This document shows, in pieces, positions 1 to 64,000 of a DNA stretch of 64,000 nucleotides. A model generated the notes under the pieces. It worked only from the letters and a program-made list of their open reading frames with translations, ran no database searches and was not told the DNA's origin. Position 1 is the stretch's first letter. The number at the start of each line of letters is the position of its first letter. The stretch is taken from positions 192,001 to 256,000 of the forward strand of contig CBDDBZ010000031.1 in NCBI GenBank assembly GCA_965225945.1, in the 5' to 3' direction. This stretch comes from Alphaproteobacteria bacterium. GTDB lineage: Bacteria; Pseudomonadota; Alphaproteobacteria; GCA-2731375. The position numbers and the translations under genes are program-made.

Positions 1-905
1 CCGTTCGCACCGCCGCCAATCGGGTGCTGGCGCGCGAGGTCGGGATTCTGGCGGTCCGACTGGCGGAAGCGGCGGCAACCGAAATCGTCTGGCGCGACGA
101 CAATCTCTTGTGGTGGCGGGAGGCGCCGGTGGCCCGGCCGACGCCGGGGACGAACCCGCTGAGGCCCATCGTCGCCCTGCTGCCGGCCGACCACGTCGAG
201 GGGCCGCTTCGCGAGCGGGTGCGCCGCCGGCTCGACGATTGGCTCGGGAGCGAAATCGAACGTCGGATGGGGCCGCTGGTCCGGCTGGCGACGGCCGACC
301 TCGCCGGCTCGGCCCGGGGCATCGCCTACCAAGTGGTGGAGGCCCTGGGCGCGATACCACGCGAGGCGGTCGAGGAATTGATCCGAAGTCTCGACGCGCC
401 CGGTCGGGCGGCGCTGAAGGCGCTCGGCGTCAGGCTCGGCTTCCTCGACGTCTATCTCACCGCCTCGGCCAAGCCGGAGCGCGCCTGGACCGCCGCCCGG
501 CTCTGGTCGGTGGCGCGCGGGGCGGCCCTGTCGATCGAGCCGCCGGTCTCGAGCCGCGTCTCCGCGCCGGCCGACCGAGGCTGGCCGGAAGGCCTGCTCC
601 GGGCGTGCGGTTATCGCGAAATCAGCCAGCGGATCTACCGCATCGACATGCTCGATCGCGTGGCCGCGCAGGCGATGGGGGCGGCCAAGCGGGGCCCGAT
701 CGCGCCGGATCACCGGATGATGTCGATGCTGGGCTGTGGCGCCGCCGAGCTCGGCGAGGTGCTGGTCGCGCTCGGCTATCGGGCCCAGACCCGCGCCGGC
801 GAGACCCGCTATCGGTTCGTGCCGCCGCGCCGCCGTCGCCGCGCCGAGACGCGGCCCGAGCCGGGTGGCGCCTTCGCGGCGCTGGACGGGTTGAGGCGCG
901 CGTGA
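1..905 (+). CDS. C-terminal part of SUV3/MgpS-like helicase (5' truncated by window)
   Basis: ORF 24-905 open to the window edge; C-terminal RIDMLDR...LGY motif; conserved alphaproteobacterial synteny helicase-S4-fdxA-carD. Confidence 0.7.
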   Translation, partial: VRTAANRVLAREVGILAVRLAEAAATEIVWRDDNLLWWREAPVARPTPGTNPLRPIVALLPADHVEGPLRERVRRRLDDWLGSEIERRMGPLVRLATADLAGSARGIAYQVVEALGAIPREAVEELIRSLDAPGRAALKALGVRLGFLDVYLTASAKPERAWTAARLWSVARGAALSIEPPVSSRVSAPADRGWPEGLLRACGYREISQRIYRIDMLDRVAAQAMGAAKRGPIAPDHRMMSMLGCGAAELGEVLVALGYRAQTRAGETRYRFVPPRRRRRAETRPEPGGAFAALDGLRRA

Positions 906-1306
906 GCGAGGCGGAGGAGGCGGCGCGCGAGCAACGGATCGACCGTTGGCTCTGGTGCGCCCGCTTCTTCAAGAGCCGGACCCTGGCCCAAAAGCTCGCC
1001 CAGGCGGGACGCGTCCGCATCAATCGCCGCATCGTCGACAAGGCCAGCACGCCGATCCGGGTGGGTGACGTGCTGACCTTCCCGCAGGCCCGCGAGATCC
1101 GGGTGGTCCGGATCGTGGCCCTGACCAGCCGACGCGGCCCGGCGCCGGAGGCGCGTCTGCTCTATGAAGACCTGACGCCGCCCCGCGAGGCGGCCCCGGC
1201 ACAGGTGCCGAGCCGGGAGCGGGGCGCCGGCCGCCCGACCAAGCGCGAACGGCGTCGGACCGACCGCTTGCGGGCGGCGGACGGAACGCCGAGCGAGGAC
1301 GGTTGA
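902..1306 (+). CDS. hslR: RNA-binding S4 domain protein (Hsp15)
   Basis: RIDRWLWCARFFKSRTLA...RRGPAPEARLLYED...GRPTKRERR; GTG overlaps helicase stop. Confidence 0.9.
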   Translation: MSEAEEAAREQRIDRWLWCARFFKSRTLAQKLAQAGRVRINRRIVDKASTPIRVGDVLTFPQAREIRVVRIVALTSRRGPAPEARLLYEDLTPPREAAPAQVPSRERGAGRPTKRERRRTDRLRAADGTPSEDG

Positions 1307-1380
1307 AGCGCCTCGCAGCCGCGTGATAGGCATTATCCGCTCAGGCGGAGGCGCCGGGTCGGAAGGATAGGCAGGGTCCC

Positions 1381-1890
1381 ATGATCGATCGACTGAAGGC
1401 CCTGCTCCAGGGTCGCGACGGCCGCCCGGCGCACGGCGGCGACGGCCACGACGACGAGGAACTGCGCTTGGCGGCGGCGGCCCTGCTGGTCGAGGCGGCG
1501 CTCGGTGACGGCGACTTCGATGCCCGGGAGCGCGAGGTGATCGAGGCGCGGCTCGGCGCCCATTTTGGGCTCTCCGAGGCCGAGACGGCGGCCCTCGTCG
1601 TCTCCGCCGAGCGGGCGGTGGCGGCCGGTCGCGAGCTCTTGCCCTATACCCGAGTGATCAAGCGCCGTTTCGACGAGAGGGAGCGGATTCGCCTGCTTGA
1701 AATGTTGTGGGAAGTGGTTTACGCCGACGATCGAGCGCATGATTACGAGGCCAGCTTGCTACGGCGTATCGCTGGTCTTATCTATGTCAGCGACCGGGAG
1801 AGCGGCGCGGCGCGCAAGCGGGTGTTGGCGCGACGGGAACGGGATCGAGCGACCGGCCCGGAGCCCGGCGCGAAGCGGGACCAGGAATGA
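1381..1890 (+). CDS. TerB family tellurite-resistance-like protein
   Basis: [16 protein letters not shown]; [13 protein letters not shown]...[10 protein letters not shown]. Confidence 0.85.
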
Positions 1891-1894
1891 GACG

Positions 1895-2233
1895 ATGACC
1901 TATGTCGTGACGGAAGAATGCATCAAATGCAAGTTCATGGATTGCGTCGAGGTGTGCCCGGTCGATTGCTTTTACGAGGGTGAAAACATGCTTGTGATTT
2001 ACCCCGACGAGTGTATCGACTGCGGCGTTTGCGAGCCCGAATGCCCCGCCGAGGCGATCATTCCCGATACCGAGGACGGTACCGAGCGCTGGGTCGAGAT
2101 GAACACCGAATATTCCAAGAGCTGGCCCAACATCACCCGCAAGGGCGAGCCGCCCGCCGACGGCGAGGACTGGAACGGCGTCGCCAACAAGTTCGAGGAG
2201 CATTTCAGCCCCAATCCGGGCCAGGTCACCTGA
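1895..2233 (+). CDS. fdxA: 7Fe ferredoxin FdxA
   Basis: [26 protein letters not shown]...[13 protein letters not shown]. Confidence 0.95.
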
Positions 2234-2543
2234 CGGCCCGCGCCGGGGGAGCGGGGAGTCGCCATTTATGGCGGCTGGTATGACAGCTCGACTGCGTGGG
2301 ATGGCGGAATTCCGGGCTCGAAGGGGGTGATCCCTTCCGTTTGGGCGAATTTTATGCTACTGTCGTGATGTCGCCGTCGGGTTGACGTGGACCCCTGGCG
2401 GCCCGCGCGTGGCGTGTTCGCGTCGGCGCGTGGAGGGAGCAGGATTGAAAGTCTTGTGGAGGTAGCGGTGTGTCCCGACGGGAGACGCCGAGAGGGATGT
2501 GTTGTCGAGAAAATCGTTGCCGAGGAAATTGGAGCGAGATTGC

Positions 2544-3122
2544 ATGGCGAAGACCACGAAGTCGAAGACCACCACCAAGAAGAAGACCACCACCAAGAAG
2601 CCGACCAAGTCCAGGCCGAGTGCGCGGAAACAAGTATTCGCGTTTGCGGTGGACGAATACGTCGTTTATCCGACCCATGGGGTCGGCAAGGTCACGGGAA
2701 TCGAGGAGCGGGAGTTCGCCGGCGCGAGTTTGCAGCTCTTCGTGGTCAATTTCGACAAGGAGAAGATGACCTTACGGGTTCCGGTCGCCAAGGCGGATCA
2801 GACCGGCATGCGCTCTCTCAGCTCGCCGGAAAAGATGAAGACCGCGCTCGACACGCTCAAGGGGCGGGCGCGGGTCAAGCGGACGATGTGGAGCCGCCGG
2901 GCGCAAGAATACGAGGCCAAGATCAATTCGGGCGATCCGCTGTCGATCGCCGAGGTGGTGCGCGACCTGCACCGCGCCGAGGGCCAGCCGGAGCAGTCCT
3001 ATAGCGAGCGGCAGATCTACGAGGCCGCGCTCGACCGCTTGGTCCGCGAGTTCGCCGTGGTCGAGGGCTTGGACGAAGATCAGGCCACCGAGCGTTTGGA
3101 GCAGGTGCTGCAGGCGGCATGA
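2544..3122 (+). CDS. carD: CarD/CdnL family RNA polymerase-binding transcription factor
   Basis: VVYPTHGVG, MWSRRAQEYEAKINSG, EVVRDL; Lys/Thr-rich N-terminal extension. Confidence 0.95.
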   Translation: MAKTTKSKTTTKKKTTTKKPTKSRPSARKQVFAFAVDEYVVYPTHGVGKVTGIEEREFAGASLQLFVVNFDKEKMTLRVPVAKADQTGMRSLSSPEKMKTALDTLKGRARVKRTMWSRRAQEYEAKINSGDPLSIAEVVRDLHRAEGQPEQSYSERQIYEAALDRLVREFAVVEGLDEDQATERLEQVLQAA

Positions 3123-3217
3123 CGCCTCGGGCGGCGCCCGATGCCGGTGGCGGGCCTGGCGCGACGCGCGTCGCGCCGCGTCATTTCGACCGCCGAGCCG
3201 TGATCCTTCCCCGCGCC

Positions 3218-3359
3218 CTCGAGCAATATCCGAACGGAGGGAACCGGTGCGGTTCCATTCGTTTGGATAATATTGCTCTATTCTTCCAAGTTGGTAGAGC
3301 AGCTTTATCCGCCAGTTGGATCGCCGGAAGCGATTCCAATTGGCCGGATGCCGATCTAG
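3218..3359. repeat. Intergenic double-hairpin palindromic element (RIME/MITE-like)
   Basis: GAGCAATAT(3221)...ATATTGCTC(3278) stem with inner GGAACC/GGTTCC; second stem ATCCGCCAGTTGGA/TCCAATTGGCCGGAT; ends in CTAG; AT-richer than flanks. Confidence 0.55.
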
Positions 3360-3376
3360 TGGCGGGCTGAGGCGCC

Positions 3377-4183
3377 GTGCCCGACTTGGGCGACGAGACC
3401 CATGCCGTCCTGGAAGGGGCCGAGCGAATCTGGGCGATCGGCGCGATCCACGGCGAGGCCGAGCGTCTTCGCCGCCTGCATGACAAATTGGCCAAGGCCC
3501 TGGCGCCGGGCGATCGACTGATCTACCTCGGCAACGCGGTCGGGGTCGGCCCGGATCCGGCCGGCGTGATCGACGAGCTGCTGCGATTCCGCCGGGTGGC
3601 CCTGATGTTGCCGGGCGCCGAGCCCTGGGATGTCGTCTTCCTGCGCGGCGGTCAGGAGGAGATGTGGCAAAAATTGCTGCAACTGCAGTTTTCCCTCGAC
3701 GCGCGTGTGGTTCTCGAGTGGATGCTGGCGCAAGGCGTCGAGCCGACGCTTCTCGGCTATGGCGGTTCGGCGGCCGTGGCGCGGCGAATGATCGGCCTGG
3801 GTGCCGTCGCCCTCACCCGTTGGACCAGCGGACTGCGCGAGGCGATGCACGCCCGGCCCGGTCACGAGATGTTCATGGCCGCGCTCAGGCGCTTCGCGGT
3901 GAACGATGATCGCCGCCTATTATTCGTCAACGCCGGCATCGATCCGGCCCGACCGCTCGGTGAGCAGCGGGACACCTTCTGGTGGGGCGGCGCGGCCTTC
4001 GACGCCATGGCCGACCCCTATGGCAGCTTCGCGCGGGTGATTCGCGGCTTCAATCCTAGCCGCCGGGGCCTCCAGACCGGCCCGCACGCACTCACCATCG
4101 ACGGCGGCTCCGGCTTCGACGGCAATCTCGTGGCCGAATGTCTCGATCCCTCGGGCCGTGCACTCGCCCGAATCACCGCCTAA
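3377..4183 (+). CDS. Calcineurin-like metallophosphoesterase-fold protein with degenerate metal ligands
   Basis: AIGAIHG / YLGNAVG / RGGQEE / FVNAGI at the spacing of the GDxHG / GDxxD / GNHE / HAG motifs. Confidence 0.75.
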   Translation: MPDLGDETHAVLEGAERIWAIGAIHGEAERLRRLHDKLAKALAPGDRLIYLGNAVGVGPDPAGVIDELLRFRRVALMLPGAEPWDVVFLRGGQEEMWQKLLQLQFSLDARVVLEWMLAQGVEPTLLGYGGSAAVARRMIGLGAVALTRWTSGLREAMHARPGHEMFMAALRRFAVNDDRRLLFVNAGIDPARPLGEQRDTFWWGGAAFDAMADPYGSFARVIRGFNPSRRGLQTGPHALTIDGGSGFDGNLVAECLDPSGRALARITA

Positions 4184-4303
4184 AGTATTGCGTGTCTAAT
4201 TTTCTCTCTATTCTATCTTAGATTGACGTATTCGATCAACGTAATTTATAGTATGAATATACAATATAGGTGAGATGTTTTCCCGGGAGGCTGGATTGTC
4301 CTT

Positions 4304-4691
4304 ATGATCTCGGGGGAGTCTCGGCGGGCCAGGCGCGCCGACCGACATTTCATCGAACGTGCCATGCGCGTACCGATCCTGACCCGGGAGGACGAATGCG
4401 CGCTCGCCGATCGTTGGCATCGCGACGGCGACGAGGTGGCACTACACCGGCTGATCAACGCGCATGTTCGACTGGTCGTCGGCCAGGCAGTCAAGTTTCG
4501 CCATCACGGCCTGCCCATGGGCGACGGCTATGCGGAAGTGCTGAAGATCAACAAGCATGCGACGCAAGAGCAGTTCATCTGCCGCGATCGCTGGCGCAAA
4601 CGCGATCTCGTCGTGTGGGACAACCGTTGCACGCTGCACTGCGCAACCGACTTCGATCTCGAGCACGAGCGTCGCATCGTCCGGCGCACTT
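4304..4691 (+). pseudogene. Chimeric remnant: RpoH (sigma-32) N-terminus fused to TauD-family dioxygenase C-terminus, cut by IS21 end
   Basis: PILTREDECALADRW...ALHRLINAHVRLVV..A.KFRHHGLPMGD followed by HATQ..RWRKRDLVVWDNRCTLH...RRIVRRT. Confidence 0.75.
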
Positions 4692-4804
4692 TGTTAGCGG
4701 TGGTTCCAGGGTGCGCTTATATGGTGCTCTTTTTGAGCGGTCGGTGGCGGTTGGCTGACGGGATGCTTTTGGGCTTGGCTGATTTTGTTTCGCGCTGTGG
4801 CTAT

Positions 4805-5701
4805 TCAGTCGAGGGGCCGGTCATCGATCTGGAGCGGTTCGCCGGCGCGGTCGCGCATGAGCATGTCGTTCCAGTCCAGGCCGTCGAGGGCAGGGCGCAG
4901 GCGGACGACCCTGCTGTCGTTTCGGATGAGCCGTGCCGCGGCGTCATCGCCCTGGCGGGTGGCGTCGTAGGCGCAGAAGATCCGGCCGGGGTTCCAGGCC
5001 TCGATCCATTCGGGGAGGCTTGCGGTGGCGCCGCCGGTTGAGACCACGGCGCATCCCTTGCGCCCGGCCGGGACGAGGTGGAGGGAGAGGACCGACAGGG
5101 CGTCGATTGCGTTCTTGGCGAGGATGACGGAGTTCGGCCAGTCGGGTTCCCACGACATCCAGAAGCCGCCGCGCGCGGCGGCGCCGATCGGCGCGAGGCG
5201 GCGTGGCGCCGCGGCAGGGACGATCTCGGCGCCGAGAGCCTCGCCGGCCGCGTTTCGGCGGACGAACACGGCGTTGCCGTGGCGGTCGGCGTAGAGCAAG
5301 CCGAGGTCGCGGCACAGGGCGACGAGCACATCCGCGAGGCCGCGCTGCTCGACGAGGTAGCTCTGGATGGCGGGCCAGTGGCGGTCCGGGCACGGCGGCT
5401 TCGGGTGGCGATCGGCCGGGAACCGGTCACGGCACGGCAGTTCCGAGAAGAAGCCGAGGGCCTCGGGCACGGTGCACCGGCAGGCATGGATTACCAGGTC
5501 GATCGCTCCGCCCCCGCCCTCGCCGCGCAGATGTTCGTAGAACATAAAGCCGTTGATGCTGACGACGGATCCGGGACGCCTCCAGCGCGCGGCATCGGTG
5601 GGATCGCGGCGGTAGCCGAGGCGGCGGACGACGTCTTCGAGGGGATAGCCTCGCAGGGCCTCGGCCCGCACCCGCCGGTCCCAGAGGCGGGGACCATCCA
5701 T
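4805..5701 (-). CDS. DUF3991/TOPRIM primase-like protein (passenger of IS21 element)
   Basis: GGGGAIDLV.H N-terminal motif, YLVEQRGL, LYAD.HGNAVF, AIDALS, STGG, AYDA...GD, DWNDML. Confidence 0.75.
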   Translation of the reverse strand: MDGPRLWDRRVRAEALRGYPLEDVVRRLGYRRDPTDAARWRRPGSVVSINGFMFYEHLRGEGGGGAIDLVIHACRCTVPEALGFFSELPCRDRFPADRHPKPPCPDRHWPAIQSYLVEQRGLADVLVALCRDLGLLYADRHGNAVFVRRNAAGEALGAEIVPAAAPRRLAPIGAAARGGFWMSWEPDWPNSVILAKNAIDALSVLSLHLVPAGRKGCAVVSTGGATASLPEWIEAWNPGRIFCAYDATRQGDDAAARLIRNDSRVVRLRPALDGLDWNDMLMRDRAGEPLQIDDRPLD

Positions 5702-5703
5702 GG

Positions 5704-6492
5704 CTACGCCGGCGGCGGTTCCCCGCGGTCCTGCGCGCCGGCCTTGCCGGCTCGCCGCCGGCGGCGCTCGGCGCTGCGCTGCTTCTGGCGTTCCTCGGCC
5801 TCCTTGCGGCGCCAGGACTCGGCGTCGATGGCGATGATCTCGGCGTTGTGGACGAGGCGGTCGACCAGGGCGACGAGGCAGGCGGCGTTGGGGAAGGCCT
5901 CACCCCACTCGGCGAAGGGCCGGTTGGTGGTGATTATGGTGGAGTTCTGCTGGCTGCGGCTGGAGACGATGTTGAACAGCAGATCGGCATGGCGGTTGCT
6001 GTAGGACAGGTATCCGACCTCGTCGATCACCAGCAGGTGCTGGCGGGCGTAGAAGCGCAGCCTGCGCTGAAGCAGGGTGTCGCTGTCGAGGGCGGCGAGC
6101 TCGCCGAGCATGCTGGCCGCGGTGGCGAAGCGCACGGTGTGGCCCTCGAGGACGGCGCGGTGGGCGATATTGGCGGCGATGGTCGACTTGCCGACGCCGT
6201 TTGGGCCGACCAGGACGACGTTGGCGGCCTCGTTGAGGAACTCGAGGCTCATGAGATCCTCGACGGCCATGCGGTCGCAGCGGCGCGGCCATGCCCAGTC
6301 GAAGTCGGCGAGCGGCTTGAACTGTCCGAGGCGGGCGTCGCCGAGGCGGCGCTTGAGGCTGCGGCTTCGCCGTTCCTCCTCTTCCCAGGCGACCAGCGCA
6401 GCGGGCCAGTCATGCCCGGCGACCTCGCCCCAGTGGGCGGCGAGGCCGTGCAGGCCGAGCGCCCGGGCACGGCCCATGAGGGTATCGTTCAT
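5704..6492 (-). CDS. istB: IS21 helper AAA+ ATPase IstB
   Basis: DFDWAWP, Walker A GPNGVGKS, Walker B LLVIDE, TTN, DRLVH, SWR; ATGA overlap with istA. Confidence 0.92.
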
Positions 6493-7994
6493 TGCTCGCT
6501 GTCCTCCTCGGGTTCGCCGGCCAGCCCGTCGTATCCGACGAGGTCGTGATCGCGGACAGTGATGTCGCGCACTCTCGGATCGCCGGGCAGTTCGACGGGG
6601 ATGGGCGGGGGTTGGTGCCGCAGCTCGCGCCGCCGGGTCAGGCTCAGGCGCACGGCGTTGGGATGGGGAACGTCCCGCTTCAGGGCCTCGTCGATGGCCG
6701 CCTCGAGCTCGGCGGCGCCGTAGGCGTCGAGGAGGCGCAACAGGGCGGCGACGGTGGCGCCTATATAGCCGCCGCGCTGGGCGGCCTCGGCGAGCAGGCG
6801 CTCGCTGTTGGGCGCGGCCTGGACCAGCCGGTCCTGGCCGCGAAGGCGGCGGGCATGGCTCTTGCGCCTGACCAGCTCGGCGATGTGCTCGGGGTTCTCG
6901 ATGCGGGCCGCCTTGTCGAAGCTGCGCGGATGGCTGGCGATGACGTCCACACCGTCGAGGATGCGCACCTCGTCGAGCGTCGCGACCACGACGAGGGTGC
7001 GCCGCACATGGGTGTGCGGCACGCTGTAATCGTTGAGATCGAAGCGGGCGTAGGGGGTCTTGCCGATGGCGACCTCGACCCGGTCGTGGTCGGGGAAGGG
7101 ATCGCCGGGCAGCGCGATGAGAGAGCCGCGTTCCCGCTCGAAGGCCTCGCGCACGGTGATCGAGCGGTCTTCGGGCCAGGGGCGGTCGGCGGCGATGCCG
7201 TGGCACCAGGCCAGGGCCTGGGCGTTGAGATCGTCGATATCGCGCCACCGGCGGGCGGCGAAGAAGCTGGTCCGGACATAGCGAATCGCCCGCTCCACGC
7301 GCCCCTTCTCGTTGCCGCGCGCGACCGCGACGGGCTTGGGCAGGAAGTGGTAGTGGCCGGCGAGGTCGAGGATCCGGGGATTGAACCGGATGGCGGCGCC
7401 GCGGCGCTCCAGCACGACGCTCTTCAGGTTGTCGTACCAGAGCTCGCGGGGCACGCCCTGCCACGCCTCGAAGGCTTCGACATGGCCGCGCAGGAAGTTG
7501 CTCATCCCGGCGTCGAGGTAGAAGCGCAGGAAGATCCGCCGCGAGTAGCTGAGAACCATCACGAAGCCCATCAGGCGGCGCTCCGCGCGGCCGATCGTCA
7601 CCTTGCCGAAGTGTCCCCAGTCGACCTGGGCCTGCTCGCCGGGAAGGGTCTTGAGGCGCAGATAGGCCTCGGCCACGGGCCTGGGCCTGAAGTGGCTGAG
7701 CAGATGACGGAAGTGGTCGCCGCCGCCCGGATAGCCGCGTTCGCGCACCATCTGGTAGAGCCGGCTGGCGGGCAGCGTCGGCCAGGATGCCAGCGTCTCG
7801 GCGATGAACGGCACGTATGGATCGATCATCGACGGCCTGGGCGACCTCGCGTCCCGGGGCTCGCCGGCCGCGGTGAGGAGGCGCTCGACGGTGTAGCGAT
7901 GCACGCCGAGCTGGCGTGTGATCGTGCCGACCGTCCACTTCTCGACGTGATACAGGCGCAGGATCTCCGCGCGGGTCTCCTTGTCGATGGTCAT
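6489..7994 (-). CDS. istA: IS21 transposase IstA
   Basis: N-terminal [24 protein letters not shown] (intact DDE triad). Confidence 0.93.
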
Positions 7995-8431
7995 CTCACC
8001 CCCTTTCCCGTCGGGCGCAGCCCCGGATAGACCGCCTGCCCGCAGAACCGGCCGCAGCGATCGCAGCGGAAGACCCTGGCGGGCCGCTCGTGCCCGAAGG
8101 GCCGTGTTCCGGGACGCCCTGCCGGCGTCCGCACCACAACAGGACGCCGCCGCGCGGCGGTCAAAGGGTGATGCGTCACTTCCTGCCCGCGGCGCCGATT
8201 CACCGGCGTCCGGCGCCGCCGGCGTTCGCGATAGCGCCGCTGGCGCTCAGCATGCTTGTGACGGCCCCGCCGGCTGTTCTGGTAGCGCTGCCCGGCATGG
8301 CGCTGCGATCGCCGGCGCACCCGATCGCTGCAGCTCCGTGAACAGTAGATGTTGCCGTGGTCGCAGTGCCGGCAGAGAACCACCTGTTGATGGCACGAGG
8401 CGCAGTTGAACAGGCGGGCGGTGTTCTTCAT
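7991..8431 (-). CDS. Small Cys-rich, Arg-rich putative zinc-finger protein
   Basis: CxxC-x6-CxxC-x6-CxxxC, basic helix ([11 protein letters not shown]), C-terminal CDRC; stop overlaps istA ATG. Confidence 0.7.
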
Positions 8432-8437
8432 CGCGCA

Positions 8438-8576
8438 GCCGATGAGAACGGGGTGGACCCACGCCCAAACCCGCACGATACTGCGCATATGGGTCGTGCC
8501 TTGCATGGCTCGGGGGGTGCGGTGCCGGTCGTTGCCAGCAAGCAAACGGGGCCGGCGCCGCATCGTTCTCAGCGGC
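8438..8576 (+). ncRNA. Candidate structured RNA/ssDNA element inside the IS21 end
   Basis: 13-bp closing stem enclosing several hairpins whose mismatches are G-U-compatible only on the + strand. Confidence 0.35.
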
Positions 8577-8878
8577 CCGAGTGTACTCCCGCGGCTCCCC
8601 TTGTCAGGTCCGCGGAACCGCCGCCGCCAGCCAGCCAAAACAGGAATCGAGACGCCCGCCCGCGGTGGATAAGCAGCCCGCCGCCGCCAGACTCTTGGCG
8701 GTCGCCGCGGCGGGCTACTTACCCACCGCTGCGCCGAGCCAACTCCCGCCTGCAAACCACGCAGCTACAGCGCCACGATGCCCGATGTCGCTGAAATCAC
8801 CATCTAAGCGCGGTTTTTCATCGCCACCGACACATTCGGCCAAATGCGCTGATCCCGCCGTTTAGAGCGGTTTCCGCT

Positions 8879-10681
8879 CTACTGGAGTCGCCCAGCCACT
8901 CGCTCCCCCGCCAGTCCACGCTCCCGCAAGAGCTTCATGAAATTCCGCTTCGCCTTGTACCGACTGGTCAATTCGCCGACATAGGCGTCATGCTCGACCT
9001 CTTCGTCGAGGCCTTCCCGGATCACCCGCATGCGTTCCACCAACTCGCAAGCGGCCCTGTAGTTGGCGTTGCCGGCGCCGTCGACCAATCGCTCGATCCG
9101 GCGCGCGTGGGCCTTCAAGGCTTCTGCCGGATGGCTCTCTTCGCTCGCTTCCGCCAGTGACTCGAGCAGACCCTCGTGGCAACCGTGGGTTCGCACGATA
9201 ACCCAAGCTTCGGCGAAAAGTCCCTCCATCATCAAGACGTCGAGCAGAAGATCATTCGGCGACGTCCGCCAGGCCACCGAGGGACGCTCCCCGGCGTCGA
9301 TCCGGGCGCGCAGCATGGCGAGGACGCGGTCGCGGACCGCGACGTCCGCCGTTTTGTCGGCGCCGCCATCGCCCCGGAGCCGATGGTAGAGCTTCAGGCT
9401 CGGGCGTTAGTCGAAGGCCCGCCAAAGCAACGCCTCGCCATCCCCCACGCGTCCAACGCGTTCGTATTGATCGGCCGCGAAGAGCGTCAGACGTTCGTCG
9501 GGCGCATCCTCGAACAGCCACGATCCTTCCTCCGCCCACTTCATCGCGTCGGCCTCGCGGCCATGGTGGCGGCAGTAGGTCGCGACTTCGAGATAGTCGT
9601 ATGCCGTGGACAGGTCCTTAGCGCGGACGGCGATTCCGGCATCGACGTCGCCGTCGCGCTCGGCGAAACCTTTCAGGATCGCGCCCAGCCGAAACCGCGC
9701 GCCGTATTGAGGGTCGTGCGTCCGCCGCTTTCCGGCGCGCCGGGGCTCGATCTTCCGCCAGCCGTCATGCGCGAGACGGCGATACTCGGCGAGCCCGGTC
9801 TCGCCCAGCACATCCGCATAGGTCTCGCTCGCGCCGCCAAAAAAATCCCACGACCCGTCGGTTTCCCGCGCGAACAGGTCCCGGGCGAGCCCCACGGGAT
9901 CGGGCCTCGCCTCTCGGCACGCCGCAAGGTGGATTTCGAGGCCTCTGGCGTAAGCTTCGGCGCCATGCGCACCGGAATCGTCCATCTGGTCGAGCGCGTC
10001 CTCCATCCGCGCGAAAAACAGCTCGAGCAAGCGCAACACCAGCTCCGCCTGGCCCTTCGCGACCAGTTCCGCGACTTGGTCGAGGACGCGCTCGATGTCG
10101 GCCGCGAACTCGCCGGCGCGGCCATAATCGATGAAGTCGTGAATCCGCGTGGCCTCGGTGATGGCCTGTTCGAAGCGAGCGAACAGCGCTTCGTCGTCGG
10201 CGATCGCGCTCGCCGCCGCGAGTTCGAGATCTCGGCTCGACGCGGGATCACGCTCGCGCGAGATGCCGGCTCTTCTCGCGCGAGAAGAGCCGGCATCTCG
10301 CGCGAGAAGATACGCGCGGACCTCGCAACGCCGGTCGAGGGCTTGCGCAAACGCCTCGGGCCCGAGCTCGTTGACGGCGAGCGCGCTCGCCACCAAGTGC
10401 TTGCAGAAGCCCCAATCGTCGAAGGCCGGGCAGGAGCAGTCCCCGGAGACGTCACCTCCGGCGCCCAGGAGTTCCGAGCGATAGATCTCGGTGCCGAACA
10501 CCCTCGCCACGACGCGGGCGGAATCGATCGAGACGATATCGACCCGCTCGTCCTCATGGTAGGCGACGCCGCGCGCGTACACCTTCTCACCCGCGACGCG
10601 GCGTAGCACGGCGACATCAAAACGCGGGGACCCGACGGCCGCTTCGGGGCTACCCGACGCGCGTTTTGTCGTTTTCGTCAT
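8879..10681 (-). pseudogene. SWIM zinc-finger (DUF6880-like) protein with in-frame TAA at 9407-9409
   Basis: CSCP...FCKHLVA SWIM motif; reading continues in the same frame after the stop (RAFD*RPSLKLY...) to YKAKRNFMKLL. Confidence 0.8.
10253..10306. repeat. Perfect 54-bp palindrome within SWIM gene
   Basis: CTCGCGCGAGATGCCGGCTCTTCTCGCGCGAGAAGAGCCGGCATCTCGCGCGAG equals its own reverse complement. Confidence 0.95.
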
Positions 10682-10715
10682 GGTTGTCGGATCCCGTTGG
10701 CGTCGGCGCGCTCGA

Positions 10716-11252
10716 CTAAACCGGGTGAAGGAGCCCATCCTCTTCGATGAGGCGAAGAGCCTCGACCAAGGAGACATCCTTATGGAGGGATCTCCATTCG
10801 CCCGTATGGCGGTGCCACATCACATCGAAGAGGTCGCGGCCATGGTAATCCAGGCGAGCAAAGGCATGCTCGAATTCGGACCGAAGCGAGTCGGCGTGGC
10901 CCGAACGGAACCGCTCGATAAATCGATAGCGACCACCATGCCACTTCCCATAGAGATCCACGGGGTAGTTGAACTCGCTCGGTCGGATGGCGGGAAGGAA
11001 GCGCGGCTTCAGGACTTCGGCCACGAATTTTTCGCAAGCCAGGGTAATCGCGGCCTTCTCGAGGTCCGGCGGCCGGCTTGGAGTCCGCGTCCGCGTCCAA
11101 ACCCACTCTCGTCTCGGCACGGTGCCATCCCTCGAAACGAATCGCCTGTCAGACCCCGAGGATAACACGCCGGCCACCTCACCGAGAGCCCGGGCGAACT
11201 CATAATCTTCCCTACGAACAAGTCCTTCGCGTCGCTCGGTGGACTTCTTCAC
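10716..11252 (-). CDS. Conserved hypothetical protein (DUF3024-like); start may be GTG at 11120
   Basis: FNYPVDLYGKWHG...FARL.Y...WHRHTGEW. Confidence 0.55.
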   Translation of the reverse strand: MKKSTERREGLVRREDYEFARALGEVAGVLSSGSDRRFVSRDGTVPRREWVWTRTRTPSRPPDLEKAAITLACEKFVAEVLKPRFLPAIRPSEFNYPVDLYGKWHGGRYRFIERFRSGHADSLRSEFEHAFARLDYHGRDLFDVMWHRHTGEWRSLHKDVSLVEALRLIEEDGLLHPV

Positions 11253-11339
11253 CGGGGAGCAATCCGGGGATCGCGCCTCAAAGGCGTCTCGGGCGGTTGC
11301 CCGAGCGCCGCATAACGCGTTGAATATAATTGAGAAAAT

Positions 11340-11416
11340 TGGTCGGGGTGAGAGGATTTGAACCTCCGGCCCCTGCCTCCCGAAGACAGTGCTCTACCAG
11401 GCTGAGCTACACCCCG
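11340..11416 (-). tRNA. tRNA-Pro(CGG)
   Basis: CGGGGTGTAGCTCAGCCTGGTAGAGC...TT CGG GA...GGTTCAAATCC...CCCCGACCA, 77 nt with encoded CCA. Confidence 0.97.
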
Positions 11417-11433
11417 GCCGGAATTCGGCGATG

Positions 11434-11462
11434 CTTATAGCGCCGACACAGCTCCACCGCAA
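11434..11462 (-). promoter_or_regulatory. Probable sigma70 promoter of tRNA-Pro
   Basis: TTGCGG-N17-TATAAG, 17 bp upstream of the tRNA. Confidence 0.55.
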
Positions 11463-11487
11463 GCGAGCTTCCGCGCCCCACCCTCGC

Positions 11488-12549
11488 TCAGTGCGCCCGA
11501 TCGATGCAGAAGTCGATGACCTGATCCAGCGCCCGCTTGGGCGCGCTCTCGGGAAACAGGCCGAGGGCGTCGCGTGCCATGGCGCCGTAATGGCGGGCCC
11601 GCTCCACCGTGTCGTCGAGGGCGCCGTGGCTCCGGATCAGCCCGATCGCCCGCTCCAGGTCGCCCGCCTCCTGCTTGCCGTGCTCGACGCAAGCCCGCCA
11701 GAAGGCGCGCTCCGCCTCGTTGCCCCGGCGGAAGGCCAGCACGACCGGCAGCGTCACCTTGCCCTCGCGGAAATCATCGCCGACGGTCTTGCCGAGCACC
11801 GATTCGCGGGCCGCGTAATCGAGCGCGTCGTCGACCAGTTGGAAGGCGATGCCGAGGTTCTTGCCGTAACTCTCGAGCGCCGTCTCATCGGCCGTGGGGC
11901 GTTCCGCGACGACGGCGCCGATACGGCAGGCGGCGGCGAACAGCGCCGCCGTCTTGGCCGAGATCACCTCGAGGTAGGCGTCCTCCGTGGTCTCGGTGTT
12001 GTTCGCGGTTTCGAGTTGCAGCACCTCCCCCTCGGCGATCACCGCCGAGGCGTCGGAGAGGATGCGCAAGACCTCCAAAGAGCCGTCCTCGACCATCACC
12101 TGAAAGGCCCGGGAGAACAGGAAATCACCGACCAGGACGCTCGCCTGATTGCCCCAGAGCACGTTGGCGGTGGCGTTGCCCCGGCGTAGGTCGCTCTCAT
12201 CGACGACGTCGTCGTGCAACAGCGTCGCGGTGTGGATAAATTCGACACAGGCGGCCAGCGGAATATGGCGCTCGCCGCCATAGCCGCACAGCGCGGCCGC
12301 GCCCAGCGTCAGCATCGGCCGGAGCCGCTTGCCGCCGGCGGCGATGATATGGCCGGCGAGCTGGGGGATCAGCGCCACGCGGCTCGTCATGCGGCGCCCG
12401 ATCACCTCGTTGACCCGGGCCATGTCGTCGCCGACCAGGGCCTGCAACGCCGCCATCGAGGCGCGCGCGGCGGCGTGGCGCTCCTCGCTCAAATGTACGA
12501 TATCGGCCACCGAACCATCCTCGCCTTCGAACGTCCCCGTCCCGAACAT
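11488..12549 (-). CDS. ispB: Polyprenyl (octa/decaprenyl) diphosphate synthase
   Basis: GGKRLRP, HDDVVD (FARM), FQLVDD (SARM); true start probably GTG near 12510. Confidence 0.92.
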   Translation of the reverse strand: MFGTGTFEGEDGSVADIVHLSEERHAAARASMAALQALVGDDMARVNEVIGRRMTSRVALIPQLAGHIIAAGGKRLRPMLTLGAAALCGYGGERHIPLAACVEFIHTATLLHDDVVDESDLRRGNATANVLWGNQASVLVGDFLFSRAFQVMVEDGSLEVLRILSDASAVIAEGEVLQLETANNTETTEDAYLEVISAKTAALFAAACRIGAVVAERPTADETALESYGKNLGIAFQLVDDALDYAARESVLGKTVGDDFREGKVTLPVVLAFRRGNEAERAFWRACVEHGKQEAGDLERAIGLIRSHGALDDTVERARHYGAMARDALGLFPESAPKRALDQVIDFCIDRAH

Positions 12550-12626
12550 AAAACGTCACGAGCGCCAAGAGAACCCGAAGCCACGCGACCCGAGGTCACA
12601 CGCGGTGACGAGCGTCGAGGCGGATC

Positions 12627-13952
12627 TCAGTCGAAACCCAGCAATTGGTCCGGCAGCCAGATCGCCAAAGCCGGAAACACCATGACCAGGCCCAGCGCGA
12701 TGATCTCCAAGCCGATAAAGGGGATCACGCCCCTGTACATGTCCTTGAGCGTGATCTCCGGCGGACTGATACCGCGCAAGTAGAAGATCGCCGGCGCCAT
12801 CGGCGGCGTCAGGTAGCTGGTCTGGATCACGATCAGGAACAGGATGCAGAACCAGATCTCGTCGAAGCCGAACTGCTTCATCAGCAGAATGGCGATCGGG
12901 ATGAAGATCAGGATGATCGAGATCAGATCCAGCACGAAGCCGGCCATGAACGACAGGAAGAGGATCAGGAACAGCGTTGCCCACGGGCCCAAGCCCGATG
13001 CCTGCAACAAATTCTGCACCGCCGCCATGCCGCCCGAGGCGATGAACACGCCCGCGAACATGGTGCCGCCGAGCAGGATCATCAGGATCATCGCGGTGAT
13101 CAAAAGGGTCTTGACGAAGGCCTGCGACAGCACCGAAAAGGTGAATCTACGGTAAATCAGCGTCAGGATGACCGAGCCGAAGGCGCCCATCGCCGCCGCT
13201 TCCGTCGGCGTCGCCGCGCCGACCATGATCGAGCCCAAGACGGCGGCGATCAGGAACACCGGCGGCAATAGTGCCTGCACCGTGATCATCAGCTTTTCGG
13301 CCAGGCTGGGCTCGTCGTCGGCCGGCGGCAGCCGGGGCCCATAGTGCGGCGCCACGGTGCAGAGGATCAGGATGTAGAGAATATACAGGCCCGCCAGGAT
13401 CAGGCCCGGGATCAGAATGCCGACGAACAGGCTGCCGACGTCGACGTCGGCCACCGGGCCGAGAATGACCACTACCACGGAGGGAGGAATGATCGTGCCC
13501 AGCGAGCCGCCGGCGCAAATCGTGCCGGAGATCAGCCCCTTGTTGTAGGCATAGCGCAGCATGACCGGGATCGCCAACAGGCCCACCACCGACTCGGTGG
13601 CGCCGATGACACCACTGGCCGCGGCGAAGATCACGCACATGAGCACCGTGCCGACGGCGAGGCCGCCGGGCAAACGGCGGGTCCAGAGATGTATCGCCTC
13701 GAACAATTTTACCGCGATGCCCGAACGCTCCATCATCGAGCCCATGAAGATGAAGAGCGGCACGGCGGCCAGCACCGCGGTGCCGTTCACGTCCTGCACC
13801 TTGGTGACCAGGATTTGCGCCAACGCGTCCGGCGGCCAGCGTATGAGGCCGAAGACGAAGGCCGTTCCCATCAACGAGAAGGCGACCGGGAAGCCCATGA
13901 AGATGGCGAACATCAACGCCGGGAACATCCATGCGGCGAGCCAGAAACTCAT
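12627..13952 (-). CDS. TRAP transporter large permease DctM
   Basis: AVPLFIFMG, GTIIPPS, ATPTEAAA, YLTPPM. Confidence 0.93.
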   Translation of the reverse strand: MSFWLAAWMFPALMFAIFMGFPVAFSLMGTAFVFGLIRWPPDALAQILVTKVQDVNGTAVLAAVPLFIFMGSMMERSGIAVKLFEAIHLWTRRLPGGLAVGTVLMCVIFAAASGVIGATESVVGLLAIPVMLRYAYNKGLISGTICAGGSLGTIIPPSVVVVILGPVADVDVGSLFVGILIPGLILAGLYILYILILCTVAPHYGPRLPPADDEPSLAEKLMITVQALLPPVFLIAAVLGSIMVGAATPTEAAAMGAFGSVILTLIYRRFTFSVLSQAFVKTLLITAMILMILLGGTMFAGVFIASGGMAAVQNLLQASGLGPWATLFLILFLSFMAGFVLDLISIILIFIPIAILLMKQFGFDEIWFCILFLIVIQTSYLTPPMAPAIFYLRGISPPEITLKDMYRGVIPFIGLEIIALGLVMVFPALAIWLPDQLLGFD

Positions 13953-14482
13953 TCCGCGGCCTCCGGTCGGGCCACGTCATGGCCCATGAGCACGAGAATG
14001 CATTTCAGCACCTCCGCCACCACTTGCAGCAGCAGCAGGAACATGCCCACCACGAAGCTCACGCGGAACGGCCAAACCACCGGGTTCCACGCCGACTCGC
14101 CAGACAACTCGTTGTGCTCGTAGGCGTAGATCATGTAGTCCACAAGGCCGTTTTTCCAGAACACCAGAAGAATGCAGGCGGGGATGATCAAGCCCCCGAA
14201 GCCGATCAGATCGATCAGCGCCTGCTTCTTCAGGCCGACCTGGTCGTAAAGGAAGTCGACCCGGATGTGCCGGCGCATCTGCAAGGTATAGGCGATGCCG
14301 AACATGAAGCTCGCGCCCATCGTCATGTAGGACATCTCGTAGGCCCAGAAGGTGGGCGAAGCGAAGAACTTGCGCGCGATCACCTCGTAGACCATGGAGA
14401 GCATCAGCGGCGCCACGAACCAGGCGCCGATGTAGCCGAACCCCTTGGTCAGCCACTCGATCGGCCGGATTATCATCCACAT
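13949..14482 (-). CDS. TRAP transporter small permease DctQ
   Basis: YEVIAR..F..PT.WAYE, HIRVD; 4 TM segments. Confidence 0.88.
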   Translation of the reverse strand: MWMIIRPIEWLTKGFGYIGAWFVAPLMLSMVYEVIARKFFASPTFWAYEMSYMTMGASFMFGIAYTLQMRRHIRVDFLYDQVGLKKQALIDLIGFGGLIIPACILLVFWKNGLVDYMIYAYEHNELSGESAWNPVVWPFRVSFVVGMFLLLLQVVAEVLKCILVLMGHDVARPEAAE

Positions 14483-14492
14483 CGACCGGATC

Positions 14493-14542
14493 CCCCCGGT
14501 GATAGATTGAAGAACTGCCCCCGGTGATAGATTGAAGAACTG
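14493..14542. repeat. Perfect 25-bp tandem duplication
   Basis: CCCCCGGTGATAGATTGAAGAACTG x2. Confidence 0.95.
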
Positions 14543-14565
14543 AAAGTACGGAAGGCGGCCCCATC

Positions 14566-14604
14566 TCGACACGGGGGCGCCCCGTCGGGGCGCCCCCGTG
14601 TCGA
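14566..14604. terminator. 18-bp stem hairpin between dctP and dctQ
   Basis: TCGACACGGGGGCGCCCC-GTC-GGGGCGCCCCCGTGTCGA. Confidence 0.75.
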
Positions 14605-14628
14605 AATCGAACCCTACGCTGAACGCGA

Positions 14629-15678
14629 CTACTTGGGTTTGGGCGTGTCGCGATACTTGTAGGCGTTGGCCCAGGACTTCTGATAGGCCCGCTGGTGAGC
14701 CAGAACCTTCTTGAACCAGCCGCCCTGCTCCGCCGCGACCTTGTCGGCCCAGGCGTACGACAGCTCCTTGCCCTTCTTGATCACGGCGTCGTCCAGAATC
14801 ACGATCTCGTTACCCGAGTTGATGTAGAACTGGTAGGCGTCCGCGTCCTCGTGGCCGGTCTTGTGGTAGAAATGCAGGCTGACGTCGCGGCCGGCGAACT
14901 CGATCAGTTGCTTGTGGCGCTCCGAGAGGCCCTTCCAGACGTCCATGTTGAAGCTGCAGGCGATCACGGCCGAAGGCTGATGGATCCCCGGCATGATCAG
15001 ATACTTGGCGATCTTGTGGAAGCCGATCGACTTGTTGATCGAAAGCTGCGCCCACTCGATCGCGTCGATCACGCCGCGCTCCAGCGCCGGATAGACTTCC
15101 GCGCCCGGCAGGATCACCGTCGAGGTACCGAAGCCGGAGGCGATCTCGGCCCAAGCGCCGGCGGTGCGCAGCTTCAGTCCCTTGAAGTCGTCGAGCGTCT
15201 GGATCTTCTTGCGCGAATGCATGCCCATTTCGCGCGGCAGGATGCCGCAGGGCACCGGCACGACGGAGAACTTCTCGATCCGGAACTCCTTGTAGAGCTC
15301 CTTGCCGCCGCCATAGAACAGCCAGTGGATCATCTGCTCGCCATTCAGGCCGCCGGCGTAGCCACCGAACAGCACCGTCGTCTTGTCGATGCCCCAGTCG
15401 TAGCCGTCCCAGCTATGGCCGGATTCGGTCACGCGGCTGCGCACCGTCTCGGTGACCTTCAGCGGGCTGCCCATGGTGCCGCCCGGGAAGACCTGGATCT
15501 TGATCTGGCCGTCGGTCAGAAGCTCGATCCTCTGCGCGGCGCCCTTGGCCGCGGTCTCGAGCACCGGACCGCCACCCCAGGAGGTGGCCATGCTCCAGTT
15601 CTGCTGCGCCGATACGGAACCGGTGGCGAGCGCGAGCGCGGCCACGGTCCCCAGCGCCGTCGAAATAATTCGTTTCAT
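14629..15678 (-). CDS. TRAP substrate-binding protein DctP (TakP-like)
   Basis: Signal peptide, WSMATSW, FKGLKLR, ALERGVIDAIEW. Confidence 0.9.
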   Translation of the reverse strand: MKRIISTALGTVAALALATGSVSAQQNWSMATSWGGGPVLETAAKGAAQRIELLTDGQIKIQVFPGGTMGSPLKVTETVRSRVTESGHSWDGYDWGIDKTTVLFGGYAGGLNGEQMIHWLFYGGGKELYKEFRIEKFSVVPVPCGILPREMGMHSRKKIQTLDDFKGLKLRTAGAWAEIASGFGTSTVILPGAEVYPALERGVIDAIEWAQLSINKSIGFHKIAKYLIMPGIHQPSAVIACSFNMDVWKGLSERHKQLIEFAGRDVSLHFYHKTGHEDADAYQFYINSGNEIVILDDAVIKKGKELSYAWADKVAAEQGGWFKKVLAHQRAYQKSWANAYKYRDTPKPK

Positions 15679-15936
15679 GAAACTCAACCCTCCCTTGGTC
15701 TGCCCCGCGAGCACCCGGCGGGGCCGAGCGCTCTAGGTCTTCTGGATCTCCCGGCGTCTCCGCGCCGAGAACCCGACCTGGCCGTTAGCTCGGCGGGCGA
15801 CCTGGGACGCCGAACCGGCCACGATGAAAAGATCATAGCTTTCGAGGGTAGGGCGTCAACACTCGGCGAACTGGTCGCCGCGCAAGGACCCATTCGCCGC
15901 CTTCGAAAGGTGGCCGAGTTCACGACGATTCTAGTC

Positions 15937-16170
15937 TCACGACGGCGAGCCGGGCCCGGCCGAAAGCAGGGCCCCGAGCGTCGAGACGAATGCCAAGGGC
16001 TGGTCCACGATCAGGTGGTGTCGGGCCTCCGGCGGCTCGATCATCGGGCTCCCCGGCCCCATCCGTTCCCTCATGAAGTCGACGACCTCCGGCGTCACCG
16101 GGGCACTGTCGGCGCCGTGGATGACGGCCTTGGGACAGCGCATGGCGGCCATATGTTGGATTCTATCCAC
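15937..16170 (-). pseudogene. C-terminal fragment of an alpha/beta hydrolase
   Basis: CPKAVIHGADS...PEARHHLIVDQPLAFVSTL with no N-terminal part. Confidence 0.55.
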
Positions 16171-17375
16171 TAGATCGCGCCGCCGTCGCGCAAGCCCCGG
16201 ATCGCCGCCGCGTCGTAGCCGAGCTCGGCCAGGACCTCGTCCGTGTGCTCGCCCAGGAGCGGCGCGCGGCGTTCCGCCCGGGGGCCGTCCTCGTCGGCCA
16301 TGAAGCCGAGGCCGGGAAGCGTCAACTGGCCACTCTCGGCCTCCGGCGCCGGCACTTCCATCAAGATGCCGCGGTGCTCGAGCTGCGGTTCGCCCAGCGC
16401 GCTCGCCAGATCGGCCACCGGTTCGGCCGGCACGCCCTGCGCGGCCATCTGCCGCAGCCAGACCGCGCTCGCCTCGCCGGCCAAGATTTCGCCGATCTCC
16501 GCCCGGATCTCGTCGGCGTGCGCGACCCGGCCCTCGGTGGTCCGATAGCGCTCGCTTGTCGCCCAGGCCTCGCGCCCGAGCGCGCGGCAGAGCGCCGCCA
16601 CCATGTGGTCGGCGATCACCGCGATCGACAGATGGCCGTCCCGGGTGGCCCAGGTGTCGGCGGTGCCTTGGTGGGCTTGCGAGCGGTTGCCGATCAGCGT
16701 CGGCACCTGGCCCTCGACCAGATAGCGGCTGACGATCGGGTTCATGATCTGGATCGCGGCATCGGTCATCGCCACGTCCAGCCACTGGCCCCTTCCGGTC
16801 GTCCGACGGCGGTAGAGGGCGGCGGCGATGGCGAAAGCGGCGGTCAGCGCGGTGGTCATGTCGACCACCATGAAGCCGACGCGGACCGGGCCCGTCGCCG
16901 GGTCGCCAGTCACCGACATGATGCCGGAGCCCGCCTGGATCACCCCGTCATAGGCCGGCAGGCCCGACTTCGGCCCCTCCTGGCCGTAGCCGGAGACCGA
17001 GCAATAGACGATATCCTCGCGGACCGACTTGGCCCATACGTAATCGAAGCCGAGGCGCGCCATCACCCCGGGGCGAAAATTCTCCAGCACCACGTCGGCC
17101 CCCTCGACGAGGCGTGTCAGCACTTCCTTCGCGCGCGGGTGCTTGAGGTCGAGGGTGATCGCCCGCTTGTTGGGATTGGCGCCGAGGAAGGCGGGTGCCA
17201 AGCCACGCGCCGCCCATTCGCCCTCGGTCGTCAGGCGGCGCATCTGGTCGCCGCCGCCCGGGTGCTCGATCTTGACGACGTCGGCGCCCAGCAGCGCGAG
17301 CTGCGCCGCCGCAAACGGTCCGGCCAGGACTTGGCTGAAATCGATGACGCGGACATTCTCGAAGGCACGTGGCAT
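16170..17375 (-). CDS. Family III CoA-transferase (CaiB/BaiF)
   Basis: RVIDFSQVLAGP, LGADVVKIE, ENFRPG, catalytic VD. Confidence 0.93.
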   Translation of the reverse strand: MPRAFENVRVIDFSQVLAGPFAAAQLALLGADVVKIEHPGGGDQMRRLTTEGEWAARGLAPAFLGANPNKRAITLDLKHPRAKEVLTRLVEGADVVLENFRPGVMARLGFDYVWAKSVREDIVYCSVSGYGQEGPKSGLPAYDGVIQAGSGIMSVTGDPATGPVRVGFMVVDMTTALTAAFAIAAALYRRRTTGRGQWLDVAMTDAAIQIMNPIVSRYLVEGQVPTLIGNRSQAHQGTADTWATRDGHLSIAVIADHMVAALCRALGREAWATSERYRTTEGRVAHADEIRAEIGEILAGEASAVWLRQMAAQGVPAEPVADLASALGEPQLEHRGILMEVPAPEAESGQLTLPGLGFMADEDGPRAERRAPLLGEHTDEVLAELGYDAAAIRGLRDGGAI

Positions 17376-17496
17376 GGCTCTCCCCCGCCGGAGCTAAAAG
17401 CTGGTCGGACAGTAGCTTGGGCGAGGCTCGGCCGCTTCCCGTAAATGTCGAGCAGGCGCTTCGGATAGCCCCACGTCCCGGGCCGGCGCCCGCGTC

Positions 17497-18750
17497 TCAG
17501 TCGGCCTCGGCCCGGGCCGCCTCGGCCGCCCGGGCGGCATCCTTCGCCGCCATCCGCGCCTTCAACTGCTCCGGCGACAGGCGAACGATGTCCTCGTTCT
17601 GATGGCTGAAGATGTCGTAGCCCTCGGTCGCCAGCGCCTCCAACGCGATCGAACCGTCGAGCACGCCCGCCTTCCAGGCCGCGTGCTCGGCCTCGCCGGC
17701 GTGGAATTCCGGCATCACCTCCCGGGCGAAGAGTTCCAGGCTGTCGCAGATATCCTGGTGGCTGGTCTTGCCGGCCTGGTTCAGCAGGATCACCTGGTCG
17801 ACATGGGCCGCTTGATAGTGGCGGAGCTTGCGGCGAATGGTCTCGGGCGAGCCGATCATGCCGGCGGTCAGCGCCTGCTTCGCCTTGTCGGTCTTGCGCC
17901 AGTCCTGATACGCGTTCCAGAGGTTGCCGGTGCCCGGCGCGTCGACGCCCTTGCGGCCATAATACGAAAGCGCGAAGATGAAGAAGGTCCAGCCGGCGGC
18001 CTTCTCGATCGCCTCCTCGTCGCTCTCGGCGCACATGAAGCCGCTGACCATGGCGATGTTGGGGTTGATGGGGTAGTCGGCCAGCCGGTTCGGATTGTGC
18101 AGCAGTTCGTTATAATAACGGTGCACCCAGGCCAGGGCCGCCTCGGGCGAGACGAAGGTGAAGCCGAGCGCGCCGAGGCCCCATTCGCCGGCCTTGGCGA
18201 TGGTCTGGATGTTGGAGCAGGCGACCCAGAGCGGCGGGTGCGGCTTCTGATAGGGCTTGGGCACCACGTTGCGCGCGGGGAAATCATAATATTCGCCGTG
18301 GAACTCCCAACTATCGCGGGTGAACATCGGGATGATCGCGCGGACCGCCTCCTCCCAGCGGTCGCGCTTGTCGCGGACCCGAATGTTGAAGGGATGCAGT
18401 TCCGCCGGGCCGGCGCCTTCGCCCATGCCGAACTCGACCCGCCCGTTCGACAACAAATCGAGGGTGGCGACCCGCTCGGCCACCCGATGCGGCTGGTTGG
18501 TGGTGAGCTGGATGATGCCGTGGCCGAGGCGGATGCGCTCCGTCCGCTGGCTCGCCGCGCCGAGGAAGACCTCCGGCGCCGAGCAGTGGGAGTATTCCTC
18601 GAGGAAGTGATGCTCGACGCACCAGGCATAGTCGAAGCCGATCCTGTCCGCGAGCTCGATCTGGCTGAGCGAATTCGCCAGCAGATCCCGCTCGCTCTCG
18701 GAATTCCAGGGCCGTGGGATCTGGTGCTCGTAGAAAATGCCGAACTTCAT
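17497..18750 (-). CDS. LLM-class flavin-dependent oxidoreductase
   Basis: MKFGIFYE, VEHHF, RVAERVATLDLLSNGR, PKPYQKPHPP. Confidence 0.92.
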   Translation of the reverse strand: MKFGIFYEHQIPRPWNSESERDLLANSLSQIELADRIGFDYAWCVEHHFLEEYSHCSAPEVFLGAASQRTERIRLGHGIIQLTTNQPHRVAERVATLDLLSNGRVEFGMGEGAGPAELHPFNIRVRDKRDRWEEAVRAIIPMFTRDSWEFHGEYYDFPARNVVPKPYQKPHPPLWVACSNIQTIAKAGEWGLGALGFTFVSPEAALAWVHRYYNELLHNPNRLADYPINPNIAMVSGFMCAESDEEAIEKAAGWTFFIFALSYYGRKGVDAPGTGNLWNAYQDWRKTDKAKQALTAGMIGSPETIRRKLRHYQAAHVDQVILLNQAGKTSHQDICDSLELFAREVMPEFHAGEAEHAAWKAGVLDGSIALEALATEGYDIFSHQNEDIVRLSPEQLKARMAAKDAARAAEAARAEAD

Positions 18751-18909
18751 TCGGGACCGCTCCTCGGCGGGAAATGGGTCTGAACCGTCGCCGGACGGGC
18801 GCGCGGGCCTTCATAGCATTCTTTGCGGGCGCGCGGAATTCCCGCGCCGGCGCCGCGCGTTGGTCTATGTTGGCGCCATCTCGGAATCCGCTTGGGAAGG
18901 GAGGGAAAG

Positions 18910-19320
18910 ATGCATCTAACGGGTGGCTGCCTCTGCGGCGAAATTCGCTATGAATCGAGCGAGACGCCGATGAATGTGTTCTTTTGTCACTGCGAGGATT
19001 GCCGGCGTTCCGGCGGCAGCCTGCTGCATATGGGCGTGATGGTGCCGCGCGAGGGTTTCGAGATCACCCAGGGCACGCCCACGGCTTACCGTTCGGCGGC
19101 CGACAGCGGGCGCACCATCACCCGGAACTTTTGCGCCACCTGCGGCTCGGGCATCACCAACGAGTTGGAGCACGTGGCGAACGCGGTGGTCATCAAGGCC
19201 GGCACGCTGGACGACCCGAGCGCGATTGCGCCGACCTACGAGGTTTTCGTCGGCGGCCGCTCGCCCTGGGTCTCGACCGACGAAAGGCTGGAGAAATTCG
19301 AGAAGGGCCGTCTCGGTTAA
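18910..19320 (+). CDS. GFA/CENP-V family protein
   Basis: GGCLCG, CHCEDCR, FCATCG. Confidence 0.9.
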   Translation: MHLTGGCLCGEIRYESSETPMNVFFCHCEDCRRSGGSLLHMGVMVPREGFEITQGTPTAYRSAADSGRTITRNFCATCGSGITNELEHVANAVVIKAGTLDDPSAIAPTYEVFVGGRSPWVSTDERLEKFEKGRLG

Positions 19321-20390
19321 GACGCGATCGCACCGTCGGCGCGCCGCGCGCGGGGCCGGGTGTTGAGGCCGGCACGGAGCTCGGCCGCGGTCCAGCCCAA
19401 TTGGCCGTGGCGCCCGATGCCATGGCGAACAAGCGCCGCGTCGGCGAAGCGGCGGATATCGTCCATGTCGAACCAGATCCGGAGCAGGATTCGCTTGCGC
19501 GCCTCCGCTGCCACGACCTCGTGCGCGGCGCGGCCGTGCAGCACGGTGTAATTGTTGCAGAACTGGATGTCGCCCTCGTGGAAGGGAAACTCCAGGCGGT
19601 TCTCGAAGGCGATCTCGTCGACCAGATCGAAGATCGCCTCGTCCTCCGCCGCCATCGGCGCTTCCTTGCGCCGGGCCGCCGAGGTGATCCAGTTTCGGTT
19701 GTAGGGGCACGACACCACGCCGTCGGCTTGGCTGTAAAAGGGCACGAGATAGCCCGAGGTGGCGCTCTCGCCCGCGCCATGTTCGCCCATCCGGTCCCAT
19801 TCGAAACCCCGGTAGAGGCGGGCCAGCGCGTCGGGGCGGCGACGCAGAAGCTCGTTGTGGACGGTGAGGGAGCTGGCCAACCGGCTGGCCGGGTCGTCGG
19901 GCGCCTGGCGGACGCAGAGCAGCGAGACCACGTCCATCAGATCGACGTGGAGCTTCGTTTCCCTGGGCGAGCCGACGCCGCGCGTCCCCTACCGGGGCCG
20001 CCGCGCCCCGTCGGTCACGTAGTGGATCAAGCCACCCTCGCTATTTTGGCTGCGGCCGGTGCCGAGGTGGGCGCAGAGCCCCCAATAGAGGATCTCCAAC
20101 TCCTCGAGGGAATGGCGCTGGACGGGAAAGCCGCGCATCACAGCGAAGCCGCGTCCCTCGCGCAGCTCGGCGGCGAGGCGGGCGAGCCTCGGCGCCAGGT
20201 CGGGAAGCGGAAAATCGGATTTTCCGACATCCACCACTTCGAGGCCGCGGGCGCGGACCCGCGCCAAGGCGCGGCCCAGCTCCGCTCGCTCGCCGTCGTC
20301 CAGCGGGTATTCCCAGGCGCGATCGCTCTCCAGCTCAGGCCCGCGCCAGGCGCTGGCGTGGTCGATGTGGCGGCTATGAATTTCCGTCAT
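19317..20390 (-). pseudogene. TauD/TfdA (CAS-like) Fe(II)/2OG dioxygenase with in-frame TAG at 19989-19991
   Basis: AWRG, GRGF.VMRG, HVD facial motif, GDIQFCNN..VLHGR, R.LLRIW; both halves in the same frame. Confidence 0.85.
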
Positions 20391-20497
20391 GTCGCTCTCC
20401 CGCGCCCCTCTCGGCGCCGGCGCGGCGATTGCGCGCGCCGCGCCGTTGCCGCATCATCGCCGGACGCATCCCGCGTGACAATCGGAGGGAGGAGAAG

Positions 20498-21136
20498 ATG
20501 GCGAAACCGGTTCTGCACGGCCCCGGCTACAGCACCTATGTGCGCACGGCGCGCCTGGCACTGGAGGAGAAGGGCGTCGATTATGACCTGAACGAGATCA
20601 ACTTCATCGCCGACGGGATCCCGGACGACCACCTGGCGCGCCATCCCTTCGGCAAGGTGCCGGCCTTGAGCCACGGCGACTTCGAGGTTTACGAGACCGT
20701 GGCAATCGCGCGTTATATCGACGAGGCCTTCGACGGCCCCGCGCTGCAACCCTCGGACGCGGCCGGCCGGGCGCGGATGACCCAGGTGAGCGCCATCCTC
20801 GACAGCTACACTTACCCGACGGCGATCACCGGCGTCTTCATCCAGCGCGCGGTGATGCCGATGATCGGTGGCGAAACGGACAAGGCGGCGATCAGCGCGG
20901 CGCTGCCCGAGGCGGCCAAGGCCATGGGCGTGCTGAACGAGATGCTGGGCGAGCGCGACTATCTGGTGGGCGACGGCCTCACCATCGCCGACCTGCATCT
21001 GGTACCGATCTACGATTATTTTCGCCAGACCCCGGAAGGCGAGGGCGTGCTGGCCGAGACCCCGGCGCTCCGGCGCTGGTGGGACACCATGAGCCAGCGG
21101 GCCTCGGTGAACGCGACGACGCCGCAACTGGGCTGA
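20498..21136 (+). CDS. Glutathione S-transferase
   Basis: STYVR, HPFGKVP, YETVAI, TIADL. Confidence 0.92.
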   Translation: MAKPVLHGPGYSTYVRTARLALEEKGVDYDLNEINFIADGIPDDHLARHPFGKVPALSHGDFEVYETVAIARYIDEAFDGPALQPSDAAGRARMTQVSAILDSYTYPTAITGVFIQRAVMPMIGGETDKAAISAALPEAAKAMGVLNEMLGERDYLVGDGLTIADLHLVPIYDYFRQTPEGEGVLAETPALRRWWDTMSQRASVNATTPQLG

Positions 21137-21340
21137 TACCGGGGCGCCACGCTTCCGTAGCCTGGCGCAGGGTCAAATTCGCGTTGCGGCCCCCTGCGGG
21201 CCGACCTATTCTCGAAGCGGGAGAGGGACCGGTCCACCATTGGACGTCGCTCCCGGGGAGGCGCGTTGGCGTCAGGGCATTGTCGGGGGTCCGGCAAGGC
21301 GGAATGCCGGAGGACCGGCAATAGGGAAAGGATCGAAAAA

Positions 21341-22927
21341 ATGAGCTTTGGGAAAGCGCTGCTCGGCGCCCTGGCCGCGGTGCTGCTGGCGACGCCGTCG
21401 TTGGCGGCGGAAACCACCTTGGTGGTCGGCCTGAAGGCGGAGCCGTCGTCGATCGACCCGCACTATCACAACCTCGGCCCGAACAACTCGATGGCGACGC
21501 ACATTTTCTCGCGCCTGATCGAGCAGGACGCGAAGCAGCGCCTGACGCCGGGCCTGGCGACCTCGTGGAAGGCGATCAACGACACCACCTGGGAGTTCAA
21601 GCTGCGTAAGGGCGTAAAATTCACCGACGGCTCGGCCTTCGATGCCGACGACGTTCTCTTCACCGCCGAGCGGGCGCCCAACGTCCCCGCTTCGCCGTCG
21701 AGCTTCGGCATCTACCTCAAGGGCAAGACTTTCAAGAAGATCGATTCCCACACCGTGCAGATCTCGACCGCTCGCCCGCACCCGTTGATGCCGGTGGAGA
21801 TGTCCAACATTCACATCATCTCCAACGAGGTCGGCGACAAGGTCTCCACCTCCGACTTCAATTCCGGCAAGGCGGCACACGGCACCGGACCCTTCAAGTT
21901 CGTCGAGTGGGTGCCGAACGATCGGCTGGTGCTGGAGCGCAACGAAGATTATTTCGGCGAGAAGCCGGAATGGAAGAAGGTGATCTTCAAGCCGATCAAA
22001 TCCGGCCCGTCCCGCGTCGCGGCGCTGCTGGCGGGTGACGTCGACTTCATCGACAACGTACCGCCGATCGACATCGCGCGGCTGAAGAAGGAAGCCGGCG
22101 TGCAGTTGAGCCAGGGCATCTCCAACCGGGTGATCTACCTGCACATGGACCAGTTCCGCGAGGATTCGCCCTTCGTCAAGGCCAAGGGCGGCGGCAAGAT
22201 CAAGAACCCGCTGCTCGACGCCCGGGTGCGCAAGGCGCTCTCCATGGCGATCAACCGCGACGCCATCGTCGATCGGGTGATGGAAGGCGTTGCCATCAAG
22301 GCGGGCCAGCTTCTGCCCGAGGGCTTCTTCGCCGTCTCGTCGAAGCTGAAGCCCGAGGCTTACGATACCGCCGGAGCCAAGAAGTTGCTGGCCGAGGCCG
22401 GTTACGGCGATGGCTTCGAGATGACCATCCACGGACCCAACGACCGCTATATCAACGATGCGAAGATCGCCGAGGCGGTGGCCCAGATGATGAGCCGGAT
22501 CGGCATCAAGACCGCCGTCGAGACGATGCCGAAGGCGGTCTATTTCAAGCGCGCCAGCCGCGGCGGGCCAAACAAATCGCCGGAGTTCAGCTTCATCCTG
22601 GTGGGTTGGGGCTCGGGCACGGGCGAGCCGTCCTCGCCGCTGAAGTCGCTGCTGCACACTTACGATAAATCGAAGGGCTTCGGTTCCTCGAACCGCGGAC
22701 GTCACTCCGACGGGGAAATCGACAGGCTGATCGAGGATGCGCTGGCGACGGTCGACGACGACAAGCGGAGCGCCTTGCTGCAGAAGGCGACGGAGCTCGG
22801 CATCGGCCGCAATCAGGGGATCATTCCGCTGCACTACCAGGTGAACACCTGGGCCGGCAAGAAGGGTCTGGTCTACGAGGCCAGGACCGACGAGCGGACG
22901 ATGGCCATGGGCGTGCATAGCCAGTAA
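21341..22927 (+). CDS. Dpp/Opp ABC transporter substrate-binding protein
   Basis: Signal peptide, LATSW, FKLRKGVKF.DG, GTGPF. Confidence 0.92.
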   Translation: MSFGKALLGALAAVLLATPSLAAETTLVVGLKAEPSSIDPHYHNLGPNNSMATHIFSRLIEQDAKQRLTPGLATSWKAINDTTWEFKLRKGVKFTDGSAFDADDVLFTAERAPNVPASPSSFGIYLKGKTFKKIDSHTVQISTARPHPLMPVEMSNIHIISNEVGDKVSTSDFNSGKAAHGTGPFKFVEWVPNDRLVLERNEDYFGEKPEWKKVIFKPIKSGPSRVAALLAGDVDFIDNVPPIDIARLKKEAGVQLSQGISNRVIYLHMDQFREDSPFVKAKGGGKIKNPLLDARVRKALSMAINRDAIVDRVMEGVAIKAGQLLPEGFFAVSSKLKPEAYDTAGAKKLLAEAGYGDGFEMTIHGPNDRYINDAKIAEAVAQMMSRIGIKTAVETMPKAVYFKRASRGGPNKSPEFSFILVGWGSGTGEPSSPLKSLLHTYDKSKGFGSSNRGRHSDGEIDRLIEDALATVDDDKRSALLQKATELGIGRNQGIIPLHYQVNTWAGKKGLVYEARTDERTMAMGVHSQ

Positions 22928-23002
22928 CCCTCGACGCGTTCCCGGGCGGAGCGCTTTCCCCGCCCGGGGCAGCCGTTCGGACAAGCTCTCGGGAGAGGCG
23001 CC

Positions 23003-23980
23003 ATCTCCGTCTTCGTGATCCGCCGCTTGCTGCAGAGTTCGATCGTCGTCGTGGTGATGTCGCTGCTGGTCTTCATCGGCGTCAACCTGGTCGGCGATCC
23101 GGTGGACATGCTGATCAATCCGGAGGCTGACCAGGCCGAGATCGAGCGCGTCATCCGCGACCTCGGGCTCGACCGGCCGGTGCACGAGCAGTACGGCTAC
23201 TTCGTCGTCAACGCGCTGCAGGGCAATCTGGGAAAGTCGTTCATCTATGGCGAGCCGGCTTTGTGGCTGATCGTGCAGCACATTCCGGCGACCCTGGAGC
23301 TGGCGGTGGCGGCGCTGCTGATGGCGATCGTCTTCGGCATCCCGCTCGGCGTCTACGCCGGCTTGAACCCGGAGTCCAAGACCGCCAAGACGATCATGGC
23401 GGGCTCGATCCTGGGCTTCAGCCTGCCGACCTTCTGGGTCGGCATCATGATGATCATGATCTTCGCGGTGCAGCTCGGAATCCTGCCCTCGACCGGGCGG
23501 GGCGAAACGGTCGAGGTGGCGGGCATCCATATGAGCTTCCTCACCGCCGACGGGCTTTCGCACCTCTTGCTGCCGGCGCTCAATCTCGCATTATTCAAGA
23601 TTTCCCTGGTGATCCGGCTGGCCCGCGCCGGCACCCGCGAGATCGTGCATCAGGACTACATCAAGTTCGCCCGGGCCAAGGGCCTGCGTCAGGGCCGCAT
23701 CATCATGGTGCATCTGATGAAGAACATCATGATCCCGGTGGTGACGGTGCTGGGGCTGGAGTTCGGCGGCCTGGTCGCCTTCTCGACGGTGACCGAGACG
23801 GTGTTCGCCTGGCCGGGCATGGGCAAGCTGATCATCGACTCGATCCACAACCTCGACCGGCCGGTGGTGGTGGCCTATCTGATGATCGTCGTACTGCTCT
23901 TCGTCACCATCAATCTGGTGGTCGACATCCTCTATTCCGTGCTCGATCCCCGAGTGCGCCTGCGGGACCAGAAAGCATGA
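23003..23980 (+). CDS. Dpp/Opp ABC permease (DppB-like); start ATC 23003 or GTG 23015
   Basis: IRRLLQ, GNLGKS, DYIKFARAKG, ETVFAWPGMG, LDPR. Confidence 0.9.
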   Translation: MSVFVIRRLLQSSIVVVVMSLLVFIGVNLVGDPVDMLINPEADQAEIERVIRDLGLDRPVHEQYGYFVVNALQGNLGKSFIYGEPALWLIVQHIPATLELAVAALLMAIVFGIPLGVYAGLNPESKTAKTIMAGSILGFSLPTFWVGIMMIMIFAVQLGILPSTGRGETVEVAGIHMSFLTADGLSHLLLPALNLALFKISLVIRLARAGTREIVHQDYIKFARAKGLRQGRIIMVHLMKNIMIPVVTVLGLEFGGLVAFSTVTETVFAWPGMGKLIIDSIHNLDRPVVVAYLMIVVLLFVTINLVVDILYSVLDPRVRLRDQKA

Positions 23981-24909
23981 CTGCCGAGGTCCACGAACGC
24001 CTGCCCGCGATCGAGGCGGCGGCGCCCAAGGCCGGCGTCGAGACGCCGTTCCGCCGCTTCGTCTCCGACTACACCGACAGCCGCCTGGCAACGGGCGCCG
24101 TGGTTTTCTTTCTGCTGATCGCCCTGATCGCCGTCCTCGCGCCGTGGCTGGCGCCGACCGATCCTTATGATTTGGCGCAGGTGAGCGTGCTCGATTCCAA
24201 CCTGCCGCCGGGCACCGAGAGCGCCCAGGGCACGACCTTCTGGCTGGGCACCGACGGCGCCGGCCGGGATCTCTTGAGCGCGATCATGTACGGGCTCCGC
24301 ATCTCGCTCGGCGTCGGCGTCGCCAGCGGCCTGATCGCCATGACCATCGGCTGCGTCGTCGGTCTGACGGCGGCCTATGTCGGCGGGCGGACCGACAGCG
24401 TGGTCATGCGCATCGTCGACATCCAGTTGAGCTTCCCGGCCATTCTGGTGGCGCTGATCTTGCTGGCGATCCTGGGCAAGGGGGTCGACAAGATCGTGAT
24501 CGCGCTGGTCTGCGTGCAATGGGCCTATTACGCCCGCACGGTCAGGGCGAGCGCGCTGGTCGAGCGGAGCAAGGAATACGTCGAGGCGGCGACCTGCCTC
24601 GCCCTCGGGCACCGGCGGATCGTCTTCCGCCATATCCTGCCGAACTGCCTGCCGCCGATGATCGTGGTGGTGACGTTGCAGACCGCGCACGCGATTTCGC
24701 TGGAGGCGACGCTGAGCTTCCTCGGCGTCGGGCTGCCGATCACCGAGCCCTCGCTTGGCCTGCTGATCGCCAACGGCTTCGATTACATGCTGAGCCACAA
24801 GTATTGGATTTCGATCTTCCCCGGCGTCGCCCTGCTGTTCACCATCGTCACCATCAACCTGGTCGGCGATCAGTTGCGCGACGTGCTGAACCCGCGTCTG
24901 CAAAGGTGA
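23977..24909 (+). CDS. Dpp/Opp ABC permease (DppC-like)
   Basis: LGTDGAGRD, EYVEAA, HILPN, LSFLG. Confidence 0.92.
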   Translation: MTAEVHERLPAIEAAAPKAGVETPFRRFVSDYTDSRLATGAVVFFLLIALIAVLAPWLAPTDPYDLAQVSVLDSNLPPGTESAQGTTFWLGTDGAGRDLLSAIMYGLRISLGVGVASGLIAMTIGCVVGLTAAYVGGRTDSVVMRIVDIQLSFPAILVALILLAILGKGVDKIVIALVCVQWAYYARTVRASALVERSKEYVEAATCLALGHRRIVFRHILPNCLPPMIVVVTLQTAHAISLEATLSFLGVGLPITEPSLGLLIANGFDYMLSHKYWISIFPGVALLFTIVTINLVGDQLRDVLNPRLQR

Positions 24910-25910
24910 CGTTGAACCAACCGACAAAAACTCCGGCCGCCCCGACGCTCGAGGTCCGCGATCTCAGGACCCATTTCCTGACCAAGGCGGGCGCGGTGAA
25001 GGCCGTCGACGGCATCAGTTTCGAGGTCACCAAGGGCCGGATCCTGGGCCTGGTGGGGGAATCTGGTTGCGGCAAGTCGGTTACCGGCTTCTCCATCCTC
25101 GGCCTCGTCGATCCGCCCGGCCGGGTGGTCGGCGGCGAGATCCGCTTCAACGGCGAGAACCTGCTGGGGCTCGACGACGAGCGGATGCGCCAGCTCCGCG
25201 GCAACCGCATCGCGATGATCTTCCAGGATCCGATGATGACGCTCAATCCGGTGCTCAGGATCGACACCCAAATGGTCGAGACCGTGCGGGCGCACTACGA
25301 CGTCGACCGGGCGAGCGCGCTGGAGCGCGCCCGCGAGACGCTGGGGCGCGTCGGCATCCCCTCGCCCGAGGAGCGGCTCCACGCCTACCCGCATCAGTTC
25401 TCGGGCGGCATGCGTCAACGGGTCGCCATCGCCATCGCGCTGCTGAACGAGCCGGACCTGATCATCGCTGACGAGCCGACCACGGCGCTCGACGTCACGA
25501 TTCAGGGCCAGATCCTGTTCGAGGCGCAGAAGCTCTGCCGCGAGAGCGGGACGGCGATGATCTGGATCACCCACGATCTCGCCGTCGTCGCCGGCCTGGC
25601 GGACGAGATCTGCGTGATGTACGCCGGGCGCATCGTCGAGAAGGGCACCGTCGACGAGGTATTGGACCGCCCGATCCATCCCTATACCCGTGGCCTGATC
25701 GGCTCGGTGCCGAGCCACAACAGCCGGGGCGGCCGGCTGTCCCAGATACCGGGGATGACGCCCTCGTTGCTGAACCTGCCGCCCGGCTGCGCCTTCCGCG
25801 AGCGCTGCCCCCGCGCCGACGAGGCCTGCCTGGTCGAGCCCGAAATCACGATTCCGGCACACCGCCGGGAGGTCCGTTGTTTCCATCCCCACCTGGAGGC
25901 GAGGCCATGA
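24906..25910 (+). CDS. Dpp/Opp ABC ATPase (DppD-like)
   Basis: GESGCGKS, FSGGMRQR, DEPTTALD, C-terminal Cys cluster. Confidence 0.93.
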   Translation: MTLNQPTKTPAAPTLEVRDLRTHFLTKAGAVKAVDGISFEVTKGRILGLVGESGCGKSVTGFSILGLVDPPGRVVGGEIRFNGENLLGLDDERMRQLRGNRIAMIFQDPMMTLNPVLRIDTQMVETVRAHYDVDRASALERARETLGRVGIPSPEERLHAYPHQFSGGMRQRVAIAIALLNEPDLIIADEPTTALDVTIQGQILFEAQKLCRESGTAMIWITHDLAVVAGLADEICVMYAGRIVEKGTVDEVLDRPIHPYTRGLIGSVPSHNSRGGRLSQIPGMTPSLLNLPPGCAFRERCPRADEACLVEPEITIPAHRREVRCFHPHLEARP

Positions 25911-26917
25911 GCGCGCCGGTGGCGATGATCGAGACCCGCCATGTGGTCAAGCGCTTCGTCAAGACGCTGGATCTCGCGGGCCGAATTGCCTCAGCTCTCG
26001 GCGCCGACGTCACCGAAGAGGTGGTGCATGCGGTGGATGACGTCTCGATCCGGGTGCGCCGGGGCGAGGTGGTCGGCCTGGTGGGCGAGTCCGGTTGCGG
26101 CAAGTCGACGCTCGGGCGGATGATCGCCGGCATCCTGGCGCCGAGCGAGGGCGCGGTGCTGCACGAGGGCCGCGAGGTGGCGGGTCTGGAGGGCCGCGAG
26201 GCGCGCGAGGTCGCGCTCAAGGTGCAGATGATTTTCCAGGACCCCTTCGCCTCGCTGAACCCCCGGATGCGGGTGGCGGACATCGTCGGCGAGGCGCCTC
26301 GGGCGCACGGTATCGTCGAGAAGGCGGCGCTGGCTGATTATGTCGACGACGTCTTGCGCCGGGTCGGTCTCGACCCGGCGTTCAAGCGGCGCTACCCGCA
26401 CCAGTTCTCGGGCGGCCAGCGCCAACGCATCGGCATCGCCCGGGCGCTTGCGGTGAAGCCCGAATTCCTGGTCTGCGACGAGGCGATCGCCGCGCTCGAC
26501 GTCTCGATCCAGGCCCAGGTGTTGAATCTGTTCATGGACCTGCGCGAGGATCTCGATCTCACCTATCTCTTCATCAGCCACGATCTTTCGGTGGTCGAGC
26601 ACATCTCGGACCGCGTGGTGATCATGTATTTGGGCCGCGTCGTCGAGATCGCGGGAACCGAGGCGCTGTTCGAGGCCCCGAACCATCCCTATACCCGGGC
26701 GCTCCTGGCCGAGGTGCCGAAGCTCGACCTCCGCCGCCGCGACTACGAGCCGGTGAAGGGCGAGATTCCCTCGCCGCTGAACCCGCCCACGGGCTGTCAT
26801 TTCCATCCCCGCTGCCCCCGGGCGGGACCGCGATGTAGCTTCGAGGCGCCGGCGCTGATCGAAATCGGCGACGAACGCTGGTCCGCCTGCCACCTGAACG
26901 ACGGCGGCGTCGGCTGA
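25907..26917 (+). CDS. Dpp/Opp ABC ATPase (DppF-like)
   Basis: GESGCGKS, FSGGQRQR, GCHFHPRC. Confidence 0.93.
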   Translation: MSAPVAMIETRHVVKRFVKTLDLAGRIASALGADVTEEVVHAVDDVSIRVRRGEVVGLVGESGCGKSTLGRMIAGILAPSEGAVLHEGREVAGLEGREAREVALKVQMIFQDPFASLNPRMRVADIVGEAPRAHGIVEKAALADYVDDVLRRVGLDPAFKRRYPHQFSGGQRQRIGIARALAVKPEFLVCDEAIAALDVSIQAQVLNLFMDLREDLDLTYLFISHDLSVVEHISDRVVIMYLGRVVEIAGTEALFEAPNHPYTRALLAEVPKLDLRRRDYEPVKGEIPSPLNPPTGCHFHPRCPRAGPRCSFEAPALIEIGDERWSACHLNDGGVG

Positions 26918-27013
26918 CGCCACGGCCGTCCAGCGCCGCGCCGGCCGGCCGGGAGGGGCCGAAGATCACGCCGCCCTGGATCGCGACGCTTCGTTCGGAA
27001 ACGAGCTTCCGGC

Positions 27014-27379
27014 TCATCTCGCCTCGCCCTGGCGCTCAATCCGGCGCAGGAGATCGCTGATCAGCTCTGCCGGCAGGCCGTCGATCCGTTCCGCCAGTCG
27101 GTTGGCCAGCAACGTCGCCTCGGGCGTGAGGCCGGCGGTGTCCAACACCACCCGGGGGTGCGAGAGCCGCGCCAGCTCGCGCACCTCGTCGGCCTCGTCC
27201 CAGATGATGTTGAAATAAGCGCAGATCTGGTCGACCAGGATCGGCGAGGCGCGGCCCCGGTGACCGTGCTCCAGCGCCGAAAGATAGGCCGGCGAGAGCT
27301 GCAGCTCGCGCGCCATGTCCTTCAGCCTGACACCCTTGGCCCGGCGCAGCTCGCGAACCTTGCGCCCAAAGGGGGTCAC
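27014..27379 (-). CDS. XRE-family HTH regulator
   Basis: TPFG..R.LR...MA..L.LSPAYLSALEHG; usual neighbour of smr in alphaproteobacteria. Confidence 0.88.
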   Translation of the reverse strand: MTPFGRKVRELRRAKGVRLKDMARELQLSPAYLSALEHGHRGRASPILVDQICAYFNIIWDEADEVRELARLSHPRVVLDTAGLTPEATLLANRLAERIDGLPAELISDLLRRIERQGEAR

Positions 27380-28239
27380 GTGTCCTCTCCGAGGAAATCC
27401 AGCAGCATCTCGAGCAGCCGCTCCGGCGCCTCCTCCGCGAGCCAATGGCCGGCGCCCGCCACCGAGCCGCCGCGAACGTCGGTGGCGACACGTTCGAGGG
27501 AGTCCCGGCACAGCTCGCCCCGCCCCATGCCCTCGGCGCCGCCGAGCGCCAGCACCGGCATCGCCAACTTGCGCTCGGCGATCGAGGCGACGTTGTCGGC
27601 GATGTCCTGGGGGATGGCGCGGTAATAGGCGAAACCGGCCACCATGGCGCCGGGTTGGCTATAGCAACGGAGGTATTCCGCCACCGCGTCTTCGGGAACC
27701 ACGCCCGGCCGGGCCCCGAAAGAATCGTAAAAGTAATTGAGATAGGCCTCTTCGCGGCCCTCGGTCAGGATCTCGGGCAACTCGGGCGTCCGGTGGAAGC
27801 CGTGATGCCAGCGCCCGCCCGAGGTCGAGAACAGCTCGGAGCCGTCGCCCGGAATCATCACGTCGAGGATCGCCAGCCGCCGCACCGCGTCCGAATGGTC
27901 CCATGCCAGCCGATAAGCGACCGGGCCGCCCCAGTCGTGCCCGACCAGGGAAAATCGCTCGATTCCCAAATGCTCGCTCGAGAGGCGCCAGATATCTCCC
28001 GCCACGGTCTTCTTGTCATAGCCGCCCGGGGGTCGACTGGAATCGCCCAGGCCCCGCATGTCGGGGGCGACGACCCAGTAGCGTTCGGCCAGCCTCGCCA
28101 TGATCGCTCGCCACTCGTACCAGGTCTGCGGGAAGCCGTGCAGCAGGACCACGACCTCCGGCCCCTCGCCACACTCGACATAGTGCAGCTCCACCTCGCC
28201 CAAATCGGCCCGATGGTGAGAGAAGTCCGCGCCGGTCAT
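27376..28239 (-). CDS. Alpha/beta hydrolase (epoxide hydrolase/dehalogenase-like)
   Basis: LLHGFP, PDMRGLG, GHDWGG, AGHWL.EE. Confidence 0.9.
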   Translation of the reverse strand: MTGADFSHHRADLGEVELHYVECGEGPEVVVLLHGFPQTWYEWRAIMARLAERYWVVAPDMRGLGDSSRPPGGYDKKTVAGDIWRLSSEHLGIERFSLVGHDWGGPVAYRLAWDHSDAVRRLAILDVMIPGDGSELFSTSGGRWHHGFHRTPELPEILTEGREEAYLNYFYDSFGARPGVVPEDAVAEYLRCYSQPGAMVAGFAYYRAIPQDIADNVASIAERKLAMPVLALGGAEGMGRGELCRDSLERVATDVRGGSVAGAGHWLAEEAPERLLEMLLDFLGEDT

Positions 28240-28244
28240 CGCGC

Positions 28245-28721
28245 TCACGCCACCTCGAGGCCGCGGGCGGCATGCCACTCGGTGATCGATTCGTTCGGAT
28301 AGACGGGAAAGCGGTCGTCGCCGTCGGCGCTCTCGACCGGCACCCAATCGGGCTTGAAATCGAGCATGATGTGGACCGTCTCCGCGGCCGGCGGCAGGCC
28401 CTCGTCGATGGCGCTCGCGAAAGGGTGTACCAGCTCCGGCCAGCTCGGCGACCAGACCCAAAGCGCGGAGCCGCAATGGCGGCAGAAGTGGCGGCGATGG
28501 TCGCTCTCGCTCCCGTCTTCCTGGCGGGAGCGATAGATCGAGAGCGCCTCGCGCCCCTCGACGACCAGCGTCTCGTAGCGGCCCATGACGTTAATGGCGT
28601 AGCCGCCGCCGCCCGCCGTCTTGCGGCAGATCGAGCAATAGCAGCGCATGTAGGGCTGCGGCGTCGTGCTCTCGAGCGTGAAGCGGACCACCCCACAGTG
28701 GCAGGAACCCGCGAGTTTCAT
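28245..28721 (-). CDS. GFA family protein
   Basis: GSCHCG, CYCSICRK, FCRHCG. Confidence 0.88.
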   Translation of the reverse strand: MKLAGSCHCGVVRFTLESTTPQPYMRCYCSICRKTAGGGGYAINVMGRYETLVVEGREALSIYRSRQEDGSESDHRRHFCRHCGSALWVWSPSWPELVHPFASAIDEGLPPAAETVHIMLDFKPDWVPVESADGDDRFPVYPNESITEWHAARGLEVA

Positions 28722-28751
28722 CTCTCTCTCCCCGGTGTCGTCGCGGCCATT

Positions 28752-29315
28752 CTACCGCTTGCGGCGCAGCAGCAGGTAAAACGCGCCCTCGCCGCCGTCG
28801 CGCGGGAGCGCGGGGCGTGCCGCCAGGACCTTGCCGGCGAGCGGCGCGGTCGCGAGCCAGCGCGGCAGCTCGCGTTTCAACACGCCCGGCGCGTCCTCGC
28901 CCATCACCGAGTCGGTCTCGCGCCCGGCGCCGCCCTTGCCGGTAATCACCAGGACGCAGCGTTTGCCCGCGGCCTGGCTGGCGAGGACGAAGTGCCCGAG
29001 AGCCTGGTGCGCCTCATCCACCCGGCGGCCGTGGAGGTCGAGGCGGGCCTCGATCTCGAAGCGTCCCTGGGCGAGCCGTTCGGCCGAGCGCCGGTCCAGC
29101 CCGGGGACGGGGGATTTGCGGCTCTCCACCACGACGGACGGCGCCGTCGAGGGCGCGGGCGCGGGTTTGGTTTCGTTCTCCGCGGGTCGCGTCGGCGGCG
29201 GCGGCGGGGCCGGGCGGCGCGGCCTGGCCGAGGCTGGCTTGGCCTTTCGTTCGGCCCGAACCGTCCGCTCGAAGAGTTCGCTCTCGTCGCGCGTCGGCTT
29301 TCGCTCGCCGCTCAT
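28752..29315 (-). CDS. Smr domain protein
   Basis: LDLHG, VLVITGKG, GGEGAFY. Confidence 0.92.
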   Translation of the reverse strand: MSGERKPTRDESELFERTVRAERKAKPASARPRRPAPPPPPTRPAENETKPAPAPSTAPSVVVESRKSPVPGLDRRSAERLAQGRFEIEARLDLHGRRVDEAHQALGHFVLASQAAGKRCVLVITGKGGAGRETDSVMGEDAPGVLKRELPRWLATAPLAGKVLAARPALPRDGGEGAFYLLLRRKR

Positions 29316-30034
29316 CGGCCGTCCTCGATCAGCAAGATGTGGAGGGCGCGCGGTCCGTGCGCGCCCAGGTGAATGGTGAGTTCGATATCGCCGGTCCGCG
29401 AGGGCCCGGTGATCAAATTGACGGTACGCGGCAGCGCCGCCGCCTTGCCGCCCGCCGTCTCGCCCCCCATCTTCTCGCGCAGGCGATCCCAGACCTCCTC
29501 GTGGCTGGCCGCGAGGTCGGAGGTCCGAAGCTGGACGATGTGATGCTCCGGCAAGAAGTTGAGCGCGCTCGGGCGTCTCGCACCACTCTCCAGCACCACG
29601 GTACCGGTCTCCGCCACGCCGGCGAGCGCCGGCGTCAACGCCACCCGATCCTCGTCCCGGGCGGGGCCGGCGCTCCGCTCCACCAGCGGCGCGCGTTCCC
29701 ACGGCAGATCCTCGACCTCGGCGAGGGCCGGGAGGCGGATGCGGGGTGGGAGATTGTGGCTTTGCAAATAATCCGCCACCGCCTCCGGCACCGCCTCGTC
29801 GCCGGCGAGCCGGGTGAGGGTGCAGGCCGCCGCCTCGGCGCGGGCGATGAAACGCTCGATCAGCTCGGCGCCCTCGGCGATCGCGTCTGCCGGCAGCAGG
29901 TTCCGGGGATGGGCGGCGAGACGGCCATCCAGCTCGGCCCGCGCGTCGGGCGAGAGCGGTCCCCGGCCCAGCGCGCGCCGGATCGCCGAGAGCACCCGCT
30001 CGCGGCCGCCGTCCCCGCGCCGGTCCTCGCTCAT
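29312..30034 (-). CDS. lutC: Lactate utilization protein C (LUD domain)
   Basis: GVAETGT, ITGPSRTGDIE...GAHGP. Confidence 0.9.
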   Translation of the reverse strand: MSEDRRGDGGRERVLSAIRRALGRGPLSPDARAELDGRLAAHPRNLLPADAIAEGAELIERFIARAEAAACTLTRLAGDEAVPEAVADYLQSHNLPPRIRLPALAEVEDLPWERAPLVERSAGPARDEDRVALTPALAGVAETGTVVLESGARRPSALNFLPEHHIVQLRTSDLAASHEEVWDRLREKMGGETAGGKAAALPRTVNLITGPSRTGDIELTIHLGAHGPRALHILLIEDGR

Positions 30035-31458
30035 CCCTCCCCGCTCCGAATGCCGCCCGCGTCGGCCCGCCACAGCTCCTGGAAGGTCTTGCCCTCGGGC
30101 GCCGGCAGGTCGCGCCCGCCGGTCCAGCCGGTGGCGAACGGCAGGCGCTCGATCCGGCCGTTTTTCCGCCCCAGCCAGGCCAATAGGCGCACCGCCGCCC
30201 GGGCGCCCAGGCCGTAGAGTCCGGGGCGCGTGGCGAACCAGGTCCACAACGCCAGGCCGCGCCGCTCCACGAGGGAGGTTCGGCCGCTCTCGTGCGCCCG
30301 CTCCCGCCAGGCGCGGAGCATCCGGGGGAGGGGAATTTGCATCGGGCAGACGCTTTCGCAGCGGCCGCAGAAGGTGGAGGCGTAAGGCAGGTCCCGCGTT
30401 GTCTCCAGCCCCACCAGCGCCGGCGAAAGCACGGCGCCCATCGGTCCGACATAGACCGTGCCGTAGGCGTGCCCGCCGATCGAACGGTAGATCGGGCAGT
30501 GGTTCAAGCAGGCGCCGCAGCGGATGCAGCGCAGCATGTCCTGAAATTCGGTGCCCAGCATGGCGCTCCGCCCGTTGTCGAGCAGGATGACGTGGTATTC
30601 CTCGGGCCCGTCGGCGTCGTCAGGCCGCCTGGGTCCGGTGGAAAACGTCGTGTAGGCGGAGAACGCTTGGCCGGTGGCGGAGCGGGCCAGCAGGCGGAGG
30701 AGGGTCGTCGCGTCCTCCAGCGTCGGCACCACCTTCTCGATCGAGGCGACGACGACATGGGTGCGGGGCAGGATCTGGGTCAGATCGCCGTTGCCCTCGT
30801 TGGTGACGATGACCGAGGAGCCGGTCTCCGCCACCAGGAAGTTGGCCCCGGTGATGCCGAGGTCGGCGTCGAGGAAGCGCTGGCGCAGCACCTCGCGCGC
30901 CTCGCCGATGAGCGCCTCGGGCTCGCTCCGCCGGGCGCTCGCGTGATGACGCTCGAAGAGCTCGGAGATCTGTTCCTTGGTCTTGTGGATCGCGGGCGCG
31001 ATGATGTGGCTCGGCACTTCGTCGGCCAGTTGCACGATGTATTCGCCGAGGTCGGTCTCCACCGGCTGGATGGCGTGGCGCTCCAGGAAGGCGTTCAGGT
31101 GCAGCTCCTCGGCGACCATGCTCTTGGCCTTGGTCACCACCCTGGCCTCGCGCGCGCGGCAGATCTCGAGGATTCGCGCCCGCGCCTCTTCCGCCGTGGC
31201 GCACCAATGGACCTGGCCGCCGGCGGCCACGCAGTTCCGCTCGAAGACCTCGAGATAGTGGTCGAGATGGAGCAGCGTGTGGTCCTTGATCTCGCGTGCG
31301 CGCTCGCTGAGCGCCTCGAACTCGGGCAGTGCCGCCACCGCCTCGGCCCGCTTCGGCACCAGGCCGGCGCTCATCCGCCGAAGCGCCGAGGCCAGCTCCC
31401 GGTCAGCGAGCGCTTGGTGGGCGTTGGCCTTGAAGGCGCGCGGGTCGAGATGCGGCAT
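30031..31458 (-). CDS. lutB: Lactate utilization Fe-S protein B
   Basis: KSMVAEE, ETDLGEY, PSHI, CIRCGACLNHCP. Confidence 0.93.
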   Translation of the reverse strand: MPHLDPRAFKANAHQALADRELASALRRMSAGLVPKRAEAVAALPEFEALSERAREIKDHTLLHLDHYLEVFERNCVAAGGQVHWCATAEEARARILEICRAREARVVTKAKSMVAEELHLNAFLERHAIQPVETDLGEYIVQLADEVPSHIIAPAIHKTKEQISELFERHHASARRSEPEALIGEAREVLRQRFLDADLGITGANFLVAETGSSVIVTNEGNGDLTQILPRTHVVVASIEKVVPTLEDATTLLRLLARSATGQAFSAYTTFSTGPRRPDDADGPEEYHVILLDNGRSAMLGTEFQDMLRCIRCGACLNHCPIYRSIGGHAYGTVYVGPMGAVLSPALVGLETTRDLPYASTFCGRCESVCPMQIPLPRMLRAWRERAHESGRTSLVERRGLALWTWFATRPGLYGLGARAAVRLLAWLGRKNGRIERLPFATGWTGGRDLPAPEGKTFQELWRADAGGIRSGEG

Positions 31459-31461
31459 CGC

Positions 31462-32232
31462 CTAGGCGTCCCCCTCGCCCGCGATCGGCGCCACCTCGGC
31501 CGTGATTCCCGCCAACACCTCGGCGACGTGACGCACCTCGATTCGCTCGCCGCGTCGCTTGAGCCGTCCCGCCAGGTTCATCAGGCAGCCGAGATCGCCG
31601 GCCAGCAGCACATCGGCGCCGGTTTCGACCACCTCGTCGATCTTGCGGTCGGTGATATCGAGCGAAATGTCGGCATACTTGACGCAAAAGGTGCCGCCGA
31701 AGCCACAGCATTCCTCCGCCGCCCCCAGCTCGCGAAGCTCCAAGCCCTCGATACCCGCGAGCAGCGCGCGGGGCTGTCGTTCGACCTCCAGCTCGCGCAA
31801 GCCCGCGCAGGCATCGTGATAGGTGACGGTTGCGGGAAACCGGCCCTCGCCCCGGGCCACGCCCCGGGCGTCGACCAGGAAGGCGGTGAGCTCAAAGCTC
31901 CGTCGGGCTAGGCGCTCGGCGCGGGTGGCCCAGCGCGGCTCGTCGCGGAACAGCGCCGGATAGTGCCGTGCCAGCATGCCGGCGCACGATCCGGAGGGCA
32001 CGACGACATGGTCGAAGCCCTCGAAGCGCTCGATCACGCCCCGGGCGATTCGCTTGGCCTCGGTCCGGGCGCCCGCGTTGTAGGCCGGCTGGCCGCAACA
32101 GGTCTGTGCCGGCACATGCACCCGGCAGCCGGCCCGGCGCAGCAGCACGACAGCGGCGCGCGCGACGCTCGGGCGAAACAGGTCGGCGAGGCAGGTCACC
32201 AGCAGTCCGACGTTGGGGGTATCGTGGGCCAT
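31462..32232 (-). CDS. lutA: Lactate utilization protein A (CCG domain)
   Basis: TC..D, QTCCGQP, SGSC, YHD.C, CCGFGG. Confidence 0.92.
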   Translation of the reverse strand: MAHDTPNVGLLVTCLADLFRPSVARAAVVLLRRAGCRVHVPAQTCCGQPAYNAGARTEAKRIARGVIERFEGFDHVVVPSGSCAGMLARHYPALFRDEPRWATRAERLARRSFELTAFLVDARGVARGEGRFPATVTYHDACAGLRELEVERQPRALLAGIEGLELRELGAAEECCGFGGTFCVKYADISLDITDRKIDEVVETGADVLLAGDLGCLMNLAGRLKRRGERIEVRHVAEVLAGITAEVAPIAGEGDA

Positions 32233-32381
32233 GGCGCGACGGTTCCCTCGGACGATGCGTGGGCGGGTCCGGCGACGGCGGACTATATAGCATGAACCGC
32301 CCGCGCCCAATCGCACCGCCACCCGCTCGACCGCTTATCCCCGGGAGGAGGACTCTTTCTAGGATTACCTTTTCGGTGACA

Positions 32382-32405
32382 AACTGTACGGAAAGTCGTA
32401 CGGTT
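32382..32405. promoter_or_regulatory. Putative HigA operator palindrome
   Basis: AACTGTACG-N6-CGTACGGTT immediately upstream of higB. Confidence 0.5.
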
Positions 32406-32411
32406 CAGGGA

Positions 32412-32696
32412 ATGGATATTTTCTCGATCCGGCATAGGGGCTTGCGACAGTTCTTCGAACGCGACCGGAGCCAAGGCCTGCCGCCGCAACGCGTAGAGAA
32501 AATCCGCAGGATACTCGCCGCCATTGACGACGCGGAGGATCTGAACGAGCTGGAGACTTTGCCAGGTTGGCGGCTGCACAAGCTCCGTGGCGATCGCAGG
32601 GGAACTTGGTCCATTAGTGTGACAGGTAATTGGCGAATAACGTTCCGAGTCGACGAAAATGGAATCCACGACCTGGATTTGGAGGACTACCACTGA
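32412..32696 (+). CDS. higB: HigB (RelE/ParE family) toxin
   Basis: RHRGL..F, PGWRLHKL.GDR...WSISV.GNWRITF...LEDYH. Confidence 0.92.
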   Translation: MDIFSIRHRGLRQFFERDRSQGLPPQRVEKIRRILAAIDDAEDLNELETLPGWRLHKLRGDRRGTWSISVTGNWRITFRVDENGIHDLDLEDYH

Positions 32697-33007
32697 TGAG
32701 TTTGAAACCGATCAAAAAGGGCATGATGCCCGCGCCGCCGGGCGAGTTCATCCGCGAGGAAATTCTGCTGCCTTTAGGCCTGAGCATTTCCAAGGCGGCA
32801 AGGGTCATGAAGATGCGCCGTGCCACGCTATCGGAGATCGTGAACGACAAGTCACGGCTCACTCCCGATGTCGCGCTACGCCTGGAAAGGGCCTTTGGCG
32901 TGTCCATGGAGCTGCTCTTGCGCATGCAAGGCTCATATGAGATTGCCCAAACGCGCCAGAGGGCGGGGGAAATCGACGTGGAACGGTACAAACCTGAAAT
33001 GGGATGA
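32696..33007 (+). CDS. higA: HigA antitoxin
   Basis: PGEFIREE, HTH, ALRL..AFG; TGATG overlap with toxin. Confidence 0.92.
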   Translation: MSLKPIKKGMMPAPPGEFIREEILLPLGLSISKAARVMKMRRATLSEIVNDKSRLTPDVALRLERAFGVSMELLLRMQGSYEIAQTRQRAGEIDVERYKPEMG

Positions 33008-34405
33008 TTTGCTGTATGGAAGGCGCTTTAAAATGCGAGGGTCTGTCACTCAATTCGATGTCTCTGGCTAGGGGTGCACTCCAGTCACCGTTGTAATTGG
33101 TTACCGTAATTCGAGCATATTTTCGATGTATCGGAACAGTTCGTCAAACAAGTCGAGTTTGCCATTTTTTAGGAAATCAACAACATCAGTTCGAACTTGC
33201 TCTCTTGGTAGATGAACCACGCTACCAAGTTCGAAAAACTCGCTGTGATTTTTTGCTAGTAACGCGCTTTCTATAGCGCTCTCCAGCTTAGCGTTTCCGT
33301 CGATACCCCAACGCGTTAGAAGATAGGATTTATCATCCTTCTCCATCGCAGATTCAAGTCAAGAAGGAACTTTTCGGGCCATGTATCGCCTGGCAAATAA
33401 CTCACACGCTTCTTCGCCTAACCTTCGAATTCGCCTTCATCGTTTCGGTACTTAGTCTCCACGCCAATTTTTAGGCGACTGATTGACTGGGCATGATTTT
33501 TTCGCTGATCTCCGTCTCGTCTAATATAATTATACTATCATCTTGAATTTCCAAGTATTTTGAAGATAGAAGACGTAATGCCGCCTCGACAGAACCGATC
33601 GGATGAATATTAATCCGCTCTCGGATCGCCATGGCAAGGATCGAACGCAAAATTGCTTCAGCGACATCATCCTCTACATAAACGTCGAGCTCATTCGATC
33701 CTGCGCCACCAAGTTTACCGCATGCCAGCTCAGATGAAATCCCTCTGATGATTAACGTGCCTCCTCCGGTACCTTCAATGAAGAAACGGCCCTCGGGAGG
33801 TAGGGTATCAAGTATCACGTGAGAGTGCGTCGAACAAATAATTTAACAATGCCTTTTTTGCACAATTTCTTGAGTTCTTCAATAAGTCTTCGTTGAGCTT
33901 TTTCGTGTAATCCAAGCTCGATTTCATCAACAACCAATAGAGCACCTTCACCAGATTCAAATACGGCGGTCAGAATTTCAAAAACAGAGCTTTCTCCACC
34001 TCCCATATTAAAACCAGAATATCTCATTTTCTTCGATGATACAATCGGCAGGGAATATTTTGAGTGTTGATGAAGCTCGAATCCACTGTAACTCCTTCCA
34101 AGTATTTTGCCCGCAATTGTCCCAATTTCCTTTCAAGCCTTATCATCTAGGTTAGTGGCTTGAAAACGAGCGCGATATGATTTGTGTGCACTTCTTTCAA
34201 AATGAGGAACGACACGCTGTGAGCCTAGATATGCTACATTCCGTCGCACCCTCGTGTGGTAGTTATTCCATTTTTCTCCGACATTTTTCCATCTGCTTTG
34301 CCGCCCCGGTCCGGGGTCGAGTCGATGCCAATTGTCGTGGCAAAATTTGTAATAAATGTGAATGCCGTCGGACGGAGATTCTTCTTTTGTTTGGATAAAA
34401 AAATC

Positions 34406-36000
34406 GTAACTGCCCAGGTACATGGTGGCCTTTTAGGCGGCGTGGAGACGCTCGATCAGGGTTTCGGGATTTTCCATGAGCGCCTGGATGATGTTCCAGC
34501 CCTGTTTTCTGGCGGTCGAGATGAAGCCGCGGACGGTGGCAAAGTCTTCGGCGCCTTTCTGGCTGCGGAAGCCGCCGGAGATTTTCTGCTTGACCTTCAT
34601 CATGCGCCCGTCCTGCTCGGCCTGATTGTTGGTGAACGGCACGGCGAAATTGATGAGGAAGCGCAGCGCGTCTTCCTTGTGTGTCTGAAGGCGCCGGAGA
34701 AGGTTGTGCCCGGTGCGGCGCGGCTTGCTTCCCCGGCGCTTGGCCTTGCTCGATCTGGGCGCAAGAGGAGGTTGTGCCTCGTGAAAGGCGATGCCCTCGG
34801 CCGTGATCGCGTCGTAACACCCTCGGAAGCGCTCGACGAGGCCTGGTTTCAGCGCCACGCCCCGCTCCCGGGCGAGATTTACCGCGTGGCAGGCGCGGCG
34901 CAATAGTCTCTGCATCTTGCGTGCCCAGCCCTCCTTCTCGATCTCGATCAGGGCTTGCAACTCGCGCAGGTGATGGGCGTTGCACAGCGCGTGCCGTACG
35001 CCCTCCATCGTAAAGTACGGCTTCCAGTGGTCATGGACGACGATGCCGCCGACTCCGCCGAGCAGGCTGCCGCGTCGCTCCGAGACCCGATAGAAGGTCA
35101 ACCGCGCGGTCGAGGCGACGTGCAACCATTGGGTCCGCCCGGCGATCCGCAAGCCGGTCTCGTCCATGTGCTTGACCGGCGCCGATTTCACCAGTTCGCG
35201 GATCACATCGACGACGCCTTGGACGGACTCGGCGCTGTTCCCGCCCCTCCGCGCGAGGCTCGCCGGAGACAGTTCCGCCCCGAACAGATCCTTCATCAAT
35301 TCAGCCAGGCGGTCCTCGGGCAGGAGTTGGTAGTGCGACAGGTAGACCACCATGGCTCCGATCCGAGCGCCGTATTGAACCGGGCCGGTGATGGCGACGG
35401 GAAAAGAAGCCCGAGTGTACGTGCCGCAATGCCCGCAACGGCAGCGATGCGCCCGATGCTCCGTGACCACCAGGGGCCGGGGCTCGGGTAGATCGAAAAC
35501 CTGGCGGGCCCCATGGCCGGTAGCCATATCCGGCGTCAATCCCGAACCACACCACTGGCACGTCTCGGGATAATGGTCGACGGTGGCGTCGGGATCGGCG
35601 ACTTGGCGCAGGGTCTCGCCCTTGTGGCCCTTTTGCCCGCCCGGCTTGCGGGCCGATTTCTTACGGAGGCTCCTGGTGCGCTTCTTTTTACCCGCCGGTG
35701 GCTTGTTCAATCCATCGCTCGACGGTGGCTTGCCGCTGTTCGTGCTGTTCAGGCCAAGCCGGCGCTCGAGTTCACCAAGCCGGAGTTCGAACTCGGCGAG
35801 CCGCGACCCTTGGGCCAGCACCACATCGATCAGCTCGTCTTTCGACAAAAAGGCAAGAACATCCCTATCCATCGAATCCTTAGAATCGACCAACCACCCC
35901 TGTCAAACGAAATCTAGGCCGTCAGCGCCCCAAACCCACAAAATCTGCCCCCAGAGACCCAATCCGCAGCCTCATCGAAATCAGCTGCCTGGGCAGTTAC
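34406..36000 (-). mobile_element. IS66-family element (single-ORF type)
   Basis: IR GTAACTGCCCAGG...CCTGGGCAGTTAC; 8-bp TSD AAAAAATC. Confidence 0.95.
34433..35893 (-). CDS. IS66 transposase
   Basis: NSTNSGKPPSSD, GGQKGH.G, Zn ribbon, HMDETG, LCNAHHLREL, TNNQAEQD.R. Confidence 0.93.
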   Translation of the reverse strand: MVDSKDSMDRDVLAFLSKDELIDVVLAQGSRLAEFELRLGELERRLGLNSTNSGKPPSSDGLNKPPAGKKKRTRSLRKKSARKPGGQKGHKGETLRQVADPDATVDHYPETCQWCGSGLTPDMATGHGARQVFDLPEPRPLVVTEHRAHRCRCGHCGTYTRASFPVAITGPVQYGARIGAMVVYLSHYQLLPEDRLAELMKDLFGAELSPASLARRGGNSAESVQGVVDVIRELVKSAPVKHMDETGLRIAGRTQWLHVASTARLTFYRVSERRGSLLGGVGGIVVHDHWKPYFTMEGVRHALCNAHHLRELQALIEIEKEGWARKMQRLLRRACHAVNLARERGVALKPGLVERFRGCYDAITAEGIAFHEAQPPLAPRSSKAKRRGSKPRRTGHNLLRRLQTHKEDALRFLINFAVPFTNNQAEQDGRMMKVKQKISGGFRSQKGAEDFATVRGFISTARKQGWNIIQALMENPETLIERLHAA

Positions 36001-36008
36001 AAAAAATC

Positions 36009-37231
36009 CATGGTACACGACGGCATTTACGTAGGACGTTGAAAAGGTTGTAGGATTCCCGATTCACTCCACGACGAGTCAAGAGGGAAATCATGCGAGA
36101 CAACCCGATCAACGCCCTGCGTGAGACGCTACGATGCGGCTTCGCCTTTCGCAAGAGCCGTCTGGAGAGCCTTTGCGTCTTGGTCTTCGGCGTGTTCGTC
36201 GCCCGGACGGTGAACCTCTCTCACTTGGCCTGCCACTTTCCGGGGCGCGCGCGATCCAGCTCCAACTATCGGCGCCTGCAACGGTTTTTCGAGCAAGTCG
36301 ATTTCGATTACGATCGCCTCGCCGAGTTCCTGGTCGCGATGATGGGGCTCCAGGCGGGGCCGTGGCGGCTGACCATGGACCGGACCAACTGGCGGCTGGG
36401 TCGCCGCGACGTCAACATCTTGATGATCGGCATCGTCAACCGCGCCATCGCCATTCCCGTGTGCTGGCGGGTGCTCGACAAGGCGGGCAATTCCAATACC
36501 AAGGAGCGGATCGCGATCCTCGAACACGTCCTCCGGCTCTTCGGGGTCGACAAGATCGCCAGCCTCCTGGCCGACCGGGAATTCATCGGCGACGCCTGGC
36601 TGGCATGGTTGCAGGAAAAGGCCATCCCCTTTCACATCCGCATCCGATCCAACATCAAGATCGCCAACACGCGTGGTCGCATGGTCAAGGCGAGGGAGCT
36701 GTTTCGCGACCTCAAACCCGGGGAAAGCCGCATCCTCTCCAACGCCAGGCGCCTCTCGGAGGCCAGAAAACCCAAGGCCAGGCCCGTCTTCGTCGCCGCG
36801 CTCCATCTCAAGACCGGCGAACTGTTGATCGTCGTGACCAACGACGCGCCCGAGGAGGCCTTGGCCATCTACGCCCAGCGCTGGCAAATCGAGACCCTCT
36901 TCGCCGCCTTGAAAACCCGTGGCTTCAACCTCGAAGACACCCACATGACCGACCCGGAGCGCATCTCCAAGCTCACCGCCGTCCTTTCCATCACCTTCTG
37001 CTGGGCGCACAAAGTCGGCGATTGGCTCCACGAGGCCGAGCCGATCCGCCTCAAAACCCACAAAAGGATGGCAAAATCCATCTTCCGATACGGTTTCGAG
37101 TGGATAAGGCGACAGCTCGTCAATCCTATCGACAGGCGTCAAGCCATTGAGCTGATTCGTTTCCTCGTCCCCGGAAAACCACCAGTCCAGGTGCCCAGGC
37201 CAAAGCCAGCATGAACGAGTCGTGTACTGTG
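36009..37231 (+). mobile_element. IS4-family element copy 1 (1223 bp)
   Basis: IR CATGGTACACGAC / GTCGTGTACTGTG; 9-bp TSD CAAAAAATC. Confidence 0.93.
36093..37214 (+). CDS. IS4-family DDE transposase
   Basis: MDRTNW, ADREF, Y..RWQIE..F..LK (YREK motif). Confidence 0.93.
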   Translation: MRDNPINALRETLRCGFAFRKSRLESLCVLVFGVFVARTVNLSHLACHFPGRARSSSNYRRLQRFFEQVDFDYDRLAEFLVAMMGLQAGPWRLTMDRTNWRLGRRDVNILMIGIVNRAIAIPVCWRVLDKAGNSNTKERIAILEHVLRLFGVDKIASLLADREFIGDAWLAWLQEKAIPFHIRIRSNIKIANTRGRMVKARELFRDLKPGESRILSNARRLSEARKPKARPVFVAALHLKTGELLIVVTNDAPEEALAIYAQRWQIETLFAALKTRGFNLEDTHMTDPERISKLTAVLSITFCWAHKVGDWLHEAEPIRLKTHKRMAKSIFRYGFEWIRRQLVNPIDRRQAIELIRFLVPGKPPVQVPRPKPA

Positions 37232-37306
37232 CAAAAAATCACTAAATGTGTAGTAAGGTATTTTCCTCCCGGCGTGGCAATAACCATCGTAATTATTATG
37301 AAAAGC

Positions 37307-38529
37307 CATGGTACACGACGGCATTTACGTAGGACGTTGAAAAGGTTGTAGGATTCCCGATTCACTCCACGACGAGTCAAGAGGGAAATCATGCGAGACA
37401 ACCCGATCAACGCCCTGCGTGAGACGCTACGATGCGGCTTCGCCTTTCGCAAGAGCCGTCTGGAGAGCCTTTGCGTCTTGGTCTTCGGCGTGTTCGTCGC
37501 CCGGACGGTGAACCTCTCTCACTTGGCCTGCCACTTTCCGGGGCGCGCGCGATCCAGCTCCAACTATCGGCGCCTGCAACGGTTTTTCGAGCAAGTCGAT
37601 TTCGATTACGATCGCCTCGCCGAGTTCCTGGTCGCGATGATGGGGCTCCAGGCGGGGCCGTGGCGGCTGACCATGGACCGGACCAACTGGCGGCTGGGTC
37701 GCCGCGACGTCAACATCTTGATGATCGGCATCGTCAACCGCGCCATCGCCATTCCCGTGTGCTGGCGGGTGCTCGACAAGGCGGGCAATTCCAATACCAA
37801 GGAGCGGATCGCGATCCTCGAACACGTCCTCCGGCTCTTCGGGGTCGACAAGATCGCCAGCCTCCTGGCCGACCGGGAATTCATCGGCGACGCCTGGCTG
37901 GCATGGTTGCAGGAAAAGGCCATCCCCTTTCACATCCGCATCCGATCCAACATCAAGATCGCCAACACGCGTGGTCGCATGGTCAAGGCGAGGGAGCTGT
38001 TTCGCGACCTCAAACCCGGGGAAAGCCGCATCCTCTCCAACGCCAGGCGCCTCTCGGAGGCCAGAAAACCCAAGGCCAGGCCCGTCTTCGTCGCCGCGCT
38101 CCATCTCAAGACCGGCGAACTGTTGATCGTCGTGACCAACGACGCGCCCGAGGAGGCCTTGGCCATCTACGCCCAGCGCTGGCAAATCGAGACCCTCTTC
38201 GCCGCCTTGAAAACCCGTGGCTTCAACCTCGAAGACACCCACATGACCGACCCGGAGCGCATCTCCAAGCTCACCGCCGTCCTTTCCATCACCTTCTGCT
38301 GGGCGCACAAAGTCGGCGATTGGCTCCACGAGGCCGAGCCGATCCGCCTCAAAACCCACAAAAGGATGGCAAAATCCATCTTCCGATACGGTTTCGAGTG
38401 GATAAGGCGACAGCTCGTCAATCCTATCGACAGGCGTCAAGCCATTGAGCTGATTCGTTTCCTCGTCCCCGGAAAACCACCAGTCCAGGTGCCCAGGCCA
38501 AAGCCAGCATGAACGAGTCGTGTACTGTG
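37307..38529 (+). mobile_element. IS4-family element copy 2 (1223 bp)
   Basis: Same ends and identical protein as copy 1; 9-bp TSD ATGAAAAGC. Confidence 0.93.
37391..38512 (+). CDS. IS4-family DDE transposase (identical protein to copy 1)
   Basis: Identical 373-aa translation. Confidence 0.93.
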   Translation: MRDNPINALRETLRCGFAFRKSRLESLCVLVFGVFVARTVNLSHLACHFPGRARSSSNYRRLQRFFEQVDFDYDRLAEFLVAMMGLQAGPWRLTMDRTNWRLGRRDVNILMIGIVNRAIAIPVCWRVLDKAGNSNTKERIAILEHVLRLFGVDKIASLLADREFIGDAWLAWLQEKAIPFHIRIRSNIKIANTRGRMVKARELFRDLKPGESRILSNARRLSEARKPKARPVFVAALHLKTGELLIVVTNDAPEEALAIYAQRWQIETLFAALKTRGFNLEDTHMTDPERISKLTAVLSITFCWAHKVGDWLHEAEPIRLKTHKRMAKSIFRYGFEWIRRQLVNPIDRRQAIELIRFLVPGKPPVQVPRPKPA

Positions 38530-38757
38530 ATGAAAAGCACAAGAGGTCATAGCTAGCAACGTAGATTTTCCAGAACCATTTTCACCCGAGAAAGCAGAAA
38601 TAGGGTAGTCAAACTCGACAGTAAAGAGGCCTAATCCTCGAAGCTTACCCGATCGGAGTTCTATTGTGCTAAGCGTTGCGCGACTGTTGTCGCGAGTCAT
38701 CCAGCTAATATTGCTCTTATCCAGATTTGAATAATTGTAAGCCATCAGCATACTCTG

Positions 38758-40029
38758 CAGGGCAACGAATCCAGGTTAACGCGGCTCGACCCCGAGAATT
38801 GAAGCGAGGTAGTCGACATCCCATCCCGCGAGTTTTCGCCGCAGCTTGAGGCTTTTCTTGTCCCGTTTTTGGCGGACGAGGTTGATGGCGAAGTGTCTGA
38901 CGACGGCCATGTTTTTGGCTCCATGTCCTTTTCGTAGGCGGGGCTGGTCTTCCTTGAAGGTGACGTCGAGCACGAGGGGAGCCGGTTTTCGATGCCCCAG
39001 TGGCCGCGCACGGCCCTCGCGGCGGCCTTCGCGCGAAGGGCTGAGGAGGAGATGTAGTATCGGGTGTCGAAGCGGCAGCGGTCCCGCATCTCGACCCTCG
39101 AGTGGGCGCTGAGGATCGCGGCCACGCCGGGGAGGCGGAGTTCTCCGCGGATGCGGCGCTCGCCGTCGAGCCGATCGACCTCGCGGGCGATGGTCACGGT
39201 TCGCTGCTCGATGCGGCCATGGCCCTTGTCGACATCGCTGAAGCTCTCCAGGGTATCGCCGCGCGCGGTGGCGCAGAGTTCCTCGATCTCGGCCCTCAGT
39301 GTCGGCTGGTTGGCCTTCACCGCCAGCAGATAGTCGGCGCCCGCGTCCCTGATGGCGGTGGCGATGGTGGCGTTGCAGGCGATCGCGTCGATGGAGACGA
39401 GGGCGCCCTCCAGGCCGCCGTCGGCGGCGAGCCGCTGGAGCAGCACGGGGATGGCGGTGGTCTCGCTCGACTTGTCCTCCACCGCCTCCTGGCCGAGCAC
39501 CAGCCGGCCGGTGGTGGCGAAGGCCGAGACCAGATGCAGTGCCGCCTTGCCGGCGCCGCGGTCATGGCTGCGCCTCGAGGTCTTGCCGTCGATGGCGACC
39601 AAGTCGGGCCGCTCGGGCCAGGTCTCGCGGACCCAGGCGGTGAAGCAGGCCGAGAACGTCCCGGGATCGATCCGGTTCATCAGCAACGTCAGCCAGCGCC
39701 CACCCGGAACCCCGTGGTAATAGGGTAGGAAGCGGCGCAGGAAGGCGAGATGCGCTTCCCCCCAGGCGGCGATGCCCTCGTAGTCGTCGCAATCGGCAAC
39801 CGTTCCGCAGACCACCAGCAACAGCACTTCCGGCAACGGATGCGCTACCCGCCAGGGCTCTCGCGGGTCCTCGATCTTCCCGAAGTGATCCAGCAGCGCC
39901 CGAAGGCGGGACTTCTCACCAGACTCCGATACTTGCAGTTCCATCGCGGTTCCTCCGAATCAGTGGCGATTCAGGGAATCACGATCCGAACAAGCCGTAA
40001 ATGAACGTTAACCCGAGTTCAGGGCCCTG
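38758..40029 (-). mobile_element. ISAs1-family element
   Basis: IR CAGGGC...GGTTAAC at both ends; flanking (C)ATACTCT direct repeat. Confidence 0.88.
38776..39944 (-). pseudogene. ISAs1 transposase with frameshift near 38975
   Basis: DPR, AIDGKT, SIDA, VKANQ, HGRIE, RGHWGIENRL then shift to LDVTFKED. Confidence 0.85.
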
Positions 40030-40199
40030 CATACTCTACCGATTCATTGAACGGTGTATAAGGACCGTATACCATATTCGGAACCTCGTGAAGTTGCAAC
40101 TCCGTGAGGCGGCGAGCCAAAGTCTGCCGCGCGTCAAGCGCCACGATTTCGTCTCGCCTTTCCCTTCTCCCTTGCCCCGAAAAACATGTCCCTCCCCGA

Positions 40200-40269
40200 G
40201 CCTTTCCCCCGGAGCCACCGTCGCTCGCTCGCCCCACCAGGCGAGCGGCGGTGGCTCCGGGGGAAAGGC
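40200..40269. repeat. 29-bp-arm hairpin (one G-T pair, 12-nt loop)
   Basis: GCCTTTCCCCCGGAGCCACCGTCGCTCGC...GCGAGCGGCGGTGGCTCCGGGGGAAAGGC. Confidence 0.9.
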
Positions 40270-40336
40270 GGACCGTTTCCCCTGGTGAACCCGAGCCCGT
40301 CCCGGGCGATGGTCCTCCGCCCCCGACGCCGCAACC

Positions 40337-40372
40337 GCTCCCCTGATCCCGCGCGCGCGGGATCAGGGGAGC
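40337..40372. repeat. Perfect 36-bp palindrome overlapping mltA stop
   Basis: GCTCCCCTGATCCCGCGCGCGCGGGATCAGGGGAGC. Confidence 0.9.
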
Positions 40373-41574
40373 TTCTCGGCCGCGGCCGTCGGCAACAGCA
40401 GGAACAGACGGCCCCGGTGCTTCATCCGCCCGGCGATTTCCCGGCCGTCCTTGCCGTGGCCCCAGAAGACGTCGCCCCTGAGGCCGCCCTTGATGGCGCC
40501 GCCGGTGTCCTGCGCCACCATCAGCCGGCGCACGACCTCGTCGGGTCGTGCGGGATCGGGGTTCGGCGCCGCGCCGTCGAGCCACATCGGCGCGCCGAGC
40601 GGCAGGTGGTGGCGATCGATCGCCAGGCTCCGCCCGGCGGTCAAGGGCACGCCCATGGCGCCGATCGGCCCGGGCCCCTTCAACTCGCGGAAGAAGATAT
40701 AGCTCGGGTTCAGGTTCATCACCGCCTCCGCCTCGCTCGCGTTGGCCTCCAGCCAGGCGCGAATCGACTGCATGGAGACGTTTTGGCGGCTGAGCGCGCG
40801 CCTGCGGATTAGCTCCTGTCCGACGGCGACATACTTGCGGCCGTTCTGTTCGGCGTAGCCGACGCGCATTTCGCCGCCCTCGACCAGCCGCACCCGGCCC
40901 GAGCCCTGGATGTGAAGGAAAAAAGCGTCGATGGCGCTGTCGACCCAGACCAGCGCGTCCGAGGCTGCGACGGCGCCCGTCTCGATCGCCGCGCGGTCGG
41001 GATAGGGCCGCAACCGGCCCTTTGAGATCCGCCCGCGGATCACTTTACCCTTCAATTTGGCATTGAATTGGCCGAGTTCGACTACGACCAGATCCCCCGG
41101 CCGGCGGTGGAGCGGCACCTCGAAGCCGTCACGCTTCTCCCGGCTGCCGCTCAGCAGGGGTTCGTAATAGCCGGTGAAGAGACCGTCGTCCGCCTCCCCC
41201 CAGGTGATGCGGAAGGCGCGAAACTCGGCCTCGAAGGCCCGCCGGGCGGCGGCGTGATCGGCGGCATCGACGGCGCCCATGGCGGCGCAGGCCTGGCGCC
41301 AGTCGCCCGCCCGGCCGCCGATGCCGTTCCGCCCGAGCGAGCGCGCGTCGGGCCATTTGGCGAACCGTTCGCAGGACTCGAGGAAGGCCGGGACGGCCTC
41401 GCCTTGGCGGCCGATCTCCCATTCCGGCAACACCGCGAAGGCGACCTTGTAGAGGCCCAGCCTGGGATCGGGACGGGAGGCCTCCGGCGGCACTGGGCGC
41501 CCCGCCCACCAGAGCGCGAGGCCGAGGATCAACCAGAGGACCGAAAGCAGGATCGAGAGGCGAGGCCCCGGCAT
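40363..41574 (-). CDS. mltA: Lytic murein transglycosylase A
   Basis: FTGYYEP, IQGSGR, NPSYIFF, QDTGGAIKG..R.D.FWG (3D domain). Confidence 0.93.
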   Translation of the reverse strand: MPGPRLSILLSVLWLILGLALWWAGRPVPPEASRPDPRLGLYKVAFAVLPEWEIGRQGEAVPAFLESCERFAKWPDARSLGRNGIGGRAGDWRQACAAMGAVDAADHAAARRAFEAEFRAFRITWGEADDGLFTGYYEPLLSGSREKRDGFEVPLHRRPGDLVVVELGQFNAKLKGKVIRGRISKGRLRPYPDRAAIETGAVAASDALVWVDSAIDAFFLHIQGSGRVRLVEGGEMRVGYAEQNGRKYVAVGQELIRRRALSRQNVSMQSIRAWLEANASEAEAVMNLNPSYIFFRELKGPGPIGAMGVPLTAGRSLAIDRHHLPLGAPMWLDGAAPNPDPARPDEVVRRLMVAQDTGGAIKGGLRGDVFWGHGKDGREIAGRMKHRGRLFLLLPTAAAEKLP

Positions 41575-41584
41575 CGGGGCGGGG

Positions 41585-42319
41585 TCAGTTTTCGCTGCTG
41601 GTCGCGACCAGGGTCCAGTTCGGATCGCGCGATCCGGTGTCGCGCCCGAAGGTCCAAATGTCCGTCACCTCGTGCTCGGCCGAGGTGCCGCCGATCACCT
41701 CGCCGTCGTCATCGCGGCTGACGCTGATCATGTCGGAAACGAACTTCACCGTGACCTCGGCGATCTTGCCGTCGAGGCCGGCGTCGACGATGTCGGCCGC
41801 CTTCATCGTCGTGATCGTCGTCTCTAGCGTCTCCGAGGCCGCCTCGCGTGCCTCGATGGCGGACGCGAAGTTGTCGTAGACCTCGTCGCTCAAGAGGTTG
41901 CGCAGCGTCTGGTGATCACCTGGGGCAAAGGCCGTCACGATCATCTCGTAGGCCGCGCGGGCGCCGTCGACGAAGGGACCTGGATCGAATTGATGATCGG
42001 CGATCTTGATCTGCGCCAGGCCGGCGCCGATGGGCGAGTCATCGGCCCAGAGCGCCGCGTCGGCACTCGACTCCTCCTCCTGCTCTTCCTGCTGCTCCTG
42101 CTGCTCCTGCTGCTCCTGCTCCTCGAGTGACGAGGTGCGGTCCGGCAAGGTGATCACGTTGTCGTCGGATTTTTCCCGCCCCTCGGTCATGCCGAGGGAG
42201 TCGCTCGGCGGGCGCTCCTGTCCCGTCCGGCGGCCGAGCACGCTGAATAGGCGAAAAAATATCACGCCTACTAGCGCGAGGATTACGATGTCGACGAGTC
42301 CGATGCCGGTACCCATCAT
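41585..42319 (-). CDS. Tim44/TimA family protein
   Basis: N-terminal TM, VLGRRTG, F..GAR.AYE.I, DIWTF.R...DPNW. Confidence 0.92.
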   Translation of the reverse strand: MMGTGIGLVDIVILALVGVIFFRLFSVLGRRTGQERPPSDSLGMTEGREKSDDNVITLPDRTSSLEEQEQQEQQEQQEEQEEESSADAALWADDSPIGAGLAQIKIADHQFDPGPFVDGARAAYEMIVTAFAPGDHQTLRNLLSDEVYDNFASAIEAREAASETLETTITTMKAADIVDAGLDGKIAEVTVKFVSDMISVSRDDDGEVIGGTSAEHEVTDIWTFGRDTGSRDPNWTLVATSSEN

Positions 42320-42477
42320 GTCCTCTCCACGCCAAACGCGCGGTGGACATCCCTTGCATGTCCGATGTATGTGGCGATTCTAAGTCAGCTTAAGCATTCC
42401 CCCAACCGGAGTCCAGCCGAGCCGAGAAACCACGCCGACATAGTGCTACATAAGACCGAGGCTGCGGAGGAACAAGC

Positions 42478-42966
42478 GTGCCCCTGATTCTGTTGGCGGC
42501 CTTCATCGCCGTGCCTCTGATCGAAATCGGTGTCTTCATCGAGGTCGGTGGCTGGCTCGGCCTCTGGCCGACGCTCACGGTGATCGTGTTGACGGCGATG
42601 CTCGGCGCTGGCCTGCTGCGCGCCCAGCGTCTCGCCACCCTGGCCCGCGCCCGGGCGGAGGCGGACCGGGGTGTCTTGCCGGTCCGCGAGGTGTTCGACG
42701 GGCTCTGCCTGTTGCTCGCCGGCGCCTTGCTGCTGACCCCGGGCTTCGTGACCGACGGGTTGGGATTTCTGCTGTTCGTGCCGGCGTTTCGCGCCGCGCT
42801 CGCCGCGGCTATCATGGCCCGGGTCCACGTCGCGGCGGCGCGCCGCGCGAGCGGCCCGAAGCCAGAGGTCATCGACGGAGAGTGGGAGGAGGTTCCCGAG
42901 CCGCCAGCCACACGTATCGAGCCCCCGGACGGCCCGACCGGCGGCAAGCCCTGGCATCATCCCTGA
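42478..42966 (+). CDS. fxsA: FxsA family membrane protein
   Basis: VPLIEI, LLLTPGFVTD. Confidence 0.92.
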   Translation: MPLILLAAFIAVPLIEIGVFIEVGGWLGLWPTLTVIVLTAMLGAGLLRAQRLATLARARAEADRGVLPVREVFDGLCLLLAGALLLTPGFVTDGLGFLLFVPAFRAALAAAIMARVHVAAARRASGPKPEVIDGEWEEVPEPPATRIEPPDGPTGGKPWHHP

Positions 42967-43000
42967 CGGCCCGCTTGTGGCCTCGAGGGCGCGCATGCTA

Positions 43001-44137
43001 GTGTTCCGATCCTAACAAAAGTTTCCCAAAGGGCTTGCGTTCTGCGATTCTGGGGGAATGACGAAGACATTGGCATGCATCTGGCTGTCTCCCGCGGAGC
43101 GGGCGACGCTGGAAGGGTTGGTTTCTGGGCGGAACACGCCGCAGAAGCTGGTTTGGCGGGCACGGATCGTGTTGCTGTCGGCTGACGGGATCGGCACGAT
43201 GACGATCGTCCGGTTGGTCGGCAAAAGTAAGGTGACGGTGTGGCGCTGGCAGGAGCGCTACCTTGCCAAAGGCATCGCCGGACTGCGCCGCGATGCGACG
43301 CGACCGGGACGCAAGCCGCCGCTGAGCGCCGAGGTGATCGAGCGGGTTGTGCATAAGACCTTGCACGAGACGCCGGAGGCGGCGACGCATTGGAGCATCC
43401 GCAAGATGGCCCGTGCCGTCGGCCTCAGCTACACCAGCGTGCAGCGGGTCTGGAAGGCGCACGGCCTCAAGCCGCACCTGGTGAAGACCTTCAAGCTGTC
43501 GAATGACGAACACTTCGTCGAGAAGGTGCGCGATATCGTCGGTCTCTATCTCGATCCGCCGGACAAGGCGCTGGTTCTCTCGGTCGACGAGAAGAGCCAG
43601 ATCCAGGCGCTCGACCGCACACAGCCCGGCTTGCCGATCAAGAAGGGCCGAGCCGGCACCATGACGCATGACTACAAGCGCCACGGCACGACGACATTGT
43701 TCGCCGCGCTCGACGTCGCCACCGGCAAGGTCATCGGCCACTGCATGAAGCGGCACCGCCATCAGGAATGGCTGAAATTCCTGCGCCGTATCGACGCCGA
43801 GACGCCCAAGAAGCTCGACCTGCATCTGATCGCCGACAACTACGCCACCCACAAGCATCCCAAGGTCAAGGCGTGGTTGGCAAAACATCCTCGCTTCCAT
43901 ATGCACTTCACTCCGACATCCGCCTCCTGGCTCAGCCAGGTCGAACGCTTCTTCGGCCTGATCACCAGCGATCAAATCCGTTGCGGCGTGTTCAAGAGCG
44001 TCGCCGAACTCGAAACAGCCATTCAGGAATACCTCGAGCACCACAATGCCGATCCAAAACCCTTCGTATGGACCGCTTCCGCCACCGCCATACTCGAAAA
44101 AGTCGCTCGTGGGCGACAGGCGTTAGAGTCGGTACAC
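43001..44137 (+). mobile_element. IS630-family element
   Basis: IR GTGTTCCGATCCTAAC / GTTAGAGTCGGTACAC; TA (CTAG) target duplication. Confidence 0.92.
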
Positions 44138-44140
44138 TAG
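43058..44140 (+). CDS. IS630 transposase
   Basis: VDEKSQIQ, YKRHGT, DNYATHK, SWLSQVERFF. Confidence 0.94.
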   Translation: MTKTLACIWLSPAERATLEGLVSGRNTPQKLVWRARIVLLSADGIGTMTIVRLVGKSKVTVWRWQERYLAKGIAGLRRDATRPGRKPPLSAEVIERVVHKTLHETPEAATHWSIRKMARAVGLSYTSVQRVWKAHGLKPHLVKTFKLSNDEHFVEKVRDIVGLYLDPPDKALVLSVDEKSQIQALDRTQPGLPIKKGRAGTMTHDYKRHGTTTLFAALDVATGKVIGHCMKRHRHQEWLKFLRRIDAETPKKLDLHLIADNYATHKHPKVKAWLAKHPRFHMHFTPTSASWLSQVERFFGLITSDQIRCGVFKSVAELETAIQEYLEHHNADPKPFVWTASATAILEKVARGRQALESVH

Positions 44141-44173
44141 CTAGCGCCTGAATTTGAGCCCGTGGAGTATCCG

Positions 44174-44686
44174 ATGAGCGACGCCGATGCCCCCGACGCC
44201 CCCGTCCTGCCCGAGCGCGACTTCGGCGCGGCGCCGCACCTGCAGATCCTGGCGCAGTATCTGAAGGACCTTTCGTTCGAGAACTTCGGCGCGCCGAAGA
44301 GCCTGTTGGATACGGGCGAAGGAATGCAGATCGAGGTCGCGGTCAACCTCGAGGCCGAGTCGGCGGGCGAGGGGCGCTATGGCATCGACCTCACCATCAA
44401 CGCCACCGCCAATCGCGGCGCCGATCGGGTGTTCCTCGTCGAGGTGGTCTACGGCGGCCTATTCCAGATCCAGAACATCCCGACCGAAGCGGTGCAGGCG
44501 GTCTGCCTGGTCGAGTGTCCCCGAATCCTCTTCCCCTACGCCCGGCGGATCGTCTCCGACGCCACCCGCGACGGCGGCTTTCCGCCGCTGCTGGTCGAGC
44601 CGATCGACTTCTACCGCCTCTATCGCGAGCGCCGGGAAGGTAGCGGGGTCGAAGTGGTGTCGGAAGAGGCCGGCGAGAGGGACTGA
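44174..44686 (+). CDS. secB: Protein-export chaperone SecB
   Basis: QYLKDLSFEN, ECPRILFPYAR, GGFPPL...PIDF. Confidence 0.95.
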   Translation: MSDADAPDAPVLPERDFGAAPHLQILAQYLKDLSFENFGAPKSLLDTGEGMQIEVAVNLEAESAGEGRYGIDLTINATANRGADRVFLVEVVYGGLFQIQNIPTEAVQAVCLVECPRILFPYARRIVSDATRDGGFPPLLVEPIDFYRLYRERREGSGVEVVSEEAGERD

Positions 44687-44756
44687 AGCTCCAGGCCTTT
44701 GAAGGGGCGGCCCGGCTTTGCCATAGTCGGGCGATCGGTAACCCGGCGGCGCCCGC

Positions 44757-45503
44757 ATGCCTCAGAGTGTCTCACGCCTTCTCGGCCTCCTCGTCGGCTC
44801 GCTCCGCGACCTGGCCCCGATCGTCGCCGTCATCGCCTTCTTCCAGCTCGCGGTGTTGCGGCAGCCGCTGCCCGATCTGACCTCGATCCTGATCGGGCTG
44901 GCGATGGTCGTGCTGGGGTTGGCGCTCTTCGTCCGGGGCTTGGAGATGGCGCTGTTCCCGATCGGGGAGGCGCTGGCCGCGGCGTTCACCCGGAAGGCCA
45001 ATCTCGCCTGGCTGTTGATCTTCGCCTTCGCCCTCGGGTTCGGTACCACGGTCGCGGAGCCGGCGCTGATCGCCGTGGCCAAGGAGGCGGCCAGGATCGC
45101 CGCCCAGGCCGGCGTGGTGGTCGACGCGCCCGAGGCGCGGGACGACTACGCCCTCTACTTGCGATTGACCGTGGCACTCTCGGTCGGCGTCGCCCTGGTG
45201 ATCGGCGTCTTTCGCATTCTCAAGGGCTGGCCGCTCCACTTCCTGATCATCTCGGGCTATGGCCTCGTCGTCACCATGACCTTCTTCGCGCCCGAGGCAA
45301 TTATCGGCATCGCCTACGATTCCGGCGGCGTCACCACCTCGACCATCACCGTGCCGCTGGTCACCGCCTTCGGCGTCGGCCTGGCGCACTCCATCCGGGG
45401 GCGCAATCCGATGCTCGACGGCTTCGGGCTGATCGCCTTCGCCAGCCTGACGCCGCTGATATTCGTCATGGCTTTCGGCATGCTCTGGGAATGGCTCGGC
45501 TGA
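44757..45503 (+). CDS. DUF1538 family membrane protein
   Basis: [28 protein letters not shown]. Confidence 0.85.
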
Positions 45504-45507
45504 GGCG

Positions 45508-46308
45508 ATGGGCGAACTGCTTCAGCATCTGCTCGCGACCGCTTGGGCGACGCTCGCCGACGTGGCGCCGATCGCGGCGATCCTCTTCGGCTTTCAGTAT
45601 CTGGTGATCCGCCGACCGCCACCCCATCTGCGGACGATTCTGAGCGGCTTCGTCTACGTCGCGCTCGGCCTGACGCTGTTCCTGGTCGGCCTCGAGCGGG
45701 CGCTCTTTCCCCTCGGCACCCTGATGGCGGAGCAGTTGAGCGATCCGGCCTTCCTCACCGGCGTCGCCGGCGGGCCCGGTTCGACCGATTGGCGCGACTA
45801 CCTCTGGGTCTACGTCTTCGCCGCCGCGATCGGCTTCGCCACCACCATCGCCGAGCCGGCGCTGATCGCCGTCGCGCTCAAGGCCAACCAGGCCTCGGGC
45901 GGTGGCATCGGCATCTGGGGCCTCAGGATCGCGGTGGCGATCGGCGTCGCCGTCGGCGTAGCGCTGGGCACCTTCCGGATCGTCACCGGCACGCCGCTCC
46001 ACTACTACATCATCGCCGGCTATCTGGTGGTGATCTTGCAGACCCTCCGCGCCGACCGGTTGATCATCCCGCTGGCCTACGATTCCGGCGGCGTCACCAC
46101 CTCGACCGTCACCGTGCCGCTGGTCGCGGCGCTCGGCATCGGGCTCGCCACCTCCGTGCCCGGCCGCAGCCCGCTGATCGACGGTTTCGGCTTGATTGCC
46201 TTTGCCAGCCTGTTTCCCATAGTTTCCGTGCTGGGCTTATTCGGATCTGGTCGCCTGGCGCCGGCGCCGGCGGCGCGCAAAATAGCGAGGACCTCCGCAT
46301 GCGAATGA
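45508..46308 (+). CDS. DUF1538 family membrane protein (possible +1 frameshift near 46237 at C-terminus)
   Basis: Paralog of the preceding gene with the same motifs. Confidence 0.85.
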   Translation: MGELLQHLLATAWATLADVAPIAAILFGFQYLVIRRPPPHLRTILSGFVYVALGLTLFLVGLERALFPLGTLMAEQLSDPAFLTGVAGGPGSTDWRDYLWVYVFAAAIGFATTIAEPALIAVALKANQASGGGIGIWGLRIAVAIGVAVGVALGTFRIVTGTPLHYYIIAGYLVVILQTLRADRLIIPLAYDSGGVTTSTVTVPLVAALGIGLATSVPGRSPLIDGFGLIAFASLFPIVSVLGLFGSGRLAPAPAARKIARTSACE

Positions 46309-46649
46309 AATTGATCATGGCGCTGGTCGACGACCATTTGAGCGATACCGTGCTCGAGGCGGCGCGCGAGGCCGGCGCCACCGGGGCGAGCGTCGTCACC
46401 TCGGTGCGTGGCGAGGGCCTGGAGCGGGAGAAGACCTTCCTCGGTCTGGATCTCGCCGGCCAGCGCGACCTGCTGCTGTTCCTGGTTGCCGAGCAGCGGG
46501 CCCGGGAGATCCTGGAGACCGTGGCCGAGGTCGGCAAATTCAACGAGGAGCATGGCGCCGGCATCGCCTTCCAGATCGCCATCGAGGACGCGGTCGGCCT
46601 GAAGACGCAGATGGACACGCTGCTGCAGGAGATCGAGGAACAGCTATGA
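46299..46649 (+). CDS. P-II family signalling protein
   Basis: KLIMALV..., AGATG......RGEG, GAGIAF. Confidence 0.85.
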   Translation: MRMKLIMALVDDHLSDTVLEAAREAGATGASVVTSVRGEGLEREKTFLGLDLAGQRDLLLFLVAEQRAREILETVAEVGKFNEEHGAGIAFQIAIEDAVGLKTQMDTLLQEIEEQL

Positions 46650-47068
46650 AAGAGACCCCCCTCATCAGGGTGCGCGAGATCATGACCCAGTCCGTGCACC
46701 TGATCGACGCGGTGGCGCCGGTGCGCCAGGCGATGGTGACGATGCACGAGAGGGGCGTGAGCTCCCTGGTGATCCCCCGGCGCGACGAGAACGACGAGTT
46801 CGCCGTCGTGACCATCACCGATATCGCCGAGAAGGTGGTCGGCGAGAACCGCTCGCTCGACCGGACCGACGTCTACGAAGTGATGAGCAAGCCGGCGCTC
46901 GCCATCGATGCGGCCATGGACATCCGCTACGCCGTCCGTCTGCTGAACAACTTCGAGCTCTCGCGCGCCCTGGTGGTCGACCACGATCGGAACCTGATCG
47001 GCATCGTCACGGTTCGCGACATGGTGCTCGCCTACGTCCACCACGACGAGGGCGGCGTGGAGGCCTGA
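46646..47068 (+). CDS. CBS domain protein
   Basis: VREIMT, VSSLV, EVMSKP, LIGIVT.RD. Confidence 0.88.
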   Translation: MKETPLIRVREIMTQSVHLIDAVAPVRQAMVTMHERGVSSLVIPRRDENDEFAVVTITDIAEKVVGENRSLDRTDVYEVMSKPALAIDAAMDIRYAVRLLNNFELSRALVVDHDRNLIGIVTVRDMVLAYVHHDEGGVEA

Positions 47069-47082
47069 TCAGGTTACGGGGA

Positions 47083-47156
47083 CAAGGTTAGGGTTAAGGG
47101 GACACAATACTTATCCTCACGAGGATAAGTATTGTGTCCCCTTAACCCTAACCTTG
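47083..47156. repeat. Near-perfect palindrome with 36-bp arms and 2-nt spacer (REP-like)
   Basis: CAAGGTTAGGGTTAAGGGGACACAATACTTATCCTC-AC-reverse complement; between convergent genes. Confidence 0.92.
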
Positions 47157-47184
47157 ATCTCGATCGAACAAACTCTCCCCGCGG

Positions 47185-47994
47185 TCACTCGCCGGTGTAG
47201 GTGGCGCGGCGCTTCTCCACGAAGGCGGCGATGCCCTCCTTGTAGTCGTGGCTCTCGCGGAGCTTCTCGTAGGCGTGACCCTCGACCTCGTGGCCGACCG
47301 AAAGCGAGGTGTCGTAGGCGGTGTTGAGCACCCGCTTGACCGTCGCCAAGGCCAACGGCGACTGACGGGTCAAGGTTTTCACCGCCTCCCCGATCGCCGC
47401 GTCGAGCGCGGCGGAGTCCGCCACCACCCGGGTGACGATGCCCCAGCTCAGCGCTTCCGCCGCCGTGATGCGCTTGGCCAGCATACACATCTCCTTGGCC
47501 CGCGTCAGGCCGGCGATCCGGGCAACGCGGTGGCTGCCGCCGCTGCCGGGGATCTGGCCGATGGAGACCTCGGGCAGGCCGAGCATCGAATCCTCCGTGG
47601 CAAACCGGAAATCGCAGGCCATGGCCAGCTCGAAGCCGACGCCGAGGGCGTATTTCTCGATTCCACAGATCACCGGCTTGCGGCAGCGCTCGGGCGCCGC
47701 GATGTTCCAGGCGAGGTCGGACATGCCGTCGCGGTGGACCTCCGCGAATGCCTTGACGTCGCCGCCCGAGCTGTAGACCCCGCCGGCGCCCCGGACCACG
47801 ATCACCTGGACCTCGTCGTCCGCCTCGAACTCCTCGAAGAGCGCGCGGATCTGGCCGCGCGCCTTGTAGCTGACGATGTTGAGCGGTGGGGAATCGAGGA
47901 TCAGGTAAGCGATCCTTTTGGCGGCGTCGATGTCGACTCTGAGGCCGTCGAGTTCCGCCAGTTGGGCGGCGCGGCGCTCGGCGTAACGTTGCAT
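47185..47994 (-). CDS. Enoyl-CoA hydratase/isomerase family protein
   Basis: SSGGDV, GVGFELAMACD, LPE..G.IPG.GG. Confidence 0.92.
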   Translation of the reverse strand: MQRYAERRAAQLAELDGLRVDIDAAKRIAYLILDSPPLNIVSYKARGQIRALFEEFEADDEVQVIVVRGAGGVYSSGGDVKAFAEVHRDGMSDLAWNIAAPERCRKPVICGIEKYALGVGFELAMACDFRFATEDSMLGLPEVSIGQIPGSGGSHRVARIAGLTRAKEMCMLAKRITAAEALSWGIVTRVVADSAALDAAIGEAVKTLTRQSPLALATVKRVLNTAYDTSLSVGHEVEGHAYEKLRESHDYKEGIAAFVEKRRATYTGE

Positions 47995-47997
47995 CTC

Positions 47998-49569
47998 TCA
48001 CTCCTCGTCCTCGGTCGGCGCGCCGGGCGGGCGGGCGCCGGGGTGGGGCTCGTATTTGCCCTCCCTGAGCATGCGGCGCAACAGCTTGCCGGAGGCCGAA
48101 CGCGGCATCCGGCGCACCAGGACATAGTCGCGCGGCCGCTTGAAGCGGGGAAGCTCGCTCGCCAGGTAGGCGCGATCCAGGCGCCCGGCGTCGACCTCGC
48201 CGTCCGCTGGCACGACGAACGCCACCACGCGCTGGCCCAACCGCTCGTCGGGCAGGCCGACCACCGCGACGTCGGCGGCGAGTCCGGCGCGGAGCGCCAC
48301 GTCCTCGACTTCCTCGGGGTGGATGTTTTCGCCGCCGGAGATGATCATGTCGTCGACCCGGCCGAGGATGAAGAGGTCGCCGTCGGCGTCCTTCCGGCCC
48401 AGATCGCCGGTGTAGTACCAGCCGCCCCGGATCGCCTTGGCGTCGGCCGCCGGCAACCGCCAATAGCCGGCGAAGGCCTCGGGCGAGGACATGGCGGCGA
48501 TGATCTCGCCGCATTCGCCCGGCGGCAGGACCGCATCGTGATTGGGCGCGCCGTCGCTCTCGGCCGGCACCACGCGGATCGTCTGATTGAGCCCCGGGCG
48601 GCCGGCCGAGCCGGGCTTCTGGTCCAACCAATCGCAGAAGCTGAAGGTGTAGATTTCGCTCGATCCGTAATAGTTGACGAAGCGTTCGGGCCGGAAGACC
48701 TCGGCGCAGCGCTCCTCCAACGCTTGCGCCATGACCATCCCGGCGTAGCCGACGTGGTAGAGCGAGCCGAGGTCGCTCGCCTCGAGCCTCGGCGCGCGCA
48801 CCATGTCGTGGAACATGGTCGGCACCAGGAACAGGCTCTGGACCCGCTCGCGATGGATCAGCGCCAGCGCTTCGGCCGGGTCGAAGGCGGGCATGGCGAC
48901 GTAGGTGCCGCCCAGCAGGGCCGTGGTCACCAGCACCCGGAGCCCCATGATGTGGAACAGCGGCATTACCCCCAACGACGAAGTGCCGAAGGGAAGGCGG
49001 TGGTGGGCGATGTGGGCCCAGGAGCCGGCCAGCTCGTTCAGATGGCTGCGGGGCACGCCCTTGGGCCGCCCGGTGGTACCGGAGGTGTAGATCATCAGCG
49101 CCGTCGCGCCCGGCTCGGCAACGAACGGTTCCGTCACGGCCGGCGCCTCCAGCAGCGAATCGAAGGCCGGCCCCGCGCGCCCCGCCGTGATCGAACGCGC
49201 GCCGTCGAGACCCGCCTGGGCCGCCGCCTCCGGCGCCCCGTCGCCCGAGGCGTCGTCATAGGCCACCGCCGCCGCCTCGCAGTCCTTCAGGCAGTAGGCG
49301 ATCTCCGCGGCCGAGCCGCGCCACGAGATCGGCGTCAGGACCAGGCCCAGGTGCTGCGCCGCCCAATACAGGCTCGCCATCTCGAAGCCGTTGCGCATCA
49401 CCACGCCCAGATGCTCGCCCGGGCGGAGGCCGAGCCCGGCCAGGCCGCCGGCGAGCCGATGGACGAGCGCGCGCCATTCGGCGAAGCCGAGGCGGCGCCC
49501 GGCGTCGACGATGGCGAGATCGTTCGGCCGGCGGGCCACGGCATGCTCGAACGCTCTCGCCAAGTTCAT
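47998..49569 (-). CDS. Acyl/aryl-CoA ligase (AMP-binding)
   Basis: YTSGTTGRPKG, YGSSE, TGDLG, GRVDDMI, SGK. Confidence 0.92.
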   Translation of the reverse strand: MNLARAFEHAVARRPNDLAIVDAGRRLGFAEWRALVHRLAGGLAGLGLRPGEHLGVVMRNGFEMASLYWAAQHLGLVLTPISWRGSAAEIAYCLKDCEAAAVAYDDASGDGAPEAAAQAGLDGARSITAGRAGPAFDSLLEAPAVTEPFVAEPGATALMIYTSGTTGRPKGVPRSHLNELAGSWAHIAHHRLPFGTSSLGVMPLFHIMGLRVLVTTALLGGTYVAMPAFDPAEALALIHRERVQSLFLVPTMFHDMVRAPRLEASDLGSLYHVGYAGMVMAQALEERCAEVFRPERFVNYYGSSEIYTFSFCDWLDQKPGSAGRPGLNQTIRVVPAESDGAPNHDAVLPPGECGEIIAAMSSPEAFAGYWRLPAADAKAIRGGWYYTGDLGRKDADGDLFILGRVDDMIISGGENIHPEEVEDVALRAGLAADVAVVGLPDERLGQRVVAFVVPADGEVDAGRLDRAYLASELPRFKRPRDYVLVRRMPRSASGKLLRRMLREGKYEPHPGARPPGAPTEDEE

Positions 49570-49715
49570 GTGGCGTTACCTTCCCCCGTCGATCGGGGCC
49601 GATAATGGCCGGAGCGGTCGGATCTTGTCACCTGCCGGCGGGCACGCATTCCCTTCCGCCCCGATCCGCACTAGCCTGGGCGCCGAGGGATCCGATCGAG
49701 AGGGGAGTCAGGGCG

Positions 49716-50501
49716 ATGGGTGGCGAGCGAATCGAGCGCGCGGCGGCGGCGCTGTACGCGGCCTGGCAAGGCGGGCCCAGCGTGGCGCTGCCCAACGACG
49801 ACGTGGCGCCGGCGGACATGGCGGAGGCGATCCGGATCCAGGACGCGCTGGTCGCCAAGCTCGGCCATGAGGTCGCGGGTTGGAAGCTCGGCGCCTCCAG
49901 CCGGGCGGCGATGGCGGCGGCGGGGATCGAGGGGCCGATGTCGGGGCGTCTGTTCCGCCACATCCTGCACGAGGACGGCGCGCGCTTCCCGGCGAAGAGC
50001 TTCCGCGCCCCCATCCTGGAGGCCGAGTTCGCCTTCCGCATGGCCGCCGATTTGCCGGCGCGGGAGGCGGCATACGGCGAGGGCGAAGTGCTCGACGCCG
50101 TGGCCGAGATGATCATGGGCGTGGAGGTCGCCGACAATCGCTATGCCGCCACGCCGCCGATTCCAATGCCCTTCCTGACCGCCGACAACGCGGCGACCGG
50201 CGCCTATGTCGTGGGCGGCTCGGTCGCGGACTGGCGCGAGATGGATTCGACCACCATCGAGGCGACGCTCGAGGTCGACGGCGAGGTGGTGGGGCCATCG
50301 CTCTCCGGCGAGGCGCGCTGTGATCCGAAGTGGGTCCTGGTCTGGACCGCGAACGCGCTTTCGGGCCGGGGGCTCGGCCTCGGCGCCGGCGACCTGGTGA
50401 CCACGGGCACGGCCTGTCAGGCGGTGCCGGGCGGCGCCGACATGGACATCGTCGCCCGCTTCCAGGGCCTCGGCGAGGTACGCCTCGCGATCGAGAGCTG
50501 A
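49716..50501 (+). CDS. 2-keto-4-pentenoate hydratase-like (FAH superfamily)
   Basis: GWKLG, EAEFAF, EVAD.R, ADNA, AGDLVTTG. Confidence 0.88.
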   Translation: MGGERIERAAAALYAAWQGGPSVALPNDDVAPADMAEAIRIQDALVAKLGHEVAGWKLGASSRAAMAAAGIEGPMSGRLFRHILHEDGARFPAKSFRAPILEAEFAFRMAADLPAREAAYGEGEVLDAVAEMIMGVEVADNRYAATPPIPMPFLTADNAATGAYVVGGSVADWREMDSTTIEATLEVDGEVVGPSLSGEARCDPKWVLVWTANALSGRGLGLGAGDLVTTGTACQAVPGGADMDIVARFQGLGEVRLAIES

Positions 50502-50511
50502 GTTCCGGGCC

Positions 50512-51393
50512 TCACTCCAGGTCGCGGAGGAAGGCCCGAATCGCCTCGCCGATCTCGGCCGGCGAATCTTCTTGGATGAAGTGGCTGCCCTTTACCGTGA
50601 CCTCGCGCTGGTCGGGCCAGTCGCGGCAGAACTCCCGCTGGGCGCCGATCAGGATGGCGCCGGGCTGGGCGTTGATGAAGAGCTTCGCCGGCCCGCCGGC
50701 CGCGAGCCATTGGGAATAGGCGCCGACGATCGCCACGACGTCCGCCGGCTTGCCGTCGATCGGGATTTGGCGGGGCCAGGTGAGGGTCGGCCGGCGGCTC
50801 TCGCCCGCCTCCAGATAGGGCTTGCGGTAGACCGCCATCTCCGCCTCGCCGAGGCCCCGGAGCACGCTCGCCGGCAGGATCCGTTCGACGAAGAGGTTCT
50901 TCTCCAGGACCATCTCCTCGCCCGCGGCCGAGCGCAGGGCCCGGAAGATCTCGCGCGCCGGCTCCGGCCACTCGTCCCAGGTCACGGGGCGGACGAGCGC
51001 CTCCATATAGGCGATCGCGTGCACGCTCGCGGGGAAGCGGTGGGCGCGATGGAAGCCGAGGGCCGAGCCCCAGTCGTGCACCACCAGGGTGATATCCCGC
51101 TCGAGACCCAGCGCCTCGAACCAGGCGTCGAGATAGCGGGCGTGCTCGGCGAAAGTGTAGCGGCCGTCGGCCGAACGGCTCGACTCGCCCATGCCGATCA
51201 GATCCGGCGCCAGGCAGCGGCCGTGGCCCCTCAGCTGCCCGATGACGTTGCGCCAGAGATAGGACGAGGTCGGATTGCCGTGCAGCAGCACGATTGGCGC
51301 TCCCTCGCCCTCGTCGACATAGGCCATCTCGCCGTCGAGCACCGCGACGCGGTGGCGGGCATATGGGTCGGCGGCGGAAATCGTCTCGGTCAT
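50512..51393 (-). CDS. Haloalkane dehalogenase (LinB/DhaA-like, HLD-II)
   Basis: HGNPTSSYLWRN, HDWG nucleophile, YMEA acid, SHFIQED base. Confidence 0.9.
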   Translation of the reverse strand: MTETISAADPYARHRVAVLDGEMAYVDEGEGAPIVLLHGNPTSSYLWRNVIGQLRGHGRCLAPDLIGMGESSRSADGRYTFAEHARYLDAWFEALGLERDITLVVHDWGSALGFHRAHRFPASVHAIAYMEALVRPVTWDEWPEPAREIFRALRSAAGEEMVLEKNLFVERILPASVLRGLGEAEMAVYRKPYLEAGESRRPTLTWPRQIPIDGKPADVVAIVGAYSQWLAAGGPAKLFINAQPGAILIGAQREFCRDWPDQREVTVKGSHFIQEDSPAEIGEAIRAFLRDLE

Positions 51394-51951
51394 GATGGTT
51401 GCTTCCCACGGCGTCGAAGTGGCGCGCTACATACCATGTGGCGTGGCGAGGCGTCGCGCGCGACGCGGAGGGGAGACGAGGATGACGATGGACGCCGAGC
51501 GACCGCCGTCGGGGCTCACGGTGGTGGAACTCGGCGGCAACATTGAGGGACATCCCCGAAATCCGACCTTGAGCACAATAGGCTTTTTCCGTGCATTTCT
51601 GAAAGTGGGCCATTACCATGGTCCCTGAGGCTGACCAAAAATGCATCACCGGTAAAGGTGAGAGCCCGAACGAACGATGGGAGGGGGAGTTCGAATCAAC
51701 CATTCTTGCCAGCGTTCCGCGGTCCACGCCATCGCCCGAGACGGGCGGCGGGCGGCTTGGAATGTCACGAGGGGATGGCGCCTTCTCCCCTCGCGGCGGG
51801 TGAGAATGGGTTACGGGGGGACGGAAGAGAACAACGGCGCATCGGAATTCCTTGACGGTGGCCCCGCGACATCTCGATGGGGGTTCGCCACGGTCCGATC
51901 GGGCCGCCGAGGTAGACCTAATCAAGAGACACCAAACCGGGAGGCTAGACC

Positions 51952-53595
51952 ATGAGCAAAAAGACATCGAATGGAGAGTTGGACACTGGGTTGAGCTATG
52001 ACGACCTTGGCACCAACGACAAGAATTTCATCGCCCGGGCCCTGAGCCGTGGCGCCTCGCGCCGTCAGGTCATGGGCTGGCTAATCGCCTCGGGCGCCAC
52101 CATCGCGGCGGCCGGCAGCATCGTCACCCAGGCGGGCAAGGTTCTGGCGGCGACGCCGAAAAAGGGCGGCAGGATCAGGTTCGCCTCCGACTTGCACGGC
52201 CCACCGGATACCCTCGATCCGGGTCTCAACACCTCGACGATCGACTACACGCGCGGCCGCAGCAACTACAACAGCCTGTGCCAGATCAATGACGATCTGA
52301 GCACACGGCCCGAACTGGCCGAGGAATATTCGGCCAACGCCGACAATACAGAATGGACCTTCAAACTCCGCAAGGGCGTGAAGTTCCATGACGGCAGCCC
52401 GTTTACGGCCGATGACGTGATTTACACCATGTCACGCCATTACGGCGAAAAATCCACCTCGACGGCGAAGACGCTGGTGGCGGACGTGAAGGAATGGAAG
52501 AAAGTCGACAGCCATACGGTCAAGGCGATCATGATCGGCCCGAACGCCGACCTGCCGGTGATCCTCGGCACGGCCCAGTTCAAGATCATCAAGGACGGCA
52601 CGACGGATTTCCAGAAACCCGTCGGCACGGGGCCGTTCAAGCTCAAGGAGTTCAAGCCCGGCGTGCGCTCGGTTCATCTGCGCAATGACGACTATTGGCG
52701 GGATGGTCCCAACGCCGACGAGCTCGAGATTTTCGCCATTACCGACAAGGTAGCTCGTACCAGCGCCCTGTTGTCCGGCGATATCGACCTGATGCAGGCG
52801 CTCGATCCAAAGGCCATCAAGCAGGTCGAATCGACGTCGGGGGTCGGTGTTTGGTCGGTTGCTTCCGGCGCCTATTTTGGCATTTGCGCCATGCTCACGT
52901 CGTCCCCGGGCAACAACCGCGACTTTGTCCTGGCCCTGAAATACAGCCAACGCCGCGACAAAATCGTGAGATCGATTTTGAAGGGTCAGGGCACGGTCGG
53001 TAACGATCACCCGATCAATGTCGCTTATGGCGCGGACCATTGCTCCGAGTTGGCGGTGCGTCCACATGACCTCGACAAGGCCAAATTCCATCTGAAGAAA
53101 TCCGGCATTACCACGGCCGAGTTGCATGTGGCGGAAGTGGCGCCGGGCATGACGGACATCAGCTTGATGGCTCAGCGCGAAGCTCAAAAAATCGGCCTCG
53201 ACATGAAAATCAAGAAGGTGCCGAACGACGGCTATTGGGGTGCGGTGTGGATGAAGACGCCGCTCAACGTGGTCACCTGGAACATGCGTCCGACGGCCAA
53301 CGTCATGCTCAATCTCGCCTTCGCACCCGATGCGCCGTGGAACGACACGCTGTGGAAGGACGAACGCATCGGCAAATGGTTGCTGGATGCCCGCAAGGCG
53401 ACGGACCCGGCGAAGCGCCATGAAATCTACTGCGCCATGCAGACCCTCATCAGCGAAGAAAGCGGCATGATCATTCCGGCCCACCGCAACTATGTCGACG
53501 CCAAGTCCGACAAGATTGAAGGTATCGGCCGCATGCCGCTCGGTTCTCTGGGCGGCTATGAATGGCCTGAATTCGCCTGGCGGACCGACGCCTAG
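51952..53595 (+). CDS. Dpp/Opp ABC substrate-binding protein with Tat-like signal
   Basis: SRRQVM, PKKGG, LRKGVKFHDG, GTGPF, GNDHP. Confidence 0.9.
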   Translation: MSKKTSNGELDTGLSYDDLGTNDKNFIARALSRGASRRQVMGWLIASGATIAAAGSIVTQAGKVLAATPKKGGRIRFASDLHGPPDTLDPGLNTSTIDYTRGRSNYNSLCQINDDLSTRPELAEEYSANADNTEWTFKLRKGVKFHDGSPFTADDVIYTMSRHYGEKSTSTAKTLVADVKEWKKVDSHTVKAIMIGPNADLPVILGTAQFKIIKDGTTDFQKPVGTGPFKLKEFKPGVRSVHLRNDDYWRDGPNADELEIFAITDKVARTSALLSGDIDLMQALDPKAIKQVESTSGVGVWSVASGAYFGICAMLTSSPGNNRDFVLALKYSQRRDKIVRSILKGQGTVGNDHPINVAYGADHCSELAVRPHDLDKAKFHLKKSGITTAELHVAEVAPGMTDISLMAQREAQKIGLDMKIKKVPNDGYWGAVWMKTPLNVVTWNMRPTANVMLNLAFAPDAPWNDTLWKDERIGKWLLDARKATDPAKRHEIYCAMQTLISEESGMIIPAHRNYVDAKSDKIEGIGRMPLGSLGGYEWPEFAWRTDA

Positions 53596-53611
53596 GTATA
53601 AAAAAACAACG

Positions 53612-53642
53612 ATCCGCTGGCCTGATTTTCAGGCCAGCGGAT
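53612..53642. terminator. 14-bp stem hairpin after SBP gene
   Basis: ATCCGCTGGCCTGA-TTT-TCAGGCCAGCGGAT. Confidence 0.7.
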
Positions 53643-53712
53643 AACTAACTTGCCGTCGAAGAGCAAGAACGAGTTTGCGTGCCGATGAGGCCGGGGGAGA
53701 AGGGGCGAGCCC

Positions 53713-54660
53713 ATGCACCGCATGGTCATTCAACGCATTTTGATCGGCTTCGTCACCTTGTGGGTGGTGTCGGTTCTGGTTTTCGCCGGGACGTCGATCC
53801 TTCCGGGCGATGTGGCCCAAATCGTTCTCGGGCAAACCGCGACACCGGAATCCCTGGCGGCCTACCGGGCTGAACGCGGGCTGGATCAACCGCTCATCTT
53901 CCAGTATTTCCAATGGCTCGGCGGGATGGCGACGGGCGATCTGGGAACCTCGAAGGCCGGCGGCGCCGCCATATCCAGCCTTATCGACGGGCGGTTGGGC
54001 AATACCATGTACCTTGCGGCGGTTGTCGCGGTCATATCCGTGCCGCTCTCGGTCGCCCTCGGTTTGCTTGCCGCCATGTATCCCGGAACATGGGTCGACC
54101 GGGTGTTGACCTTCGGGACCTTGAGCCTGATCTCGGTGCCCGAATTCTTCATCGCCACCTTCCTGGTGCTGATCCTGGCGGTGCACCTGAATTGGCTGCC
54201 GGCCATCGCCTACATGAGCGGCGATGAGAGTTTGTGGAAGCTGATACGGGCGCTGGCCATGCCGATCCTGACGCTCACCATCGTGGTTTCGGCGCAGATG
54301 ATCCGCATGACCCGGGCCGGCATTCTCAACGTGATGAATTCGCCTTATATCGAGATGGCGATCCTCAAGGGCGTGCCGCGCCGGCGCATCATTCTGCGCC
54401 ATGCTTTCTTCAACGCCATCGGCCCGATCGTCAACGTGGTGGCCTTGAACCTGGCCTATCTGGTCAGCGGCGTCGTCATCGTCGAGACCATCTTCGCCTA
54501 TCCCGGTCTCGCCAAGCTGATGATCGACGGCGTGCAGACGCGGGATCTGCCCTTGGTACAGGCCTGCGCGATGATTTTCTGCGGCACATATGTGGTGCTG
54601 ATCCTGACCGCCGACATCGCCTCGATCATGTCGAATCCGAGACTTAAGAATCCGAGATAG
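53713..54660 (+). CDS. Dpp/Opp ABC permease
   Basis: PGDVA, GDLGTS, YIEMA.LKG, ETIFAYPG. Confidence 0.92.
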   Translation: MHRMVIQRILIGFVTLWVVSVLVFAGTSILPGDVAQIVLGQTATPESLAAYRAERGLDQPLIFQYFQWLGGMATGDLGTSKAGGAAISSLIDGRLGNTMYLAAVVAVISVPLSVALGLLAAMYPGTWVDRVLTFGTLSLISVPEFFIATFLVLILAVHLNWLPAIAYMSGDESLWKLIRALAMPILTLTIVVSAQMIRMTRAGILNVMNSPYIEMAILKGVPRRRIILRHAFFNAIGPIVNVVALNLAYLVSGVVIVETIFAYPGLAKLMIDGVQTRDLPLVQACAMIFCGTYVVLILTADIASIMSNPRLKNPR

Positions 54661-55578
54661 GTGGCCGCGATGACCGACACCACGAGCGAGCCGACCGCCG
54701 CCGTCAAGGACGACATCGACCGCTTCGACGAATTGCCCGACGCGCCGCCCAAGCGGCGGCTGGAGCTTTCCTGGGTCGGCAAGATCGCCACCGCGATCGT
54801 CGTTTTCTGGGTGCTGATGGCCCTCTTCGGCCAATTCGTGGCGCCGTACCACGAAGCCGACATGATCGCCGACGACGAGTATATGCCCATGACCAGCGAA
54901 TTCTGGCTCGGCACCGATTACATCGGCCGCGACACGCTCTCGCGCATCCTGTGGGGCGCGCGCACCACCATCGGCATTTCCTTCGTGGCGACCATCTTGG
55001 CCTATATGGCGGGCATCACGCTGGGGATCGCCGCGGCCGTGCGCGGCGGCTGGGTCGACATGGCCATCAGCCGGGTGAACGATGCCATCCTGGCCTTGCC
55101 GACGATCATGCTCGGCCTGATCGTGATCGCCGCGTTGGGCTCCTCCATTCCCATACTGATCGGCACGGCGGGGCTGATCTACGCCACCAGCGTCTTCCGC
55201 ATCGCCCGGGCGCTGGGTCAGGACATCATGGTGCAGGATTTCGTCGAGGCCGCTCGCGTGCGCGGCGAGACCGTCTGGTGGATCATCTTCCGCGAGGTGC
55301 TGCCCAACGCGGCCATGCCGCTGGCCACCGATTTCGGCCTCCGCCTGGTCTTCGTCATCCTGTTCATATCCAGCCTCAGTTTCCTCGGGCTGGGCGTGCA
55401 GCCGCCGACGGCGGATTGGGGCAGCATGGTGCGGGAGAATCTGGTCGGCCTGGGCTACGGCTCGTTTTCCTCGATCTGGCCCGCCCTGGCCATCGCCACG
55501 CTGACGATCTCGATCAACCTGATCGTCGACGACATTTCCGCCAAGGCCGGCGGCAGCCTAGCAAAGAAGATGGTGTGA
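54661..55578 (+). CDS. Dpp/Opp ABC permease
   Basis: LGTDYIGRD, DFVEAA, LPN, LSFLGLG. Confidence 0.92.
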   Translation: MAAMTDTTSEPTAAVKDDIDRFDELPDAPPKRRLELSWVGKIATAIVVFWVLMALFGQFVAPYHEADMIADDEYMPMTSEFWLGTDYIGRDTLSRILWGARTTIGISFVATILAYMAGITLGIAAAVRGGWVDMAISRVNDAILALPTIMLGLIVIAALGSSIPILIGTAGLIYATSVFRIARALGQDIMVQDFVEAARVRGETVWWIIFREVLPNAAMPLATDFGLRLVFVILFISSLSFLGLGVQPPTADWGSMVRENLVGLGYGSFSSIWPALAIATLTISINLIVDDISAKAGGSLAKKMV

Positions 55579-57470
55579 TGAGCGAACTGCTGGAAGTCAG
55601 AGACCTCGAGATCCAGGCCCGCAAGGACGACGGGACGCCCATTCCCATCGTCAAGGGGGTGAGCTTCGACGTCAAGAAGGGCGAAGTGGTGGCGCTGATC
55701 GGCGAATCCGGGTCCGGCAAGACCACCATTTCCCTCGCCGCGCTGGCCTATGCCAAGCCAGGTCTGGAATTCTCCGGCGGCGAAGTGCGCTTGCACGACG
55801 AGGATGTGCTGACCATGGCCCCGCTGAGCCAGCGCAGTTTGCGCGGCCACCGGGTGGCCTATCTGGCGCAAAGCGCGGCGGCGACCTTCAACCCGGCCAT
55901 CACCATCGGCGAGCAGGTCACCGAGTCCGCCGTCCTGCATGGCGTGCTCTCGCAGGCGGAGGCCACCGAGCGGGCGACGATGCTTTACCACGCGCTGGAA
56001 TTGCCCGATCCCAACCGCCTCGGCCGACGCTATCCCCATCAGGTTTCCGGCGGTCAGTTGCAGCGGCTGATGGCGGCGATGGCCTTGGTCGGCCGGCCGG
56101 ACCTGTTGGTTCTGGACGAGCCGACCACCGCGCTCGACGTGACCACCCAAATCGAGGTTCTCAAGGCCTTCAAGAAGGTGATCAAGGAGGAGGGATCGGC
56201 CGCCATCTACGTGACCCACGATCTGGCGGTGGTGGCGCAGATCGCCGACCATATCGTCGTGCTCTACAGTGGCGAGGTGCAGGAGCAGGGGGCGACCGAT
56301 AAGATCATCAATCATCCGACGCACGCCTATACCAAGCGCCTGATGGCCGCCGTGCGGCCGACGCCGGCGGCGGGCCAGGGCGACGAGCTGGACGACACCC
56401 ACGCACAAGAAACAGCACAGCTACGGGTCTCGAACCTGACGGCGGGCTACGGCGGCATCGTCAACGGCAAGCCGGCGATCACCGTGTTGCGGGATATCAA
56501 CGTCAAGGTCGAGAGGGGCCACGTGGTCGGCGTGATCGGGGAATCCGGTTGCGGCAAGTCGACCCTCGCCCGGGTCATGGCCGGCATCCTGCCGGCCGCC
56601 GAGGGCGAGGTGGTGCTGGACGGCGATAGGCTCAAGCCGGCGCTCCGGCAGCGCTCGCGGGACGAATTGCGCCGGGTCCAGTTCGTCTTCCAGATGGCCG
56701 ACACGGCGCTCAATCCCCGTCAGCGGATATCCGAAATTTTGGGCCGGCCGATCGAGTTTTACCGCGGCATCCGGGGCCGCGCGAAGCGGCTCGAGGTGGC
56801 CGAGTTGTTGAAGATGGTGGAATTACCGATCGAGTTCGAGAGCCGCTATCCCCAGGAGCTTTCGGGCGGTCAAAAGCAGCGCATCAATCTGGCCCGGGCG
56901 CTGGCCGCCAAGCCGGACGTGATGCTTTGCGACGAGGTCACCTCGGCGCTCGATTCGATCGTCGGCGCCAACGTCATCCGCCTGCTCAAGGATTTGCGCG
57001 ACAAGACCGGCGTGTCCTTCGTCTTCATCAGCCACGATCTCTCGACCGTGGCCACCTTCGCGGACGAGATCGTCGTGCTCTATGCCGGCCGGGTGGTCGA
57101 GCAAGGACCCGTCGATCAAGTGTTGTCGCCGCCCTACCACCCCTATACCCGGCTGTTGATCAGCTCGGTGCCGGAGATGCGCATCGGCTGGCTCGAGGAC
57201 ACCATGGAGAAGCGGGAGATGGCGGTCGGCATCGCCCGGGGGGTGGAGATCACCGACACGGGCTGCCCTTTCTTTAACCGCTGTCCGATCGCCATCGAGG
57301 GCACCTGCGACACCGAGACGGCGCCAAACCGCGAACCCTCGCCAGGGCACATCATCGCCTGTCACCGCACCTTGGAGGAAGTGCAGGAAGCGGAGGACAT
57401 GCCGCAGCAAATCCTGCATGGCTTCGAAAAAATCGCGCCGGACGACACCAAGGGGCGCGCGGCGCACTGA
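55578..57470 (+). CDS. Fused double ABC ATPase (DppD/F)
   Basis: Two Walker A motifs (GESGSGKT, GESGCGKS) and two signature motifs. Confidence 0.92.
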   Translation: MSELLEVRDLEIQARKDDGTPIPIVKGVSFDVKKGEVVALIGESGSGKTTISLAALAYAKPGLEFSGGEVRLHDEDVLTMAPLSQRSLRGHRVAYLAQSAAATFNPAITIGEQVTESAVLHGVLSQAEATERATMLYHALELPDPNRLGRRYPHQVSGGQLQRLMAAMALVGRPDLLVLDEPTTALDVTTQIEVLKAFKKVIKEEGSAAIYVTHDLAVVAQIADHIVVLYSGEVQEQGATDKIINHPTHAYTKRLMAAVRPTPAAGQGDELDDTHAQETAQLRVSNLTAGYGGIVNGKPAITVLRDINVKVERGHVVGVIGESGCGKSTLARVMAGILPAAEGEVVLDGDRLKPALRQRSRDELRRVQFVFQMADTALNPRQRISEILGRPIEFYRGIRGRAKRLEVAELLKMVELPIEFESRYPQELSGGQKQRINLARALAAKPDVMLCDEVTSALDSIVGANVIRLLKDLRDKTGVSFVFISHDLSTVATFADEIVVLYAGRVVEQGPVDQVLSPPYHPYTRLLISSVPEMRIGWLEDTMEKREMAVGIARGVEITDTGCPFFNRCPIAIEGTCDTETAPNREPSPGHIIACHRTLEEVQEAEDMPQQILHGFEKIAPDDTKGRAAH

Positions 57471-57511
57471 CCTCGCGCGGGGTCGCGGCGCGGCACGGGG
57501 GAGCAAGCCGA

Positions 57512-57955
57512 ATGATCAAAACGATTCTGATTGCCGTCGACGGCTCCGAGCATTCGCAAAAATGCGTCGAGTTCGGCGCCACCGTCGCCGCGGGCGTAGA
57601 CGCCTCGGTCACGCTGCTGCACGTGGTCAAGCCCTATCAGCTGCCCGAGAGCTTCAAGGCCTTCGCCAAGGCCGAGCATATGGCGACCCTCGACGCCGAC
57701 TTGCTCAAGAAGGGCGCGCAATATCTGCTCGCCAAGGCGCTGGATGCTGCCCGCGCGGCCGGCTGTCACGACGTCGAGATCGAATGCGAGGAAGGACCGA
57801 TCGCGCGAACCATCGTCGCCCGCGCCGCCTCGAAGGGCGCCGACATGATCGTGATCGGCTCGCGCGGCATGGGCGACGTCGAGGGCCTGCTGCGCGGCGG
57901 CGTATCCCACCGGGTCGAGATCCTGGCCAAATGCCCGGTGCTGGTCGTCAAATAG
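57512..57955 (+). CDS. Universal stress protein
   Basis: ILIAVDGSEHS, DMIVIGSRG, CPVLVVK. Confidence 0.93.
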   Translation: MIKTILIAVDGSEHSQKCVEFGATVAAGVDASVTLLHVVKPYQLPESFKAFAKAEHMATLDADLLKKGAQYLLAKALDAARAAGCHDVEIECEEGPIARTIVARAASKGADMIVIGSRGMGDVEGLLRGGVSHRVEILAKCPVLVVK

Positions 57956-58317
57956 TCGCACCTCGGACATCGAACGACGCGAAGTGACGGGTTACCTCCC
58001 GCTTCGCCACCCCTCGCGCCCGCTCGGAGAGCCGGCCGGCGCTGAACGCGGCGCCGGCCGAGGTGATGGGCCGCGATAGCCGGGCCGCGTGGCGCCGGTG
58101 CTCAGCCGACGACTTCCGGATCTTCCCGCCGGAGGCGGGCCGTAAACAGGGCTGAATTCCAGCGCTTTCGCGCCGATGTCGCGGAGGGACGATGGCCCTG
58201 TCGGTGGCGGGACAGTTCTTGCGCCGGAGAATTTACCGCCTCATCATATCGATGGGAATTTGGGCTGTTCGACATCTTTTAGGGAGGCATACCGGTCAAA
58301 GCCGGGCGATGTAAAGA

Positions 58318-59907
58318 ATGTCCCAGTCGATGGAACTCGAGCGCTTGGCCAAGGAAGGTCGGATCTCGCGGCGTGAGTTCATGTCTCGCGCGGCGGCGGC
58401 GGGCCTGACGACGGCCATGGCGACCTCGCTGATGAGCGGGACCGCGCTCTCGGCGCCCATGAAGGGCGGCAAGTGGCGCATGGGCACCGCGCACGGTCAC
58501 ACGACGGATACGCTCGATCCCGGCCAGTTCGCCAACGGCGGCATCAACCTAATCGGCTATGCGCTCCGTAACCATCTGACCGAGGTGGACAACACCGGAA
58601 AGCTGGTGCCGGAACTGGCGGAGAGCTGGTCGGCCTCGGGCGACGCCGCGCAGTGGACCTTCACGCTTCGCCAGGGGGTCGAGTTCCACAACGGCAAGAC
58701 CATGGACGTCAACGACGTCATCGCCTCGATCAACCATCACCGGGGCGAGACCAAGTCGGCGGCGAAGCCGATCCTGGCGGCGGTCAAGGAGCTGAAGGCC
58801 GACGGCATGGACAAGGTCGTGTTCACGCTGGAGGGCGGCAACGCCGACTTCCCCTTCATCTTGAGCGACTATCACGTGGCGATCATGCCGGCGAATTCCG
58901 ACGGCACGGTCGACTGGCGCTCGGGCATCGGCACCGGCGGCTACACGCTGCAAGGCTTCGAGCCGGGCATCCGCATGACCGGCAAGCGCAATCCGAACTA
59001 CTGGAAGGAAGGACGAGCCAACTTCGACGAGATCGAGATCCTGACCATCGCCGACGTCGCGGCGCGGATCGACGCGCTGATCACCGGCGAGATCGATTCC
59101 ATGGACCGGGTCGACCTGAAGACCGTGCATCTGCTGAAGCCGCGCGAGAACATCAAGATCGAGGAGGTCACGGGCACGCTCCACTACACCGTCCCGATGC
59201 ACATGGACGTGGCGCCGTTCGACAACCACGACGTGCGGATGGCGCTGAAACTCGCCATCGACCGCGAGAAGCTGTTGAAGACCATCTTGGGCGGCCACGG
59301 CGTGCTGGGCAACGATCACCCGATCAGCACCGCCAACCGTTATCACGCGAGCAACTTGCCGCAGCGTACCTACGACATCGACAAGGCCAAGTACCACCTG
59401 AAGAAGGCGGGTCTCGGTAAGCTCGAGGTAAATCTTTCCGCCGCCGACGCCGCCTTCGCCGGCGCGGTCGACGCCGCCGTCCTCTACAAGGAGCACGCGG
59501 CGCCGGCCGGCATCGCGATCACCGTGGTGCGGGAGCCCAACGACGGCTACTGGTCCAACGTTTGGCTGAAGAAGCCCTGGGCCATGGTCTATTGGGAGGG
59601 GCGGGCGACCGAGGACTGGATGTTCTCCCAGGCCTATGCCCGAGGCGCGGACTGGAACGAATCCCATCTCGACCACGCCAGGTTCAACAAACTGCTGATC
59701 GCGGCGCGGGCAGAGCTCGACGAGCCCAAGCGGCGCGAGATGTATGTCGAGATGCAGTGCATCGTCCGCGACGAGGGCGGCACCGTGGTGCCGATGTTCG
59801 CCAACTTCGTCCTCGCCAGCTCGAAAAAGGTCGCGCACGACAAGTCGATGGCGGGGAACTGGGACATGGACGGCTCCAAGGCCGCCGAGCGGTGGTGGTT
59901 CGGTTGA
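58318..59907 (+). CDS. Dpp/Opp ABC substrate-binding protein (Tat signal), orphan paralog
   Basis: SRREFM, PELAESW, GVEFHNG, GNDHPI. Confidence 0.9.
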   Translation: MSQSMELERLAKEGRISRREFMSRAAAAGLTTAMATSLMSGTALSAPMKGGKWRMGTAHGHTTDTLDPGQFANGGINLIGYALRNHLTEVDNTGKLVPELAESWSASGDAAQWTFTLRQGVEFHNGKTMDVNDVIASINHHRGETKSAAKPILAAVKELKADGMDKVVFTLEGGNADFPFILSDYHVAIMPANSDGTVDWRSGIGTGGYTLQGFEPGIRMTGKRNPNYWKEGRANFDEIEILTIADVAARIDALITGEIDSMDRVDLKTVHLLKPRENIKIEEVTGTLHYTVPMHMDVAPFDNHDVRMALKLAIDREKLLKTILGGHGVLGNDHPISTANRYHASNLPQRTYDIDKAKYHLKKAGLGKLEVNLSAADAAFAGAVDAAVLYKEHAAPAGIAITVVREPNDGYWSNVWLKKPWAMVYWEGRATEDWMFSQAYARGADWNESHLDHARFNKLLIAARAELDEPKRREMYVEMQCIVRDEGGTVVPMFANFVLASSKKVAHDKSMAGNWDMDGSKAAERWWFG

Positions 59908-59958
59908 GGGAATAGGCTCGCCCGGGACTTTGCTCGTTGTTATGAGCGAGACCGCCGT

Positions 59959-61665
59959 CTACCGCCCGGCGACGATGCCCTCGCGCCGGGGATCGGCGCC
60001 GCCCAGCAGGCGTCCGTCGCGGATCACAATCGCGTGCAAGCCGCTGCCGAGCGGGCGAACCTTCACCTCGTGGCCGCGCGCGCGCAGGGCGCCCGCCCAG
60101 CCTGCCGCCACTGTCCCCGCCTCCAGCTCCAGCGCCTTGCCGTTGCGATGCAGGATATGGCCTTGGGCCACGGCCGCCTGGGGCGCCATGCCCCAATCCA
60201 GGATCGCGATCAGCGCCTGCGCGACATAGGCGATGATGCGGCTGCCGCCGGGCGAGCCGATCAGCAGCAGCGGCCGGCCGTCCTCCAGCACGATGGTCGG
60301 CGACATCGAGCTTCGGGGCCGCTTGCCGCCTTCCACCCGGTTGGCGACCGGCCGGCCCTCGCGCGTCGGGTGGAAGTCGAAATCGGTCAGCTCGTTGTTC
60401 AGCAGGAATCCCGCCGCCATCACCCGGCTTCCGAAACCGCTTTCGATCGTTGTGGTCATGGAGAGTGCGTTGCCGGCGGAATCGCGGATGACGAAATGGC
60501 TGGTGCCGGCGCCCTCGCGCGGATCGCCCGAAGGGGGCCGCCAGGTCTTCTTCGCGGGCGGCGTCCCGGCCTCGGCCTTGCCGCTGCTTCGGACGGGATC
60601 GATTCGCCTCGCCCGCTCGGCCAGGTAGCCGGCATCGAGCAGGCCCGCGACCGGCACCGCCACGAAGTCGGCGTCGCCCAAGTAGCGAGCGCGGTCGGCA
60701 TAGGCGAGCTTTTCGGCCTCGGCGATCAGGTGCGCGCTCTCCGGCCCGGAGCCGAGGGCGGCGAGGTCGAAGCCCCGGAGCAGCCCCAGAATCTGCCCGA
60801 CGGCGATGCCGCCCGAGGTCGGCGGGCCCATGCCGCAGACCTGGCGGCCGCGATAGTCGAGGCAGACCGCCGCGCGCTCGACGACCCGGTAGGCCGCCAT
60901 GTCGTCGCGCGTGATGGTGGCGGGGCCGATGCTCGCCGCCGCCGCCGCCGCCACGATCGCCGCGGCGATCTCGCCCTCGTAGAAGGCGTCCGCGCCGTCG
61001 TTGGCCAGACGGCGCAAGGTCGCCGCATAGGCCGGGTTGCGGAGCCGCGTGCCGGCCGCCGGCGGGGCGCCGCCGGCGTCGAGGAAATACGCACTCGTCG
61101 CCGCGAAGCGGTCGAGCCCCCGGGCCTTGGCGATCGAGGCGGCGAGGCGGGGCGAGACCTCGAAGCCGTCCTTCGCGAGCCGCAGCGCCGGGCCGAACAG
61201 GTCTTTCCAGGGCCGTGTCCCGAAGCGGCGATGCAGCACCTCCAGCAGGCGAGGCGTGCCGGGAACGCCGACGGACTGGCCGCCGATCACGGCGCGCCAG
61301 AATTTCATGCCCTTGCCCTGGGCGTCGAGAAAGCGTTCCGGCCGGGCCAGGGCCGGCGCCGTCTCGCGAGCGTCGAAGGCGTGCAACGTCCGGCTTTCCG
61401 CCTCCCAGTAGAGCGCGAAGGCGCCGCCGCCGAGACCGGAGGATTGCGGCTCCACCAGGCCGAGCACGAGTTGCACCGCGACGGCTGCGTCGGCCGCCGT
61501 GCCGCCGGCCTCCAGGACCGCGATTCCGGCCTCGACGCCCGAGGGATGGGCCGCCACCACCATATGGTTTTCCGCCGCCGTGGCCGGGGTGGTCAGAAGC
61601 GATGCTGCCAGCGCCGTAGCGAGGCGCCAAGCGCTTCGCGTCATGCCAAGTTCCGTCATCGTCAT
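59959..61665 (-). CDS. ggt: Gamma-glutamyltransferase
   Basis: VEPQSSGLGGG, DARE, GVPG, GTSHF nucleophile, LNNELTDF, RPRSSMSP, GSPGG. Confidence 0.94.
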   Translation of the reverse strand: MTMTELGMTRSAWRLATALAASLLTTPATAAENHMVVAAHPSGVEAGIAVLEAGGTAADAAVAVQLVLGLVEPQSSGLGGGAFALYWEAESRTLHAFDARETAPALARPERFLDAQGKGMKFWRAVIGGQSVGVPGTPRLLEVLHRRFGTRPWKDLFGPALRLAKDGFEVSPRLAASIAKARGLDRFAATSAYFLDAGGAPPAAGTRLRNPAYAATLRRLANDGADAFYEGEIAAAIVAAAAAASIGPATITRDDMAAYRVVERAAVCLDYRGRQVCGMGPPTSGGIAVGQILGLLRGFDLAALGSGPESAHLIAEAEKLAYADRARYLGDADFVAVPVAGLLDAGYLAERARRIDPVRSSGKAEAGTPPAKKTWRPPSGDPREGAGTSHFVIRDSAGNALSMTTTIESGFGSRVMAAGFLLNNELTDFDFHPTREGRPVANRVEGGKRPRSSMSPTIVLEDGRPLLLIGSPGGSRIIAYVAQALIAILDWGMAPQAAVAQGHILHRNGKALELEAGTVAAGWAGALRARGHEVKVRPLGSGLHAIVIRDGRLLGGADPRREGIVAGR

Positions 61666-61849
61666 TTCCCCCGCCGGCCCCGACGATGGCTTCGCGCCGT
61701 TCTGGGGTACCCCTTGACGATAGCACGCCTGTCGCTAGGCGCGCATATCGGCCGTGGCGACGTCGGCGGCACGATTTGCCGGGCCGGCGAAATGGTCTAT
61801 GACTCTGGGCGCCGGGTGGCCGATGGCGTCAAGGACAGGGAGTGGGGAG

Positions 61850-62926
61850 ATGGTGGCGAGAGGGGTGGCGATATTGGGTGCGGCGGCGGTGCTTGCGGCC
61901 TTCTGGCTGGCGGGGCCGGTGGCGGCGCAGGACCTCAAGGTCGGTTTCGTCTACGTCGGGCCGGTCGGCGATCACGGCTGGACCTATCGCCACGACATCG
62001 GCCGGAGAGCGATCGAGGAGGCGCTGGGGGCCAAGGTCAAGACCAGCTTCGTCGAGAACGTCAAGGAAGGCCCCGACGCCGAGCGGGTGATCAACCAGTT
62101 GGCCAAGAGCGGCCACGGCCTGATCTTCACCACCTCCTTCGGCTTCATGAACCCGACCCTCAAGGCGGCCAAGCGCCATCCCAAGGTGAGGTTCGAGCAC
62201 GCCACCGGCTACAAGCGGGGCGGCAACCTCTCGACCTACATGGCCCGCTTCTATGAGGGCCGCTACGTCGCCGGCGTGATCGCCGGCAAGATGACCAAGA
62301 CCAACACCATCGGCTATGTCGCCTCCTTCCCGATTCCCGAGGTCGTGCGCGGCATCAACGCGCTGATGCTGGGCGCCCGCTCGGTCAATCCGGAGGTCAA
62401 GATCAAGGTGGTCTGGGTCTCCACCTGGTACGACCCGGGCAAGGAGGGCGACGCGGCCAAGGCGCTGATCGACCAGGGCGCCGACATCATCACCCAACAC
62501 ACCGACAGCCCGGCCCCGCTGCAGGTCGCCGAGCGGCGCGGCGTCAAGGGCTTCGGCCAAGCCTCCGACATGATCGCCTTCGCGCCCAAGGCGCAGCTCA
62601 CCGCGATCATCGACAACTGGGACGGCTACTACGTCGCCCGGGCCAAGGCGGTGCTCGACGGCAAGTGGACCGCCGGCGACACTTGGGGCGGCATGGCCCA
62701 GGGCATGGTCGAGATGGCGCGCTATACCAACATGGCCGATGACGTGGCGGCGCTGGCGGCCTCGACCGCGGCCAAGATCACTGCCGGCACATTGCATCCC
62801 TTCCAGGGTCCGATCCGCGATCAGAAGGGCAAGGCGGTGGTCGCCGAGGGCGCGCGGCTGGGCGACGGCAAGCTCCTGGGCATGGACTGGTATGTCGAGG
62901 GCGTCGAGGGCGAGCTGCCGAAATAG
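61850..62926 (+). CDS. BMP family ABC substrate-binding protein (nucleoside-type)
   Basis: VGFVYVGPVGDHGW, TTSFGFM, EHATG, WYDPGKE. Confidence 0.92.
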   Translation: MVARGVAILGAAAVLAAFWLAGPVAAQDLKVGFVYVGPVGDHGWTYRHDIGRRAIEEALGAKVKTSFVENVKEGPDAERVINQLAKSGHGLIFTTSFGFMNPTLKAAKRHPKVRFEHATGYKRGGNLSTYMARFYEGRYVAGVIAGKMTKTNTIGYVASFPIPEVVRGINALMLGARSVNPEVKIKVVWVSTWYDPGKEGDAAKALIDQGADIITQHTDSPAPLQVAERRGVKGFGQASDMIAFAPKAQLTAIIDNWDGYYVARAKAVLDGKWTAGDTWGGMAQGMVEMARYTNMADDVAALAASTAAKITAGTLHPFQGPIRDQKGKAVVAEGARLGDGKLLGMDWYVEGVEGELPK

Positions 62927-62963
62927 CCGCGAGGGAAATTCGCGCAAGCGGGGACGAGACGAG

Positions 62964-63794
62964 ATGGCCGGAAGTCTTTCCAGCGACGAGGTCGAGCGTT
63001 ACCGGCGGGACGGCATCCTGGCGCCGTTGCCGGTGCTGCCGACGGCGGAGGCGGCGGCCTGCCACGCTCGCTACCAGGCATTTCGGACCGAGCGTCCGGA
63101 TGAGGCGAGGGCCATCTTTCGCGCCAAGCCGCATCTGCTGTTCCCCTGGATTTACGATTTGGTGCGCGATCCCCGGGTGCTGGACCCGGTGGAATCGATT
63201 CTCGGTCCCAACCTGCTGGCCTGGGGCACCAGCTTCTTCGCCAAGGAGGCCCATGATCCCGCCTACGTCACCTGGCATCAGGACTCGACCTACTGGGGGC
63301 TCGAGCCGCACGACATCCTGACCGCCTGGATCGCGCTGACGGCGAGCCGGCGCGAGAACGGCTGCATGCGCGTGGTGCCGGGAAGCCATCGGGGCGGACA
63401 GATCGCCCACCGCGACACCTTCGCCGCCGACAACATACTCAGCCGGGGTCAGGAGCTCGAGGTCGAGGTCGACGAGGCCGATGCCCGCGACGTGGCCTTG
63501 GCGCCGGGTGAGATGTCGCTGCACCACGTGGGGATCGTGCACGGTTCGGAGCCCAACCAGAGCGAGCTGCCCCGGGTCGGCTTTGTGATCCGCTACATTC
63601 CGAGCCATGTGCGCCAATCGGGTGGCCGGACGACGGCCACGTTGGCGCGCGGCGTGGACGAATTTGACCACTTCGACCTGGAACCGCGCCCCCAAGGCGA
63701 GTGCGCGCCGGCGGCGCGCGCCTATCGCGACGCCTCCCTCGCCGCGACCGCCAGCGTGCTGATGGACGGCGCGGCGGAGAACCGGGTCTACTAG
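62964..63794 (+). CDS. Phytanoyl-CoA dioxygenase (PhyH) family protein
   Basis: WHQD..YW, WIAL, NGCM.V.PGSH, HGS.PN.S..R. Confidence 0.92.
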   Translation: MAGSLSSDEVERYRRDGILAPLPVLPTAEAAACHARYQAFRTERPDEARAIFRAKPHLLFPWIYDLVRDPRVLDPVESILGPNLLAWGTSFFAKEAHDPAYVTWHQDSTYWGLEPHDILTAWIALTASRRENGCMRVVPGSHRGGQIAHRDTFAADNILSRGQELEVEVDEADARDVALAPGEMSLHHVGIVHGSEPNQSELPRVGFVIRYIPSHVRQSGGRTTATLARGVDEFDHFDLEPRPQGECAPAARAYRDASLAATASVLMDGAAENRVY

Positions 63795-64000
63795 AGGAAG
63801 GTCGCCGTGCTGTCGGCCAGCGTCACGGTGATATGGCCCATAGTGGTGTCGGCGCGGGCGCCGTGCCAGTGCCGCTCGCCCGACTTGATGTGCACCACGT
63901 CGCCGACGGCGATCGCGATCTCCTCGGCCTCGTTGGCGACCATGCCCTCGCCCGAGGTGACGATCAGGATCTGATCGCAGTCGTGTAGGTGCCAGCCGGT
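63791..64000 (-). CDS. Cupin domain protein (5' truncated by window)
   Basis: Own translation: TGWHLHDCDQILIVTSGEG...GDVVHI...ERHWHGA...FL*. Confidence 0.85.
   Translation of the reverse strand, partial: TGWHLHDCDQILIVTSGEGMVANEAEEIAIAVGDVVHIKSGERHWHGARADTTMGHITVTLADSTATFL

Follow-up and report, generated by a model that had tools for sequence, protein, structure and literature searches.

The DNA considered here, a window of 64,000 nucleotides from an alphaproteobacterial genome, contains an IS21-family insertion sequence of 4141 bp that is present in many copies, has been active recently, and transposes as a single unit; it encodes, in addition to the transposase IstA and the helper ATPase IstB, two accessory proteins, i.e., a small zinc-finger (ZnF) protein and a protein with DUF3991 and Toprim domains. 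The genes for these two proteins are integral parts of the element, as they lie inside its ends in every copy and are kept in diverged relatives. By sequence comparison, the element belongs to a widespread, previously undescribed branch of IS21 in which the primase-like gene is a very long-term companion, and a literature search found no paper connecting IS21 with a DUF3991/Toprim gene. The explanation that we favor, and hold to be on balance probable, is that of a mobile IS21 unit with integral accessory genes, whose Toprim protein derives from a DnaG-type primase and is non-catalytic in this particular element. The features of the element are collected in Table 1.

Table 1. Features of the IS21-family element, with positions counted from the first letter of the window.
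Feature	Position	Strand	Basis or remark
Whole IS21-family element, 4141 bp	4692..8832	(-)	BLAST copy boundaries, flanks, contig breaks in other runs
Left (upstream) terminal inverted repeat region	8773..8832	(-)	starts TGT at 8832; aligned with right end
Extended leader hairpin	8636..8753	(-)	inverted-repeat search, MFE fold, consensus fold
Sigma-70-like promoter match	8580..8607	(-)	consensus scan, pattern match only; downstream of hairpin, upstream of ZnF
ZnF gene, 146 aa	7991..8431	(-)	Met at 8431; AF2 model
istA, IS21-family DDE transposase, 501 aa	6489..7994	(-)	NF033546 249.1 bits; PF22483, PF13384, PF00665
istB, AAA+ helper ATPase, 262 aa	5704..6492	(-)	NF038214 204.3 bits; PF01695 1.7e-53
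DUF3991/Toprim gene, 298 aa	4805..5701	(-)	Pfam; AF2 pLDDT 78.8; Foldseek; motif table
3' non-coding end including right terminal inverted repeat	4692..4804	(-)	ends ...CA at 4692

The evidence for mobility comes from the source genome itself, where BLAST recovered 21 full-length copies, 19 of them uninterrupted and 2 interrupted, that share 99.4–100% identity, have identical ends, and all begin and end at the bases matching window positions 8832 and 4692. In three further public runs, contigs are likewise broken at precisely these two positions. The termini are TG...CA in all 21 copies, and the inverted repeats, although imperfect, share the 14-mer GCGCTTA.ATGGTG in register, at positions 22–35 of both ends; a preliminary description of this DNA had placed the ends at the same bases, and both the copy boundaries and the aligned ends agree with it. 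The target-site duplications of the IS21 family range from 4 to 8 bp, and direct repeats of 5–7 bp flank 17 of the 21 copies. The four copies without such repeats include the one in the window, and when their flanks were paired by eye as products of recombination or inversion, no pairs were found. All four open reading frames (ORFs) are full length in 15 of the 21 copies. The motif GGTGG is present at positions 8 and 52 of the right end and at positions 5 and 106 of the left end, so that a second site about 50 nt in occurs at the right end only; tandem sub-repeats within the ends, which bear on the question of repeated transposase-binding sites, are clear only in a clade of five-gene relatives discussed below. 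Circular forms, which had also been suggested, did not appear: no end-to-end circle or tandem junction was found by a regular-expression search of the assembly or in the contigs of four runs, from which rare forms could escape. The source genome also has dozens of copies of another IS21 and, together with the 21 copies described here, offers a good natural system for the study of IS-driven rearrangement.

The four ORFs are co-oriented on the minus strand in the order ZnF, istA, istB, and DUF3991/Toprim. ORF mapping confirmed the junctions reported earlier, with the stop codon of the ZnF gene overlapping the start of istA in an ATGA, the same overlap between istA and istB, and a gap of 2 nt between istB and the DUF3991/Toprim gene in the window element. 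The two accessory genes are thus packed with istA and istB as tightly as if the four were to form one message. IstA and IstB both exceed the cut-offs of their NCBIfam models (160 bits for NF033546 and 200 bits for NF038214), and IstA also has a Mu-transpos_C_2 match at 6.1e-22. The element thus has both the DDE transposase, IstA, and the AAA+ target-capture helper, IstB, and its insertions leave target duplications of about 5 bp.

The ZnF protein combines a cluster of Cys residues at its N-terminus with two basic helices and, at its C-terminus, a CxxC. Its start was set at position 8431 because homology farther upstream shifts frame and 22 of 22 aligned homologs start there. Neither Pfam nor NCBIfam gave a match, a Foldseek search of the model against the PDB returned nothing significant (best YacG, E 3.4), and comparison with a protein atlas led to unnamed clusters only; an hhalign comparison with the ORF that comes first in the five-gene clade gave a probability of 4% and an E value of 0.01, with the register as expected. 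Sixteen plasmid records have a ZnF match, and in eight of these it adjoins an istAB match. The gene occurs across a wider IS21 subgroup, with or without a Toprim gene. Most likely, this small protein binds nucleic acid and regulates the element.

The leader of 401 nt, upstream of the ZnF gene, has a more stable fold than 100 of 100 shuffled sequences (z -2.93) and contains a hairpin whose core arms span 8662–8687 and 8704–8729 (inverted repeat 8662–8729, 26-nt arms). A consensus fold of four homologous copies contains compensatory changes, and a G-U pair is kept in all four. The structured non-coding segment of the preliminary description is therefore real, as judged from folding and covariation, but its link to the accessory genes did not hold, because a canonical two-gene IS21 relative has a covarying leader hairpin as well. 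No credible Rfam family was found on the element (the best match, at E 0.21, fell far short of the gathering score). The hairpin most likely acts as a terminator or insulator on RNA reading in from outside, and the sigma-70-like site listed in Table 1 is the sole match in the element (1 found, 0.2 expected). Contigs from RNA libraries contain the element, in one case (X4) as a contig of 4171 nt; DNA may be present in such libraries, hence these contigs are no proof of transcription.

Whether the accessory genes belong to the element can also be judged from its relatives. Three diverged loci (L022, L023, and L024) keep the full ZnF-IstA-IstB-Toprim set, with amino-acid identities of 77, 79, 84–90, and 66% for the four proteins, respectively, and the inverted repeats mapped in L022 and L024 enclose all four genes and are homologous to the ends of the window element. 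As the accessory genes also lie inside the ends in 21 of 21 copies of the source genome, the earlier proposal of a distinct IS21 subclass, rather than of random passengers, is upheld. At greater distance, the IstB gene is directly upstream of the Toprim gene in 56 of the 62 relatives with at least 700 bp of upstream sequence, a position that holds across IstA identities down to about 25%; most of these istB-linked relatives belong to an IS21-like clade of about 5 kb with five genes, in which terminal inverted repeats of 15–89 nt enclose the Toprim gene in 17 of the 30 loci tested. Of 35 relatives, 20 have a 4-nt overlap between the istB stop and the Toprim start. The two proteins also diverge together, with a Mantel r of 0.93 over all 36 pairs and of 0.75 within the distant clade (n = 32; 0 of 2000 permutations), and their trees have clades in common. 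On the other side, Toprim varies more than IstB, with a mean pairwise distance among relatives of 0.43 versus 0.31. Moreover, fusions exist that join an IstA-like HTH and Mu-transpos_C_2 to DUF3991 (P0337, P0241) or IstB to DUF3991/Toprim (P0242).

This association has a boundary. Homologs that end after istB, which would speak against the Toprim gene as a part of the element, were not seen at IstA identities of at least 76% but do occur at about 62–63%, e.g., on an Aromatoleum plasmid. When plasmids were searched at the DNA level for the complete element, the istAB part alone was recovered, with a best coverage of 53% and none of 73 records reaching 80%, and the Burkholderiaceae plasmid records with related IstAB are absent among the Toprim matches. 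Some members of the ZnF subgroup can therefore do without the gene.

The Toprim protein matches PF13154 (DUF3991; 6.6e-9, 36.5 bits, cut-off 24.5) and PF13155 (Toprim_2; 1.1e-4, 22.9 bits, cut-off 22.1). A search of its profile against PDB sequences with hmmsearch gave nothing meaningful. Foldseek comparison of the model with the PDB placed DnaG primases at the top (2au3, 1.8e-6; 1dde, 1.1e-4; TM 0.35–0.43), followed by T7 gp4 and Twinkle, with far weaker matches to nucleases and RecR (8b7f, 0.088; 3ve5, 0.12). The predicted structure thus has a DnaG-like fold made of a zinc-binding-domain-like part, an RNA-polymerase subdomain, and a Toprim domain. In the N-terminal primase-like domain (residues 1–75) no Cys is found among the invariant or nearly invariant columns, i.e., there are no conserved zinc ligands, and the helicase-binding C-terminal domain is absent, as the protein ends about 15 residues past the Toprim domain. 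The active site differs as well: the window protein has K in place of the catalytic Glu and D-A-T in place of DxD. Among 85 aligned proteins, the Glu is replaced (by K, G, or D) in ten, namely the window protein and those of L022–L030, and the same ten have a replaced DxD (DAT, with SDP in one) in which the second Asp is lost; both motifs are intact in the other 75. Toprim catalysis in the window clade is therefore doubtful, and the role in priming suggested by the preliminary description was not borne out for this copy, in which two metal-binding residues are replaced and the Toprim gene is the fastest evolving of the four. None of the four genes reaches a dN/dS of 1, the highest ratio being that of Toprim (0.52–0.59).

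The accessory genes can be read in several ways. For the window clade, a decaying Toprim relic, useful to an ancestor, functionless now, and simply multiplied in a recent burst of copying, would fit the loss of the Glu, with K, G, and D alternating as if unconstrained, the loss of the second Asp, and the dN/dS, which is the highest of the four genes, together with the fact that three of the six broken ORFs among the copies of the source genome are Toprim genes and that a variant with a 6-bp in-frame deletion is present in eight copies. We find this explanation unlikely, because the Toprim ORF is open and full length in nine of nine diverged clade members examined (62–70% amino-acid identity), its dN/dS is below 1, and 34 columns are invariant among 20 homologs, the clade-specific C-terminal tail included. 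Nucleases, like primases, can contain Toprim domains, and a resolvase gene usually adjoins the transposase gene of Tn3-family elements; as the Toprim gene of one relative (L037) takes this very place beside a Tn3-family transposase, the protein might instead be a nuclease or strand processor, which either cuts the non-transferred 5' strand, as TnsA does in Tn7, or resolves replicative joint molecules. This is the least probable of the readings considered, given that the whole-protein fold, including the zinc-binding-domain-like N-terminus, is that of DnaG primases and that the two metal-binding residues lost in the window clade would inactivate a nuclease no less than a primase.

A somewhat stronger, though still rather unlikely, alternative regards the element as a transporter IS, in which the ZnF and Toprim genes are cargo with roles outside transposition, for instance in establishing transferred DNA, in functions of plasmids or ICEs, or in conflicts with other mobile elements. 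Among named proteins, those closest to the Toprim protein (about 30% identity) are the C-terminal halves of MobV relaxases as well as "DUF3991 and TOPRIM domain-containing" proteins of conjugative or mobilizable plasmids, and the same module lies beside the Tn3-family transposase of L037 and beside an rve integrase with an AAA_25 ATPase in L031 and L032. Inverted-repeat searches around the Toprim genes of these three loci gave nothing significant. The existence of ZnF-type relatives without a Toprim gene, the dN/dS, highest among the four genes, and the degenerate site of the window clade would also suit cargo. Against it stand the position directly after istB in most relatives over so wide a range of IstA identities, the frequent start-stop overlap, the co-divergence with IstB, and the fusions to both IstA and IstB; in addition, all partners seen are DNA-mobilising enzymes that leave DNA synthesis undone. 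We infer from these sequence relationships that the Toprim protein would rather serve transposition.

In the favored explanation of an integral, non-catalytic Toprim protein, the latter would descend from an active DnaG-type primase module that has long accompanied IstB across a broad radiation of IS21-like elements. In the ancestor, the protein may have primed, or supported in some other way, the DNA synthesis needed by the replicative (copy-out/paste-in) pathway proposed for IS21, while in the window clade it would most likely assist the transposition complex without catalysis, by binding DNA or a partner, or be partly dispensable. A broader proposal, which we put forward tentatively as possible rather than probable, is that of a deep and widespread IS21-like lineage with its own DnaG-type primase, co-evolving with and sometimes fused to the DnaC-like IstB or the transposase, as a priming module for copy-out. 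If true, self-priming would be an unrecognised property of replicative DNA transposons in general, given that the Toprim gene also occurs next to Tn3-family and rve/AAA_25 transposases, and the window clade would be a natural example of a lineage that spreads even though primase catalysis has been lost. IS21, a current structural model for transposition under ATPase control, is described as having two genes; clades with intact and with degenerate Toprim sites would provide a direct handle on how its proposed replicative step proceeds. Furthermore, where annotation pipelines let IS21 elements stop after istB, the boundaries of these 4–5 kb elements are set wrongly.

With canonical members of the family (IS21, IS5376), the window element shares the IstA DDE transposase followed by an overlapping istB for the AAA+ helper, multiple copies, TG...CA termini, imperfect inverted repeats, and a target duplication of about 5 bp, in line with the insertion site of 5 bp reported for IS21 (PMC11208146). 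It departs from the description of IS21-family elements as two ORFs between two TIRs, given in a passage of PMC10122671, and from the corresponding size of about 2–2.8 kb, in having four ORFs in 4141 bp and a leader of 401 nt; in genome G029, a canonical relative is about 2.16 kb. The ZnF-type relatives on plasmids of Burkholderia, Cupriavidus, Paraburkholderia, and Aromatoleum have a homologous ZnF ORF, mostly unannotated, directly upstream of istA. Among these, the element of the Aromatoleum aromaticum EbN1 plasmid (NC_006823), with IstA and IstB 63% identical to the window proteins, keeps the ZnF gene but is about 3.35 kb long and has a 70-aa ORF after istB and no Toprim gene.

The five-gene metagenome elements (L035–L104) have the same istA-istB-DUF3991/Toprim order inside terminal inverted repeats, which in their case contain tandem sub-repeats, and begin, like the window element with its ZnF gene, with a small Cys-rich ORF. 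They differ in that IstA is just 25–29% identical, an extra ParB/KorB-like ORF is present, the size is about 4.9–5.1 kb, the NCBIfam scores fall below the cut-offs (IstA 107–129 against 160, IstB 192–197 against 200), and the Toprim site is intact in both E and DxD. Bacterial DnaG primases share the overall fold (Foldseek 2au3, 1dde, 1eqn), whereas identity is about 15% and the window protein is without the zinc ligands, the helicase-binding domain, the Toprim Glu, and the second Asp of DxD. Finally, the MobV relaxase-DUF3991-Toprim fusions of plasmids contain the same DUF3991 and Toprim_2 module, at about 30% identity and likewise joined to an enzyme for DNA nicking and mobilisation, but in these the module is intact and fused to the relaxase, whereas the window version is a separate gene behind istB.

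The element at 4692–8832 is a mobile unit that carries the IS21 machinery together with two integral extra genes, a zinc-finger gene (ZnF) and a DUF3991/Toprim gene. A search for further copies, proposed in the preliminary description, was made by BLAST of its own genome (6.27 Mb, 39 contigs) and returned a discrete repeated unit: 19 uninterrupted and 2 interrupted copies at 99.4–100% identity, all 21 with the same first and last bases as the window copy, in addition to four fragments. The ends are TG...CA, and the 14-mer said to be shared by both of them is indeed found at positions 22–35 from each end. Target-site direct repeats flank 17 of the 21 copies (5 bp in eight, 6 bp in six, and 7 bp in three); two of these 17, on contigs C18 and C37, have identical flanks and therefore represent one insertion in duplicated DNA. 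Moreover, contigs of three other public runs break exactly at 4692 and 8832, and an RNA library contains a contig of 4171 nt that covers exactly the element, which is no proof of transcription.

The window copy is among the four that lack a target duplication, and the ORF abutting its right end (4304–4691) appears, by eye, to be pieced together from the N-terminal part of a sigma factor and the C-terminal part of a dioxygenase; taken together, these two features suggest that this copy lies at a rearrangement scar. The same genome houses a second, unrelated IS21-family element (IstA 31% and IstB 35% identical to those studied here) in dozens of copies, e.g., at G000:C31:74860-77080 and about 45 further places, and is in strong IS expansion.

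The layout of the element is given in the table. The four ORFs are co-oriented with the close junctions previously described, namely ATGA at ZnF/istA, ATGA at istA/istB, and a 2-nt gap at istB/Toprim. The tabulated ZnF start is the point at which all aligned homologs begin, and upstream of which the homology shifts frame in relatives.

Features of the element, in window coordinates
Feature	Position or extent	Strand	Family matches
Leader	401 nt, first part of element	-	
ZnF gene	8431-7991	-	no Pfam or NCBIfam match
istA	7994-6489	-	above NCBIfam IS21 cut-off
istB	6492-5704	-	above NCBIfam IS21 cut-off
DUF3991/Toprim gene	5701-4805	-	above Pfam cut-offs for DUF3991 and Toprim_2
Tail	113 nt after Toprim gene	-	

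All four ORFs are full length in 15 of the 21 copies; istA, istB, and ZnF are broken in one copy each and Toprim in three, once by insertion of a repeat of ∼335 bp present in tens of copies. This repeat is MITE-like and its copies are near-identical (e.g., G000:C27:62270-62601).

Regarding close relatives, scanning species-representative genomes with the Toprim protein yielded four loci, and the three with upstream sequence (L022, L023, and L024) keep the order ZnF-IstA-IstB-Toprim, with amino acid identities to the element of 77% for ZnF, 79% for IstA, 84–90% for IstB, and 66% for Toprim. In L022 and L024 all four genes are enclosed by inverted repeats homologous to those of the element, so the arrangement claimed in the preliminary description is conserved at this distance, and homologs ending right after istB are absent among these three loci. 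Such homologs do occur farther away: relatives with IstA at about 62–63% identity retain the ZnF ORF and lack the Toprim gene, and the element of the Aromatoleum EbN1 plasmid (∼3.35 kb) has a 70-aa ORF after istB instead of Toprim. This ZnF-type relative lies between two stretches (L009:650-1750 and 5060-5600) in whose translations, by eye, the same short peptides repeat in all frames, as in a CRISPR-like array.

A ZnF match stands directly upstream of an istAB match in 8 of the 16 plasmid records having ZnF, mostly unannotated, and ZnF precedes IstA in one further genome (G136, locus L109); the same holds for two loci of an unpublished genome, G262, on which no claim rests. Both extra genes are rare in sampled genomes, with ZnF found in 3 of 400 from the class and Toprim (E 1e-15 or better) in 3 of 400 from the phylum. 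Only fragments were seen in the same-genus genome G002, at C4:30174-31416, C5:2616296-2617533, and C2:308984-309776: one is a 5' part of the element (1–1243) at 99% identity, and the others are Toprim-end pieces of related elements at 80–88%. Two N-terminally truncated Toprim copies in the window's own genome (G000:C30:9340-10134 and G000:C38:350-1144; residues 44–295, 64% amino acid identity), with duplicated surroundings and without istAB, resemble what is left of a related element.

Homologs of the ZnF protein form at least 218 clusters, none of them named, and no match to a known fold or family was found. Its invariant parts are a Cys cluster in residues 1–34, a very basic helix pair, a VTH motif, and a C-terminal CxxC. 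In its model (pLDDT 71), a small ribbon and then two long helices are separated by a disordered stretch from a second small ribbon.

The leader contains a hairpin with its core at 8662–8729, extending over 8636–8753, with a short U run after it; the sole sigma-70-like match (8607–8580) lies downstream of it. The same hairpin occurs in L024, as a remnant in the element's own genome, and, covarying, in a canonical two-gene IS21 relative of 2.16 kb (L122:3879-6035, six copies in genome G029), where it is located between istB and the right end and is inverted with respect to the genes, so that in both elements it faces inward from the nearest end. The consensus fold of these four versions, a small number, has two-sided changes in 10 of 40 pairs, and a G-U pair conserved in all four is consistent with the hairpin acting as RNA from this strand. 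The arms also contain 9-mers resembling the DnaA box.

The AF2 model of the Toprim protein (pLDDT 78.8, pTM 0.73) has its best structural matches among DnaG primases: E is 1.8e-6 for the Aquifex zinc-binding and RNA-polymerase domains and 1.1e-4 for the core of the E. coli enzyme, and T7 gp4 and Twinkle rank next. In DnaG the catalytic metals are coordinated by the Glu and the DxD motif of the Toprim domain. These residues are present in 75 of 85 aligned proteins, while the ten others, the element and L022–L030, have K, G, or D for the Glu and D-A-T, once S-D-P, for the DxD. Going by these residues, catalysis has probably been lost in this clade. Pairwise dN/dS (NG86, element versus L022–L024) is 0.52–0.59 for Toprim, 0.38–0.40 for IstA, 0.17–0.35 for IstB, and 0.37–0.46 for ZnF, all four values probably being inflated by strong GC3 bias; the Toprim gene is thus constrained, less so than its neighbors.

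The association with IS21 is wider than this clade. Homologs of the Toprim protein fall into at least 171 clusters (E 1e-5 or better). An alignment of 20 of these served as the seed for a metagenome scan that gave 173 confirmed loci, the best 80 of which were taken, so that the sample leans towards the kin of the query. When these 80 are taken together with the four genome loci, Toprim is preceded by 700 bp or more of sequence in 62, and 56 of the 62 have an IstB homolog directly upstream on the same strand. Most of these are five-gene units of ∼4.9–5.1 kb, with a Cys-rich ORF, a ParB/KorB-like ORF, IstA, IstB, and Toprim, whose IstA and IstB score best with IS21 models, yet below cut-offs. 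Terminal inverted repeats of 15–89 nt enclose Toprim in 17 of 30 tested five-gene loci; none were detectable in 10, and 3 lacked room. In 20 of 35 loci the istB stop shares 4 nt with the Toprim start. The distances of IstB are correlated with those of Toprim (Mantel r 0.93 over 36 pairs; 0.75 within the 32 pairs of the distant clade, reached in 0 of 2000 permutations), and their FastTree trees have most clades in common. Fusions are also found: DUF3991/Toprim makes up the C-terminal part of some IstA-like proteins (P0241, P0337) and is joined to IstB in P0242, and the majority of longer Toprim-module proteins are MobV relaxase fusions.

The exceptions are L033, with convergent istAB, L064 and L078, with unknown neighbors, L037, and the pair L031 and L032, the latter left out of the 56 as its IstB match is 4.3 kb distant. 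The genes ahead of Toprim in L031 (622–4984) and L032 (2340–6649) encode an rve-type integrase and a large AAA_25 ATPase whose tail is a winged helix, which makes a different transposase-ATPase-Toprim trio; their Toprim, with an intact site, is the closest outgroup of this clade's (48–51% identity). In L037 (1475–5458) a Tn3-family transposase (DDE_Tnp_Tn3, 5e-140) is directly followed by a DUF3991/Toprim gene with intact E/DxD, for which an inverted-repeat search found none; the Toprim motif of L053 is near-identical.

Co-production of IstB and a DnaG-like protein would suit the priming, or the replication hand-over, that the proposed replicative (copy-out/paste-in) pathway of IS21 needs, and the presence of the module beside relaxases, a Tn3-family transposase, and the rve/AAA_25 pair is in line with such a theme. 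In the window's clade the protein may be either a binding or adaptor part, or on its way out; the burst to 21 copies shows that the element can spread here with the site not intact. Full-text searches of papers outside subscription journals returned none linking IS21 with a DUF3991/Toprim gene, and an entry in ISfinder, or a remark in a subscription journal or a supplement, may exist. Recent structural papers depict IS21 members with two ORFs and a TIR on either side (PMC10122671).

Follow-up and report, generated by a model that had tools for sequence, protein, structure and literature searches.

What is the role of a 139-nt stretch of DNA that folds into several stems and lies between the left end of an IS21-family transposon and the first gene of that transposon? 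The stretch (8438-8576) is part of a window of 64,000 nt from an alphaproteobacterial contig (CBDDBZ010000031.1), and all positions given here are those of the window. An earlier note, made from the sequence alone, had described a strand-asymmetric multi-stem structure at this place and had offered three readings: an antisense or regulatory RNA, an RNA partner of the Arg-rich Zn-finger protein encoded next to it, and a single-strand initiation signal for the TOPRIM protein of the element. The first of these is the one that we favor, but not in the form of a single 139-nt multi-stem RNA, as only 8491-8564 is under selection specific to the plus strand. The stretch is best read as a composite control region at the left end of the transposon, and we assign a probability of roughly 0.55 to the interpretation that this region is an antisense module of the RNA-IN/RNA-OUT type, with two predicted transcripts, that controls the element's own transposition genes.

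The transposon and its first gene

The IS21-family element is 4141 bp long and carries all four of its genes on the minus strand (Table 1). A megablast comparison of positions 3000-10500 with the genome returned about 22 copies, every one of which is bounded at 4692 and 8832. Its ends read TGT...ACA and its terminal inverted repeats are imperfect; both end motifs are present in 19 of the 20 other copies, and direct repeats of 5-7 bp flank most of these 19. At the window's own copy a clean target duplication is absent (cactt versus cattc). The istA gene overlaps the stop of the Zn-finger gene by 4 nt and is directly followed by istB, which overlaps the istA stop by another 4 nt; the istA product also matches the Pfam families rve and Mu-transpos_C_2. 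The presence of IstA and IstB, the inverted repeats, the duplications and the multiple copies place the element in the IS21 family. However, its organization differs from the two-gene form that consists of istA and istB only, in that the Zn-finger gene precedes istA and a DUF3991/Toprim gene follows istB. With four genes and not two, it is therefore described here as an IS21-family element with extra genes.

Table 1. Coordinates of the transposon, its genes, and the observed and predicted features of the control region.
Feature	Position	Strand	Basis
IS21-family element	4692..8832	-	megablast copies, end motifs, direct repeats
DUF3991/Toprim passenger gene	4805..5701	-	Pfam DUF3991 and Toprim_2 matches
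istB, AAA+ helper	5704..6492	-	PF01695 IstB_IS21, 182 bits
istA, IS21 family transposase	6489..7994	-	NF033546 (transpos_IS21, equivalog), 249.1 bits, cut-off 160
Gene of the Arg-rich Zn-finger protein, 146 aa, first gene of the operon	7991..8431	-	relatives, invariant motifs
Start-codon hairpin P0 (predicted), TCATCG 8445-8440 with CGATGA 8433-8428	8428..8445	-	RNAfold, -7.7 kcal/mol
3' arm of P1 in the sense leader, directly before the start region	8438..8449	-	can pair with the start codon instead
Closing stem (P1), GCCGATGAGAACG with CGTTCTCAGCGGC	8438-8450 with 8564-8576		read in window
pOUT -35 box (predicted), TGGACC	8454..8459	+	17 nt upstream of the -10 box
CGCA-CGATAC-TGCG "hairpin"	8472-8485		read in window
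pOUT -10 box (predicted), GATACT, loop of the CGCA-CGATAC-TGCG "hairpin"	8477..8482	+	conservation in homologs
Hairpin P4, predicted 5'-terminal hairpin of the antisense RNA	8491..8511	+	94.5% paired
P4 stem, GGGTCGTGC with GCATGGCTC	8491-8499 with 8503-8511	+	read in window
Conserved G-rich linker between P4 and P5	8512..8515	+	consensus tGGGGG, column frequencies 0.8-0.9 (69 homologs)
Hairpin P5 of the predicted antisense RNA	8516..8564	+	15-bp lower stem and short apical stem
P5 lower stem, GGTGCGGTGCCGGTC with GGCCGGCGCCGCATC	8516-8530 with 8550-8564	+	read in window
5' arm of P1, 5' end of the predicted sense leader	8565..8576	-	P1 covariation
pIN -10 box (predicted), TACACT	8580..8585	-	sigma-70-like scan and homologs
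pIN -35 box, CTGACA, predicted promoter of the Zn-finger/istAB mRNA	8602..8607	-	sigma-70-like scan

The ATG of the Zn-finger gene (8431-8429 on the minus strand) is 6 nt away from 8438. The encoded protein has 218 relatives at E <= 0.001, in which the Cys residues and the RYQ..RGR..HAERQ motifs are invariant. We consider the ORF to be coding because its third codon positions are free to vary, codons 1-62 included. Pfam, NCBIfam and a profile search of PDB returned no family match for the protein, and its AlphaFold model (pLDDT 73.3) gave no Foldseek match at E <= 0.001; the protein contains an Arg-rich helical hairpin.

A conserved structure with two strand-specific hairpins

The four stems that had been named previously were all found where they had been placed. 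On each strand the 139 nt fold better than shuffled sequences: the plus strand reaches -76.1 kcal/mol (z -4.31), the minus strand -70.8 (z -3.85), and for each of them 0 of 200 shuffles was as good. Folding better than chance is thus common to both strands, and in the window alone the strand asymmetry is modest. Over 8489-8576 the corresponding values are -49.5 (z -3.24) for the plus strand and -32.4 (z -1.37) for the minus strand. Although the window does contain the alternative pairing GCACGAT/GTCGTGC, which had been taken as a hint of a switch, the relatives do not conserve it: no more than 93 of 119 cells are paired, and 15 of 17 sequences have A-C at one of the positions. A small plus-strand ORF (8406-8672) was dismissed, as relatives differ by single-base indels across the aligned region.

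Conservation and covariation, which the earlier note had asked for as a check, are strong. A covariance model of the element (R1) gave 71 full-length matches at E <= 0.005, namely the window and 70 of 140 other Zn-finger loci, in every case antisense to the Zn-finger gene, and it covers all 71 end to end. In the 69 distinct homologs, 90.2% of the cells are paired and double changes occur at 44 of the 46 pairs; 0 of 500 shuffles reach the observed values. The lower stem of P5 is 99.3% paired, with single pairs that read CG in 33 and UA in 31 homologs, or GC in 41 and AU in 23. An alignment made with MAFFT only also recovers P4 and P5 (single pairs CG 32 / UA 31 and GC 42 / AU 23). The apical CGTGC/GCACG of P4 is almost invariant. 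An Rfam scan of 7500-9500 at E <= 10 returned nothing inside 8438-8576, RNA-OUT included, and at the gathering score no Rfam family was found at this place across the loci of 15 relatives. The folded element is real, old and widely conserved, and it represents a new RNA family with strong covariation that Rfam does not include.

The strand asymmetry that had been proposed from G-T pairs in the window is borne out by the relatives, in which most G-U pairs fall on the plus strand, but it is limited to the two hairpins at 8491-8511 and 8516-8564 and does not extend to the whole structure. Reading the same helices on both strands in a MAFFT alignment of 17 relatives gives 741 paired cells out of 775 for the plus strand and 680 out of 775 for the minus strand. 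The 69 homologs hold 342 cells that are G-U on the plus strand versus 52 that are A-C there and hence G-U on the minus strand. Parsimony reconstructs 54 changes from Watson-Crick to G-U (plus strand) versus 2 to A-C in P5, and 23 versus 6 in P4, that is, 77 versus 8 for the two hairpins together. The P4-P5 region has the lower MFE on the plus strand in 65 of the 69 homologs (mean -40.6 versus -32.9), and the consensus fold of the 69 sequences amounts to -34.5 on the plus strand versus -16.9 on the sense strand. A stable structure is thus selected on the antisense strand, as would be expected of an RNA-OUT-type antisense RNA. Over the full 139 nt the minus strand folds better in 8 of the 69 homologs, 6 of which are close relatives.

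The closing stem P1 behaves differently from P4 and P5. It is present and covaries (e.g., AU 24 / CG 11 at one pair, and UA 39 / AU 5 / GC 4 / CG 3 at another), but its parsimony events are 17 versus 14 and show no strand bias; likewise, an alignment-free MFE test of the 5' part (columns 1-98) finds no bias, with 29 versus 40 homologs. Because it lacks a strand bias and its plus-strand 5' arm lies upstream of the predicted outward promoter pOUT, P1 fits the leader of the sense mRNA better than the antisense RNA, to which the earlier description had in effect assigned it. On the plus strand the segment 8565-8576 is a pyrimidine-rich tail after hairpin P5. In three homologs with a changed P1 arm (L065, L089 and L122) the sense strand is the better-folding one.

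Two facing promoter-like motifs

A scan for sigma-70-like sites in 8000-8900, which required at least 9 of 12 matches, reported a single site, the candidate promoter pIN on the minus strand (9/12 matches; shuffles give 0.1), and no promoter on the plus strand. A relaxed form of pIN (TGACR-N16-19-TANANN) is present in 35 of the 69 homologs. Its distance from the element is fixed, with an end 3 or 6 nt short of it in 30 of these 35; the antisense strand has the pattern in 4 of 69 and the shuffles have none. From the usual spacing of 7 nt, the sense mRNA would start near 8573.

The short CGATAC "hairpin" coincides with the -10 box of a conserved candidate promoter on the plus strand, pOUT. Among the unpaired motifs of the element, its GATACT is conserved best: 46 of the 69 homologs have GATACT or AATACT, position 2 is A in 64 and position 6 is T in 58, and the hexamer ends 7-8 nt ahead of P4 in 58. 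In 43 homologs a -35 hexamer at a spacing of 16-18 nt agrees with TTGACA in 4 or more of its 6 positions, and 19 homologs have a TGn extended -10. The combined pattern TNGAYN-N16-18-RATAHT, which was formulated after inspection of the same sequences, is present on the plus strand in 56 of the 69 homologs and on the other strand in none. A single one of 1380 dinucleotide shuffles contains it, and the distance from the end of its -10 box to P4 is 7-8 nt in 52 of the 56 homologs. The window's pOUT agrees with the consensus at 8 of 12 positions, and the antisense RNA would start near 8489. The predicted outward promoter would face the predicted transposase promoter, the arrangement expected of an RNA-OUT-type system. 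A scan for intrinsic terminators found no terminator-like site, and the 8 nt 3' of P5 hold 3.2 T on average.

One could assume instead that the entire stretch (8438-8576) is transcribed from the plus strand as one ncRNA of 139 nt, closed by P1, whose role would be that of an antisense regulator or of a partner for the Zn-finger protein. The MFE structure of the plus strand is the full multi-stem fold, R1 matches all 71 sequences end to end, and the P2/P3 pairs lean to the plus strand in the model-fitted alignment (21 versus 5 events), although the alignment-free test shows no such bias. Nevertheless, we think that a single RNA of this kind is unlikely. A plus-strand promoter upstream of the whole structure was rejected, with strict matches in only 3 of the 69 homologs, and the best PWM scores upstream of 8438 average 3.5 bits versus 2.6 on the control strand. 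The free variation of third positions in Zn-finger codons 1-62 argues against it as well, as do the neutrality of P1 and of columns 1-98 with respect to strand and the reading of the conserved loop as a -10 box with the spacing of a promoter.

Another explanation places the function entirely in the sense leader, a cis-acting 5' UTR that would control translation through P1 and the start-codon hairpin without any antisense RNA. With the conserved pIN, the mRNA would begin right at the element's edge, the Shine-Dalgarno sequence and the start codon follow directly after it, and P1 covaries without strand bias. The predicted hairpin P0, which takes in the ATG, is conserved: in 44 of 51 homologs the P1 arm can pair with the start codon, compared with a control of shuffled arms that is itself high (427/1020), and in distant relatives the Shine-Dalgarno sequence AGGAG lies within the P0 loop. 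However, this explanation does not account for the selection of P4 and P5 on the opposite strand, which is evident both from the parsimony events (77 versus 8) and from the MFE comparison (65/69), nor for a consensus fold that is twice as negative on the plus strand as on the sense strand; furthermore, the folding energy of the window's predicted leader does not stand out from that of shuffles (z -1.56; 15 of 200 do equally well). A leader acting by itself therefore also seems improbable to us.

A proposed model for antisense control

Under the antisense interpretation, pIN would drive the mRNA of the Zn-finger gene, istA and istB, and pOUT would drive an outward antisense RNA that opens with the two stable hairpins P4 and P5, so that the predicted transcripts would overlap by about 85 nt (8489-8573). 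P1 would serve as a long-range helix of the leader, in which the 5' end of the mRNA pairs with the 12 nt just ahead of the start codon, and the same 12 nt could alternatively pair with the start codon itself to form P0. Since the predicted overlap leaves out the start codon, repression would have to be indirect: pairing of the antisense RNA with the first 85 nt of the mRNA may break P1 and thereby allow P0 to close over the start codon. Alternatively, the duplex of sense and antisense RNA might be marked for cleavage, and mutual interference of the facing promoters may come on top. In each case, a higher copy number would be expected to lower the expression of the transposition genes.

RNA libraries of two studies yielded unstranded contigs over 8498-8832, which are compatible with this model. 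Among the contigs listed for the metatranscriptome runs X2-X5, which carry neither strand nor ends, none lies over approximately 8381-8497. Contig depth is higher over 8542-8832 than over 8104-8541, a difference that is not usable for or against any transcript.

The Toprim gene and the Zn-finger protein

The plus strand might also act as single-stranded DNA that folds during replication of a transposition intermediate and provides a priming or assembly site for host enzymes or for the Toprim protein. Plasmid sso and ssi sites and the complementary-strand origin of phage G4 are multi-hairpin signals of about 140 nt that function on one strand, and G-T is the best tolerated mismatch in DNA. The strand-specific structure of our element without a conventional terminator, and the Toprim protein encoded within the element in the window's clade, would agree with such a site. 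However, the known signals act as DNA in replicons that have a single-stranded stage, whereas the stretch described here sits in the predicted leader of a DDE transposon, and the available part of PMC10122671 describes no single-strand stage for IS21. A tblastn search detected the Toprim gene only in loci whose Zn-finger protein is at least 63% identical to that of the window; the element is retained in many distant relatives in which only the Zn-finger protein, IstA and IstB were detected. In 16 distant loci no matching Toprim-sized ORF directly follows istB, and a Pfam scan of 6 downstream ORFs from distant loci found neither Toprim nor DUF3991. Since the search detected no Toprim gene next to most relatives, a priming site for the Toprim protein is unlikely, and the initiation signal proposed earlier is not supported. 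In addition, a site that acts only as DNA would not need to be placed exactly between promoter and start codon, and TGGAC-17-GATACT has an ordinary reading as a double-strand promoter. In sum, we consider a single-stranded DNA site to be very unlikely.

The Zn-finger protein and the RNA element co-occur in every lineage examined. Conceivably, the P4-P5 RNA of the plus strand is a dedicated partner of this protein in a transposon-encoded ribonucleoprotein that acts on IstA/IstB transposition, and such a particle could have a role in immunity, end choice or target choice. We regard this, too, as a very doubtful proposition; if true, the complex of RNA and Zn-finger protein would be a third, RNA-dependent component of the IS21-type machinery. 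Least probable of all is that the stretch is protein-binding duplex DNA, with operator or accessory sites for IstA, the Zn-finger protein or a host factor: in GATACT, CGTGC/GCACG and GGGGG both the sequence and the pairing are conserved, IS21 ends carry multiple IstA-binding repeats, and IstA binding occludes promoter regions (PMC10122671, in the part available), but duplex binding leaves the compensatory changes and the G-U bias of 77 versus 8 toward one strand without a reason.

Comparison with known systems

Antisense control of a transposase is a textbook idea that rests on very few elements. The overlap of the two IS10 transcripts is about 36 nt and reaches the ribosome-binding site. In our case the predicted overlap is about 85 nt, it includes two hairpins, and it does not reach the ribosome-binding site. 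The antisense-controlled transposases named in section 4.5 of a 2022 review are those of IS10, IS1999, IS30 and IS200 (PMC9330008). In IS10/Tn10, an outward promoter inside the left end faces the transposase promoter, the transcripts overlap at their 5' ends, and the antisense RNA forms a stable stem-loop (PMC9330008, in part). The facing pIN and pOUT and the 5' overlap that we predict, together with the stable antisense stem-loops, resemble this arrangement, and by analogy one would expect the same outcome of repression that depends on copy number. The likeness does not extend to homology in sequence or structure (no RNA-OUT match in Rfam at E <= 10), and the transposases are of different families, IS21 IstA/IstB here and IS4 there.

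In IS200, the sRNA art200 lies opposite the 5' UTR of tnpA, and a structure in the mRNA hides the translation start; these two layers are described as independent in the abstract of PMC4513863. The predicted combination of an RNA opposite the transposon's 5' UTR with an mRNA structure over the start codon is similar, although the element family and the RNA are different. Because P1 and P0 are mutually exclusive, the two layers may be coupled in our element, unlike those of IS200.

IstA, IstB, the TGT...ACA ends and the short direct repeats are shared with canonical IS21, for which PMC10122671 (in part) reports 5-bp repeats, two ORFs, and a -10 box in the left repeat with a -35 box in the right repeat. 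The element described here differs in its extra first gene, the Zn-finger gene, in a predicted promoter that is complete and internal, some 225 nt from the end, with a leader of about 145 nt, and in the predicted antisense promoter. Our literature searches found neither an antisense RNA described for IS21 nor a description of this element, and a term search of the Minerva preprint and of the Ralstonia IS survey brought up nothing relevant.

If the model holds, a large and widespread subgroup of IS21 would have its own RNA-IN/RNA-OUT system. Each of two collections yielded more than 500 confirmed relatives, with labels that include Alpha-, Beta- and Gammaproteobacteria and further phyla. The architecture of the system would differ from those known in the two hairpins, in an 85-nt overlap that ends short of the start codon, and in the competition between a leader helix and a start-codon hairpin. 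The predicted outward promoter lies 340 nt from the end of the element and could activate neighboring host genes. The analysis also draws attention to a conserved, uncharacterized Zn-finger gene that is regularly present as a third gene in these elements. In plasmid records the element carries no name and the Zn-finger ORF is unannotated or hypothetical; the istA gene in these records is annotated as "IS21 family transposase".

The element carrying the structure

The window covers 192001-256000 of contig C31. The earlier note had placed the structured segment at 8438-8576 upstream of an IS21 operon; that position is within the mobile element itself and not in host DNA. A megablast search of window 3000-10500 against its own 6.27-Mb genome delimits a 4141-bp repeat (4692-8832) present in about 22 copies of 99.4-100% identity, which ends in TGT...ACA with imperfect inverted repeats. 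Both end motifs are present in 19 of 20 other copies, and 5-7 bp direct repeats flank most of them; a clean target duplication was not found at the window's own copy. The 400 nt from the left end (8832) to the ATG of the Zn-finger gene (8431-8429) are non-coding, and the structure forms their last 139 nt. The genome's own copies have only three variant sites in this region: 8511 C>T and 8562 A>G retain a wobble pair on the + strand (antisense to the genes) and 8453 G>C disrupts a pair, which is too few for a judgement.

Genes, predicted promoters and helices of the element (window positions)
Feature	Position	Strand	Remark
Zn-finger, Arg-rich protein, 146 aa	8431-7991	-	no Pfam or NCBIfam family
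istA	7994-6489	-	NF033546, 249 bits
istB	6492-5704	-	PF01695, 182 bits
DUF3991/Toprim protein	5701-4805	-	domain match
pIN, predicted promoter of the Zn-finger/istAB mRNA	CTGACA 8607-8602, 16 nt, TACACT 8585-8580	-	consensus match
pOUT, predicted outward promoter	TGGACC 8454-8459, 17 nt, GATACT 8477-8482	+	
P1, closing stem	8438-8449 with 8565-8576		
P4, hairpin	8491-8511		
P5, hairpin	8516-8564		
P0, start-codon hairpin	TCATCG 8445-8440 with CGATGA 8433-8428		

The AlphaFold model of the Zn-finger protein (mean pLDDT 73.3) has an N-terminal zinc ribbon, a two-helix Arg-rich hairpin at residues 32-74 and a small C-terminal zinc knuckle; Foldseek returned no PDB match to it at E <= 0.001. Among 475 candidates, 218 are relatives of this protein at E <= 0.001; their cysteines and basic motifs are invariant. 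In genome and metagenome contigs, at least 504 and at least 563 relatives, respectively, were confirmed, and 80 loci were retained from each. Where a locus has enough DNA, the gene almost always directly precedes istA and istB. Over the upstream 140 nt, identity to the window is 75-90% in close relatives, all but one of which are labelled Alphaproteobacteria. In the comparison of window 4805-5701 with loci L035-L064, tblastn detects no Toprim passenger in the more distant relatives that have the same Zn-finger/istA/istB core. Locus L075 has a match to a group II intron domain (RF02001, 105.6 bits) at 6327-6551, on the opposite strand and just after the IstA match, which in tblastn ends early, at 6262.

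A covariance model built from 17 sequences in + strand orientation was searched against 140 distinct loci, leaving out 20 further copies, mostly repeat copies inside the same assemblies. A second run of the model, on the window plus 81 loci chosen from the matches, gave 71 full-length matches at E <= 0.005, every one of them (71/71) on the strand antisense to the Zn-finger gene. Of the 69 distinct sequences, 51 have a confident start codon no more than 40 nt from the match. In the source genome there are 22 matches, all inside element copies or fragments.

Conservation of the fold

Every stem named in the earlier note is present in the window. The fold beats its shuffles on the + strand (-76.1 kcal/mol, z -4.31, 0/200 as good), and the - strand of the same segment reaches -70.8 kcal/mol (z -3.85, 0/200); an Rfam scan at E <= 10 gave no match inside 8438-8576. 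Across the 69 distinct sequences, 90.2% of cells are paired and 44 of 46 pairs show two-sided changes, covariation values reached by 0/500 shuffles; sliding the partners by 1-3 columns brings pairing down to 34-43%. Pairing reaches 99.3% in the lower stem of P5, where single pairs occur as CG 33/UA 31, GC 47/AU 19 and GC 41/AU 23. Since this alignment was fitted to the covariance model, the P4-P5 segment of all 69 was re-aligned with MAFFT alone; from that alignment RNAalifold again finds 12 bp of P5 and the apex of P4, the pair types are unchanged, and double changes are seen in 14 of 16 pairs. By these folding and covariation measures, the segment is a genuine conserved single-strand structure.

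The strand asymmetry that had been proposed is borne out overall, with 342 G-U cells on the + strand against 52 A-C cells (the latter being G-U on the - strand; both counted over the same helices in 69 homologs), but it is local to P4-P5. The consensus fold of the 69 reaches -34.5 kcal/mol for the + strand, and the sense strand only -16.9. When P4-P5 is taken by itself, the + strand has the lower minimum free energy in 65/69 homologs (means -40.6 versus -32.9); in the 5' part (P1 arm and the model helices P2 and P3, left of P4) the + strand value is the lower one in 29 homologs and the higher one in 40. Tree-based counts of events, rather than cells, from Watson-Crick to G-U(+) versus A-C(+) give 54 versus 2 in P5 and 23 versus 6 in P4; the 21 versus 5 in P2/P3 come from a gappy, model-fitted part of the alignment where an alignment-free test gives no backing. 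For the window's own 8489-8576, the + strand reaches a folding energy of -49.5 (z -3.24), and the - strand one of -32.4 (z -1.37), which 15/200 shuffles equal. When the full 139 nt are folded, the - strand is the better one in 8/69 homologs, six of which are close relatives.

Predicted facing promoters

A promoter scan of 8000-8900 returned one sigma-70-like site, on the - strand (0.1 in shuffles). A relaxed form of pIN, TGACR-N16-19-TANANN, occurs in 35/69 homologs, in 4/69 on the antisense strand and in none of the shuffles, and in 30 of the 35 its -10 box stops 3 or 6 nt short of the structured element. Given this conserved placement, the sense mRNA should start at the right edge of the structure, at about 8573. 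Past the left edge of the structure, distant relatives have an AGGAG sequence and then an ATG.

A single 139-nt RNA read from the + strand in one piece would match the structure as the earlier note drew it, yet we consider this improbable. The strand bias is local, and no + strand promoter was found to the left of the whole structure, where strict matches occur in 3/69 and PWM scores equal the control (3.5 versus 2.6 bits); synonymous sites in codons 1-62 of the Zn-finger gene are free to vary. Comparison of the homologs instead places the predicted + strand promoter, pOUT, inside the structure. Of the unpaired motifs, GATACT is conserved best (position 2 is A in 64/69, position 6 is T in 58/69); a TTGACA-like hexamer (at least 4/6 matches) precedes it by 16-18 nt in 43/69, a TGn extended -10 is present in 19/69, and the GATACT-type hexamer ends 7-8 nt ahead of the first base of P4 in 58/69. 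The combined pattern, composed after inspection of these same sequences, occurs in 56/69 on the + strand, in 0/69 on the other strand and in 1/1380 dinucleotide shuffles. The window's pOUT matches 8/12 consensus positions, which is under the scan threshold, and is therefore absent from the scan's list. The predicted + strand start, about 8489, coincides exactly with the onset of the strand bias. No terminator-like site was found in 8000-8900; the tail after P5 is moderately T-rich (mean 3.2/8 T).

The predicted mRNA leader

The left arm of P1 lies upstream of pOUT and so is not part of the predicted + strand RNA. P1 covaries without strand bias (17 G-U(+) versus 14 A-C(+) events), and fits a long-range helix within the mRNA leader, in which the 5' end would be joined to the 12 nt preceding the start region. 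Those 12 nt are also able to pair with the start codon (P0), which is paired with the P1 arm in 44/51 homologs versus 427/1020 with the arm shuffled. Three loci (L065, L089 and L122) have a changed P1 arm, and in these the sense strand gives a clearly better fold than the complementary strand. These pairings point to a leader with two mutually exclusive conformations, P1 and P0. A sense leader without any antisense RNA would account for pIN, P1 and P0, but it fails on the 77 versus 8 wobble events, which favor the opposite strand, and we give it little credence.

Antisense control as the favored reading

Our best reading, to which we assign a probability of roughly 0.55, is that the stretch serves an IS21 subgroup as a new control module of the RNA-IN/RNA-OUT type. 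The antisense or regulatory RNA suggested in the earlier note is thus favored, though not as one 139-nt molecule. The outward RNA would be complementary to the first 85 nt of the mRNA. We infer that pairing would remove the 5' arm of P1, freeing its 3' arm to close over the start codon; alternatively, control may act by cleavage of the antisense/mRNA duplex or by interference between the facing promoters. The antisense RNA of IS10 occludes the ribosome site directly, whereas the overlap predicted here ends about 55 nt before the start codon, so direct occlusion does not apply. Four RNA-library runs containing the stretch were compared with it, all in the form of contigs. Unstranded contigs from RNA libraries of two studies cover 8498-8832, and two extend into flanking DNA; they show only that element sequence is present in RNA libraries.

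The structure may, with low probability, be a DNA priming site used by host enzymes. As a single-strand initiation signal for the Toprim protein, also suggested earlier, it is unlikely: tblastn finds the Toprim gene only in loci whose Zn-finger protein is at least 63% identical to the window's, 0/16 distant loci have a matching ORF after istB, and six downstream ORFs of distant loci lack Toprim or DUF3991 in Pfam. Double-strand protein-binding sites leave the compensatory changes unexplained and are very improbable.

The principle of antisense control is already known; this RNA, its architecture and the element family are new. A 2022 review lists antisense RNA promoters in IS10, IS1999, IS30 and IS200 (PMC9330008), and PMC4513863 describes for IS200 an sRNA opposite the 5' UTR together with mRNA structure. 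IS21, according to PMC10122671, has two ORFs and a promoter that is split between its terminal repeats and turns strong in tandem copies. Our literature searches turned up no description of an IS21 antisense RNA, of this Zn-finger gene or of a Toprim passenger in IS21.

Other features of the element and its surroundings

A 457-bp solo left-end fragment of the source genome (G000:C31:4922-5378, equal to window 8376-8832) includes all of the control region together with the initial 55 nt of the Zn-finger gene. Two copies are longer by about 250-300 bp (G000:C27:58997-63443, 4447 bp; G000:C39:304481-308870, 4390 bp), their additional DNA sitting near window position 5500-5570, and several copies have deletions of up to 8 nt at 5514-5524. 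Sites 8133 (A/G in 11 copies), 8706 (C/T in 11) and 5187 (A/G in 20) separate two copy groups, a pattern suggesting that the element has two sublineages; the RNA-library contigs also contain the forms with 8706 T and 5187 G. A separate small repeat at 3211-3359 has copies of about 140 nt, 83-89% identical, on at least six other contigs. Adjoining the element's left end, the - strand of 8879-11252 holds an ORF of 145 aa whose family is unclear, a SWIM zinc finger/DUF6880 protein (9407-10777) and a DUF3024 protein (10716-11252).

The interval from the left terminal repeat to pIN contains a long, near-perfect hairpin (8655-8740), which folds to -68.5 kcal/mol (z -6.36) on the - strand versus -53.8 (z -4.73) on the + strand and has weak microRNA-like Rfam matches on both. 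The region is self-complementary in three close relatives, and the hairpin may insulate the element against transcription entering from outside.
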